64,000 nt of DNA, taken from Eledone cirrhosa. Lineage: Eukaryota. The stretch is from positions 307,582,001-307,646,000 of the forward strand of contig OZ024742.1 in assembly GCA_964016885.1 (NCBI GenBank), given 5' to 3'. A program made the translations under genes and the position numbers. Of the stretch, positions 1-64,000 are shown piece after piece (position 1 is the first letter of the stretch; every line of letters starts with the position of its first letter). Below the pieces are notes generated by a model that was not told where the DNA came from, searched no databases, and saw only the letters and a list, made by a program, of their open reading frames with translations.

Positions 1-3000
1 AACAACATAGATGTTAGTTTACTACATGAGATAGGGTCACTAGGAGGTAGGGTAGATGTCATGTCAATATATTTCAAACAACATAGATGTTAGTCTACTA
101 CATGAGATAGGGTCACTAGGAGGTAGGGTAGATGTCATGTCAATATATTTCAAACAACATAGATGTTAGTCTACTACATGAGATAGGGTCACTAGGAGGT
201 AGGGTAGATGTCATGTCAATATATTTCAAACAACATAGATGATAGTCTACTACATGAGATAGGGTCACTAGGAGGTAGGGTAGATGTCATGTCAATATAT
301 TTCAAACAACATAGATGTTAGTTTACTACATGAGATAGGGTCACTAGGAGGTAGGGTAGATGTCATGTCAATATCTCTCAAGCAACATAGATGTTAGTTT
401 ACTACATGAGATAGGGTCACTAGGAGGTAGGGTAGATGTCATGTCAATATCTCTCAAGCAACATAGATGTTAGTTTACTACATGAAATAGGCTCACTAGG
501 AGGTAGGGTAGATGTTATGTCTATATATTTGAAACAACATAGATGTTAGTTTACTACATGAGATAGGGTCACTAGGAGGTAGGGTAGAAGTCATGTCAAT
601 ATCTCTCAAGCAACATAGATGTTAGTTTACTACATGAGATAGGGTCACTAGGAGGTAGGGTAGATGTCATGTCAATATCTCTCAAATAACATAGATGTTA
701 GTTTACTACATGAGATAGGGTCACTAGGAGGTAGGGTAGATATCATGTCAATATCTCTCAAACAACATAGATGTTAGATTACTACATGAGATAGGGTCAC
801 TAGGAGGTAGGGTAGATGTCATGTCTATATATTTCAAGCGACATAGATGTTAGTTTACTACATGAGATAGGGTCACTAGGAGGTAGGGTAGATGTCATGT
901 CAATATATTTCAAACAACATAGATGTTAGTTTACTACATGAGATAGGGTCACTAGGAGGTAGGGTAGATGTCATGTCAATATATTTCAAACAACATAGAT
1001 GATAGTTTACTACATGAGATAGGGTCACTAGGAGGTAGGGTAGATGTCATGTCAATATATTTCAAACAACATAGATGTTAGTTTACTACATGAGATAGGG
1101 TCACTAGGAGGTAGGGTATATGTCATGTCAATATATTTCAAACAACATAGATGTTAGTTTACTACATGAGATAGGGTCACTTGGAGGTAGGGTAGATGTC
1201 ATGTTAATATATTTCAAACAACATAGATGTTAGTTTACTACATGAGATAGGGTCACTAGGAGGTAGGGTAGATGTCATGTCGATATATTTCAAACAACAT
1301 AGGTGTTAGTTTACTACATGAGATAGGGTCTCTAGGAGGTAGGGTATATGTCATGTCAATATATTTCAAACAACATAGATGTTAGTTTACTACATGAGAT
1401 AGGGTCACTAGGAGGTAGGGTAGATGTCATGTCAATATATTTCAAACAACATAGATGTTAGTTTACTACATGAGATAGGGTCACTAGGAGGTAGGGTAGA
1501 TGTCATGTCAATATATTTCAAACAACATAGATGTTAGTTTACTACATGAGATAGGGTCACTAGGAGGTAGGGTAGATGTCATGTCAATATATTTCAAACA
1601 ACATAGATGTTAGTTAACTACATGAGATAGGGTCACTAGGAGGTAGGGTAGATGTCGTGTCAATATCTCTCAAGCAACATAGACGTTAGTTTACTACATG
1701 AGATAGGATCACATGGTGGTAGGGTAGATGTCATGTCAATATATTTCAAGCAACATAGATGTTAGTTTACTACATGAGATAGGGTCACTAGGAGGTAGGG
1801 TAGATGTCATGTCTATATATTTCAAACGACATAGATGTTAGTTTACTACATGAGATAGGGTCACTAGGAGGTAGGGTAGATGTCATTTCAATATATTTCA
1901 AGAGACATAGATGTTAGTTTACTACATGAGATAGGGTCACTATGAGGTAGGGTAGATGTCATGTCAATATATTTCAAACAACATAGATGATAGTTTACTA
2001 CATGAGATAGGGTCACTAGGAGGTAGGGAAGATGTCATGTCAATATATTTCAAACAACATAGATGTTAGTTTACTACATGAGATAGGGTCACTAGGAGGT
2101 AGGGTAGATGTCATGTCAATATCTCTCAAGCAACATAGATGTTAGTTTACTGCATGAGATAGGGTTACTAGGAGGTAGGGTAGGTGTCATGTCAATATAT
2201 TTCAAGCAACATAGATGTTAGTTTACTACATGAGATAGGGTCACTAGGAGGTAGGGTAGATGTCATGTCAATATATTTCAAGCAACATAGATGTTAGTTT
2301 ACTACATGAGATAGGGTCACTAGGAGGTAGGGTAGATGTCATGTCAATATATTTCAAACAACATAGATGTTAGATTACTACATGAGATAGGGTCACTAGG
2401 AGGTAGGGTAGATGTCATGTCAATATATTTCAAGCAACATAGATGTTAGTTTACTACATGAGATAGGGTCACTAGGAGGTAGGGTAGATGTCATGTCAAT
2501 ATATTTCAAACAACATAGATGTTAGTTTACTACATGAGATAGGGTCACTAGGAGGTAGGGTAGATGTCATGTCAATATATTTCAAGCAACATAGATGTTA
2601 GTTTACTACATGAGATAGGGTCACTAGGAGGTAGGGTAGATGTCATGTCAATATATTTCAAGCAACATAGATGTTAGTTTACTACATGAGATAGGGTCAC
2701 TAGGAGGTAGGGTAGATGTCATGTCAATATATTTCAAACAACATAGATGTTACTTTACTACATGAGATAGGGTCACTAGGAGGTAGGGTAGAAGTCATGT
2801 CAATATATCTCAAGCAACATAGATGTTAGTTTACTACATGAGATAGGTCACTAGGAGGTAGGCTATATGTCATGTCAATATCACTCAAACAACATAGATG
2901 TTAGTTTACTACATGAGATAGGGTCACTAGGAGGTAGGGTAGATGTCATGTCAATATCTCTTAAACAACATAGATGTTAGTTTACTACATGAGATAGGGT

Positions 3001-6000
3001 CACTAGGAGGTAGGGTAGATATCATGTCAATATCTCTCAAACAACATAGATGTTAGTTTACTACATGAGATAGGGTCACTAGGAGGTAGGGTAGATGTCA
3101 TGTCAATATCTCTCAAGCAACATAGATGTTAGTTTACTACATGAGATAGGGTCACTGGGAGGTAGGGTAGATGTCATGTCAATATCTCTCAAGCAACATA
3201 GATGTTAGTTTACTACATGAGAGAGGGTCACTAGGAGGTAGGGTAGTTGTCATGTCAATATCTCTCAAGCAACATAGATGTTACTTTACTACATGAGATA
3301 GGGTCACTAGGAGGAGGGTAGATGTCATGTCAATATCTCTCAAGCAACATAGATGTTAGTTTACTGCATCAGATAGGGTCACTAGGATGTAGGGTAGATG
3401 TCATGTCAATATATTTCAAACAACATAGATGTTAGTTTACTACATGAGATAGGGTCACTAGCAGGTAGGGTAGATGTCATGTCAATATATTTCAAACAAC
3501 ATAGATGTTAGTTTACTGCATGGGATAGGGTCACTAGGAGGTAGGGTACATGTCATGTCTATATATTTCAAACAACATAGATGTTAGTTTACTACATGAG
3601 ATAGGGTCACTGGGAGGTAGGGTAGATGTCATGTCAATATATTTCAAACAACATAGATGTTAGTTTACTACATGAGATAGGTCACTAGGAGGTAGGGTAG
3701 ATGTCATGTCAATATCACTCAAACAACATAGATGTTAGTTTACTACATGAGATAGGGTCACTAGGAGGTAGGGTAGATGTCATGTCAATATCTCTTAAAT
3801 AACATAGATGTTAGATTACTACATGAGATAGGGTCACTAGGAGGTAGGGTAGATGTCATGTCAATATCTCTCAAACAACATAGATGTTAGTTTACTACAT
3901 GAGATAGGGTCACTAGGAGGTAGGGTAGATATCATGTCAATATCTCTCAAACAACATAGATGTTAGTTTACTACATGAGATAGGGTCACTAGGAGGTAGG
4001 GTAGATGTCATGTCAATATCTCTCAAGCAACATAGATGTTAGTTTACTACATGAGATAGGGTCACTGGGAGGTAGGGTAGATGTCATGTCAATATCTCTC
4101 AAGCAACATAGATGTTAGTTTACTACATGAGATAGGGTCACATGGTGGTAGGGTAGATGTCATGTCAATATATTTCAAGCAACATAGATGTTAGTTTACT
4201 ACATGAGATAGGGTCACTAGGAGGTAGGGTAGATGTCATGTCAATATATTTCAAGAAACATAGATGTTAGTTTACTACATGAGATAGGGTCACTAGGAGG
4301 TGGGGTAGATGTCATGTCTATATATTTCAAACGACATAGATGTTAGTTTACTACATGAGATAGGGTCACTAGGAGGTAGGGTAGATGTCATTTCAATATA
4401 TTTTAAGCGACATAGATGTTAGTTTACTACAGGAGATAGGGTCAGTATGAGGTAGGGTAGATGTCATGTCAATATATTTCAAACAACATAGATGATAGTT
4501 TACTACATGAGATAGGGTCACTAGGATGTAGGGAAGATGTCATGTCAATATATTTCAAACAACATAGATGTTAGTTTACTACATGAGATAGGGTCACTAG
4601 CAGGTAGGGTAGATGTCATGTCAATATATTTCAAACAACATAGATGTTAGTTTACTGCATGGGATAGGGTCACTAGGAGGTAGGGTACATGTCATGTCTA
4701 TATATTTCAAACAACATAGATGTTAGTTTACTACATGAGATAGGGTCACTGGGAGGTAGGGTAGATGTCATGTCAATATATTTCAAACAACATAGATGTT
4801 AGTTTACTACATGAGATAGGTCACTAGGAGGTAGGGTAGATGTCATGTCAATATCACTCAAACAACATAGATGTTAGTTTACTACATGAGATAGGGTCAC
4901 TAGGAGGTAGGGTAGATGTCATGTCAATATCTCTTAAACAACATAGATGTTAGATTACTACATGAGATAGGGTCACTAGGAGGTAGGGTAGATGTCATGT
5001 CAATATCTCTCAAACAACATAGATGTTAGTTTACTACATGAGATAGGGTCACTAGGAGGTAGGGTAGATATCATGTCAATATCTCTCAAACAACATATAT
5101 GTTAGTTTACTACATGAGATAGGGTCACTAGGAGGTAGGGTAGATGTCATGTCAATATCTCTCAAGCAACATAGATGTTAGTTTACTACATGAGATAGGG
5201 TCACTGGGAGGTAGGGTAGATGTCATGTCAATATCTCTCAAGCAACATAGATGTTAGTTTACTACATGAGATAGGGTCACTAGGAGGTAGGGTAGATGTC
5301 ATGTCAATATCTCTCAAGCAACATAGATGTTAGTTTACTACATGAGATAGGGTCACATGGAGGTTGGGTAGATGTCATGTCAATATATTTCAAACAACAT
5401 AGATGTTAGTTTACTACATGAGATAGGGTCACTAGGAGGTAGGGTAGATGTCATGTCAATATATTTCAAGAAACATAGATGTTAGTTTACTACATGAGAT
5501 AGGGTCACTACGAGGTAGGGTAGATGTCATGTCAATATCTCTCAAGCAACATAGATGTTAGTTTACTACATGAGATAGGGTCACTGGGAGGTAGGGTAGA
5601 TGTCATGTCAATATATTTCAAGAAACATAGATGTTAGTTTACTACATGAGATAGGGTCACTAGGAGGTAGGGTAGATGTCATGTCAATATATTTCAAACA
5701 ACATAGATGTTAGTCTACTACATGAGATAGGGTCACTAGGAGGTAGGGTAGATGTCATGTCAATATATTTCAAACAACATAGATGTTAGTCTACTACATG
5801 AGATAGGGTCACTAGGAGGTAGGGTAGATGTCATGTCAATATATTTCAAACAACATAGATGTTAGTCTACTACATGAGATAGGGTCACTAGGAGGTAGGG
5901 TAGATGTCATGTCAATATATTTCAAACAACATAGATGTTAGTCTACTACATGAGATAGGGTCACTAGGAGGTAGGGTAGATGTCATGTCAATATATTTCA

Positions 6001-9000
6001 AACAACATAGATGTTAGTTTACTGCATGAGATAGGGTCACTAGGAGGTAGGGTAGATGTCATGTCTATATATTTGAAACAACATAGATGTTAGTTTACTA
6101 CATGAGATAGGGTCACTAGGAGGTAGGGTAGAAGTCATGTCAATATCTCTCAAGCAACATAGATGTTAGTTTACTACATGAGATAGGGTCACTAGGAGGT
6201 AGGGTAGATGTCATGTCAATATATTTCAAACAACATAGATGTTAGTTTACTACATGAGATAGGGTCACTAGGAGGTAGGGTAGATGTCATGTCAATATCT
6301 CTCAAACAACATAGATGTTAGATTACTACATGAGATAGGGTCACTAGGAGGTAGGGTAGATGTCATGTCTATATATTTCAAGCGACATAGATGTTAGTTT
6401 ACTACATGAGATAGGGTCACTAGGAGGTAGGGTAGATGTCATGTCAATATCTCTCAAATAACATAGATGTTAGTTTACTACATGAGATAGGGTCACTAGG
6501 AGGTAGGGTAGAAGTCATGTCAATATCTCTCAAGCAACATAGATGTTAGTTTACTACATGAGATAGGGTCACTAGGAGGTAGGGTAGATGTCATGTCAAT
6601 ATCTCTCAAATAACATAGATGTTAGTTTACTACATGAGATAGGGTCACTAGGAGGTAGGGTAGATATCATGTCAATATCTCTCAAACAACATAGATGTTA
6701 GATTACTACATGAGATAGGGTCACTAGGAGGTAGGGTAGATGTCATGTCTATATATTTCAAGCGACATAGATGTTAGTTTACTACATGAGATAGGGTCAC
6801 TAGGAGGTAGGGTAGATGTCATGTCAATATATTTCAAACAACATAGATGTTAGTTTACTACATGAGATAGGGTCACTAGGAGGTAGGGTAGATGTCATGT
6901 CAATATATTTCAAACAACATAGATGATAGTTTACTACATGAGATAGGGTCACTAGGAGGTAGGGTAGATGTCATGTCAATATATTTCAAACAACATAGAT
7001 GTTAGTTTACTACATGAGATAGGGTCACTAGGAGGTAGGGTATATGTCATGTCAATATATTTCAAACAACATAGATGTTAGTTTACTACATGAGATAGGG
7101 TCACTAGGAGGTAGGGTAGAAGTCATGTCAATATCTCTCAAGCAACATAGATGTTAGTCTACTACATGAGATAGGGTCACTAGGAGGTAGGGTAGATGTC
7201 ATGTCAATATATTTCAAACAACATAGATGTTAGTTTACTACATGAGATAGGGTCACTAGGAGGTAGGGTAGATGTCATGTCAATATCTCTCAAACAACAT
7301 AGATGTTAGATTACTACATGAGATAGGGTCACTAGGAGGTAGGGTAGATGTCATGTCTATATATTTCAAGCGACATAGATGTTAGTTTACTACATGAGAT
7401 AGGGTCACTAGGAGGTAGGGTAGATGTCATGTCAATATCTCTCAAATAACATAGATGTTAGTTTACTACATGAGATAGGGTCACTAGGAGGTAGGGTAGA
7501 AGTCATGTCAATATCTCTCAAGCAACATAGATGTTAGTTTACTACATGAGATAGGGTCACTAGGAGGTAGGGTAGATGTCATGTCAATATCTCTCAAATA
7601 ACATAGATGTTAGTTTACTACATGAGATAGGGTCACTAGGAGGTAGGGTAGATATCATGTCAATATCTCTCAAACAACATAGATGTTAGATTACTACATG
7701 AGATAGGGTCACTAGGAGGTAGGGTAGATGTCATGTCTATATATTTCAAGCGACATAGATGTTAGTTTACTACATGAGATAGGGTCACTAGGAGGTAGGG
7801 TAGATGTCATGTCAATATATTTCAAACAACATAGATGTTAGTTTACTACATGAGATAGGGTCACTAGGAGGTAGGGTAGATGTCATGTCAATATATTTCA
7901 AACAACATAGATGATAGTTTACTACATGAGATAGGGTCACTAGGAGGTAGGGTAGATGTCATGTCAATATATTTCAAACAACATAGATGTTAGTTTACTA
8001 CATGAGATAGGGTCACTAGGAGGTAGGGTATATGTCATGTCAATATATTTCAAACAACATAGATGTTAGTTTACTACATGAGATAGGGTCACTTGGAGGT
8101 AGGGTAGATGTCATGTTAATATATTTCAAACAACATAGATGTTAGTTTACTACATGAGATAGGGTCACTAGGAGGTAGGGTAGATGTCATGTCGATATAT
8201 TTCAAACAACATAGGTGTTAGTTTACTACATGAGATAGGGTCTCTAGGAGGTAGGGTATATGTCATGTCAATATATTTCAAACAACATAGATGTTAGTTT
8301 ACTACATGAGATAGGGTCACTAGGAGGTAGGGTAGATGTCATGTCAATATATTTCAAACAACATAGATGTTAGTTTACTACATGAGATAGGGTCACTAGG
8401 AGGTAGGGTAGATGTCATGTCAATATATTTCAAACAACATAGATGTTAGTTTACTACATGAGATAGGGTCACTAGGAGGTAGGGTAGATGTCATGTCAAT
8501 ATATTTCAAACAACATAGATGTTAGTTAACTACATGAGATAGGGTCACTAGGAGGTAGGGTAGATGTCGTGTCAATATCTCTCAAGCAACATAGACGTTA
8601 GTTTACTACATGAGATAGGATCACATGGTGGTAGGGTAGATGTCATGTCAATATATTTCAAGCAACATAGATGTTAGTTTACTACATGAGATAGGGTCAC
8701 TAGGAGGTAGGGTAGATGTCATGTCTATATATTTCAAACGACATAGATGTTAGTTTACTACAGGAGATAGGGTCACTAGGAGGTAGGGTAGATGTCATTT
8801 CAATATATTTCAAGCGACATAGATGTTAGTTTACTACATGAGATAGGGTCACTATGAGGTAGGGTAGATGTCATGTCAATATATTTCAAACAACATAGAT
8901 GATAGTTTACTACATGAGATAGGCTCACTAGGAGGTAGGGAAGATGTCATGTCAATATATTTCAAACAACATAGATGTTAGTTTACTACATGAGATAGGG

Positions 9001-12000
9001 TCACTAGGAGGTAGAGTAGATGTCATGTCAATATATTTCAAACAACATAGATGTTAGTTTACTACAGGAGATAGGGTCACTAGGAGGTGGGGTAGATGTC
9101 ATGTCTATATATTTCAAGCGACATAGATGTTAGTTTACTACATGAGATAGGGTCACTAGGAGGTAGGGTAGATGTCATGTCAATATCTCTCAAGCAACAT
9201 AGATGTTAGTTTACTGCATGAGATAGGGTTACTAGGAGGTAGGGTAGATGTCATGTCAATATATTTCAAGCAACATAGATGTTAGTTTACTACATGAGAT
9301 AGGGTCACTAGGAGGTAGGGTAGATGTCATGTCAATATATTTCAAGCAACATAGATGTTAGTTTACTACATGAGATAGGGTCACTAGGAGGTAGGGTAGA
9401 TGTCATGTCAATATATTTCAAACAACATAGATGTTAGATTACTACATGAGATAGGGTCACTAGGAGGTAGGGTAGATGTCATGTCAATATATTTCAAGCA
9501 ACATAGATGTTAGTTTACTACATGAGATAGGGTCACTAGGAGGTAGGGTAGATGTCATGTCAATATATTTCAAACAACATAGATGTTAGTTTACTACATG
9601 AGATAGGGTCACTAGGAGGTAGGGTAGATGTCATGTCAATATATTTCAAGCAACATAGATGTTAGTTTACTACATGAGATAGGGTCACTAGGAGGTAGGG
9701 TAGATGTCATGTCAATATATTTCAAGCAACATAGATGTTAGTTTACTACATGAGATAGGGTCACTAGGAGGTAGGGTAGATGTCATGTCAATATATTTCA
9801 AACAACATAGATGTTACTTTACTACATGAGATAGGGTCACTAGGATGTAGGGTAGAAGTCATGTCAATATATCTCAAGCAACATAGATGTTAGTTTACTA
9901 CATGAGATAGGTCACTAGGAGGTAGGCTATATGTCATGTCAATATCACTCAAACAACATAGATCTTAGTTTACTACATGAGATAGGGTCACTAGGAGGTA
10001 GGGTAGATGTCATGTCAATATCTCTTAAACAACATAGATGTTAGTTTACTACATGAGATAGGGTCACTAGGAGGTAGGGTAGATATCATGTCAATATCTC
10101 TCAAACAACATAGATGTTAGTTTACTACATGAGATAGGGTCACTAGGAGGTAGGGTAGATGTCATGTCAATATCTCTCAAGCAACATAGATGTTAGTTTA
10201 CTACATGAGATAGGGTCACTGGGAGGTAGGGTAGATGTCATGTCAATATCTCTCAAGCAACATAGATGTTAGTTTACTACATGAGAGAGGGTCACTAGGA
10301 GGTAGGGTAGTTGTCATGTCAATATCTCTCAAGCAACATAGATGTTACTTTACTACATGAGATAGGGTCACTAGGAGGAGGGTAGATGTCATGTCAATAT
10401 CTCTCAAGCAACATAGATGTTAGTTTACTGCATCAGATAGGGTCACTAGGATGTAGGGTAGATGTCATGTCAATATATTTCAAACAACATAGATGTTAGT
10501 TTACTACATGAGATAGGGTCACTAGCAGGTAGGGTAGATGTCATGTCAATATATTTCAAACAACATAGATGTTAGTTTACTGCATGGGATAGGGTCACTA
10601 GGAGGTAGGGTACATGTCATGTCTATATATTTCAAACAACATAGATGTTAGTTTACTACATGAGATAGGGTCACTGGGAGGTAGGGTAGATTTCATGTCA
10701 ATATATTTCAAACAACATAGATGTTAGTTTACTACATGAGATAGGTCACTAGGAGGTAGGGTAGATGTCATGTCAATATCACTCAAACAACATAGATGTT
10801 AGTTTACTACATGAGATAGGGTCACTAGGAGGTAGGGTAGATATCATGTCAATATCTCTCAAACAACATAGTTGTTAGTTTACTACATGAGATAGGGTCA
10901 CTAGGAGGTAGGGTAGATATCATGTCAATATCTCTCAAACAACATAGTTGTTAGTTTACTACATGAGATAGTGTCACTAGGAGGTAGGGTAGATGTCATG
11001 TCAATATCTCACAAGCAACATAGATGTTAGTTTACTACATGAGATAGGGTCACTGGGAGGTAGGGTAGATGTCATGTCAATATCTCTCAAGCAACATAGA
11101 TGTTAGTTTACTACATGAGAAAGGGTCACTAGGAGGTAGGGTAGATGTCATGTCAATATCTCTCAAGCAACATAGATGTTAGTTTACTACATGAGATAGG
11201 GTCACATGGAGGTAGGGTAGATGTCATGTCAATATATTTCAAACAACATAGATGTTAGTTTACTACATGAGATAGGGTCACTAGGAGGTAGGGTAGATGT
11301 CATGTCAATATATTTCAAGAAACATAGATGTTAGTTTACTACATGAGATAGGGTCACTACGAGGTAGGGTAGATGTCATGTCAATATCTCTCAAGCAACA
11401 TAGATGTTAGTTTACTACATGAGATAGGGTCACTAGGAGGTAGGGTAGATGTCATGTCAATATATTTCAAGAAACATAGATGTTAGTTTACTACATGAGA
11501 TAGGGTCACTAGGAGGTAGGGTAGATGTCATGTCAATATATTTCAAACAACATAGATGTTAGTCTACTACATGAGATAGGGTCACTAGGAGGTAGGGTAG
11601 ATGTCATGTCAATATATTTCAAACAACATAGATGTTAGTCTACTACATGAGATAGGGTCACTAGGAGGTAGGGTAGATGTCATGTCAATATATTTCAAAC
11701 AACATAGATGTTAGTCTACTACATGAGATAGGGTCACTAGGAGGTAGGGTAGATGTCATGTCAATATATTTCAAACAACATAGATGTTAGTCTACTACAT
11801 GAGATAGGGTCACTAGGAGGTAGGGTAGATGTCATGTCAATATATTTCAAACAACATAGATGTTAGTTTAATGCATGAGATAGGGTCACTAGGAGGTAGG
11901 GTAGATGTCATGTCTATATATTTGAAACAACATAGATGTTAGTTTACTACATGAGATAGGGTCACTAGGAGGTAGGGTAGAAGTCATGTCAATATCTCTC

Positions 12001-15000
12001 AAGCAACATAGATGTTAGTTTACTACATGAGATAGGGTCACTAGGAGGTAGGGTAGATGTCATGTCAATATATTTCAAACAACATAGATGTTAGTTTACT
12101 ACATGAGATAGGGTCACTAGGAGGTAGGGTAGATGTCATGTCAATATCTCTCAAACAACATAGATGTTAGATTACTACATGAGATAGGGTCACTAGGAGG
12201 TAGGGTAGATGTCATGTCTATATATTTCAAGCGACATAGATGTTAGTTTACTACATGAGATAGGGTCACTAGGAGGTAGGGTAGATGTAATGTCAATATA
12301 TTTCAAACAACATAGATGTTAGTTTACTACATGAGATAGGGTCACTAGGAGGTAGGGTAGATGTCATGTCAATATATTTCAAACAACATAGATGATAGTT
12401 TACTACATGAGATAGGGTCACTAGGAGGTAGGGTAGATGTCATGTCAATATATTTCAAACAACATAGATGTTAGTTTACTACATAAGATAGGGTCACTAG
12501 GAGGTAGGGTAGATGTCGTGTCAATATCTCTCAAGCAACATAGACGTTAGTTTACTACATGAGATAGGGTCACATGGTGGTAGGGTAGATGTCATGTCAA
12601 TATATTTCAAGCAACATAGATGTTAGTTTACTACATGAGATAGGGTCACTAGGAGGTAGGGTAGATGTCATGTCAATATATTTCAAGAAACATAGATGTT
12701 AGTTTACTACATGAGATAGGGTCACTAGGAGGTAGGGTAGATGTCATGTCTATATATTTCAAACGACATAGATGTTAGTTTACTACATGAGATAGGGTCA
12801 CTAGGAGGTAGGGTAGATGTCATTTCAATATATTTTAAGCGACATAGATGTTAGTTTACTACAGGAGATAGGGTCAGTATGAGGTAGGGTAGATGTCATG
12901 TCAATATATTTCAAACAACATAGATGATAGTTTACTACATGAGATAGGGTCACTAGGATGTAGGGAAGATGTCATGTCAATATATTTCAAACAACATAGA
13001 TGTTAGTTTACTACATGAGATAGGGTCACTAGGAGGTAGGGTAGATGTCATGTCAATATATTTCAAACAACATAGATGTTAGTTTACTACATGAGATAGG
13101 GTCACTAGGAGGTAGGGTAGATGTCATGTCAATATATTTCAAGCGACATAGATGTTAGTTTACTACATGAGATAGGGTCACTAGGAGGTAGGGTAGATGT
13201 CATGTCAATATATTTCAAACAACATAGATGTTAGTTTACTGCATGGGATAGGGTCACTAGGAGGTAGGGTACATGTCATGTCTATATATTTCAAACAACA
13301 TAGATGTTAGTTTACTACATGAGATAGGGTCACTAGGAGGTAGGGTAGATGTCATGTCAATATATTTCAAGAAACATAGATGTTAGTTTACTACATGAGA
13401 TAGGGTCACTAGGAGGTAGGGTAGATATCATGTCAATATCTCTCAAACAACATAGATGTTAGTTTACTACATGAGATAGGGTCACTAGGAGGTAGGGTAG
13501 ATGTCATGTCAATATCTCTCAAGCAACATAGATGTTAGTTTACTACATGAGATAGGGTCACTGGGAGGTAGGGTAGATGTCATGTCAATATCTCTCAAGC
13601 AACATAGATGTTAGTTTACTACATGAGATAGGGTCACTAGGAGGTAGGGTAGATGTCATGTCAATATCTCCCAAGCAACATAGATGTTAGTTTACTACAT
13701 GAGATAGGGTCACATGGAGGTAGGGTAGATGTCATGTCAATATATTTCAAACAACATAGATGTTAGTTTACTACATGAGATAGGGTCACTAGGAGGTAGG
13801 GTAGATGTCATGTCAATATATTTCAAGAAACATAGATGTTAGTTTACTACATGAGATAGGGTCACTACGAGGTAGGGTAGATGTCATGTCAATATCTCTC
13901 AAGCAACATAGATGTTAGTTTACTACATGAGATAGGGTCACTAGGAGGTAGGGTAGATGTCATGTCAATATATTTCAAGAAATATAGATGTTAGTTTACT
14001 ACATGAGATAGGGTCACTAGGAGGTAGGGTAGATGTCATGTCAATATATTTCAAACAACATAGATGTTAGTCTACTACATGAGATAGGGTCACTAGGAGG
14101 TAGGGTAGATGTCATGTCAATATATTTCAAACAACATAGATGTTAGTCTACTACATGAGATAGGGTCACTAGGAGGTAGGGTAGATGTCATGTCAATATA
14201 TTTCAAACAACATAGATGTTAGTTTACTACATGAGATAGGGTCACTAGGAAGTAGGGTAGATGTCATGTCAATATATTTCAAACAACATAGATGTTAGTT
14301 TACTACATGAGATAGGGTCACTAGGAGGTAGGGTAGATGTCATGTCAATATATTTCAAACAACATAGATGTTAGTCTACTACATGAGATAGGGTCACTAG
14401 GAGGTAGGGTAGATGTCATGTCAATATATTTCAAACAACATAGATGTTAGTTTACTGCATGAGATAGGGTCACTAGGAGGTAGGGTAGATGTCATGTCTA
14501 TATATTTGAAACAACATAGATGTTAGTTTACTACATGAGATAGGGTCACTAGGAGGTAGGGTAGAAGTCATGTCAATATCTCTCAAGCAACATAGATGTT
14601 AGTTTACTACATGAGATAGGGTCACTAGGAGGTAGGGTAGATGTCATGTCAATATATTTCAAACAACATAGATGTTAGTTTACTACATGAGATAGGGTCA
14701 CTAGGAGGTAGGGTAGATGTCATGTCAATATCTCTCAAACAACATAGATGTTAGATTACTACATGAGATAGGGTCACTAGGAGGTAGGGTAGATGTCATG
14801 TCTATATATTTCAAGCGACATAGATGTTAGTTTACTACATGAGATAGGGTCACTAGGAGGTAGGGTAGATGTAATGTCAATATATTTCAAACAACATAGA
14901 TGTTAGTTTACTACATGAGATAGGGTCACTAGGAGGTAGGGTAGATGTCATGTCAATATATTTCAAACAACATAGATGATAGTTTACTACATGAGATAGG

Positions 15001-18000
15001 GTCACTAGGAGGTAGGGTAGATGTCATGTCAATATATTTCAAACAACATAGATGTTAGTTTACTACATAAGATAGGGTCACTAGGAGGTAGGGTAGATGT
15101 CATGTCAATATATTTCAAACAACATAGATGTTAGTTTACTACATGAGATAGGGTCACTTGGAGGTAGGGTAGATGTCATGTTAATATATTTCAAACAACA
15201 TAGATGTTAGTTTACTACATGAGATAGGGTCACTAGGAGGTAGGGTAGATGTCATGTCAATATATTTCAAACAACATAGATGTTAGTTTACTACATGAGA
15301 TAGGGTCACTAGGAGGTAGGGTAGATGTCATGTCAATATATTTCAAACAACATAGATGTTAGTTTACTACATGAGATAGGGTCACTAGGAGGTAGGGTAG
15401 ATGTCGTGTCAATATCTCTCAAGCAACATAGACGTTAGTTTACTACATGAGATAGGGTCACATGGTGGTAGGGTAGATGTCATGTCAATATATTTCAAGC
15501 AACATAGATGTTAGTTTACTACATGAGATAGAGTCACTAGGAGGTAGGGTAGATGTCATGTCAATATATTTCAAGAAACATAGTAGTTAGTTTACTACAT
15601 GAGATAGGGTCACTAGGAGGTAGGGTAGATGTCATGTCTATATATTTCAAACGACATAGATGTTAGTTTACTACATGAGATAGGGTCACTAGGAGGTAGG
15701 GTAGATGTCATTTCAATATATTTTAAGCGACATAGATGTTAGTTTACTACAGGAGATAGGGTCAGTATGAGGTAGGGTAGATGTCATGTCAATATATTTC
15801 AAACAACATAGATGATAGTTTACTACATGAGATAGGGTCACTAGGAGGTAGGGAAGATGTCATGTCAATATATTTCAAACAACATAGATGTTAGTTTACT
15901 ACATGAGATAGGGTCACTAGGAGGTAGGGTAGAAGTCATGTCAATATCTCTCAAGCAACCTAGATGTTAGTTTACTACATGAGATAGGGTCACTAGGAGG
16001 TAGGGTAGATGTCATGTCAATATATTTCAAACAACATAGATGTTAGTTTACTACATGAGATAGGGTCACTAGGAGGTAGGGTAGATGTCATGTCAATATC
16101 TCTCAAACAACATAGATGTTAGATTACTACATGAGATAGGGTCACTAGGAGGTAGGGTAGATGTCATGTCTATATATTTCAAGCGACATAGATGTTAGTT
16201 TACTACATGAGATAGGGTCACTAGGAGGTAGGGTAGATGTAATGTCAATATATTTCAAACAACATAGATGTTAGTTTACTACATGAGATAGGGTCACTAG
16301 GAGGTAGGGTAGATGTCATGTCAATATATTTCAAACAACATAGATGATAGTTTACTACATGAGATAGGGTCACTAGGAGGTAGGGTAGATGTCATGTCAA
16401 TATATTTCAAACAACATAGATGTTAGTTTACTACATAAGATAGGGTCACTAGGAGGTAGGGTAGATGTCATGTCAATATATTTCAAACAACATAGATGTT
16501 AGTTTACTACATGAGATAGGGTCACTTGGAGGTAGGGTAGATGTCATGTTAATATATTTCAAACAACATAGATGTTAGTTTACTACATGAGATAGGGTCA
16601 CTAGGAGGTAGGGTAGATGTCATGTCAATATATTTCAAACAACATAGATGTTAGTTTACTACATGAGATAGGGTCACTAGGAGGTAGGGTAGATGTCATG
16701 TCAATATATTTCAAACAACATAGATGTTAGTTTACTACATGAGATAGGGTCACTAGGAGGTAGGGTAGATGTCGTGTCAATATCTCTCAAGCAACATAGA
16801 CGTTAGTTTACTACATGAGATAGGGTCACATGGTGGTAGGGTAGATGTCATGTCAATATATTTCAAGCAACATAGATGTTAGTTTACTACATGAGATAGG
16901 GTCACTAGGAGGTAGGGTAGATGTCATGTCAATATATTTCAAGAAACATAGATGTTAGTTTACTACATGAGATAGGGTCACTAGGAGGTAGGGTAGATGT
17001 CATGTCTATATATTTCAAACGACATAGATGTTAGTTTACTACATGAGATAGGGTCACTAGGAGGTAGGGTAGATGTCATTTCAATATATTTTAAGCGACA
17101 TAGATGTTAGTTTACTACAGGAGATAGGGTCAGTATGAGGTAGGGTAGATGTCATGTCAATATATTTCAAACAACATAGATGATAGTTTACTACATGAGA
17201 TAGGGTCACTAGGAGGTAGGGAAGATGTCATGTCAATATATTTCAAACAACATAGATGTTAGTTTACTACATGAGATAGGGTCACTAGGAGGTAGGGTAG
17301 ATGTCATGTCAATATATTTCAAACAACATAGATGTTAGTTTACTACATGAGATAGGGTCACTAGGAGGTAGGGTAGATGTCATGTCAATATATTTCAAGC
17401 GACATAGATGTTAGTTTACTACATGAGATAGGGTCACTAGGAGGTAGGGTAGATGTCATGTCAATATCTCTCAAACAACATAGATGTTAGTTTACTACAT
17501 GAGATAGGGTCACTAGGAGGTAGGGTAGATGTCATGTCAATATATTTCAAACAACATAGATGTTAGTTTACTGCATGGGATAGGGTCACTAGGAGGTAGG
17601 GTAGATGTCATGTCAATATATTTCAAACAACATAGATGTTAGTTTACTACATGAGATAGGGTCACTGGGAGGTAGGGTAGATGTCATGTCAATATATTTC
17701 AAACAACATAGATGTTAGTTTACTACATGAGATAGGTCACTAGGAGGTAGGGTAGATGTCATGTCAATATCACTCAAACAACATAGATGTTAGTTTACTA
17801 CATGAGATAGGGTCACTAGGAGGTAGGGTAGATGTCATGTCAATATCTCTTAAACAACATAGATGTTAGATTACTACATGAGATAGGGTCACTAGGAGGT
17901 AGGGTAGATGTCATGTCAATATCTCTCAAACAACATAGATGTTAGTTTACTACATGAGATAGGGTCACTAGGAGGTAGGGTAGATATCATGTCAATATCT

Positions 18001-21000
18001 CTCAAACAACATAGATGTTAGTTTACTACATGAGATAGGGTCACTAGGAGGTAGGGTAGATGTCATGTCAATATCTCTCAAGCAACATAGATGTTAGTTT
18101 ACTACATGAGATAGCGTCACTGGGAGGTAGGGTAGATATCATGTCAATATCTCTCAAGCAACATAGATGTTAGTTTACTACATGAGATAGGGTCACTAGG
18201 AGGTAGGGTAGATGTCATGTCAATATATTTCAAGAAACATAGATGTTAGTTTACTACATGAGATAGGGTCACTACGAGGTAGGGTAGATGTCATGTCAAT
18301 ATCTCTCAAGCAACATAGATGTTAGTTTACTACATGAGATAGGGTCACTAGGAGGTAGGGTAGATGTCATGTCAATATATTTCAAGAAACATAGATGTTA
18401 GTTTACTACATGAGATAGGGTCACTAGGAGGTAGGGTAGATGTCATGTCAATATATTTCAAACAACATAGATGTTAGTCTACTACATGAGATAGGGTCAC
18501 TAGGAGGTAGGGTAGATGTCATGTCAATATCTCTCAAACAACATAGATGTTAGTTTACTACATGAGATAGGGTCACTGGGAGGTAGGGTAGATGTCATGT
18601 CAATATCTCTCAAGCAACATAGATGTTAGTTTACTACATGAGAGAGGATCACTAGGAGGTAGGGTAGTTGTCATGTCAATATCTCTCAATCAACATAGAT
18701 GTTAGTTTACTACATGAGATAGGGTCACTAGGAGGTAGGGTAGATGTCATGTCAATATCTCTCAAGCAACATAGATGTTAGTTTACTACATGAGATAGGG
18801 TCACATGGAGGTAGGGTAGATGTCATGTCAATATATTTTAAGCAACATAGATGTTAGTTTACTACATGAGATAGGGTCACTAGGAGCAAGGGTAGATGTC
18901 ATGTCAATATATTTCAAACAACATAGATGTTAGTTTACTGCATGAGATAGGGTCACTAGGATGTAGGGTAGATGTCATGTCAATATATTTCAAACAACAT
19001 AGATGTTAGTTTACTACATGAGATAGGGTCACTGGGAGGTAGGGTAGATGTCATGTCAATATATTTCAAACAACATAGATGATAGTTTACTATATGAGAT
19101 AGGGTCACTGGGAGGTAGGGTAGATGTCATGTCAATATATTTCAAACAACATAGATGTTAGTCTACTACATGAGATAGGGTCAATAGGAGGTAGGGTAGA
19201 TGTCATGTCAATATATTTCAAACAACATAGATGTTAGTCTACTACATGAGATAGGGTCACTAGGAGGTAGGGTAGATGTCATGTCAATATATTTCAAACA
19301 ACATAGATGTTAGTTTACTACATGAGATAGGGTCACTAGGAAGTAGGGTAGATGTCATGTCAATATATTTCAAACAACATAGATGTTAGTTTACTACATG
19401 AGATAGGGTCACTAGGAGGTAGGGTAGATGTCATGTCAATATATTTCAAACAACATAGATGTTAGTCTACTACATGAGATAGGGTCACTAGGAGGTAGGG
19501 TAGATGTCATGTCAATATATTTCAAACAACATAGATGTTAGTTTACTGCATGAGATAGGGTCACTAGGAGGTAGGGTAGATGTCATGTCTATATATTTGA
19601 AACAACATAGATGTTAGTTTACTACATGAGATAGGGTCACTAGGAGGTAGGGTAGAAGTCATGTCAATATCTCTCAAGCAACATAGATGTTAGTTTACTA
19701 CATGAGATAGGGTCACTAGGAGGTAGGGTAGATGTTATGTCAATATATTTCAAACAACATAGATGTTAGTTTACTACATGAGATAGGGTCACTAGGAGGT
19801 AGGGTAGATGTCATGTCAATATCTCTCAAACAACATAGATGTTAGATTACTACATGAGATAGGGTCACTAGGAGGTAGGGTAGATGTCATGTCTATATAT
19901 TTCAAGCGACATAGATGTTAGTTTACTACATGAGATAGGGTCACTAGGAGGTAGGGTAGATGTAATGTCAATATATTTCAAACAACATAGATGTTAGTTT
20001 ACTACATGAGATAGGGTCACTAGGAGGTAGGGTAGATGTCATGTCAATATATTTCAAACAACATAGATGATAGTTTACTACATGAGATAGGGTCACTAGG
20101 AGGTAGGGTAGATGTCATGTCAATATATTTCAAACAACATAGATGTTAGTTTACTACATAAGATAGGGTCACTAGGAGGTAGGGTAGATGTCATGTCAAT
20201 ATATTTCAAACAACATAGATGTTAGTTTACTACATGAGATAGGGTCACTTGGAGGTAGGGTAGATGTCATGTTAATATATTTCAAACAACATAGATGTTA
20301 GTTTACTACATGAGATAGGGTCACTAGGAGGTAGGGTAGATGTCATGTCAATATATTTCAAACAACATAGATGTTAGTTTACTACATGAGATAGGGTCAC
20401 TAGGAGGTAGGGTAGATGTCATGTCAATATATTTCAAACAACATAGATGTTAGTTTACTACATGAGATAGGGTCACTAGGAGGTAGGGTAGATGTCGTGT
20501 CAATATCTCTCAAGCAACATAGACGTTAGTATACTACATGAGATAGGGTCACATGGTGGTAGGGTAGATGTCATGTCAATATATTTCAAGCAACATAGAT
20601 GTTAGTTTACTACATGAGATAGGGTCACTAGGAGGTAGGGTAGATGTCATGTCAATATATTTCAAGAAACATAGATGTTAGTTTACTACATGAGATAGGG
20701 TCACTAGGAGGTAGGGTAGATGTCATGTCTATATATTTCGAACGACATAGATGTTAGTTTACTACATGAGATAGGGTCACTAGGAGGTAGGGTAGATGTC
20801 ATTTCAATATATTTTAAGCGACATAGATGTTAGTTTACTACAGGAGATAGGGTCAGTATGAGGTAGGGTAGATGTCATGTCAATATATTTCAAACAACAT
20901 AGATGATAGTTTACTACATGAGATAGGGTCACTAGGAGGTAGGGAAGATGTCATGTCAATATATTTCAAACAACATAGATGTTAGTTTACTACATGAGAT

Positions 21001-24000
21001 AGGGTCACTAGGAGGTAGGGTAGATGTCATGTCAATATATTTCAAACAACATAGATGTTAGTTTACTACATGAGAGAGGGTCACTAGGAGGTAGATGTCA
21101 TGTCAATATCTCTCAAGCAACATAGATGTTATTTTACTACATGAGATAGGGTCACTGGGAGGTAGGGTAGATGTCATGTCAATATCTCTCAAGCAACATA
21201 GATGTTAGTTTACTACATGAGAGAGGGTCACTAGGAGGTAGGGTAGTTGTCATGTCAATATCTCTCAAGCAACATAGATGTTAGTTTCCTACATGATATA
21301 GGGTCACTAGGAGGTAGGGTAGATATCATGTCAATATCTCTCAAGCAACATAGATGTTAGTTTACTACATGAGATAGGGTCACATGGAGGTAGGGTAGAT
21401 GTCATGTCAATATATTTCAAGCAACATAGATGTTAGTTTACTACATGAGATAGGGTCACTAGGAGCTAGGGTAGATGTCATGTCAATATATTTCAAACAA
21501 CATAGATGTTAGTTTACTACATAAGATAGGGTCACTAGGAGGTAGGGTAGATGTCATGTCAATATATTTCAAACAACATAGATGATAGTTTACTATATGA
21601 GATAGGGTCACTGGGAGGTAGGGTAGATGTCATGTCAATATATTTCAAACAACATAGATGTTAGTTTACTGCATGGGATAGGGTCACTAGGAGGTAGGGT
21701 ACATGTCATCTCTATATATTTCAAACAACATAGATGTTAGTCTACTACATGAGATAGGGTCACTAGGAGGTAGGGTAGATGTCATGTCAATATATTTCAA
21801 ACAACATAGATGTTAGTCTACTACATGAGAGAGGGTCACTAGGAGGTAGGGTAGATGTCATGTCAATATATTTCAAACAACATAGATGTTAGTCTACTAC
21901 ATGAGATAGGGTCACTAGGAGGTAGGGTAGATGTCATGTCAATATATTTCAAACAACATAGATGTTAGTTTACTACATGAGATAGGGTCACTAGGAAGTA
22001 GGGTAGATGTCATGTCAATATATTTCAAACAACATAGATGTTAGTTTACTACATGAGATAGGGTCACTAGGAGGTAGGGTAGATGTCATGTCAATATATT
22101 TCAAACAACATAGATGTTAGTCTACTACATGAGATAGGGTCACTAGGAGGTAGGGTAGATGTCATGTCAATATATTTCAAACAACATAGATGTTAGTTTA
22201 CTGCATGAGATAGGGTCACTAGGAGGTAGGGTAGATGTCATGTCTATATATTTGAAACAACATAGATGTTAGTTTACTACATGAGATAGGGTCACTAGGA
22301 GGTAGGGTAGAAGTCATGTCAATATCTCTCAAGCAACATAGATGTTAGTTTTCTACATGAGATAGGGTCACTAGGAGGTAGGGTAGATGTCATGTCAATA
22401 TATTTCAAACAACATAGATGTTAGTTTACTACATGAGATAGGGTCACTAGGAGGTAGGGTAGATGTCATGTCAATATCTCTCAAACAACATAGATGTTAG
22501 ATTACTACATGAGATAGGGTCACTAGGAGGTAGGGTAGATGTCATGTCTATATATTTCAAGCGACATAGATGTTAGTTTACTACATGAGATAGGGTCACT
22601 AGGAGGTAGGGTAGATGTAATGTCAATATATTTCAAACAACATAGATGTTAGTTTACTACATGAGATAGGGTCACTAGGAGGTAGGGTAGATGTCATGTC
22701 AATATATTTCAAACAACATAGATGATAGTTTACTACATGAGATAGGGTCACTAGGAGGTAGGGTAGATGTCATGTCAATATATTTCAAACAACATAGATG
22801 TTAGTTTACTACATAAGATAGGGTCACTAGGAGGTAGGGTAGATGTCATGTCAATATATTTCAAACAACATAGATGTTAGTTTACTACATGAGATAGGGT
22901 CACTTGGAGGTAGGGTAGATGTCATGTTAATATATTTCAAACAACATAGATGTTAGTTTACTACATGAGATAGGGTCACTAGGAGGTAGGGTAGATGTCA
23001 TGTCAATATATTTCAAACAACATAGATGTTAGTTTACTACATGAGATAGGGTCACTAGGAGGTAGGGTAGATGTCATGTCAATATATTTCAAACAACATA
23101 GATGTTAGTTTACTACATGAGATAGGGTCACTAGGAGGTAGGGTAGATGTCGTGTCAATATCTCTCAAGCAACATAGACGTTAGTTTACTACATGAGATA
23201 GGGTCACATGGTGGTTGGGTAGATGTCATGTCAATATATTTTAAGCAACATAGATGTTAGTTTACTACATGAGATAGGGTCACTAGGAGGTAGGGTAGAT
23301 GTCATGTCAATATATTTCAAGAAACATAGATGTTAGTTTACTACATGAGATAGGGTCAGTATGAGGTAGGGTAGATGTCATGTCAATATATTTCAAACAA
23401 CATAGATGATAGTTTACTACATGAGATAGGGTCACTAGGAGGTAGGGAAGATGTCATGTCAATATATTTCAAACAACATAGATGTTAGTTTACTACATGA
23501 GATAGGGTCACTAGGAGGTAGGGTAGATGTCATGTCAATATATTTCAAACAACATAGATGTTAGTTTACTACATGAGATAGGGTCACTAGGAGGTAGGGT
23601 AGATGTCATGTCTATATATTTCAAGCGACATAGATGTTAGTTTACTACATGAGATAGGGTCACTAGGAGGTAGGGTAGATGTCATGTCAATATCTCTCAA
23701 GCAACATAGATGTTAGTTTACTGCATGAGATAGGGTTACTAGGAGGTAGGGTAGATGTCATGTCAATATATTTCAAGCAACATAGATGTTAGTTTACTAC
23801 ATGAGATAGGGTCACTAGGAGGTAGGGTAGATGTCATGTCAATATATTTCAAGCAACATTGATGTTAGTTTACTACATGAGATAGGGTCACTAGGAGGTA
23901 GGGTAGATGTCATGTCAATATATTTCAAACAACATAGATGTTAGTTTACTACATGAGATAGGGTCACTAGGAGGTAGGGTAGATGTCATGTCAATATCTC

Positions 24001-27000
24001 TTAAACAACATAGATGTTAGTTTACTACATGAGATAGGGTCACTAGGAGGTAGGGTAGATATCATGTCAATATCTCTCAAACAACATAGATGTTAGTTTA
24101 CTACATGAGATAGGGTCACTAGGAGGTAGATGTCATGTCAATATCTCCCAAGCAACATAGATGTTATTTTACTACATGAGATAGGGTCACTGGGAGGTAG
24201 GGTAGATGTCATGTCAATATCTCTCAAGCAACATAGATGTTAGTTTACTACATGAGAGAGGGTCACTAGGAGGTAGGGTAGTTGTCATGTCAATATCTCT
24301 CAAGCAACATAGATGTTAGTTTCCTACATGATATAGGGTCACTAGGAGGTAGGGTATATATCATGTCAATATCTCTCAAGCAACATAGATGTTAGTTTAC
24401 TACATGAGATAGGGTCACATGGAGGTAGGGTAGATGTCATGTCAATATATTTCAAGCAACATAGATGTTAGTTTACTACATGAGATAGGGTCACTAGGAG
24501 CTAGGGTAGATGACATGTCAATATATTTCAAACAACATAGATGTTAGTTTACTACATAAGATAGGGTCACTAGGAGGTAGGGTAGATGTCATGTCAATAT
24601 ATTTCAAACAACATAGATGTTAGTTTACTACATGAGATAGGGTCACTTGGAGGTAGGGTAGATGTCATGTCAATATATTTCAAACAACATAGATGTTAGT
24701 CTACTACATGAGATAGGGTCAATAGGAGGTAGGGTAGATGTCATGTCAATATATTTCAAACAACATAGATGTTAGTCTACTACATGAGATAGGGTCACTA
24801 GGAGGTAGGGTAGATGTCATGTCAATATATTTCAAACAACATAGATGTTAGTCTACTACATGAGATAGGGTCACTAGGAGGTAGGGTAGATGTCATGTCA
24901 ATATATTTCAAACAACATAGATGTTAGTTTACTACATGAGATAGGGTCACTAGGAAGTAGGGTAGATGTCATGTTAATATATTTCAAACAACATAGATGT
25001 TAGTCTACTACATGAGATAGGGTCACTAGGAGGTAGGGTAGATGTCATGTCAATATATTTCAAACAACATAGATGTTAGTCTACTACATGAGATAGGGTC
25101 ACTAGGAGGTAGGGTAGATGTCATGTCAATATATTTCAAACAACATAGATGTTAGTTTACTGCATGAGATAGGGTCACTAGGAGGTAGGGTAGATGTCAT
25201 GTCTATATATTTGAAACAACATAGATGTTAGTTTACTACATGAGATAGGGTCACTAGGAGGTAGGGTAGAAGTCATGTCAATATCTCTCAAGCAACATAG
25301 ATGATAGTTTACTACATGAGATAGGGTCACTAGGAGGTAGGGTAGATGTCATGTCAATATATTTCAAACAACATAGATGTTAGTTTACTACATGAGATAG
25401 GGTCACTAGGAGGTAGGGTAGATGTCATGTCAATATCTCTCAAACAACATAGATGTTAGATTACTACATGAGATAGGGTCACTAGGAGGTAGGGTAGATG
25501 TCATGTCTATATATTTCAAGCGACATAGATGTTAGTTTACTACATGAGATAGGGTCACTAGGAGGTAGGGTAGATGTAATGTCAATATATTTCAAACAAC
25601 ATAGATGTTAGTTTACTACATGAGATAGGGTCACTAGGAGGTAGGGTAGATGTCATGTCAATATATTTCAAACAACATAGATGATAGTTTACTACATGAG
25701 ATAGGGTCACTAGGAGGTAGGGTAGATGTCATGTCAATATATTTCAAACAACATAGATGTTAGTTTACTACATAAGATAGGGTCACTAGGAGGTAGGGTA
25801 GATGTCATGTCAATATATTTCAAACAACATAGATGTTAGTTTACTACATGAGATAGGGTCAATTGGAGGTAGGGTAGATGTCATGTTAATATATTTCAAA
25901 CAACATAGATGTTAGTTTACTACATGAGATAGGGTCACTAGGAGGTAGGGTAGATGTCATGTCAATATATTTCAAACAACATAGATGTTAGTTTACTACA
26001 TGAGATAGGGTCACTAGGAGGTAGGGTAGATGTCATGTCAATATATTTCAAACAACATAGATGTTAGTTTACTACATGAGATAGGGTCACTAGGAGGTAG
26101 GGTAGATGTCGTGTCAATATCTCTCAAGCAACATAGACGTTAGTTTACTACATGAGATAGGGTCACATGGTGGTAGGGTAGATGTCATGTCAATATATTT
26201 CAAGCAACATAGATGTTAGTTTACTACATGAGATAGGGTCACTAGGAGGTAGGGTAGATGTCATGTCAATATATTTCAAGAAACATAGATGTTAGTTTAC
26301 TACATGAGATAGGGTCACTAGGAGGTAGGGTAGATGTCATGTCAATATCTCTCAAGCAACATAGATGTTAGTTTACTGCATGAGATAGGGTCACTGGGAG
26401 GTAGGGTAGATGTTATGTCAATATCTCTCAAGCAACATAGATGTTAGTTTACTACATGAGATAGGGTCACTAGGAGGTAGGGTAGATGTCATGTCAATAT
26501 CTCTCAAGCAACATAGATGTTAGTTTACTACATGAGATAGGGTCACATGGAGGTAGGGTAGATGTCATGTCAATATATTTCAAACAGCATAGATGTTAGT
26601 TTATTACATGAGATAGGTTCACTAGGAGGTAGGGTAGATGTCATGTCAATATATTTCAAACAACATAGATGTTAGTTTACTACATGAGATAGGGTCACTA
26701 GGAGGTAGGGTAGATGTCATGTCTATATATTTCAAGCGACATAGATGTTAGTTTACTACATGAGATAGGGTCACTAGGAGGTAGGGTAGATGTCATGTCA
26801 ATATATTTCAAACAACATAGATGATAGTTTACTACATGAGATAGGGTCACTAGGAGGTAGGGTAGATGTCATTTCAATATATTTTAAGCGACATAGATGT
26901 TAGTTTACTACAGGAGATAGGGTCACTATGAGGTAGGGTAGATGTCATGTCAATATATTTCAAACAACATAGATGATAGTTTACTACATGAGATAGGGTC

Positions 27001-30000
27001 ACTAGGAGGTAGGGAAGATGTCATGTCAATATATTTCAAACAACATAGATGTTAGTTTACTACATGAGATAGGGTCACTAGGAGGTAGGGTAGATGTCAT
27101 GTCAATATATTTCAAACAACATAGATGTTAGTTTACTACATGAGATAGGGTCACTAGGAGGTAGGGTAGATGTCATGTCTATATATTTCAAGCGACATAG
27201 ATGTTAGTTTACTACATGAGATAGGGTCACTAGGAGGTAGGGTAGATGTCATGTCAATATCTCTCAAGCAACATAGATGTTAGTTTACTGCATGAGATAG
27301 GGTTACTAGGAGGTAGGGTAGATGTCATGTCAATATATTTCAAGCAACATAGATGTTAGTTTACTACATGAGATAGGGTCACTAGGAGGTAGGGTAGATG
27401 TCATGTCAATATATTTCAAGCAACATAGATGTTAGTTTACTACATGAGATAGGGTCACTAGGAGGTAGGGTAGATGTCATGTCAATATATTTCAAACAAC
27501 ATAGATGTTAGTTTACTACATGAGATAGGGTCACTAGGAGGTAGGGTAGAAGTCATGTCAATATATCTCAAGCAACATAGATGTTAGTTTACTACATGAG
27601 ATAGGTCACTAGGAGGTAGGGTATATGTCATGTCAATATCACTCAAACAACATAGATGTTAGTTTACTACATGAGATAGGGTCACTAGGAGGTAGGGTAG
27701 ATGTCATGTCAATATCTCTTAAACAACATAGATGTTAGTTTACTACATGAGATAGGGTCACTAGGAGGTAGATGTCATGTCAATATCTCTCAAGCAACAT
27801 AGATGTTAGTTTACTACATGAGATAGGTCACTAGGAGGTAGGGTAGATATCATGTCAATATCTCTCAAACAACATAGATGTTAGTTTACTACATGAGATA
27901 GGGTCACTAGGAGGTAGATGTCATGTCAATATCTCTCAAGCAACATAGATGTTATTTTACTACATGAGATAGGGTCACTGGGAGGTAGGGTAGATGTCAT
28001 GTCAATATCTCTCAAGCAACATAGATGTTAGTTTACTACATGAGAGAGGGTCACTAGGAGGTAGGGTAGTTGTCATGTCAATATCTCTCAAGCAACATAG
28101 ATGTTAGTTTCCTACATGAGATAGGGTCACTAGGAGGTAGGGTAGATATCATGTCAATATCTCTCAAGCAACATAGATGTTAGTTTACTACATGAGATAG
28201 GGTCACATGGAGGTAGGGTAGATGTCATGTCAATATATTTCAAGCAACATAGATGTTAGTTTACTACATGAGATAGGGTCACTAGGAGCTAGGGTAGATG
28301 TCATGTCAATATATTTCAAACAACATAGATGTTAGTTTACTGCATGAGATAGGGTCACTAGGATGTAGGGTAGATGTCATGTCAATATATTTCAAACAAC
28401 ATAGATGTTAGTTTACTACATGAGATAGGGTCACTGGGAGGTAGGGTAGATGTCATGTCAATATATTTCAAACAACATAGATGATAGTTTACTATATGAG
28501 ATAGGGTCACTGGGAGGTAGGGTAGATGTCATGTCAATATATTTCAAACAACATAGATGTTAGTTTACTGCATGGGATAGCGTCACTAGGAGGTAGGGTA
28601 CATGTCATCTCTATATATTTCAAACAACATAGATGTTAGTTCACTACATGAGATAGGGTCACTGGGAGGTAGGGTAGATGTCATGTCAATATATTTCAAA
28701 CAACATAGATGTTAGTTTACTACATGAGATAGGTCACTAGGAGGTAGGGTAGATGTCATGTCAATATCACTCAAACAACATAGATGTTAGTTTACTACAT
28801 GAGATAGGGTCACTAGGTGGTAGGGTAGATGTCATGTCAATATCTCTTAAACAACATAGATGTTAGTTTACTACATGAGATAGGGTCACTAGGAGGTAGG
28901 GTGGATGTCATGTCAATATCTCTCAAGCAACATAGATGTTAGTTTACTACATGAGATAGGGTCACATGGAGGTAGGGTAGATGTCATGTCAATATATTTC
29001 AAGCAACATAGATGTTAGTTTACTACATGAGATAGGGTCACTAGGAGGTAGGGTAGATGTCATGTCAATATATTTCAAGCAACATAGATGTTAGTTTACT
29101 ACATGAGATAGGGTCACTAGGAGGTAGGGTAGATGTCATGTCAATATATTTCAAACAACATAGATGTTAGTTTACTACATGAGATAGGGTCACTAGGAGG
29201 TAGGGTAGAAGTCATGTCAATATATCTCAAGCAACATAGATGTTAGTTTACTACATGAGATAGGTCACTAGGAGGTAGGGTATATGTCATTTCAATATCA
29301 CTCAAACAACATAGATGTTAGTTTACTACATGAGATAGGGTCACTAGGAGGTAGGGTAGATGTCATGTCAATATCTCTTAAACAACATAGATGTTAGTTT
29401 ACTACATGAGATAGGGTCACTAGGAGGTAGATGTCATGTCAATATCTCTCAAGCAACATAGATGTTAGTTTACTACATGAGATAGGTCACTAGGAGGTAG
29501 GGTAGATATCATGTCAATATCTCTCAAACAACATAGATGTTAGTTTACTACATGAGATAGGGTCACTAGGAGGTAGATGTCATGTCAATATCTCTCAAGC
29601 AACATAGATGTTATTTTACTACATGAGATAGGGTCACTGGGAGGTAGGGTAGATGTCATGTCAATATCTCTCAAGCAACATAGATGTTAGTTTACTACAT
29701 GAGAGAGGGTCACTAGGAGGTAGGGTAGTTGTCATGTCAATATCTCTCAAGCAACATAGATGTTAGTTTCCTACATGAGATAGGGTCACTAGGAGGTAGG
29801 GTAGATATCATGTCAATATCTCTCAAGCAACATAGATGTTAGTTTACTACATGAGATAGGGTCACATGGAGGTAGGGTAGATGTCATGTCAATATATTTC
29901 AAGCAACATAGATGTTAGTTTACTACATGAGATAGGGTCACTAGGAGCTAGGGTAGATGTCATGTCAATATATTTCAAACAACATAGATGTTAGTTTACT

Positions 30001-33000
30001 GCATGAGATAGGGTCACTAGGATGTAGGGTAGATGTCATGTCAATATATTTCAAACAACATAGATGTTAGTTTACTACATGAGATAGGGTCACTGGGAGG
30101 TAGGGTAGATGTCATGTCAATATATTTCAAACAACATAGATGATAGTTTACTATATGAGATAGGGTCACTGGGAGGTAGGGTAGATGTCATGTCAATATA
30201 TTTCAAACAACATAGATGTTAGTTTACTGCATGGGATAGCGTCACTAGGAGGTAGGGTACATGTCATCTCTATATATTTCAAACAACATAGATGTTAGTT
30301 CACTACATGAGATAGGGTCACTGGGAGGTAGGGTAGATGTCATGTCAATATATTTCAAACAACATAGATGTTAGTTTACTACATGAGATAGGTCACTAGG
30401 AGGTAGGGTAGATGTCATGTCAATATCACTCAAACAACATAGATGTTAGTTTACTACATGAGATAGGGTCACTAGGAGGTAGGGTAGATGTCATGTCAAT
30501 ATCTCTTAAACAACATAGATGTTAGTTTACTACATGAGATAGGGTCACTAGGAGGTAGGGTAGATGTCATGTCAATATCTCTCAAGCAACATAGATGTTA
30601 GTTTACTACATGAGATAGGGTCACATGGAGGTAGGGTAGATGTCATGTCAATATATTTCAAACAACATAGATGTTAGTTTACTACATGAGATAGGGTCAC
30701 TAGGAGGTGGGTAGATGTCATGTCAATATATTTCAAACAACATAGATGTTAGTTTACTACATGAGATAGGGTCACTAGGAGGTAGGGTAGATGTCATGTC
30801 AATATATTTCAAACAACATAGATGTTAGTTTACTACATGAGATAGGGTCACTAGGAGGTAGGGTAGATGTCATGTCAATATCTCTCAAACAACATAGATG
30901 TTAGTTTACTACATGAGATAGGGTCACTAGGAGGTAGGGTAGATGTCATGTCAATATCTCTTAAACAACATAGATGTTAGTTTACTACATGAGATAGGGT
31001 CACTAGGAGGTAGGGTAGATATCATGTCAATATCTCTCAAACAACATAGATGTTAGTTTACTACATGAGATAGGGTCACTAGGAGGTAGGGTAGATGTCA
31101 TGTCAATATCTCTCAAGCAACATAGATGTTATTTTACTACATGAGATAGGGTCACTGGGAGGTAGGGTAGATGTCATGTCAATATCTCTCAAGCAACATA
31201 GATGTTAGTTTACTACATGAGAGAGGATCACTAGGAGGTAGGGTAGTTGTCATGTCAATATCTCTCAAGCAACATAGATGTTAGTTTACTACATGAGATA
31301 GGGTCACTAGGAGGTAGGGTAGATGTCATGTCAATATCTCTCAAGCAACATAGATGTTAGTTTACTACATGAGATAGGGTCACATGGAGGTAGGGTAGAT
31401 GCCATGTCAATATATTTCAAGCAACATAGATGTTAGTTTACTACATGAGATAGGGTCACTAGGAGCTAGGGTAGATGTCATGTCAATATATTTCAAACAA
31501 CATAGATGTTAGTTTACTGCATGAGATAGGGTCACTAGGATGTAGGGTAGATGTCATGTCAATATATTTCAAACAACATAGATGTTAGTTTACTACATGG
31601 GATAGGGTCACTGGGAGGTAGGGTAGATGTCATGTCAATATATTTCAAACAACATAGATGATAGTTTACTATATGAGATAGGGTCACTGGGAGGTAGGGT
31701 AGATGTCATGTCAATATCTCTCAAGCAACATAGATGTTAGTTTACTACATGAGATAGGGTCACTAGGAGGTAGGGTAGATGTCATGTCAATATATTTCAA
31801 GCAACATAGATGTTAGTTTACTACATGAGATAGGGTCACTAGGAGGTAGGGTAGATGTCATGTCAATATATTTCAAACAACATAGATGTTAGTTTACTAC
31901 ATGAGATAGGGTCACTAGGAGGTAGGGTAGAAGTCATGTCAATATATCTCAAGCAACATAGATGTTAGTTTACTACATGAGATAGGTCACTAGGAGGTAG
32001 GGTATATGTCATGTCAATATCACTCAAACAACATAGATGTTAGTTTACTACATGAGATAGGGTCACTAGGAGGTAGGGTAGATGTCATGTCAATATCTCT
32101 TAAACAACATAGATGTTAGTTTACTACATGAGATAGGGTCACTAGGAGGTAGGGTAGATATCATGTCAATATCTCTCAAACAACATAGATGTTAGTTTAC
32201 TACATGAGATAGGGTCACTAGGAGGTAGATGTCATGTCAATATCTCTCAAGCAACATAGATGTTATTTTACTACATGAGATAGGGTCACTGGGAGGTAGG
32301 GTAGATGTCATGTCAATATCTCTCAAGCAACATAGATGTTAGTTTACTACATGAGAGAGGGTCACTAGGAGGTAGGGTAGTTGTCATGTCAATATCTCTC
32401 AAGCAACATATATGTTAGTTTCCTACATGAGATAGGGTCACTAGGAGGTAGGGTAGATATCATGTCAATATCTCTCAAGCAACATAGATGTTAGTTTACT
32501 ACATGAGATAGGGTCACATGGAGGTAGGGTAGATGTCATGTCAATATATTTCAAGCAACATAGATGTTAGTTTACTACATGAGATAGGGTCACTAGGAGC
32601 TAGGGTAGATGTCATGTCAATATATTTCAAACAACATAGATGTTAGTTTACTGCATGAGATAGGGTCACTAGGATGTAGGGTAGATGTCATGTCAATATA
32701 TTTCAAACAACATAGATGTTAGTTTACTACATGAGATAGGGTCACTGGGAGGTAGGGTAGATGTCATGTCAATATATTTCAAACAACATAGATGATAGTT
32801 TACTATATGAGATAGGGTCACTGGGAGGTAGGGTAGATGTCATGTCAATATATTTCAAACAACATAGATGTTAGTTTACTGCATGGGATAGCGTCACTAG
32901 GAGGTAGGGTACATGTCATCTCTATATATTTCAAACAACATAGATGTTAGTTTACTACATGAGATAGGGTCACTGGGAGGTAGGGTAGATGTCATGTCAA

Positions 33001-36000
33001 TATATTTCAAACAACATAGATGTTAGTTTACTACATGAGATAGGTCACTAGGAGGTAGGGTAGATGTCATGTCAATATCACTCAAACAACATAGATGTTA
33101 GTTTACTACATGAGATAGGGTCACTAGGAGGTAGGGTAGATGTCATGTCAATATCTCTTAAACAACATAGATGTTAGATTACTACATGAGATAGGTTCAC
33201 TAGGAGGTAGGGTAGATGTCATGTCAATATCTCTCAAACAACATAGATGTTAGTTTACTACATGAGATAGGGTCACTAGGAGGTAGGGTAGATATCATGT
33301 CAATATCTCTCAAACAACATAGATGTTAGTTTACTACATGAGATAGGGTCACTATGAGGTAGGGTAGATGTCATGTCAATATCTCTCAAGCAACATAGAT
33401 GTTAGTTTACTACATGAGATAGGGTCACTGGGAGGTAGGGTAGATGTCATGTCAATATCTCTCAAGCAACATAGATGTTAGTTTACTACATGAGATAGGG
33501 TCACTAGGAGGTAGGGTAGATGTCATGTCAATATCTCTCAAGCAACATAGATGTTAGTTTACTACATGAGATAGGGTCACATGGAGGTAGGGTAGATGTC
33601 ATGTCAATATATTTCAAACAACATAGATGTTAGTTTACTACATGAGATAGGGTCACTAGGAGGTAGGGTAGATGTCATGTCAATATATTTCAAACAACAT
33701 AGATGTTAGTTTACTACATGAGATAGGGTCACTAGGAGGTAGGGTAGATGTCATGTCAATATATTTCAAACAACATAGATGTTAGTTTACTACATGAGAT
33801 AGGGTCACTAGGAGGTAGGGTAGATGTCATGTCAATATCTCTCAAACAACATAGATGTTAGTTTACTACATGAGATAGGGTCACTAGGAGGTAGGGTAGA
33901 TGTCATGTCAATATCTCTTAAACAACATAGATGTTAGTTTACTACATGAGATAGGGTCACTAGGAGGTAGGGTAGATATCATGTCAATATCTCTCAAACA
34001 ACATAGATGTTAGTTTACTACATGAGATAGGGTCACTAGGAGGTAGGGTAGATGTCATGTCAATATCTCTCAAGCAACATAGATGTTATTTTACTACATG
34101 AGATAGGGTCACTGGGAGGTAGGGTAGATGTCATGTCAATATCTCTCAAGCAACATAGATGTTAGTTTACTACATGAGAGAGGATCACTAGGAGGTAGGG
34201 TAGTTGTCATGTCAATATCTCTCAAGCAACATAGATGTTAGTTTACTACATGAGATAGGGTCACTAGGAGGTAGGGTAGATGTCATGTCAATATATTTCA
34301 AGAAACATAGATGTTAGTTTACTACATGAGATAGCGTCACTAGGAGGTAGGGTAGATGTCATGCCTATATATTTCAAACGACATAGATGTTAGTATACTA
34401 CATGAGATAGGGTCACTAGGAGGTAGGGTAGATGTCATTTCAATATATTTTAAGCGACATAGATGTTAGTTTACTACAGGAGATAGGGTCAGTATGAGGT
34501 AGGGTAGATGTCATGTCAATATATTTCAAACAACATAGATGATAGTTTACTACATGAGATAGGGTCACTAGGATGTAGGGAAGATGTCATGTCAATATAT
34601 TTCAAACAACATAGATGTTAGTTTACTACATGAGATAGGGTCACTAGCAGGTAGGGTAGATGTCATGTCAATATATTTCAAACAACATAGATGTTAGTTT
34701 ACTACATGAGATAGGTCACTAGGAGGTAGGGTAGATGTCATGTCAATATCACTCAAACAACATAGATGTTAGTTTACTACATGAGATAGGGTCACTAGGA
34801 GGTAGGGTAGATGTCATGTCAATATCTCTTAAACAACATAGATGTTAGATTACTACATGAGATAGGGTCACTAGGAGGTAGGGTAGATGTCATGTCAATA
34901 TCTCTCAAACAACATAGATGTTAGTTTACTACATGAGATAGGGTCACTAGGAGGTAGGGTAGATATCATGTCAATATCTCTCAAACAACATAGATGTTAG
35001 TTTACTACATGAGATAGGGTCACTAGGAGGTAGGGTAGATGTCATGTCAATATCTCTCAAGCAACATAGATGTTAGTTTACTACATGAGATAGGGTCACT
35101 GGGAGGTAGGGTAGATGTTATGTCAATATCTCTCAAGCAACATAGATGTTAGTTTACTACATGAGATAGGGTCACTAGGAGGTAGGGTAGATGTCATGTC
35201 AATATCTCTCAAGCAACATAGATGTTAGTTTACTACATGAGATAGGGTCACATGGAGGTAGGGTAGATGTCATGTCAATATATTTCAAACAACATAGATG
35301 TTAGTTTATTACATGAGATAGGTTCACTAGGAGGTAGGGTAGATGTCATGTCAATATCTCTCAAGCGACATCGATGTTAGTTTACTACATGAGATAGGGT
35401 CACTATGAGGTAGGGTAGATGTCATGTCAATATATTTCAAACAACATAGATGATAGTTTACTACATGAGATAGGGTCACTAGGAGGTAGGGTAGATGTCA
35501 TGTCTATATATTTCAAACAACATAGATGATAGTTTACTACATGAGATAGGGTCACTACGAGGTAGGGTAGATGTCATGTCAATATATTTCAAGCGACATA
35601 GATGTTAGTTTACTACATGAGATAGGGTCACTAGGAGGTAGGGTAGATGTCATGTCAATATCTCTCAAGCAACATAGATGTTAGTTTACTACATGAGATA
35701 GGGTCACTAGGAGGTAGGGTAGATGTCATGTCTATATATTTCAAACGACATAGATGTTAGTTTACTACATGAGATAGGGTCACTAGGAGGTAGGGTAGAT
35801 GTCATGTCAATATATTTCAAGCGACATAGATGTTAGTTTACTACGTGAGATAGGGTCAATATGAGGTAGGGTAGATGTCATGTCAATATATTTCAAACAA
35901 CATAGATGATAGTTTACTACATGAGATAGGGTCACTAGGAGGTAGGGTAGATGTCATGTCAATATATTTCAAACAACATAGATGTTAGTTTACTACATGA

Positions 36001-39000
36001 GATAGGGTCACTAGGAGGTAGGGTAGATGTCATGTCAATATATGTCAAACAACATAGATGTTAGTTTACTACATGAGATAGGGTCACTAGGAGCTAGGGA
36101 AGATGTCATGTCAATATATTTCAAACAACATAGATGTTAGTTTACTACATGAGATAGGGTCACTAGGAGGTAGGGTAGATGTCATGTCAATATATTTCAA
36201 ACAACATAGATGTTAGTTTACTACATGAGATAGGGTCACTAGGAGGTAGGGTAGATGTCATGTCAATATCTCTCAAGCAACATAGATGTTATTTTACTAC
36301 ATGAGATAGGGTCACTATGAGGTAGGGTAGATGTCATGTCAATATATTTCAAATAACATAGATGTTAGTTTACTACATGAGATAGGGTCACTAGGAGGTA
36401 GGGTAGATGTCATGTCAATATATTTCAAACAACATAGATGTTAGATTACTACATGAGATAGGGTCACTAGGAGGTAGGGTAGATGTCATGTCTATATATT
36501 TCAAGCGACATAGATGTTAGTTTACTACATGAGATAGGGTCACTAGGAGGTAGGGTAGATGTCATGTCAATATCTCTCAAGCAACATAGATGTTAGTTTA
36601 CTACATGAGATAGGGTCACATGGAGGTAGGGTAGATGTCATGTCAATATATTTCAAACAACATAGATGTTAGTTTATTACATGAGATAGGTTCACTAGGA
36701 GGTAGGGTAGATGTCATGTCAATATCTCTCAAGCGACATCGATGTTAGTTTACTACATGAGATAGGGTCACTATGAGGTAGGGTAGATGTCATGTCAATA
36801 TATTTCAAACAACATAGATGATAGTTTACTACATGAGATAGGGTCACTAGGAGGTAGGGTAGATGTCATGTCTATATATTTCAAACAACATAGATGATAG
36901 TTTACTACATGAGATAGGGTCACTACGAGGTAGGGTAGATGTCATGTCAATATATTTCAAGCGACATAGATGTTAGTTTACTACATGAGATAGGGTCACT
37001 AGGAGGTAGGGTAGATGTCATGTCAATATCTCTCAAGCAACATAGATGTTAGTTTACTACATGAGATAGGGTCACTAGGAGGTAGGGTAGATGTCATGTC
37101 TATATATTTCAAACGACATAGATGTTAGTTTACTACATGAGATAGGGTCACTAGGAGGTAGGGTAGATGTCATGTCAATATATTTCAAGCGACATAGATG
37201 TTAGTTTACTACGTGAGATAGGGTCAATATGAGGTAGGGTAGATGTCATGTCAATATATTTCAAACAACATAGATGATAGTTTACTACATGAGATAGGGT
37301 CACTAGGAGGTAGGGTAGATGTCATGTCAATATATTTCAAACAACATAGATGTTAGTTTACTACATGAGATAGGGTCACTAGGAGGTAGGGTAGATGTCA
37401 TGTCAATATATGTCAAACAACATAGATGTTAGTTTACTACATGAGATAGGGTCACTAGGAGCTAGGGAAGATGTCATGTCAATATATTTCAAACAACATA
37501 GATGTTAGTTTACTACATGAGATAGGGTCACTAGGAGGTAGGGTAGATGTCATGTCAATATATTTCAAACAACATAGATGTTAGTTTACTACATGAGATA
37601 GGGTCACTAGGAGGTAGGGTAGATGTCATGTCAATATCTCTCAAGCAACATAGATGTTATTTTACTACATGAGATAGGGTCACTATGAGGTAGGGTAGAT
37701 GTCATGTCAATATATTTCAAATAACATAGATGTTAGTTTACTACATGAGATAGGGTCACTAGGAGGTAGGGTAGATGTCATGTCAATATATTTCAAACAA
37801 CATAGATGTTAGATTACTACATGAGATAGGGTCACTAGGAGGTAGGGTAGATGTCATGTCTATATATTTCAAGCGACATAGATGTTAGTTTACTACATGA
37901 GATAGGGTCACTAGGAGGTAGGGTAGATGTCATGTCAATATATTTCAAACAACATAGATGTTAGTTTACTACATGAGATAGGGTCACTAGGAGGTAGGGT
38001 AGATGTCATGTCAATATATTTCAAACAACATAGATGTTAGTTTACTACATGAGATAGGGTCACTGGGAGGTAGGGTAGATGTCATGTCAATATATTTCAA
38101 ACAACATAGATGTTAGTTTACTACATGAGATAGGGTCACTAGGAGGTACGGTAGATGTCATGTCAATATATTTCAAACAACATAGATGTTAGTTTACTAC
38201 ATGAGATAGTGTCACTAGGAGGTAAGGTAGATGTCATGTCAATATCTCTCAAGCAACATAGATGTTAGTTTACTACATGAGATAGGGTCACTAGGAGGTA
38301 GGGTAGATGTCATGTCAATATATTTCAAATAACATAGATGTTAGTTTACTACATGAGATAGGGTCACTGGGAGGTAGGGTAGATGTCATGTCAATATCTC
38401 TCAAACAACATAGATGTTAGTTTACTACATGAGATAGGGTCACTAGGAGGTAGGGTAGATGTCATGTCAATATCTCTCAAACAACATAGATGTTAGTTTA
38501 CTACATGAGATAGGGTCACTAGGAGGTAGGGTAGATGTCATGTCAATATCTCTCAAACAACATAGATGTTAGTTTACTACATGAGATAGGGTCACTGGGA
38601 GGTAGGGTAGATGTCATGTCAATATATTTCAAGCAACATAGCTGTTAGTTTACTACATGAGATAGGGTCACTAGGAGGTAGGGTAGATGTCATGTCAATA
38701 TATTTCAAGCAACATCGATGTTAGTTTACTACATGAGATAGGGTCACTAGAAGGTAGGGTAGATGTCATGTCAATATATTTCAAGCAACATAGCTGTTAG
38801 TTTACTACATGAGAGAGGGTAACTAGGAGGTAGGGTAGATGTCATGTCAATATCTCTCAAACAATATAGATGTTAGTTTACTACATGAGATAGGGTCACT
38901 AGGAGGTAGGGTAGATGTCATGTCAATATATTTCAAGCAAAATAGCTGTTAGTTTACTACATGAGATAGGGTCACTAGGAGGTAGGGTAGATGTCATGTC

Positions 39001-42000
39001 AATATATTTCAAGCAAAATAGCCGTTAGTTTACTACATGAGAGAGGGTCACTAGGAGGTAGGGTAGATGTCATGTCAATATCTCTCATACAACATAGATG
39101 TTAGTTTACTACATGAGATAGGGTCACTAGGAGGTAGGGTAGATGTCATGTCAATATCTCTCAAACAACATAGATGTTAGTTTACTACATGAGATAGGGT
39201 CAGTGGGAGGTAGGGTAGATGTCATGTCAATATATTTCAAACAACATAGATGTAAGTTTACTACATGAGATAGGGTCACTAGGAGGTAGGGTAGATGTCA
39301 TGTCAATATCTCTCAAACAACATAGATGTTAGTTTACTACATGAGAGGGGTCACTGGGAGGTAGGGTAGATGTCATGTCAATATCTCTCAAGCAACATAG
39401 ATGTTAGTTTACTACATGAGATAGGGTTACTAGGAGGTAGGGTAGATGTCATGTCAATATATTTCTAGCAACATAGATGTTAGTTTACTACATGAGATAG
39501 GGTCACTAGGAGGTAGGGTAGATGTCATGTCAATATCTCTCAAACAACATAGATGTTAGTTTACTACATGAGATAGGGTCACTAGGAGGTAGGGTAGATA
39601 TCATGTCAATATCTCTCAAACAACATAGATGTTAGTTTACTACATGAGATAGGGTCACTAGGAGGTAGGGTAGATGTCATGTCAATATCTCTCAAGCAAC
39701 ATAGATGTTAGTTTACTACATGAGATAGGGTCACTGGGAGGTAGGGTAGATGTCATGTCAATATCTCTCAAGCAACATAGATGTTAGTTTACTACATGAG
39801 ATAGGGTCACTAGGAGGTAGGGTAGATGTCATGTCAATATCTCTCAAGCAACATAGATGTTAGTTTACTACATGAGATAGGGTCACATGGAGGTAGGGTA
39901 GATGTCATGTCAATATATTTCAAACAACATAGATGTTAGTTTACTACATGAGATAGGGTCACTAGGAGGTAGGGTAGATGTCATGTCAATATATTTCAAA
40001 CAACATAGATGTTAGTTTACTACATGAGATAGGGTCACTAGGAGGTAGGGTAGATGTCATATCAATATATTTCAAACAACATAGATGTTAGTTTACTACA
40101 TGAGATAGGGTCACTAGGAGGTAGGGTAGATGTCATGTCAATATCTCTCAAACAACATAGATGTTAGTTTACTACATGAAATAGGGTCACTAGGAGGTAG
40201 GGTAGATGTCATGTCAATATCTCTTAAACAACATAGATGTTAGTTTACTACATGAGATAGGGTCACTAGGAGGTAGGGTAGATATCATGTCAATATCTCT
40301 CAAACAACATAGATGTTAGTTTACTACATGAGATAGGGTCACTAGGAGGTAGGGTAGATGTCATGTCAATATCTCTCAAGCAACATAGATGTTATTTTAC
40401 TACATGAGATAGGGTCACTGGGAGGTAGGGTAGATGTCATGTCAATATCTCTCAAGCAACATAGATGTTAGTTTACTACATGAGAGAGGATCACTAGGAG
40501 GTAGGGTAGTTGTCATGTCAATATCTCTCAAGCAACATAGATGTTAGTTTACTACATGAGATAGGGTCACTAGGAGGTAGGGTAGATGTCATGTCAATAT
40601 CTCTCAAGCAACATAGATGTTAGTTTACTACATGAGATAGGGTCACATGGAGGTAGGGTAGATGTCATGTCAATATATTTTAAGCAACATAGATGTTAGT
40701 TTACTACATGAGATAGGGTCACTAGGAGCTAGGGTAGATGTCATGTCAATATATTTCAAACAACATAGATGTTAGTTTACTGCATGAGATAGGGTCACTA
40801 GGATGTAGGGTAGATGTCATGTCAATATATTTCAAACAACATAGATGTTAGTTTACTACATGAGATAGGGTCACTGGGAGGTAGGGTAGATGTCATGTCA
40901 ATATATTTCAAACAACATAGATGTTAGTTTACTACATGAGATAGGTCACTAGAAGGTAGGGTAGATGTCATGTCAATATCACTCAAACAACATAGATGTT
41001 AGTTTACTACATGAGATAGGGTCACTAGGAGGTAGGGTAGATGTCATGTCAATATCTCTCAAGCAACATAGATGTTAGTTTACTACATGAGATAGGGTCA
41101 CATGGAGGTAGGGTAGATGTCATGTCAATATATTTCAAACAACATAGATGTTAGTTTATTACATGAGATAGGTTCACTAGGAGGTAGGGTAGATGTCATG
41201 TCAATATCTCTCAAGCGACATCGATGTTAGTTTACTACATGAGATAGGGTCACTATGAGGTAGGGTAGATGTCATGTCAATATATTTCAAACAACATAGA
41301 TGATAGTTTACTACATGAGATAGGGTCACTAGGAGGTAGGGTAGATGTCATGTCTATATATTTCAAACAACATAGATGATAGTTTACTACATGAGATAGG
41401 GTCACTAGGAGGTAGGGTAGATGTCATGTCAATATATTTCAAGCGACATAGATGTTAGTTTACTACATGAGATAGGGTCACTAGGAGGTAGGGTAGATGT
41501 CATGTCAATATCTCTCAAGCAACATAGATGTTAGTTTACTACATGAGATAGGGTCACTAGGAGGTAGGGTAGATGTCATGTCTATATATTTCAAACGACA
41601 TAGATGTTAGTTTACTACATGAGATAGGGTCACTAGGAGGTAGGGTAGATGTCATGTCAATATATTTCAAGCGACATAGATGTTAGTTTACTACGTGAGA
41701 TAGGGTCAATATGAGGTAGGGTAGATGTCATGTCAATATATTTCAAACAACATAGATGATAGTTTACTACATGAGATAGGGTCACTAGGAGGTAGGGTAG
41801 ATGTCATGTCAATATATTTCAAACAACATAGATGTTAGTTTACTACATGAGATAGGGTCACTAGGAGGTAGGGTAGATGTCATGTCAATATATGTCAAAC
41901 AACATAGATGTTAGTTTACTACATGAGATAGGGTCACTAGGAGCTAGGGAAGATGTCATGTCAATATATTTCAAACAACATAGATGTTAGTTTACTACAT

Positions 42001-45000
42001 GAGATAGGGTCACTAGGAGGTAGGGTAGATGTCATGTCAATATATTTCAAACAACATAGATGTTAGTTTACTACATGAGATAGGGTCACTAGGAGGTAGG
42101 GTAGATGTCATGTCAATATCTCTCAAGCAACATAGATGTTATTTTACTACATGAGATAGGGTCACTATGAGGTAGGGTAGATGTCATGTCAATATATTTC
42201 AAATAACATAGATGTTAGTTTACTACATGAGATAGGGTCACTAGGAGGTAGGGTAGATGTCATGTCAATATATTTCAAACAACATAGATGTTAGATTACT
42301 ACATGAGATAGGGTCACTAGGAGGTAGGGTAGATGTCATGTCTATATATTTCAAGCGACATAGATGTTAGTTTACTACATGAGATAGGGTCACTAGGAGG
42401 TAGGGTAGATGTCATGTCAATATATTTCAAACAACATAGATGTTAGTTTACTACATGAGATAGGGTCACTAGGAGGTAGGGTAGATGTCATGTCAATATA
42501 TTTCAAACAACATAGATGTTAGTTTACTACATGAGATAGGGTCACTGGGAGGTAGGGTAGATGTCATGTCAATATATTGCAAACAACATAGATGTTAGTT
42601 TACTACATGAGATAGGGTCACTAGGAGGTACGGTAGATGTCATGTCAATATATTTCAAACAACATAGATGTTAGTTTACTACATGAGATAGTGTCACTAG
42701 GAGGTAAGGTAGATGTCATGTCAATATCTCTCAAGCAACATAGATGGTAGTTTACTACATGAGATAGGGTCACTAGGAGGTAGGGTAGATGTCATGTCAA
42801 TATATTTCAAATAACATAGATGTTAGTTTACTACATGAGATAGGGTCACTGGGAGGTAGGGTAGATGTCATGTCAATATCTCTCAAACAACATAGATGTT
42901 AGTTTACTACATGAGATAGGGTCACTAGGAGGTAGGGTAGATGTCATGTCAATATCTCTCAAACAACATAGATGTTAGTTTACTACATGAGATAGGGTCA
43001 CTAGGAGGTAGGGTAGATGTCATGTCAATATCTCTCAAACAACATAGATGTTAGTTTACTACATGAGATAGGGTCACTGGGAGGTAGGGTAGATGTCATG
43101 TCAATATATTTCAAGCAACATAGCTGTTAGTTTACTACATGAGATAGGGTCACTAGGAGGTAGGGTAGATGTCATGTCAATATATTTCAAGCAACATCGA
43201 TGTTAGTTTACTACATGAGATAGGGTCACTAGAAGGTAGGGTAGATGTCATGTCAATATATTTCAAGCAACATAGCTGTTAGTTTACTACATGAGAGAGG
43301 GTAACTAGGAGGTAGGGTAGATGTCATGTCAATATCTCTCAAACAATATAGATGTTAGTTTACTACATGAGATAGGGTCACTAGGAGGTAGGGTAGATGT
43401 CATGTCAATATATTTCAAGCAAAATAGCTGTTAGTTTACTACATGAGATAGGGTCACTAGGAGGTAGGGTAGATGTCATGTCAATATATTTCAAGCAAAA
43501 TAGCCGTTAGTTTACTACATGAGAGAGGTTCACTAGGAGGTAGGGTAGATGTCATGTCAATATCTCTCATACAACATAGATGTTAGTTTACTACATGAGA
43601 TAGGGTCACTAGGAGGTAGGGTAGATGTCATGTCAATATCTCTCAAACAACATAGATGTTAGTTTACTACATGAGATAGGGTCAGTGGGAGGTAGGGTAG
43701 ATGTCATGTCAATATATTTCAAACAACATAGATGTAAGTTTACTACATGAGATAGGGTCACTAGGAGGTAGGGTAGATGTCATGTCAATATCTCTCAAAC
43801 AACATAGATGTTAGTTTACTACATGAGAGGGGTCACTGGGAGGTAGGGTAGATGTCATGTCAATATCTCTCAAGCAACATAGATGTTAGTTTACTACATG
43901 AGATAGGGTTACTAGGAGGTAGGGTAGATGTCATGTCAATATATTTCTAGCAACATAGATGTTAGTTTACTACATGAGATAGGGTCACTAGGAGGTAGGG
44001 TAGATGTCATGTCAATATCTCTCAAACAACATAGATGTTAGTTTACTACATGAGATAGGGTCACTAGGAGGTAGGGTAGATATCATGTCAATATCTCTCA
44101 AACAACATAGATGTTAGTTTACTACATGAGATAGGGTCACTAGGAGGTAGGGTAGATGTCATGTCAATATCTCTCAAGCAACATAGATGTTAGTTTACTA
44201 CATGAGATAGGGTCACTGGGAGGTAGGGTAGATGTCATGTCAATATCTCTCAAGCAACATAGATGTTAGTTTACTACATGAGATAGGGTCACTAGGAGGT
44301 AGGGTAGATGTCATGTCAATATCTCTCAAGCAACATAGATGTTAGTTTACTACATGAGATAGGGTCACATGGAGGTAGGGTAGATGTCATGTCAATATAT
44401 TTCAAACAACATAGATGTTAGTTTACTACATGAGATAGGGTCACTAGGAGGTAGGGTAGATGTCATGTCAATATATTTCAAACAACATAGATGTTAGTTT
44501 ACTACATGAGATAGGGTCACTAGGAGGTAGGGTAGATGTCATGTCAATATATTTCAAACAACATAGATGTTAGTTTACTACATGAGATAGGGTCACTAGG
44601 AGGTAGGGTAGATGTCATGTCAATATCTCTCAAACAACATAGATGTTAGTTTACTACATGAAATAGGGTCACTAGGAGGTAGGGTAGATGTCATGTCAAT
44701 ATCTCTTAAACAACATAGATGTTAGTTTACTACATGAGATAGGGTCACTAGGAGGTAGGGTAGATATCATGTCAATATCTCTCAAACAACATAGATGTTA
44801 GTTTACTACATGAGATAGGGTCACTAGGAGGTAGGGTAGATGTCATGTCAATATCTCTCAAGCAACATAGATGTTATTTTACTACATGAGATAGGGTCAC
44901 TGGGAGGTAGGGTAGATGTCATGTCAATATCTCTCAAGCAACATAGATGTTAGTTTACTACATGAGAGAGGATCACTAGGAGGTAGGGTAGTTGTCATGT

Positions 45001-48000
45001 CAATATCTCTCAAGCAACATAGATGTTAGTTTACTACATGAGATAGGGTCACTAGGAGGTAGGGTAGATGTCATGTCAATATCTCTCAAGCAACATAGAT
45101 GTTAGTTTACTACATGAGATAGGGTCACATGGAGGTAGGGTAGATGTCATGTCAATATATTTTAAGCAACATAGATGTTAGTTTACTACATGAGATAGGG
45201 TCACTAGGAGCTAGGGTAGATGTCATGTCAATATATTTCAAACAACATAGATGTTAGTTTACTGCATGAGATAGGGTCACTAGGATGTAGGGTAGATGTC
45301 ATGTCAATATATTTCAAACAACATAGATGTTAGTTTACTACATGAGATAGGGTCACTGGGAGGTAGGGTAGATGTCATGTCAATATATTTCAAACAACAT
45401 AGATGTTAGTTTACTACATGAGATAGGTCACTAGAAGGTAGGGTAGATGTCATGTCAATATCACTCAAACAACATAGATGTTAGTTTACTACATGAGATA
45501 GGGTCACTAGGAGGTAGGGTAGATGTCATGTCAATATCTCTCAAACAACATAGATGTTAGTTTACTACATGAGATAGGGTCACTAGGAGGTAGGGTAGAT
45601 ATCATGTCACTATCTCTCAAACAACATAGATGTTAGTTTACTACATGAGATAGGGTCACTAGGAGGTAGGGTAGATGTCATGTCAATATCTCTCAAGCAA
45701 CATAGATGTTAGTTTACTACATGAGATAGGGTCACTGGGAGGTAGGGTAGATGTTATGTCAATATCTCTCAAGCAACATAGATGTTAGTTTACTACATGA
45801 GATAGGGTCACTAGGAGGTAGGGTAGATGTCATGTCAATATCTCTCAAGCAACATAGATGTTAGTTTACTACATGAGATAGGGTCACATGGAGGTAGGGT
45901 AGATGTCATGTCAATATATTTCAAACAACATAGATGTTAGTTTATTACATGAGATAGGGTCACTAGGAGGTAGGGTAGATGTCATGTCAATATATTTCAA
46001 GAAACATAGATGTTAGTTTACTACATGAGATAGTGTCACTACGAGGTAGGGTAGATGTCATGTCAATATCTCTCAAGCAACATAGATGTTAGTTTACTAC
46101 ATGAGATAGGGTCACTAGGAGGTAGGGTAGATGTCATGTCAATATATTTCAAGAAACATAGATGTTAGTTTACTACATGAGATAGGGTCACTACGAGGTA
46201 GGGTAGATGTCATGTCAATATATTTCAAGCGACATAGATGTTAGTTTACTACATGAGATAGGGTCACTAGGAGGTAGGGTAGATGTCATGTCAATATCTC
46301 TCAAGCAACATAGATGTTAGTTTACTACATGAGATAGGGTCACTAGGAGGTAGGGTAGATGTCATGTCTATATATTTCAAACGACATAGATGTTAGTTTA
46401 CTACATGAGATAGGGTCACTAGGAGGTAGGGTAGATGTCATGTCAATATATTTCAAGCGACATAGATGTTAGTTTACTACGTGAGATAGGGTCAATATGA
46501 GGTAGGGTAGATGTCATGTCAATATATTTCAAACAACATAGATGATAGGTTACTACATGAGATAGGGTCACTAGGAGGTAGGGTAGATGTCATGTCAATA
46601 TATTTCAAACAACATAGATGTTAGTTTACTACATGAGATAGGGTCACTAGGAGGTAGGGTAGATGTCATGTCAATATATTTCAAACAACATAGATGTTAG
46701 TTTACTACATGAGATAGGGTCACTAGGAGCTAGGGAAGATGTCATGTCAATATATTTCAAACAACATAGATGTTAGTTTACTACATGAGATAGGGTCACT
46801 AGGAGGTAGGGTAGATGTCATGTCAATATATTTCAAACAACATAGATGTTAGTTTACTACATGAGATAGGGTCACTAGGAGGTAGGGTAGATGTCATGTC
46901 AATATATTTCAAACAACATAGATGTTAATTTACTACATGAGATAGGGTCACTAGGAGGTAGGGTAGATGTCATGTCAATATCTCTCAAGCAACATAGATG
47001 TTATTTTACTACATGAGATAGGGTCACTATGAGGTAGGGTAGATGTCATGTCAATATATTTCAAATAACATAGATGTTAGTTTACTACATGAGATAGGGT
47101 CACTAGGAGGTAGGGTAGATGTCATGTCAATATATTTCAAACAACATAGATGTTAGATTACTACATGAGATAGGGTCACTAGGAGGTAGGGTAGATGTCA
47201 TGTCTATATATTTCAAGCGACATAGATGTTAGTTTACTACATGAGATAGGGTCACTAGGAGGTAGGGTAGATGTCATGTCAATATATTTCAAACAACATA
47301 GATGTTAGTTTACTACATGAGATAGGGTCACTGGGAGGTAGGGTAGATGTCATGTCAATATATTTCAAACAACATAGATGTTAGTTTACTACATGAGATA
47401 GGGCCACTAGGAGGTACGGTAGATGTCATGTCAATATATTTCAAACAACATAGATGTTAGTTTACTACATGAGATAGTGTCACTAGGAGGTAGGGTAGAT
47501 GTCATGTCAATATCTCTCAAGCAACATAGATGTTAGTTTACTACATGAGATAGGGTCACTAGGAGGTAGGGTAGATGTCATGTCAATATATTTCAAATAA
47601 CATAGATGTTAGTTTACTACATGAGATAGGGTCACTGGGAGGTAGGGTAGATGTCATGTCAATATCTCTCAAACAACATAGATGTTAGTTTACTACATGA
47701 GATAGGGTCACTAGGAGGTAGGGTAGATGTCATGTCAATATCTCTCAAACAACATAGATGTTAGTTTACTACATGAGATAGGCTCACTAGGAGGTAGGGT
47801 AGATGTCATGTCAATATATTTCAAACAACATAGATGTTAGTTTACTACATGAGATAGGGTCACTGGGAGGTAGGGTAGATGTCATGTCAATATATTTCAA
47901 GCAACATAGCTGTTAGTTTACTACATGAGATAGGGTCACTAGGAGGTAGGGTAGATGTCATGTCAATATATTTCAAGCAACATCGATGTTAGTTTACTAC

Positions 48001-48910
48001 ATGAGATAGGGTCACTAGAAGGTAGGGTAGATGTCATGTCAATATATTTCAAGCAACATAGCTGTTAGTTTACTACATGAGAGAGGGTAACTAGGAGGTA
48101 GGGTAGATGTCATGTCAATATCTCTCAAACAATATAGATGTTAGTTTACTACATGAGATAGGGTCACTAGGAGGTAGGGTAGATGTCATGTCAATATATT
48201 TCAAGCAAAATAGCTGTTAGTTTACTACATGAGATAGGGTCACTAGGAGGTAGGGTAGATGTCATGTCAATATATTTCAAGCAAAATAGCCGTTAGTTTA
48301 CTACATGAGAGAGGGTCACTAGGAGGTAGGGTAGATGTCATGTCAATATCTCTCAAACAACATAGATGTTAGTTTACTACATGAGATAGGGTCACTAGGA
48401 GGTAGGGTAGATGTCATGTCAATATATTTCAAGCAACATAGCTGTTAGTTTACTACATGAGAGAGGGTCACTAGGAGGTAGGGTAGATGTCATGTCAATA
48501 TCTCTCAAACAACATAGATGTTAGTTTACTACATGAGATAGGGTCAGTGGGAGGTAGGGTAGATGTCATGTCAATATATTTCAAACAACATAGATGTAAG
48601 TTTACTACATGAGATAGGGTCACTAGGAGGTAGGGTAGATGTCATGTCAATATCTCTCAAGCAACATATATGTTAGTTTACTACTTGAGGTAGGGTCACT
48701 AGGAGCTAGGGTAGATGTCATGTCAATTTCTCTCAAGCAACATAGATGTTAGTTTACTGCATGAGATAGAGTCACTAGGAGGTAGAGTAGATGTCATGTC
48801 AATATATTTCAAACAACATAGATGTTAGTTTACTGCATCAGATAAAGTCACTAGCAGACAGGGTATATATAATGTCGATATCTCTCCTCCAATAACGTAG
48901 ATGTTAGTTA
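1..48910. repeat. 76-bp tandem satellite array, ~640 copies, runs off the left edge of the window
   Basis: Monomer AACAACATAGATGTTAGTTTACTACATGAGATAGGGTCACTAGGAGGTAGGGTAGATGTCATGTCAATATATTTCA repeats head-to-tail with a few substitutions per copy and rare 1-bp or 5-bp deletions. The ORF track is empty across it. The last ~3 monomers (48660-48910) are degenerate. Confidence 0.99.
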
Positions 48911-49063
48911 ATTCGTATCTTAGTTGTGGCTTTATATGAGGTGTTATTCTACATACCCTACCACTCAACAAGAAGATTTGTTAATAATTGAGTGTATAAG
49001 CAATTCGGAATTGGGGTGCCAAACTAACAAGTAATTGATGGAAAGCGTAGCTATACACGCGAG

Positions 49064-49145
49064 AAAGCGCACAGACACACACTCATGTATATTCACTGAC
49101 ACACACAAACACATAAATGCACATAGACGCACACATACCCACATA
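49064..49145. repeat. degenerate (CA)n-rich microsatellite
   Basis: Interrupted ACAC/GCAC/ACAT runs. Confidence 0.7.
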
Positions 49146-49778
49146 TAATTTGACGAGATCAAATGTTGTCATGAATCTTATGCCATAGAGAATGAAACAA
49201 GGAAGTCATTTGTTTTCAGTATAATCAGCAAGCTAACTAATAGTGAATGGAATTACAAATATCGATTATTTCGCAGAAAACATTAGTTCCAGACATTAGG
49301 TTGCAATTCGTTAATGGAAGCTAAGAATAGATCAACTAAGTGTTTTTATTCCTTGACCACAGATATAAGTCAATTTTCTTCGAAGTTCGAAGCATAACAA
49401 AGGATTTTACCTAATTGTAAAACTTATCGCTATACGTTACAGTAATTCTCCAAAGATAATATCAACATAACGTTATAAACGGTAAGTTGGAACAATTGTA
49501 ATATTTCCTATTGAACGCATTACTCTATATTAGCGTCGTTGCTCTGTCTTTTCCGATTTTAAATTCCTCTGAGACAAATTTGCCTGTTACCTTTTCTTTG
49601 TAAATGAAATAAACCATTAATATTTGGAGGTTATCAAAACCTACTATACTATTTCACTATAAATCTTATACGTTTGTAAGTTAAGTTCACAATGCAGATG
49701 TATACCATCCCTTTGAGTTTCTCTAAAAAAATGTTCCTAAGCCCAGCAACATTGAAGCCCTATTACAATATACTGAAG

Positions 49779-49998
49779 GGCGGTAGATTGGCAGAATTAT
49801 TAGAGTGTAGGATAATATGCAAGTGCGGTATTTGTTCTGGCTCTTTACATCCTGAATTCATATCCCGTCGAGGTCAACTTTGCCTTTTATCCTACTGGGA
49901 TCGATAAAATAACGTACCAGTCAAGTACAGGGTTTGATTTAATCAACTTTTCCCGTCTCCCAAATTTGCTGATCTTGTGCCTTAATTAGAAATCAATA
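49779..49998 (+). mobile_element. tRNA-derived SINE, octopus-type family, diverged full-length copy
   Basis: GGCGGTAGATTGGCAGAA head (A-box like), GAATTCATATCCC B-box remnant, body GAGGTCAACTTTGCCTTTTATCC..GATAAAATAACGTACCAG, tail CTTGTGCCT..TAGAAA. Homologous to copies at 50096, 53174, 55361 and 63239. Confidence 0.85.
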
Positions 49999-50095
49999 TT
50001 ACTATACACAGATGAGCATCTTAGAATAAATATATTTTAACCAGATCAAGAGAACTAGGTTTCGTTATATATGTTAGCAATTACACTAATTCTAA

Positions 50096-50255
50096 GGTGG
50101 TGAATTGGCAGAGCCTTTACAACGTCGGATAGAATGTTTTGTGATATACGGTCCGGCTCTCTGCTCTCTGAGTTCAAATTCCGACGAGGTCAACTTTGTA
50201 TTTCATCCTTTCGAGGTTGATAAAAATGTATCACTCTAGTACTGAGATCGATTCG
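50096..50255 (+). mobile_element. tRNA-derived SINE, same family, 3'-truncated
   Basis: GGTGGTGAATTGGCAGA..GAGTTCAAATTCCGACGAGGTCAACTTTGTATTTCATCCTTTCGAGGTTGATAAA. Confidence 0.85.
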
Positions 50256-50540
50256 TCCTCTATATCTCTTTCTCAGTTCCTTTCTCTCACTTTCTATCCT
50301 TCTCTGGAAAAAATCTGCTGTACTCAGTCCTGGAATTACGGGAACATACCATACCATTACAACAATCCTATATAAGTGATATCGTTTTCTTTTCAACATA
50401 TGTGAAAGATATAAAAACAAAATAAATTAAAAAGAATTATTAAAAAAATAGCTACTGACCTCATAGCCTTAAAAAAATAGTACACAACTGTAGAATAAAT
50501 GCTTTTCCTTGTTTGTCATTTCGTTTTCCTCTCATAAAAT

Positions 50541-50740
50541 GGTTATAGGAGTTAGGTTGCTGGGCTCATGGTTGTTGGTTCATGAGTTCGATTCCTCGAC
50601 TGGATGGCGGATTGTGTCTTTGAGTTCAAATTTACTTTACTTTACATAACTTCAGTTAACTCAACTGGCACAAATTAAATGTACCTGTAATGCAAAATGC
50701 CAGCCCAGTCGCAACTTTTGTCGCACTGGATCTCTCCATG
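50541..50740 (+). mobile_element. diverged tRNA-derived SINE, CORE-like second family
   Basis: B-box GAGTTCGATTCC followed by TTGTGTCTTTGAG, which resembles the CORE motif GTGTCCTTGAGCAAG. Boundaries are approximate. Confidence 0.55.
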
Positions 50741-51755
50741 CCCATCCACTTACAGTTTAATTTCATGAGCAGGTAGTTCCATTGTTTGAATCAGCTGGAG
50801 TACACTGCATCGGAAACAAAAGTGGTTAAACACAAACATTCTTCTCAACATAATATTCTCGCATTTTAATATGTTGACCTAAACTATATACAAGAAGAAA
50901 TTGACGTCAAGCATTTGTATGGTTTAGCTGCTAAACATTTCCTAGTATGAAGGAACCATTTCTCTCAAAGATAAGCACAAATTGAAGCCTTAATACTTTA
51001 CTTTGAGGTTTTAGATAAATTGTTTCCAAACATGTTTACGTCGCCGTACGGTGATAGTCACTGCATTTGCTATGACATTTATCCAGCTCAGTATCAATGA
51101 AATTTACTAATACTTCGTATAAGCTAAATTTATCTTGAGGAGACTTTGGTTCTGAGACGCATGATGTTTACTCATGAATTGTTTTTCGAACAATTTTATT
51201 TCAAGTCAACATATGTAAAATGTATCTACGGCAACTTCCAAAATAACAGACATTGTATAATGTATATAACTTCTAGAAACGTTCAAAATTATGTTAAACT
51301 TATCAAATGAAGAAAATCAGTACAGTGGTATTTGTAGATATCTATTCCTTACAAACCTATATATATATTCATATTTTACATATAGCCTGAATTGCGAGAC
51401 ACTGAGTTCATTAAGTGTCAACTTGAGATCACGACGATTTCAGAACTTTCTCAGTTTCACTCACTCTTGTGGTGCTGTCGGCCGTAAATGTCTTCAGAGA
51501 ACATCTAGGTTCTTTTGGCCCACATCGTTGCATGTTCTCTTCTTTCCTGATATCGGATGGCGATACGATAGCGGAACATTTCCTACAACTTTCGGGGGCA
51601 TTGAAATATTTATTAAAGTATATGTGCTCCAAACAATAATGGAAACAGGCTAGCGGAATTTGCTTGCTGCTCTTTCCTTCACATTCTACAAATGCTCGAC
51701 ACAAGTTATTAAGTGTCGTGTAGGTGTTGCGGTTTATTTTCAGTGTATGAGCAAA

Positions 51756-51912
51756 GGTGCGGTTGCGTGGTTAAGAAGTTCGATTCGAAACTATGTTGTG
51801 CCGGTTTTTATCCCACTAGGTAGTACAATTGGCATGTATCAGCTGACTTAAATTCCAGTCAACCAAGTCTAGCGAGTAATGGTATTGTTGATGGAAACTG
51901 TGCTGAAGCCCA
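51756..51912 (+). mobile_element. diverged tRNA-derived SINE, third family
   Basis: GCGTGGTTAAGAAGTT..CCGGTTTTTATCCCACT head and GATGGAAACTG..GAAGCCC tail, recalled as a common octopus SINE layout. Confidence 0.6.
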
Positions 51913-53173
51913 CCCCTAGTTTAGTACCAATATCTCCCCGCTGAATACATTAAGGACGCCTATTCTGTTACAAGCATTGGGACAAAGTTCCAAGTCTGGA
52001 GATCATTTCATTTCATCCTCCCACCAATCCCAGAAACTCGGAAATGTGTCATAGAACCAGTCTTCTTTCCTCTTCTTGCTTGGCCACAATAAATCTTGGC
52101 ACTCAATGTGCAGAGGTCAGAAGAAAGTAAGTTACTGTCTTCAAAGCTTGAATTCTTCGCTCAGATGGGTGACTACGCCTTTAATCCCTATAGGTCAATA
52201 CGCAATGTCGTTTGATAACCTCATCTTGTATTCTCTTCCTGGCTCTATGTGATATTAGGTGTCCAAGAAATATTGTCCATATACAACTGAAGATTGTTTT
52301 GTAAAATTGTTTTCATAGAATCAATGGGAATGATATACTGAGTCTGAAGTGGATTCTTTTGTGTGTTGGAAGATTGATTTATTAGTTTGTTTTGTTAACA
52401 TCGTCGCTGAGAAAACGGTATATCACTCCAGTTTAATCTTACCTAAATCCCTACCGAAATGATGTCTTAATTGGTGTAACGCCGACCCAGTGCAAGATAT
52501 CCTAAGTCGAAGTTGTTTTGTTCAAAGCTGGAAACAGAATGAGCTTCTGAAATATTTGTTAAGTATCGCGAAATATTTTCATAGAACATAAGATTTGATC
52601 AACAACTATGTATATATAAATACATTCTATAAATTGCTGTCTACCTTTCACTACTTATTTTAGATAGTTTTCCTTGTTTATTTTTGTTTTGGTGAAGCGA
52701 TTAAACATTTTTGTTTTCCACATTCATATTACTACGAATCAATATAATTACAGTTTTCAATAACATGAAATATAATATACAAAATACATACAAAATATCA
52801 AATCGACTCAACATAAAATTATAGGGAAATGGTATATATTTTCCCAGCTTTTCTTTTCCTCAGATGCAACAAAAATAAGTATGTGCAGAATAAATATAGA
52901 ACTATCAGGAAAATTTATCACAAACAATTCAACAATTGTATTGTATATAGAAGACTGAATAAAAACAACTAGCAGTTGTCAAAATGAAATTAATGATTAT
53001 TTAGAAATACATTTATCTAAGAATGTATGGTATTAGCATTTAAAGAAACTTCGTCTGATATATTTTGTTTACTTGAATTGCTGTGAAGGTGTTGTTTAAA
53101 ATAACTGTATCACTTATATATTATAAAGACATAAAGTTGTGGTTCTAGTAGCAGTAAAAATACGTAATATCAG

Positions 53174-53250
53174 ATAACTGTTTCTACTTTAGGCACAAGG
53201 CCAGCAATTACCCAGTGCATTACTGGTACTTTATTTTATCGACCCCGTAA
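53174..53250 (-). mobile_element. 3' fragment of the octopus-type SINE
   Basis: TTCTACTTTAGGCACAAGGCCAGCAATTAC..ACTGGTACTTTATTTTATCGACCCCGTAA, near-identical to 63241-63298. Confidence 0.85.
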
Positions 53251-53300
53251 TTAACATTATTAACACGAGCACTAAAGGGCATAATGTTTCAAAGAAGCGA

Positions 53301-53475
53301 TTTATTATTATTTTTAAAGTCCCAACAAGGCGTGAAGCCACTAAGTGTAAGTGACTATGAAGGAGAAATTAAGACGAAAGGAATGAATTTACTTTAGACT
53401 TGAAAGAGTTCAGGTCATAAGAAGGGGGAAAACAATGAGATGGAAAGAATTCCAGAGTCTGGCAGTTAGTTCCTT
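53301..53475 (-). mobile_element. 3' end of a CR1/L2-group non-LTR retrotransposon, decayed
   Basis: Minus strand reads TARLWNSFHL..VFPPSYDLNSFKSKVN, typical of the ORF2 C-terminus in L2/Crack/Daphne-like LINEs. It is followed by a short UTR (TAGTGGCT..GCCTTG) and a (TAA)n tail. Confidence 0.7.
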
Positions 53476-54214
53476 ATTCGTGGAACCAAATCAGATGAAG
53501 ACTCTGTGAGTTTCGAGTTTCGATTCTCGATTGAAGTCACTTTAGCTGAAATTTACCTGCTAGTAGTAGGAAGGTTGCTGATATAACTTCTTGTTAGCCG
53601 CCGCTATATTTCGAACATTGCTGTTATAACACTATCGGCAAATTTACTAATGACATTGGCACTGATACTGGATTTGGCAGTTCACTTGTCAACAATCTCT
53701 CGTCGATATCTCGCTTCTTAACTGCTATCATACCCAAAGGTTCATAAACAAATTTCAAACAGAATATCAAGGATTTTATGGATGTTAATTCTAAACTATC
53801 AATGGCGTGGGGGATTTGAATACCTATCCTCACTCCGGGTTACCCTCCAAAGCATCAGTCATCAATTAGCGATCCAACATATCAAAGTACTCCGAACATG
53901 CAATGCAAGTCCGTGGAGAATGATTTAAAATAATAACAACTGCACAAACAAGAATTAGAGTACTGCGTGTGATAGAGAACACGAAATACCTAAAAGAACA
54001 TACCAGACCTCACAAAACTAAAGGCATTCTAACGATTAACTCTTCCCAGGTTTACACGATACAGTACCAATTTAACATGAAATTACGCAGTAGACTTTCT
54101 ATACAACAAGTATCCTGCACAATAATCGCTCAATACAATAATATAAAGCATACTCAACAGAAAATGTATTTGCGAACTCGTTACTCTTTCTGGAGTATTT
54201 GGAATGGCGTCATA

Positions 54215-54340
54215 ATATTTTCCCAGTTGAATGGACTGGGACAACCTGGAATAAAGTTCATGCTCAAGGATACTATGTGCCGATGGGGATAGATCTCTTG
54301 ATCATAAAACCTTCAGCCGAATCTACTAAACATATCCTTC
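54215..54340 (-). mobile_element. diverged CORE-like SINE remnant
   Basis: AAGTTCATGCTCAAGGATAC..GGGGATAGATCTC resembles the reverse complement of B-box plus CORE (AAGTGTCTTGCTCAAGGACAC..GGGATCGAACTC). Confidence 0.5.
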
Positions 54341-54367
54341 ATTATGTTTGATTACAGCCAATTTCGC

Positions 54368-54370
<3 letters not shown>

Positions 54371-54443
<73 letters not shown>
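54371..54443. repeat. compound (CT)n(AT)n microsatellite
   Basis: Seen directly. Confidence 0.98.
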
Positions 54444-54446
<3 letters not shown>

Positions 54447-55022
54447 AATTAATATATCTACCGACATATGTATACAGATACATATCTACGCTAGCAGATA
54501 TAATTGTTCTGCATTCCCCTGCATAGAACTACAACGTTACTAAGACAAAACATATATATCTGCTAGCGTAGGTATGCATCTGTATACATATGTCGGTAGA
54601 TATATTAATTCTTTATATTCTTCTCCAAATTATTTGTTGTGTAAAATTTGCCAAATTACTACTGTGACTGATAGTAGTGGCTAGGCTCTGTCTTAATATC
54701 ACCCCACTTCAAGCTGGTTAACCTCAGTGTCACGTGATTAATTCTTTTAAATTTGCCACTTGACCAAGGAGGCAGCGAATTTTTCAGTGCTTAGAATCTA
54801 GCCCCGCTCGATTTTTTCGCTTTTTTCCATCCACTGAATTATTGTTATATAGGCTTCCAGTGTCCCCGCATTGCCTGGTGGCTTAGCTGAGAATAGACTC
54901 CCTGATGACGTAAGGTTTCTCTACAGGTATTACATAACTGTATTTATCCCCTTACAGAAACTAATTAGTTGGAGTGAAATTTTAGTAAGTAAGTCAATTT
55001 TCATAACTTTCTTATTTACGTC

Positions 55023-55026
<4 letters not shown>
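54441..55026 (+). mobile_element. E1: non-coding or 5'-truncated PLE derivative with inverted 5' end and a hammerhead, flanked by (TA)n
   Basis: 62-bp inverted arms 54441-54502 / 54555-54616 (2 mismatches, 52-nt loop), hammerhead at 54897-54975, (TA)n on both sides. Same layout as the coding PLE at 59198-62440. Confidence 0.75.
54897..54975 (+). ncRNA. type I hammerhead ribozyme motif with extended stem II
   Basis: ACTCC-CTGATGA-[C GTAAGG..CCTTAC A, 48 nt]-GAAA-CTAATTAG (palindrome)-TT|GGAGT. Stem I is ACTCC/GGAGT; predicted GUU cleavage after 54970. Confidence 0.8.
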
Positions 55027-55063
<37 letters not shown>

Positions 55064-55064
<1 letters not shown>

Positions 55065-55287
55065 CAAAGAAATTGTGGTAAGGAACCAGATGGACCATAA
55101 CGGACCAGAGTACTCAATACTTAGGGTAGTAGAGTGGGAAATAGGAAAAAGTATGACCTGGACGGCAGAGCTCAAGCCGTTTCGACGGCTATTTCTGGAC
55201 TACAGTGGGCGAAATTGGCTGTAATTAGTCCAGAAATAGCCGTCGAAGCGGCTTGAGCTCTGCCGTCGGGGTCATACTTTTTCCTAT
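55064..55287 (-). mobile_element. E2: short fold-back element between (TA)n tracts, carrying the 3' half of a hammerhead
   Basis: 62-bp inverted arms 55141-55202 / 55226-55287 with a 23-nt loop. Minus strand has C-GAAA-CGGC-TTGAGCTCT-GCCG-TC (stem III plus GUC) but no CUGANGA. Confidence 0.7.
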
Positions 55288-55360
55288 ATATATATATATA
55301 TATATATATGGAGACGTATGTGAGGAAGAGAGAACAAGTTAGAAAAATATGCAGTTAAAG

Positions 55361-55506
55361 AATCAATCCCAGTACTGGTTTGTTACTTTTTTATTGACCT
55401 CGTAAACGTAAAAAGCAAAGTTGACTGCAGCGGGGTTTGAACACAAATATTCGAGCCATACGAAGGATTCTATCTGACGTTTTAACTTCTCTACCAATTA
55501 GCAACC
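55361..55506 (-). mobile_element. diverged copy of the octopus-type SINE
   Basis: CCCAGTACTGGT..TTTTATTGACCTCG..GCAAAGTTGAC..GGGGTTTGAAC aligns to the 63239-63422 copy. Confidence 0.7.
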
Positions 55507-55518
55507 AAACTCTACAGA

Positions 55519-55703
55519 ACTACACAAAACTTGTCCATTACACAATCATCATAAATAATATAACACTACACAGAATTTATCCACTACCCAATCACAACTC
55601 GGTAATATAACACTGCACAGAAGTTATCCATTACACAATCTTCACTAAATTATATGACACTAAAGAGAACTCATCCATTACACAATCACCAGTAAATATA
55701 ACA
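55519..55703. repeat. degenerate ~46-47-bp minisatellite, about 4 copies
   Basis: Unit ACTACACAGAAnTTATCCATTACACAATCnnCAnTAAATAATATAAC starting near 55519, 55565, 55612 and 55659. Confidence 0.8.
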
Positions 55704-56420
55704 ATGCTTACAGATTACATAATCTTGGCAATCATTACCACATAAAATAACAGCACAATTTCCCACATAAAAAAGACACTCAATATTACAACATATTCCA
55801 CATACAATAACAAACACATAAAACATATATTCTGGACAAGCTGCGCTTAGTATATATATATAATACAAGGCACAGCACATACAAATCTACAAAATAACAT
55901 CCTGACAGTGTTGGTGTTGTGGTGTTGGGTCCCACCGTTTCCCTTGTGTACTAGAGTCTATTTGCTTGAATATAGAACTGCACTACAAAATATACAACAT
56001 TTTAGAGTGAGTAATTTTAAGCAAGGGTAAAATATATGATATGTAATTGCAAACTAGATTATTTTGAAAGAAATGGAATTAAAGTATGGAAATTGTTTAC
56101 ATGATGGTTCTAATTATGAGGCAATGATCCTAATAAAACTTAATTAATTAATGAGCAATACAAATACAGTATTTAACAAGTATAAGATAAAATATATGTG
56201 TTTGTGTGTGTGTGTGTTGATTTGCTCAATATTGGGAGTAAAGCCTCACTGCTTAAGGGCTAGTCTTTTTCATGATCCCAGCGGATAGAATGGTGAGGGA
56301 AATGCGCTGGGACAGCTACTCCGGCTTGCGAGGTATCCAACTCCACCTCAATAGCTGTATGTAAGGATGTTGGGTGTGCATCCTAAAAATCCGTTTATAT
56401 CAGCACGCTACATTCCATAC

Positions 56421-56439
56421 AGAGAGAGGGAGAGACGGC

Positions 56440-56471
<32 letters not shown>

Positions 56472-56516
56472 CAGACACAGAGAGACAAACACAAACACGC
56501 ACATACACAATTTAAC

Positions 56517-56574
<58 letters not shown>
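56421..56574. repeat. (GA)n, (CA)n and (TA)n microsatellite run
   Basis: Seen directly. Confidence 0.95.
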
Positions 56575-56577
<3 letters not shown>

Positions 56578-56939
56578 GAAAGGTATAGAAAGTATTGTAG
56601 TAAGAAGCCAACAGTATTCCAAAAAGAATTAGGATATAGATTTATCCAACAGAATTTAGTGAAATCCAGGGAGAAATCAATAGAGCCTTACCTCATGATA
56701 AAATAAAGTTTAAAATACTTATCCCTCAATTTGGGACAACTACAAATGCTCTGTATATATATATATGGGAAGAGATATATTTGATATATCTCATATGAAA
56801 TCATACAGCCAATTTTCCACACAATACAATTAGTTAGCACCCCGAACGTTTAATTAGGAATATACTCAGGTATTTCCTAATGTTTGTTGAGTGAGTTGGA
56901 ATTTGGCCGGAGTATCGCTATTAGCTTTCTCCGATTATG

Positions 56940-57399
<460 letters not shown>

Positions 57400-57531
57400 C
57401 AATGAGTTATGTAATTTGTTGGTTATTTAACAAAATTAGTTTATAACAGATTAGAAGCACTCTACAATATTCCTCTGGAGTATAATATCAAAAGTATTAA
57501 TAAATGGAAACTATCTTTATAAAATCATATT

Positions 57532-57593
57532 TATTTTATTATATATATTTCAAGGGTACCAACACTTTTGGTACGATCTCATCAGATAAAATA
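57532..57593 (-). ncRNA. minimal type I hammerhead ribozyme, intact core
   Basis: Minus strand: TATTTTAT-CTGATGA-GATCGTACCAAAAGTGTTGGTACCCTT-GAAA-TATATA-TA|ATAAAATA. Confidence 0.85.
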
Positions 57594-57723
57594 TAAAAGT
57601 TGTTTTATAGATAGTGACATATTCAAAACAAGAACTTATCGTGTTAAGTTCTGTTTGAATAATCAAACAGAACTAAGATAAGTTCTTGTTTTGAATATGT
57701 CACTATCTATAAAACAACTTTTA

Positions 57724-57785
57724 TATTTTATCTGATGAGAACGTACCAAAAATGTTGGTACCCTTGAAATATATATAATAAGATA
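57724..57785 (+). ncRNA. minimal type I hammerhead ribozyme, intact core
   Basis: TATTTTAT-CTGATGA-GAACGTACCAAAAATGTTGGTACCCTT-GAAA-TATATA-TA|ATAAGATA. Predicted cut after 57777. Confidence 0.85.
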
Positions 57786-57892
57786 AATATGGTTTTATAA
57801 AGATAGTTTCCATTTATTAATACTTTTGATATAGTCGCATATATGTTATAGAATGCCGTTAGCTTCTTGCTAAAACAATCTCTATACGTCTC

Positions 57893-57937
<45 letters not shown>

Positions 57938-58109
57938 ATGAATAAACAAAGAAACAGTTCCTTATATTAAAAAATTCATCATTTTACGATCGTTTCTAGG
58001 ATATATATGTTAGTGTTGGTATGCATATCCTATAGATCTGTGTAAAATGTTTACAAACTATCAGAGGGAATATACATACCTACACATATATATGCTGTCT
58101 TCTACATTA

Positions 58110-58147
<38 letters not shown>

Positions 58148-58275
58148 GAAGGAGGTGAGTTTTATTGATTGTAGCACAATAAAGCAATGCAAATATCGGA
58201 TAAGTAGCACTCTACAGTTTGTAGGACTGGAGTATAAATAATATAAGATCAAAAGATGGTTAAAAGAGTTCCAAG

Positions 58276-58346
58276 TATTTTATTGTGCGCATTTCAAAAA
58301 TAAATATCATCATGGGATGATATCTGCGTTCTCATCAGATAAAATA
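58276..58346 (-). ncRNA. hammerhead ribozyme motif, cleavage-site U mutated to C (probably inactive)
   Basis: Minus strand: TATTTTAT-CTGATGA-stem II-GAAA-TGCGCA-CA|ATAAAATA. The partner arm has TA at this site. Confidence 0.75.
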
Positions 58347-58457
58347 GGGATACATGATATGAAGCTTAAAAAACACTTGTGAATAGTGAAGTTATAAATC
58401 AACATATGTTGATTTAAAACTTCACTAGTGTTTTTTAAGCTTCATATCATGTATCCC

Positions 58458-58528
58458 TATTTTATCTGATGAGAACGCAGATATCATCCCATGATGATAT
58501 CTGTTTTTGAAATGCGCATAATAAAATA
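58458..58528 (+). ncRNA. minimal type I hammerhead ribozyme, intact core
   Basis: TATTTTAT-CTGATGA-GAACGCAGATATCATC CCAT GATGATATCTGTTTTT-GAAA-TGCGCA (palindrome)-TA|ATAAAATA. Predicted cut after 58520. Confidence 0.9.
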
Positions 58529-58550
58529 CTTGGAACTCTTTAAACCATCT

Positions 58551-58636
<86 letters not shown>

Positions 58637-58665
58637 AATGGAAACTATATTTATAAAAGCATATT

Positions 58666-58727
58666 TATTCTATTATATATATTTCAAGGGCACCAAAAAC
58701 TTTGGTACGCTTTCATCAGATAAAATA
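58666..58727 (-). ncRNA. minimal type I hammerhead ribozyme, intact core
   Basis: Minus strand: TATTTTAT-CTGATGA-AAGCGTACCAAAGTTTTTGGTGCCCTT-GAAA-TATATA-TA|ATAGAATA. Confidence 0.85.
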
Positions 58728-58845
58728 CAAAATGCGTTTTATAAATTTTGACATAGCCAAGGAACATTATCAGTTGAATTTTCCTTGGATAGTCACTGAT
58801 AAGGTATGTTCCTAGGCTATGTCAAAATTTATAAAACACACTTTG

Positions 58846-58907
58846 TATTTTATCTGATGAAAGCGTACCAAAGTTTTTGGTACCCTTGACATATATATAA
58901 TAGAATA
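58846..58907 (+). ncRNA. hammerhead ribozyme motif with GAAA>GACA core mutation (probably inactive)
   Basis: TATTTTAT-CTGATGA-AAGCGTACCAAAGTTTTTGGTACCCTT-GACA-TATATA-TA|ATAGAATA. Confidence 0.75.
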
Positions 58908-59040
58908 AATATGGTTTGATAATATAGTTTCCATTTATTTAATATCATTGAATATTTACTACAGAAAGCTGTCGAGTGCTCTGAATCAGTTATAAACATT
59001 TATATTTGTTGAATTTCCAACAAATTAAATATCCCTTCTG

Positions 59041-59042
<2 letters not shown>

Positions 59043-59139
<97 letters not shown>

Positions 59140-59155
59140 GTATATATATATATAT

Positions 59156-59198
<43 letters not shown>
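59043..59198. repeat. (TA)n tract abutting the PLE 3' end
   Basis: Seen directly. Confidence 0.98.
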
Positions 59199-59200
<2 letters not shown>

Positions 59201-59375
59201 AATTAGTAAATTTGTATTCCAATGTTACTAAGTAGTTGCATTGGATGGAGTCAACCGACGTCAGAGATTGCTCAACGTATAATAAAGTGTGTTTTAAAAT
59301 CCGGAGACAATATGGAGAAGAAGTTTATGAAATGGAAATGCGGGTATACAGAATTTATTAGGTAATAATTGTTTC
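59198..59375 (-). repeat. 3' pseudo-LTR (direct repeat of 62216-62393)
   Basis: 178 bp, 3 mismatches counted by eye, offset 3018. Confidence 0.95.
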
Positions 59376-59476
59376 TATAGTGTATGGGTTAACAATACAT
59401 CGCTATTTGAATAATATAAAAATATTATCATAAACCGAAGGTACACTGTAAGCAAACACACCATGTCGTCAGACCT
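59360..59476 (-). ncRNA. type I hammerhead ribozyme motif with a 90-nt stem II region
   Basis: Minus strand: AGGT-CTGACGA-C ATGGTGTGT...ATACACTAT A-GAAA-CAATT(A)-TT|ACCT. The 5' pLTR copy retains the palindromic CAATTG stem III. Confidence 0.7.
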
Positions 59477-59886
59477 TTGTATTGGAATGATATGAAAATA
59501 TTTTATACACTAGATAAAATATAAAGAAGGAGGTAGGAAGAGAAGGGGAAGAGGGAAGTGAGTAAGGTGGAGGGAGTCTTAGGATTTAAGACTGTCAGAC
59601 TAGTAGAGATTGTAAGGAGAGAATGTTTTGGCAGCAGTTAGCCTAATGAGGCGCGTTAGGGTTGGCGGGGGAAGTAAATTCTTCTAGTGGTGTTGTTCGG
59701 ACAAAATTTAGTTAAAGGAGTCAAAGTGGTAGAGTGTCACAGACAAGTTATTGGGGCTATTATAGTAGCAGGTTATTTCTAAAGGGGTCCGGAAAACAGT
59801 GTTTAGTACTATTATTATAGAAAGCCATATCTTGTGTATAAACATATAAAACAGAAATTTGCAAACGGTAGTGTAAAAAGGTAACA

Positions 59887-62170
59887 TTATATGCATTTAA
59901 AAAAAGAAAAAGTCGTTTTCAAACGATAGTTACAGTATAGAGAACGTTCAATTTTGCTGTTCAAAAGTTTGTTTACCGACGTTAAAATGCAGTATATCTC
60001 CAAATTGCATAACTTGCAGAATCGATGATTTTGCTTATATGCAGGCGCAGCTGCAATAATTTGCCAATCAAGGGAGAATGCTTGATTGTTCCTCCGGAGC
60101 TGCCAGGCTTTATCGGCGAGGGTTGTTACGGAGCGCATTTTCTCGTGCCTGATCGAAGATCGATGTTGGTATAGGCGAGCCTTGAAAGAAGTTGCGGTAC
60201 ATCCGACGTAATACCATTTGTTGGTTCCGGAATTTATTGTACATCGGTAGACAATATTGCGTGCTAGGCACTGGTTATTCAGTGGGCACGTACCTGGTTT
60301 GGTGCAGTTACAATTATTTTTATGTTTTGCAGTAGAATCCTGGATAGTTTGGTGGGGTTGTAGTTACGTGTTAGTGCGTTGTATGTTGCTATGCTGGTGC
60401 GCGGAGTCATTAGGGATGTACTTATTCAGTATTGCTGAGTTGAGTTTTTTAATTAGTTGTTCTATGTTAGGTGCAGTGGAGTATGAGAGTCTAATGGTGC
60501 GCGAGTTAAAGATTTTATAGTATTTATGTGAAGTTGTAAAGTGTTTATTGATTAGTGTATAGAATTGTGAGATAATCTTAGTGCTAATAGAAGAATTGTA
60601 CACGGGGTTATACCATATGTACTCTCTACTTCTGACTCTATTTGCTGGTTTGAACCTATTAGTATGCCTATTGATGTGTGTGTGTGGTGCAATACTAGTT
60701 CGACTTAGATGTGTTTTATTCATAGTACTTATGTGGTTATCGTCTAGATATTCTATTTTCTCGCAGTAACCAGCTTTTCTAAGTGCGTCATTATAATATT
60801 CAGCATGCTCGTAGAAGGTCTGCAAATTAGACGATAGTCGGGAGATCCTTATGGATATATTTTTAGGGATAGATTTAATAATGGAATGAGGGTGGTTCGA
60901 TTTTACATTAACGTACTTGAGATTTTCATTAAGTTTGTGAAATGGCTCTATATTACCGTTATTAAGGTTGAAGGTGACATCCAAGAAGTTGACCACCTTA
61001 AGATTGTGTTCGAAGGTAATATTAAGCCCTAGTTCTAAGAAAAGTTTCCTAATGTTTTTACGTCGCCTTTCTAGGTTTTGTTTGTTCATATTCTTGACTA
61101 ATAGAAGTGTATCGTCGCGGTATATTCCGCCGTGGAGGTCCGTAAATTCGCTCTGGAGTCTATGGGCTATATAGATCCCAACCAGATCCGTGACCTCCGC
61201 CGAAACATTAGAACCCATCGTAATGTCGAATTCCGAGGGTCTATCTCTGCGGACCCAATAACTATTTTCAAAGTGCACTACTGTGCGTCTAGCTTCAAGT
61301 ATAATATTAATTTCCTCGTTTGTGAGGTCCGAGTTAGTCTTAGCGAAAGAGAGGGCCTTATGCAGGGTTTCGGGTGAAATAGAGGAATAGTATTCATCTA
61401 TATCGAATTGAATAAAAGAAGATTTGTTTTTGTCCCTAATGTTATTGAACCATCTTATTGCCTGATGAGTATTACCCCATAATTTAATATCTACCTTAGC
61501 CTTAACTTGGGGGATAATACGATCTAATATGTACTTACTAATTCTACCTATATCGTACTTTGAAGGACATATTAATCTAATTTTAGGGTTAGTATCGAAG
61601 TTATCCTTATGGTCCTTCAGATTAAAAGTCGGTGTAGCTGGAGATAGGGGTTACCGTTCTGTCGTCAATTTTCAGTTTCTTAACAATATCACATGCTGCG
61701 TTATTAATGTTGGTTAGTGTAGTTGCGTTTGTTTTTTTGTACTTCCTATGTAATTCCTTACGTATAAAATTATTATATGTTTCCACATCCAGGGTGTATA
61801 GATTCGATGTTTTGTCTGCCTTTATGATAATTCCTTTGGTATTCCTTAGGTTGTCGAGTAGAGTTTTAATATCTCGTTGCAGTTCGTTTTTCCTTCCGTT
61901 TGTAAATTTGATTCCGGTTATCATTTTCATTAAGTCCTGTTCGAAAGAATCCAAAAGAGGGTTAGAGGGTGGGTTTTTGTAGGATTTGAAACCAAACTTA
62001 TCGTTGTTGGTGTCGGAAGTTTGTGTAATCCTTTTCCTATCGAAGTGGAAGGCCCTCCATCTAATCCGCCGAATAAATTCGTTGGTCCTTTGTATCATAC
62101 CAAGAATGTATTCTTTTTTACCCTGAATGGGTATGTTTTTTAAGGACATACCACAATGATGTTTTTCCAT
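59887..62170 (-). pseudogene. PLE polyprotein, reverse transcriptase plus GIY-YIG endonuclease, ~760 aa, with a +1 frameshift near 61647-61650 and an in-frame TAA at 60364-60366
   Basis: Joins ORFs 61622-62170, 60364-61278 and 59887-60138. Motifs: IIIKADKT, LKDHK..NP..RLI, FIQFDIDEYYSSI, MGSNVSAEVTDL, IYRDD, VNFLDVTF, CNCTKPGTCPLNNQC, IVY..YVG..FKARLYQH, CKLCNLE, LLN. Span is 2284 = 3x761+1. Confidence 0.93.
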
Positions 62171-62215
62171 TTCAGAGACGTAGGTTGATAGGTTGCTCGA
62201 CTGTAAAGGAGTGTG

Positions 62216-62393
62216 AAGAATTAGTAAATTTGTATTCCAATGTTACTAAGTAGTTGCATTGGATGGCGTCAACCGACGTCAGAGATTGCTCAACGTATAA
62301 TAAAGTGTGTTTTAAAATCCGGAGAAAATATGGAGAAGAAGTTTATGAAATGGAAATGCGGGTATACAGAATTTATTAGGTAACAATTGTTTC
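62216..62393 (-). repeat. 5' pseudo-LTR, partial, begins at the hammerhead GAAA
   Basis: Direct repeat of 59198-59375. It ends 45 bp upstream of the ATG at 62170. Confidence 0.95.
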
Positions 62394-62435
62394 CTAATAA
62401 ATTCTGTATACCCGCATTTCCATTTCATAAACTTC

Positions 62436-62440
<5 letters not shown>
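62333..62440. repeat. terminal fold-back palindrome of the PLE
   Basis: 62394-62440 is the exact reverse complement of 62333-62379. The centre is AACAATTGTT, and (CT)n(AT)n follows to 62479. Confidence 0.95.
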
Positions 62441-62479
<39 letters not shown>

Positions 62480-63238
62480 GACAACGTCATCAAGGAAAAC
62501 AACACGGAGCAACAATGATTGAATATTCGTTTGACACTTGATGTAGTTGGAAAATTATCATAACGTTTTGAATGTCATTTCGTCGTCGGGAGATAGAATA
62601 AAAGGGACCAGGAAGGGCGTTTGAGAAAGAGCAGAAACAAAAGGGAGATATACGAGAGTCGACAGACAAAGAAAACTGGAGTACGTAGATAGGAAAAAAG
62701 GTGTTATCGTCAGTCAGCATTTTTGACAATATACTGTGATTCCTTTCATGAGTAATAGCGTCGTTCGAAATTGACCGTTACTTATTTGATTAAGCTAACA
62801 ACGATAACATGCAAAGTCCGCCTTGGTGGAAAAATCTATGATCGGTAGTGCATAGTTTCAATCTATAGATTTCTCTTTTATGGACCTAACTCGCTTTCGC
62901 TGCTCCAGTCATGTTAGTATGATTCAGACTCTGTAAGGGTATGGACCTTCATGCCAATTGCAAAGTATGGTGATATCTATATGGATTTTTACGTTTTGAT
63001 TCATGATGTTAAAAGCGAGAAATTTCTGTCAGGTCCGGGTTTTCGGGTTGGTGTGACATTTTCTTAGGAACTGTTCAGTACGAGAATCACAACTCGTTAC
63101 TTCTTGTCATGTTACTAGTTATCTTAGTCGTCGGAACTTTCTTTAAGAGCAAGCCACATATCGAAATGATTGGAAAAAAGAACAAAGACAAAAATAGGAA
63201 AAGATCTTTGAACAATAACAACAACAATGATAATAATG

Positions 63239-63422
63239 ATTTCTACTATAGGCACAAGGCCAGCAATTACTGGTACTTTATTTTATCGACCCCGTAAGGA
63301 TGAAAGGCAAAATTAACCTCGGCGGGATTTGAATCTAGATCATAAAGGGCCGTAACTCTATGCTGCAAAGCATGGCGTCAGACCCTCTATCGATACTGCC
63401 AATCCACCGCCAATCCACCGCC
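63239..63422 (-). mobile_element. tRNA-derived octopus-type SINE with internal deletion and 11-bp head duplication
   Basis: TTCTACTATAGGCACAAGGCC..GGTACTTTATTTTATCGACCCCGTAAGGATGAAAGGCAAAATTAACCTCGGCGGGATTTGAA..CTGCCAATCCACCGCC(AATCCACCGCC). An (AAT/AAC)n tail lies at ~63210-63240. Confidence 0.88.
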
Positions 63423-64000
63423 AAACAACAATGATAATAATGAGAATAATAATAATAAACTAAATCTTCTAGACATATCGTAATAGGTATTTTGAATGCA
63501 AAGTCACTCCTTACTCTTTGCATCTGTTATATGATTATATTACGAACGCATTTTCTTTTTATTGTTGATATAAACTATGCAGATTTAGGTAAAAGCAAAT
63601 AACGAATCATATTTACCGGCAATTGCAAGGCAATAATGGTGTGTAATAGCGAAGACTTTACAAGAACAAGGTAAATATATAGGAATCAATGATAGAGTGG
63701 GCAAATATTCACAGCTGATTTTTGCTTTAAATCTGTGTTTTGTTTTACTTCTTGAAACAGTCCAACTCAATCACCTGAAAACAAGTATTTGAAATGGATT
63801 ACTGGAAACCAAATAACTATTTAGATAGGTTATAATTTTTTCCCAATTGTGTAACGTTAAACTCAATGCTGGGTGTGCTGAAAGTATGAAGCGGTCCAAT
63901 AATCTTTGGTTAAATTTTCAATTAGCTGTGTTGTTGCCCTCGAGTTGAACGTTGTCTAGACAGAGCAACATTATCAAATCACATTGTGTCACTTCAATAT

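What the first reader, a model, noticed from the sequence alone, without database searches (positions are those of the whole stretch)
57398..59043. Three palindromic twin-hammerhead cassettes inserted in (TA)n next to a coding Penelope-like element
Seen: E3, E4 and E5 are 410-500-bp non-coding units, each bounded by (TA)n and dominated by a 145-170-bp-arm palindrome. Each arm carries a complete type I hammerhead layout (TATTTTAT-CUGAUGA-stem II-GAAA-6-nt palindrome-UA|AUAAAAUA), giving one ribozyme on each strand, facing outward. Stem II and stem III sequences differ between cassettes (GTACCA/TGGTAC vs CAGATATCATC/GATGATATCTG; TATATA vs TGCGCA) while pairing is kept, which is covariation. Established: PLE pLTRs carry minimal hammerheads with palindromic stem III that are thought to work as dimers, and PLE insertions often have inverted 5' ends. 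Inference: these are either ORF-less pLTR-only insertions with fold-back ends, or a non-autonomous family moved by a Naiad-type RT/endonuclease whose unit is a self-cleaving hairpin RNA.
Basis: partly seen in the sequence, partly recalled or inferred. Interest (0 to 1): 0.85.

Follow-up and report, generated by a model that had tools for sequence, protein, structure and literature searches.

The report
Penelope-like retrotransposon leftovers with twin hammerheads
These three palindromes are gene-less leftovers of common Penelope-like jumping genes, with thousands of similar copies in this genome, and their ends suggest they were likely made by copying the front of an uncut RNA twice, once onto each DNA strand.

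Summary
The palindromes and hammerhead layouts are real: 4 of 6 arms have an intact core, and one arm each of E4 and E5 has a core mutation. They are not a separate self-cleaving hairpin family and not Naiad-related. Each arm is the pseudo-LTR of a coding Hydra-type Penelope-like element. Other copies of all three families run upstream into a GIY-YIG/RT ORF, and short arms intermix with read-through arms on trees.

The genome holds 40,810 exact hammerhead-pattern matches and 8,790 outward twin cores. Junctions mostly differ between copies, yet arms end inward at one base (an Inr-like TC|A). A non-genomic G often precedes that base (40 of 52 in E5's family), and ends do not pile up at the ribozyme cut site.

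Best reading (inferred): two reverse transcriptions are primed about 83 nt apart on opposite target strands in (TA)n, run off the 5' end of uncut RNA, and join head to head. This bears on a published open question about how these inversions form. The scan noted a similar by-product in another genome. No cleavage or RNA evidence was obtained.

The parts
57398..57661 (-). E3 long arm: pLTR from near +1 through the hammerhead to the tail end, abutting (TA)n
   Evidence: 92% to the 3' end of read-through copy L161
57532..57593 (-). E3 hammerhead, intact core, predicted cut 57540|57539
57663..57832 (+). E3 short (tail-less) arm; outer end about 86 nt short of the tail end
57724..57785 (+). E3 hammerhead, intact core, predicted cut 57777|57778
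57833..57896 (.). separate 64-bp repeat abutting E3, not part of the cassette
   Evidence: 98% to L128, 86% to L006, 80% to L373
58148..58408 (-). E4 long arm with tail; its hammerhead (58346-58276) has C in place of U16.1 at 58285
58403..58560 (+). E4 short arm starting at +1; intact hammerhead 58458-58528, predicted cut 58520|58521
58633..58794 (-). E5 short arm starting at +1 with a non-genomic G at -1 (58794); intact hammerhead 58727-58666, predicted cut 58674|58673
   Evidence: (L280)
58795..59042 (+). E5 long arm with tail, starting near +20; its hammerhead (58846-58907) has GACA for GAAA at 58890
59198..62432 (-). neighbouring frameshifted coding Hydra-type element of another family (direct repeats 59198-59375/62216-62393, 5' palindrome 62341-62432); not the parent of E3-E5

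Best explanation
E3-E5 are ORF-less insertions of three coding Hydra-type Penelope-like families, each made of two copies of the element's hammerhead-bearing pseudo-LTR joined head to head, likely made by two separate reverse transcriptions that ran off the 5' end of an uncut transcript.

Shown: the arms belong to coding families; they have two fixed outer ends 81-86 nt apart, both abutting (TA)n; they share one preferred inner end at an Inr-like TC|A 70-80 nt before the hammerhead core, often preceded by a non-genomic G; junctions are variable; and the tail end lies about 85 nt before the ORF start in a full-length relative.

Inferred: the RT-endonuclease nicks both strands of (TA)n, primes at two internal sites near the RNA's 5' end and copies back to the cap, giving about 260-nt and 175-nt cDNAs that are joined by short homology. 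Priming in the downstream pLTR instead gives the longer copies that reach the 3' UTR or ORF. The twin ribozymes are passengers of this geometry, and the cassettes are likely dead ends.
For: Parent ORFs: GIY-YIG hits lie 1.1-1.3 kb upstream of E3, E4 and E5 arms in the same orientation. L169 has RT and endonuclease between two outward E3-type hammerheads. L121, L126, L127 and L132 carry 738-821-aa ORFs of E4's sister family.

Inner ends: in copies chosen by tail only (29 per family, window copy left out), inner ends pile at +1 and inverted-arm outer ends at 81-86 nt. Genome-wide spacer counts are 1,759 / 5,706 / 1,103 / 222 for 54-99 / 100-145 / 146-191 / 192-237 nt. In E5's family, ends at +2, +1 and -1 number 12, 52 and 2.

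Extra G: G precedes +1 in 40 of 52 E5-family arms, against 0 of 12 at +2. The same holds for 25 of 55 in E3's family and 41 of the first 100 listed in E4's, also beside unrelated flanks.

No cut-site pile: 5,377 E4-type arms start at +1, against about 65 truncations at the cut site and about 68 and 41 at two neighbouring positions.

Two events: in 20 of 61 inverted copies the tail-less arm reaches 20 nt or more further 5' than the tailed arm, so neither arm is a simple copy of the other.

No separate clade: trees intermix short and read-through arms.

Literature: PMC11167929 shows both-strand nicking and extension, two internal start sites, and uncut RNA as the main substrate in vitro.
Against: No RNA data: no RNA 5' end, cap or cleavage was observed. 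The extra G could be a terminal-transferase addition rather than a cap copy, and it is weaker in E3's family (p=0.04 against one third). Some G's could come from the partner arm. Later deletions at palindrome centres could create arm asymmetry. Arms in one cassette are more alike than arms between cassettes in E3 and E4 (5.0 vs 8.4%, 2.4 vs 8.8%; not in E5), which also fits fold-back copying or later conversion. A hairpin lies just downstream of +1 in E3 and E5. The +1 and cut-site counts used different filters, and the +1 count includes point mutants. Trees rest on about 160 nt; E4 and E5 show somewhat fewer label changes than shuffles (39 vs 44.3; 19 vs 24.9). No intact ORF was found for E3's or E5's own family.
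Confidence: 0.72

Rival explanations
1. Same parent elements, but the palindrome arises by self-priming (fold-back) of one strand, as proposed for rotifer Penelope elements, with later centre deletions explaining the asymmetry.
For: Arms within a cassette share rare variants (30 and 24 sites in E3 and E4). Some junctions are perfect palindromes, and one E4 junction form recurs in about 9 of 31 cassettes. PMC3846280 (passages read) favours self-priming on an antisense template.
Against: In 20 of 61 inverted copies each arm holds sequence the other lacks, often with the tail-less arm ending exactly at +1. The extra G at -1 points to run-off on a sense template. Tail-less 3' ends also occur on read-through copies.
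Confidence: 0.12
2. The cassettes are a self-propagating non-autonomous family whose unit is the palindromic RNA, moved in trans.
For: Very high copy number. Clustered apex. Full palindromes have no own ORF nearby (in one search only L055 of L031-L060 had an ORF hit, to another family). Non-autonomous PLE derivatives are known (PMC7229834; 10.64898/2026.07.22.740005; PMC8557442).
Against: Junctions are mostly unique and arm differences rarely recur. Short arms form no clade. Short arms lack the sequence upstream of +1. A full-cassette RNA is a -243.8 kcal/mol rod with both ribozymes paired away. The partner is not Naiad-type.
Confidence: 0.08
3. The fixed inner end is an RT stall at an RNA structure in a long transcript, not the RNA's 5' end.
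For: E3 and E5 have a hairpin right after +1 (sequence). Many copies read through +1.
Against: The peak is one base wide (12/52/2), sits on TC|A in three families of different sequence, and carries a non-genomic G. E4 shows no such obvious hairpin by eye.
Confidence: 0.08

Closest known systems
Hydra-clade Penelope-like elements (Craig et al. 2021, PMC8557442)
   Same: RT with C-terminal GIY-YIG, DKT, an RW motif, CxCX5C linker, (TA)n insertion, hammerhead in the pLTR, inverted 5' copy, and a tail at one end.
   Different: The tail is 81-86 nt rather than 30-40. Here ORF-less twin-pLTR products are very numerous (8,790 exact twin cores). Clade placement by tree was not tested.
Poseidon element of Anolis in vitro (Frangieh et al. 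2024, PMC11167929)
   Same: Two internal RT start sites bracket the tail, both strands are extended, targets are AT-rich, and uncut RNA is used.
   Different: There the start sites lie inside the ORF; here they lie about 85 nt or more before it. Run-off to the RNA 5' end and head-to-head joining were not described in the parts I read (parts 1-2 of 4).
Inverted and solo pLTRs of Adineta vaga Penelope (PMC3846280)
   Same: Head-to-head pLTRs with junction palindromes, an optional tail, and an Inr-like TCACT in the pLTR.
   Different: That paper proposes self-priming on an antisense template and leaves the question open; the end pattern here favours two primings on a sense template.
Animal non-LTR retrozymes (PMC7229834; 10.64898/2026.07.22.740005)
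   Same: Non-coding, about 300-nt, type I hammerhead sequences related to PLE pLTRs, in high copy number.
   Different: Retrozymes are head-to-tail tandem repeats with circular RNAs. These are head-to-head pairs that still intermix with coding copies.

Membership tests
Hydra-clade PLE | single ORF with RT followed by C-terminal GIY-YIG | tested here: met
   L121, L126, L127, L132, L169 motif order; Pfam found no family for the L121 protein and only a weak GIY-YIG hit for the window element
Hydra-clade PLE | DKG changed to DKT; RWK-like motif | tested here: met
   SDKT in L121, L126, L127, L132, L133, L169, L238 (SDKA in L186); RRLRW followed by T, I or R rather than K
Hydra-clade PLE | CxCX5C linker | tested here: met
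   present in E3-linked (L168, L169), E4-linked (L173, L179) and E5-linked (L246, L249, L255) loci
Hydra-clade PLE | insertion in (TA)n, hammerhead in pLTR, inverted copy and one-sided tail | tested here: met
Hydra-clade PLE | CCHH motif absent; RT falls in the Hydra clade on a tree | not tested
   no reference Hydra proteins were fetched
Naiad PLE | N-terminal endonuclease, DKA motif, no canonical hammerhead | tested here: not met
   definition from PMC8557442
Non-LTR retrozyme | head-to-tail tandem units, each with a hammerhead | tested here: not met
   units are head-to-head; direct hammerhead pairs examined were 3-4 kb apart and flanked ORFs
Non-LTR retrozyme | circular RNA intermediate | not testable with these tools
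   no RNA run listed
Type I hammerhead ribozyme | CUGANGA, GAAA and UH core with stems I-III | tested here: met
   4 of 6 arms; 40,810 pattern matches, 0 for the reversed control; no Rfam hit
Type I hammerhead ribozyme | self-cleavage | not testable with these tools
   needs an in vitro assay; genomic ends show no excess at the cut site in E4's family

The most novel reading that the evidence does not exclude
This genome holds thousands of reaction snapshots showing that the head-to-head structure of Penelope-like elements comes from twin priming on capped, sense, ribozyme-uncut RNA. Each arm's inner end then marks the transcription start to the base, and the hammerhead plays no part in defining the copied template in vivo.
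Probability: 0.55. Interest if true: 0.65.

Novelty: new member of a known kind. Interest (0 to 1): 0.42.

Why it matters
The objects are ordinary by-products of a known retrotransposon clade, but their ends are informative. How Penelope-like elements make inverted structures, and what their hammerheads do, are left open in PMC3846280 and PMC8557442. Here a single-base inner end with an extra G, two fixed outer ends, and no excess at the ribozyme cut site give genomic support for a twin-priming, run-off model that matches the one in vitro study. They also name the RNA (about 260 nt) and a family with long ORFs (L121, L132) for a direct test.

Tried and rejected
- Rfam scan of 50000-64000: only hairpin (mostly miRNA) models below their gathering scores, no hammerhead.
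- Searches with whole E3 or E4 favour full palindromes, so apex statistics were redone on tail-only, pattern and position samples.
- Neighbouring coding element as parent: rejected, its pLTR has no useful match to the arms (best 16 nt).
- Naiad partner: rejected.
- Cleaved RNA as template: no excess at the cut site.
- Single-arm folds: 3 of 6 arms have z below -2, and the hammerhead core itself is not predicted; uninformative on activity.
- No RNA holder listed; no evidence either way.
- Three contig runs of unknown kind from one sample were laid. Ten of 15 listed joints end at 58404-58406, near E4's +1, but the runs share at most 0.30 of the words and pool many copies, so this is only a side hint.
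- Pfam found no RT family for the parent ORF.
- Literature searches listed no paper describing cap-end run-off or twin priming for these elements. The library lacks most subscription papers, and supplements were not read.

Full report
Observation. The window shows three ORF-less units between (TA)n runs. A descriptor scan finds type I hammerhead layouts with an 8-bp stem I and a palindromic stem III on both arms of E3, the right arm of E4 and the left arm of E5; 100 resampled windows give none. The other two arms each carry one core change (58285 and 58890). Rfam reports no hammerhead. Each unit has a long arm with a tail and a short arm without it. E3 ends at 57832 and is followed by a separate 64-bp repeat.

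Abundance. The window lies in a 3.0-Gb genome (G000). E3 and E4 have many dispersed relatives (3,997 and 888 first-look candidates, 40 scored each). A tight hammerhead pattern matches 40,810 times, its reversed control 0 times. Outward-facing twin cores number 1,759, 5,706, 1,103 and 222 for spacers of 54-99, 100-145, 146-191 and 192-237 nt, pooled over many families.

Parents. I fetched 20 regions around hammerhead pairs from the first 100 listed matches. Four of them (L121, L126, L127, L132) hold 738-821-aa RT-GIY-YIG ORFs of E4's sister family between or beside hammerheads. E4's own tail-selected copies hit that protein at 75-85% about 1.1 kb upstream. E3-type arms continue upstream into a shared 3' UTR in most of 17 pattern-selected loci. 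GIY-YIG hits lie upstream in L158-L161, L164 and L168, and RT plus endonuclease lie between outward hammerheads in L169. E5-type arms have same-strand GIY-YIG hits upstream in 10 of 30 loci. The motifs DKT, RRLRW and CxCX5C, with the endonuclease last, fit Hydra as defined in PMC8557442 (section 11 and passages read) and exclude Naiad. The coding element next door is also Hydra-type, but its pLTR is unrelated to E3-E5.

Ends. To avoid selecting for palindromes I took copies by the tail alone (30 of 40 scored per family, window copy then left out). Of 87 copies, 61 have an adjacent inverted arm (17, 17 and 27). Its outer end is 81-86 nt from the tail end in most. Inner ends cluster at one position per family, the A of TC|A, 256-269 nt from the tail end and 70-80 nt before C3. 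Within -3 to +10 fall 24 of 87 tailed arms and 28 of 61 inverted arms; the rest spread from -1043 to +164. In 20 of 61 the tail-less arm reaches at least 20 nt further inward than the tailed arm (L181, tailed on both sides, and L221, with an internal deletion, not counted; three E5 copies with distant inverted pieces counted as negatives).

In E5's family, exact patterns give 12 ends at +2, 52 at +1 and 2 at -1. The base before +1 is G in 40 of 52, but in 0 of 12 before +2. It is G in 25 of 55 for E3's family and 41 of the first 100 listed for E4's. Contexts show this G next to (TA)n or unrelated DNA as well as partner arms. The genomic base there is C. That an RT adds C opposite a cap, or at a run-off end, is recalled knowledge and was not confirmed by my searches. 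PMC3846280 (passages) notes an Inr-like TCACT in rotifer pLTRs, the sequence seen at +1 in E3 and E5. PMC2377424 (passages) places the Drosophila Penelope start site and internal promoter in this region. In L127 the tail end is followed by about 85 nt and then the ATG, so priming is internal.

Ribozyme. In E4's family 5,377 arms start at +1 with a non-C before it. Patterns at the predicted cut site and at -3 and +6 give 115, 97 and 42 matches, of which 17, 21 and 29 of 30 inspected are true truncations. There is no excess at the cut site, so the copied RNA was mostly uncut, as in PMC11167929 (parts 1-2 of 4 read). A whole-cassette transcript folds into one rod. PMC4209133 (passages) reports that such ribozymes cleave weakly and as dimers. 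Activity here is untested.

Independent family? Junctions are distinct in 25 of 27, 23 of 31 and 8 of 8 full palindromes. Arm-to-arm differences recur at most 7 times at one site. Arms within a cassette are closer than between cassettes for E3 and E4 but not E5, so both arms usually come from one source. On trees of about 160 nt, short and read-through arms intermix: 16, 39 and 19 label changes against shuffled means of 16.8, 44.3 and 24.9, where a separate clade would give 1. Retrozymes (PMC7229834, passages; 10.64898/2026.07.22.740005, part 1 of 5 and passages) are head-to-tail and differ.

Mechanism. Shown: parentage, target, two outer ends, one inner end, extra G, variable junctions. Inferred: the protein nicks both strands of (TA)n, primes at two sites about 83 nt apart near the RNA 5' end, runs to that end, and the two cDNAs are joined head to head. 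Priming in the downstream pLTR yields the longer copies. Fold-back with later deletion, a stall at a hairpin, and self-propagating cassettes remain possible at lower odds.

Verdict. A new member of a known kind: insertion by-products of Hydra-type elements. An earlier scan note on another genome reached a similar by-product verdict; it is unchecked and is not support. The interest lies in the mechanistic read-out, for which my eight completed searches listed no prior description; the library is incomplete and supplements were not read.

Noticed in passing
window 59198-62432 (-): This Hydra-type coding element has no canonical hammerhead core in its pLTR (CTGACGT with no clear GAAA; the one other copy seen, L351, reads CCGACGT), although PMC8557442 calls hammerheads universal in Hydra. 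It has the same 5' palindrome layout (62341-62432).
   Followed up: partly
window 54444-54620, 55064-55284, 56575-56940, 57928-58115: Other (TA)n-bounded repeats, the first two palindromic, without the hammerhead core. They hit 5, 85, 19 and 22 of the fetched loci (overlapping loci included). They may be the same kind of product from other families.
   Followed up: partly
window 57833-57896: A separate 64-bp repeat abuts E3's short arm and ends at (TA)n; it is also found in L128, L006 and L373, possibly the tail of another family.
   Followed up: partly
L161 and L249, 40-60 nt upstream of +1: E3 and E5 parents share a CCTCATT(A/T)(G/A)CATA motif resembling an octamer site (resemblance recalled), a candidate upstream promoter element absent from solo cassettes and not seen in E4's family.
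   Followed up: no
L121:1600-1640: A run of about 24 A lies between an inverted 3' UTR copy and the sequence just after the tail end, immediately before an 821-aa open frame; it may record a template jump.
   Followed up: no
L067: An E3-type tail is attached to a different family's hammerhead and preceded by a third, inverted tail: a possible chimera between families.
   Followed up: no
window 63233-63400 and 53174-53250: A dispersed SINE-like repeat, also inserted into 3' UTRs of the parent elements (L151, L156); its resemblance to cephalopod SINEs is recalled and untested.
   Followed up: no
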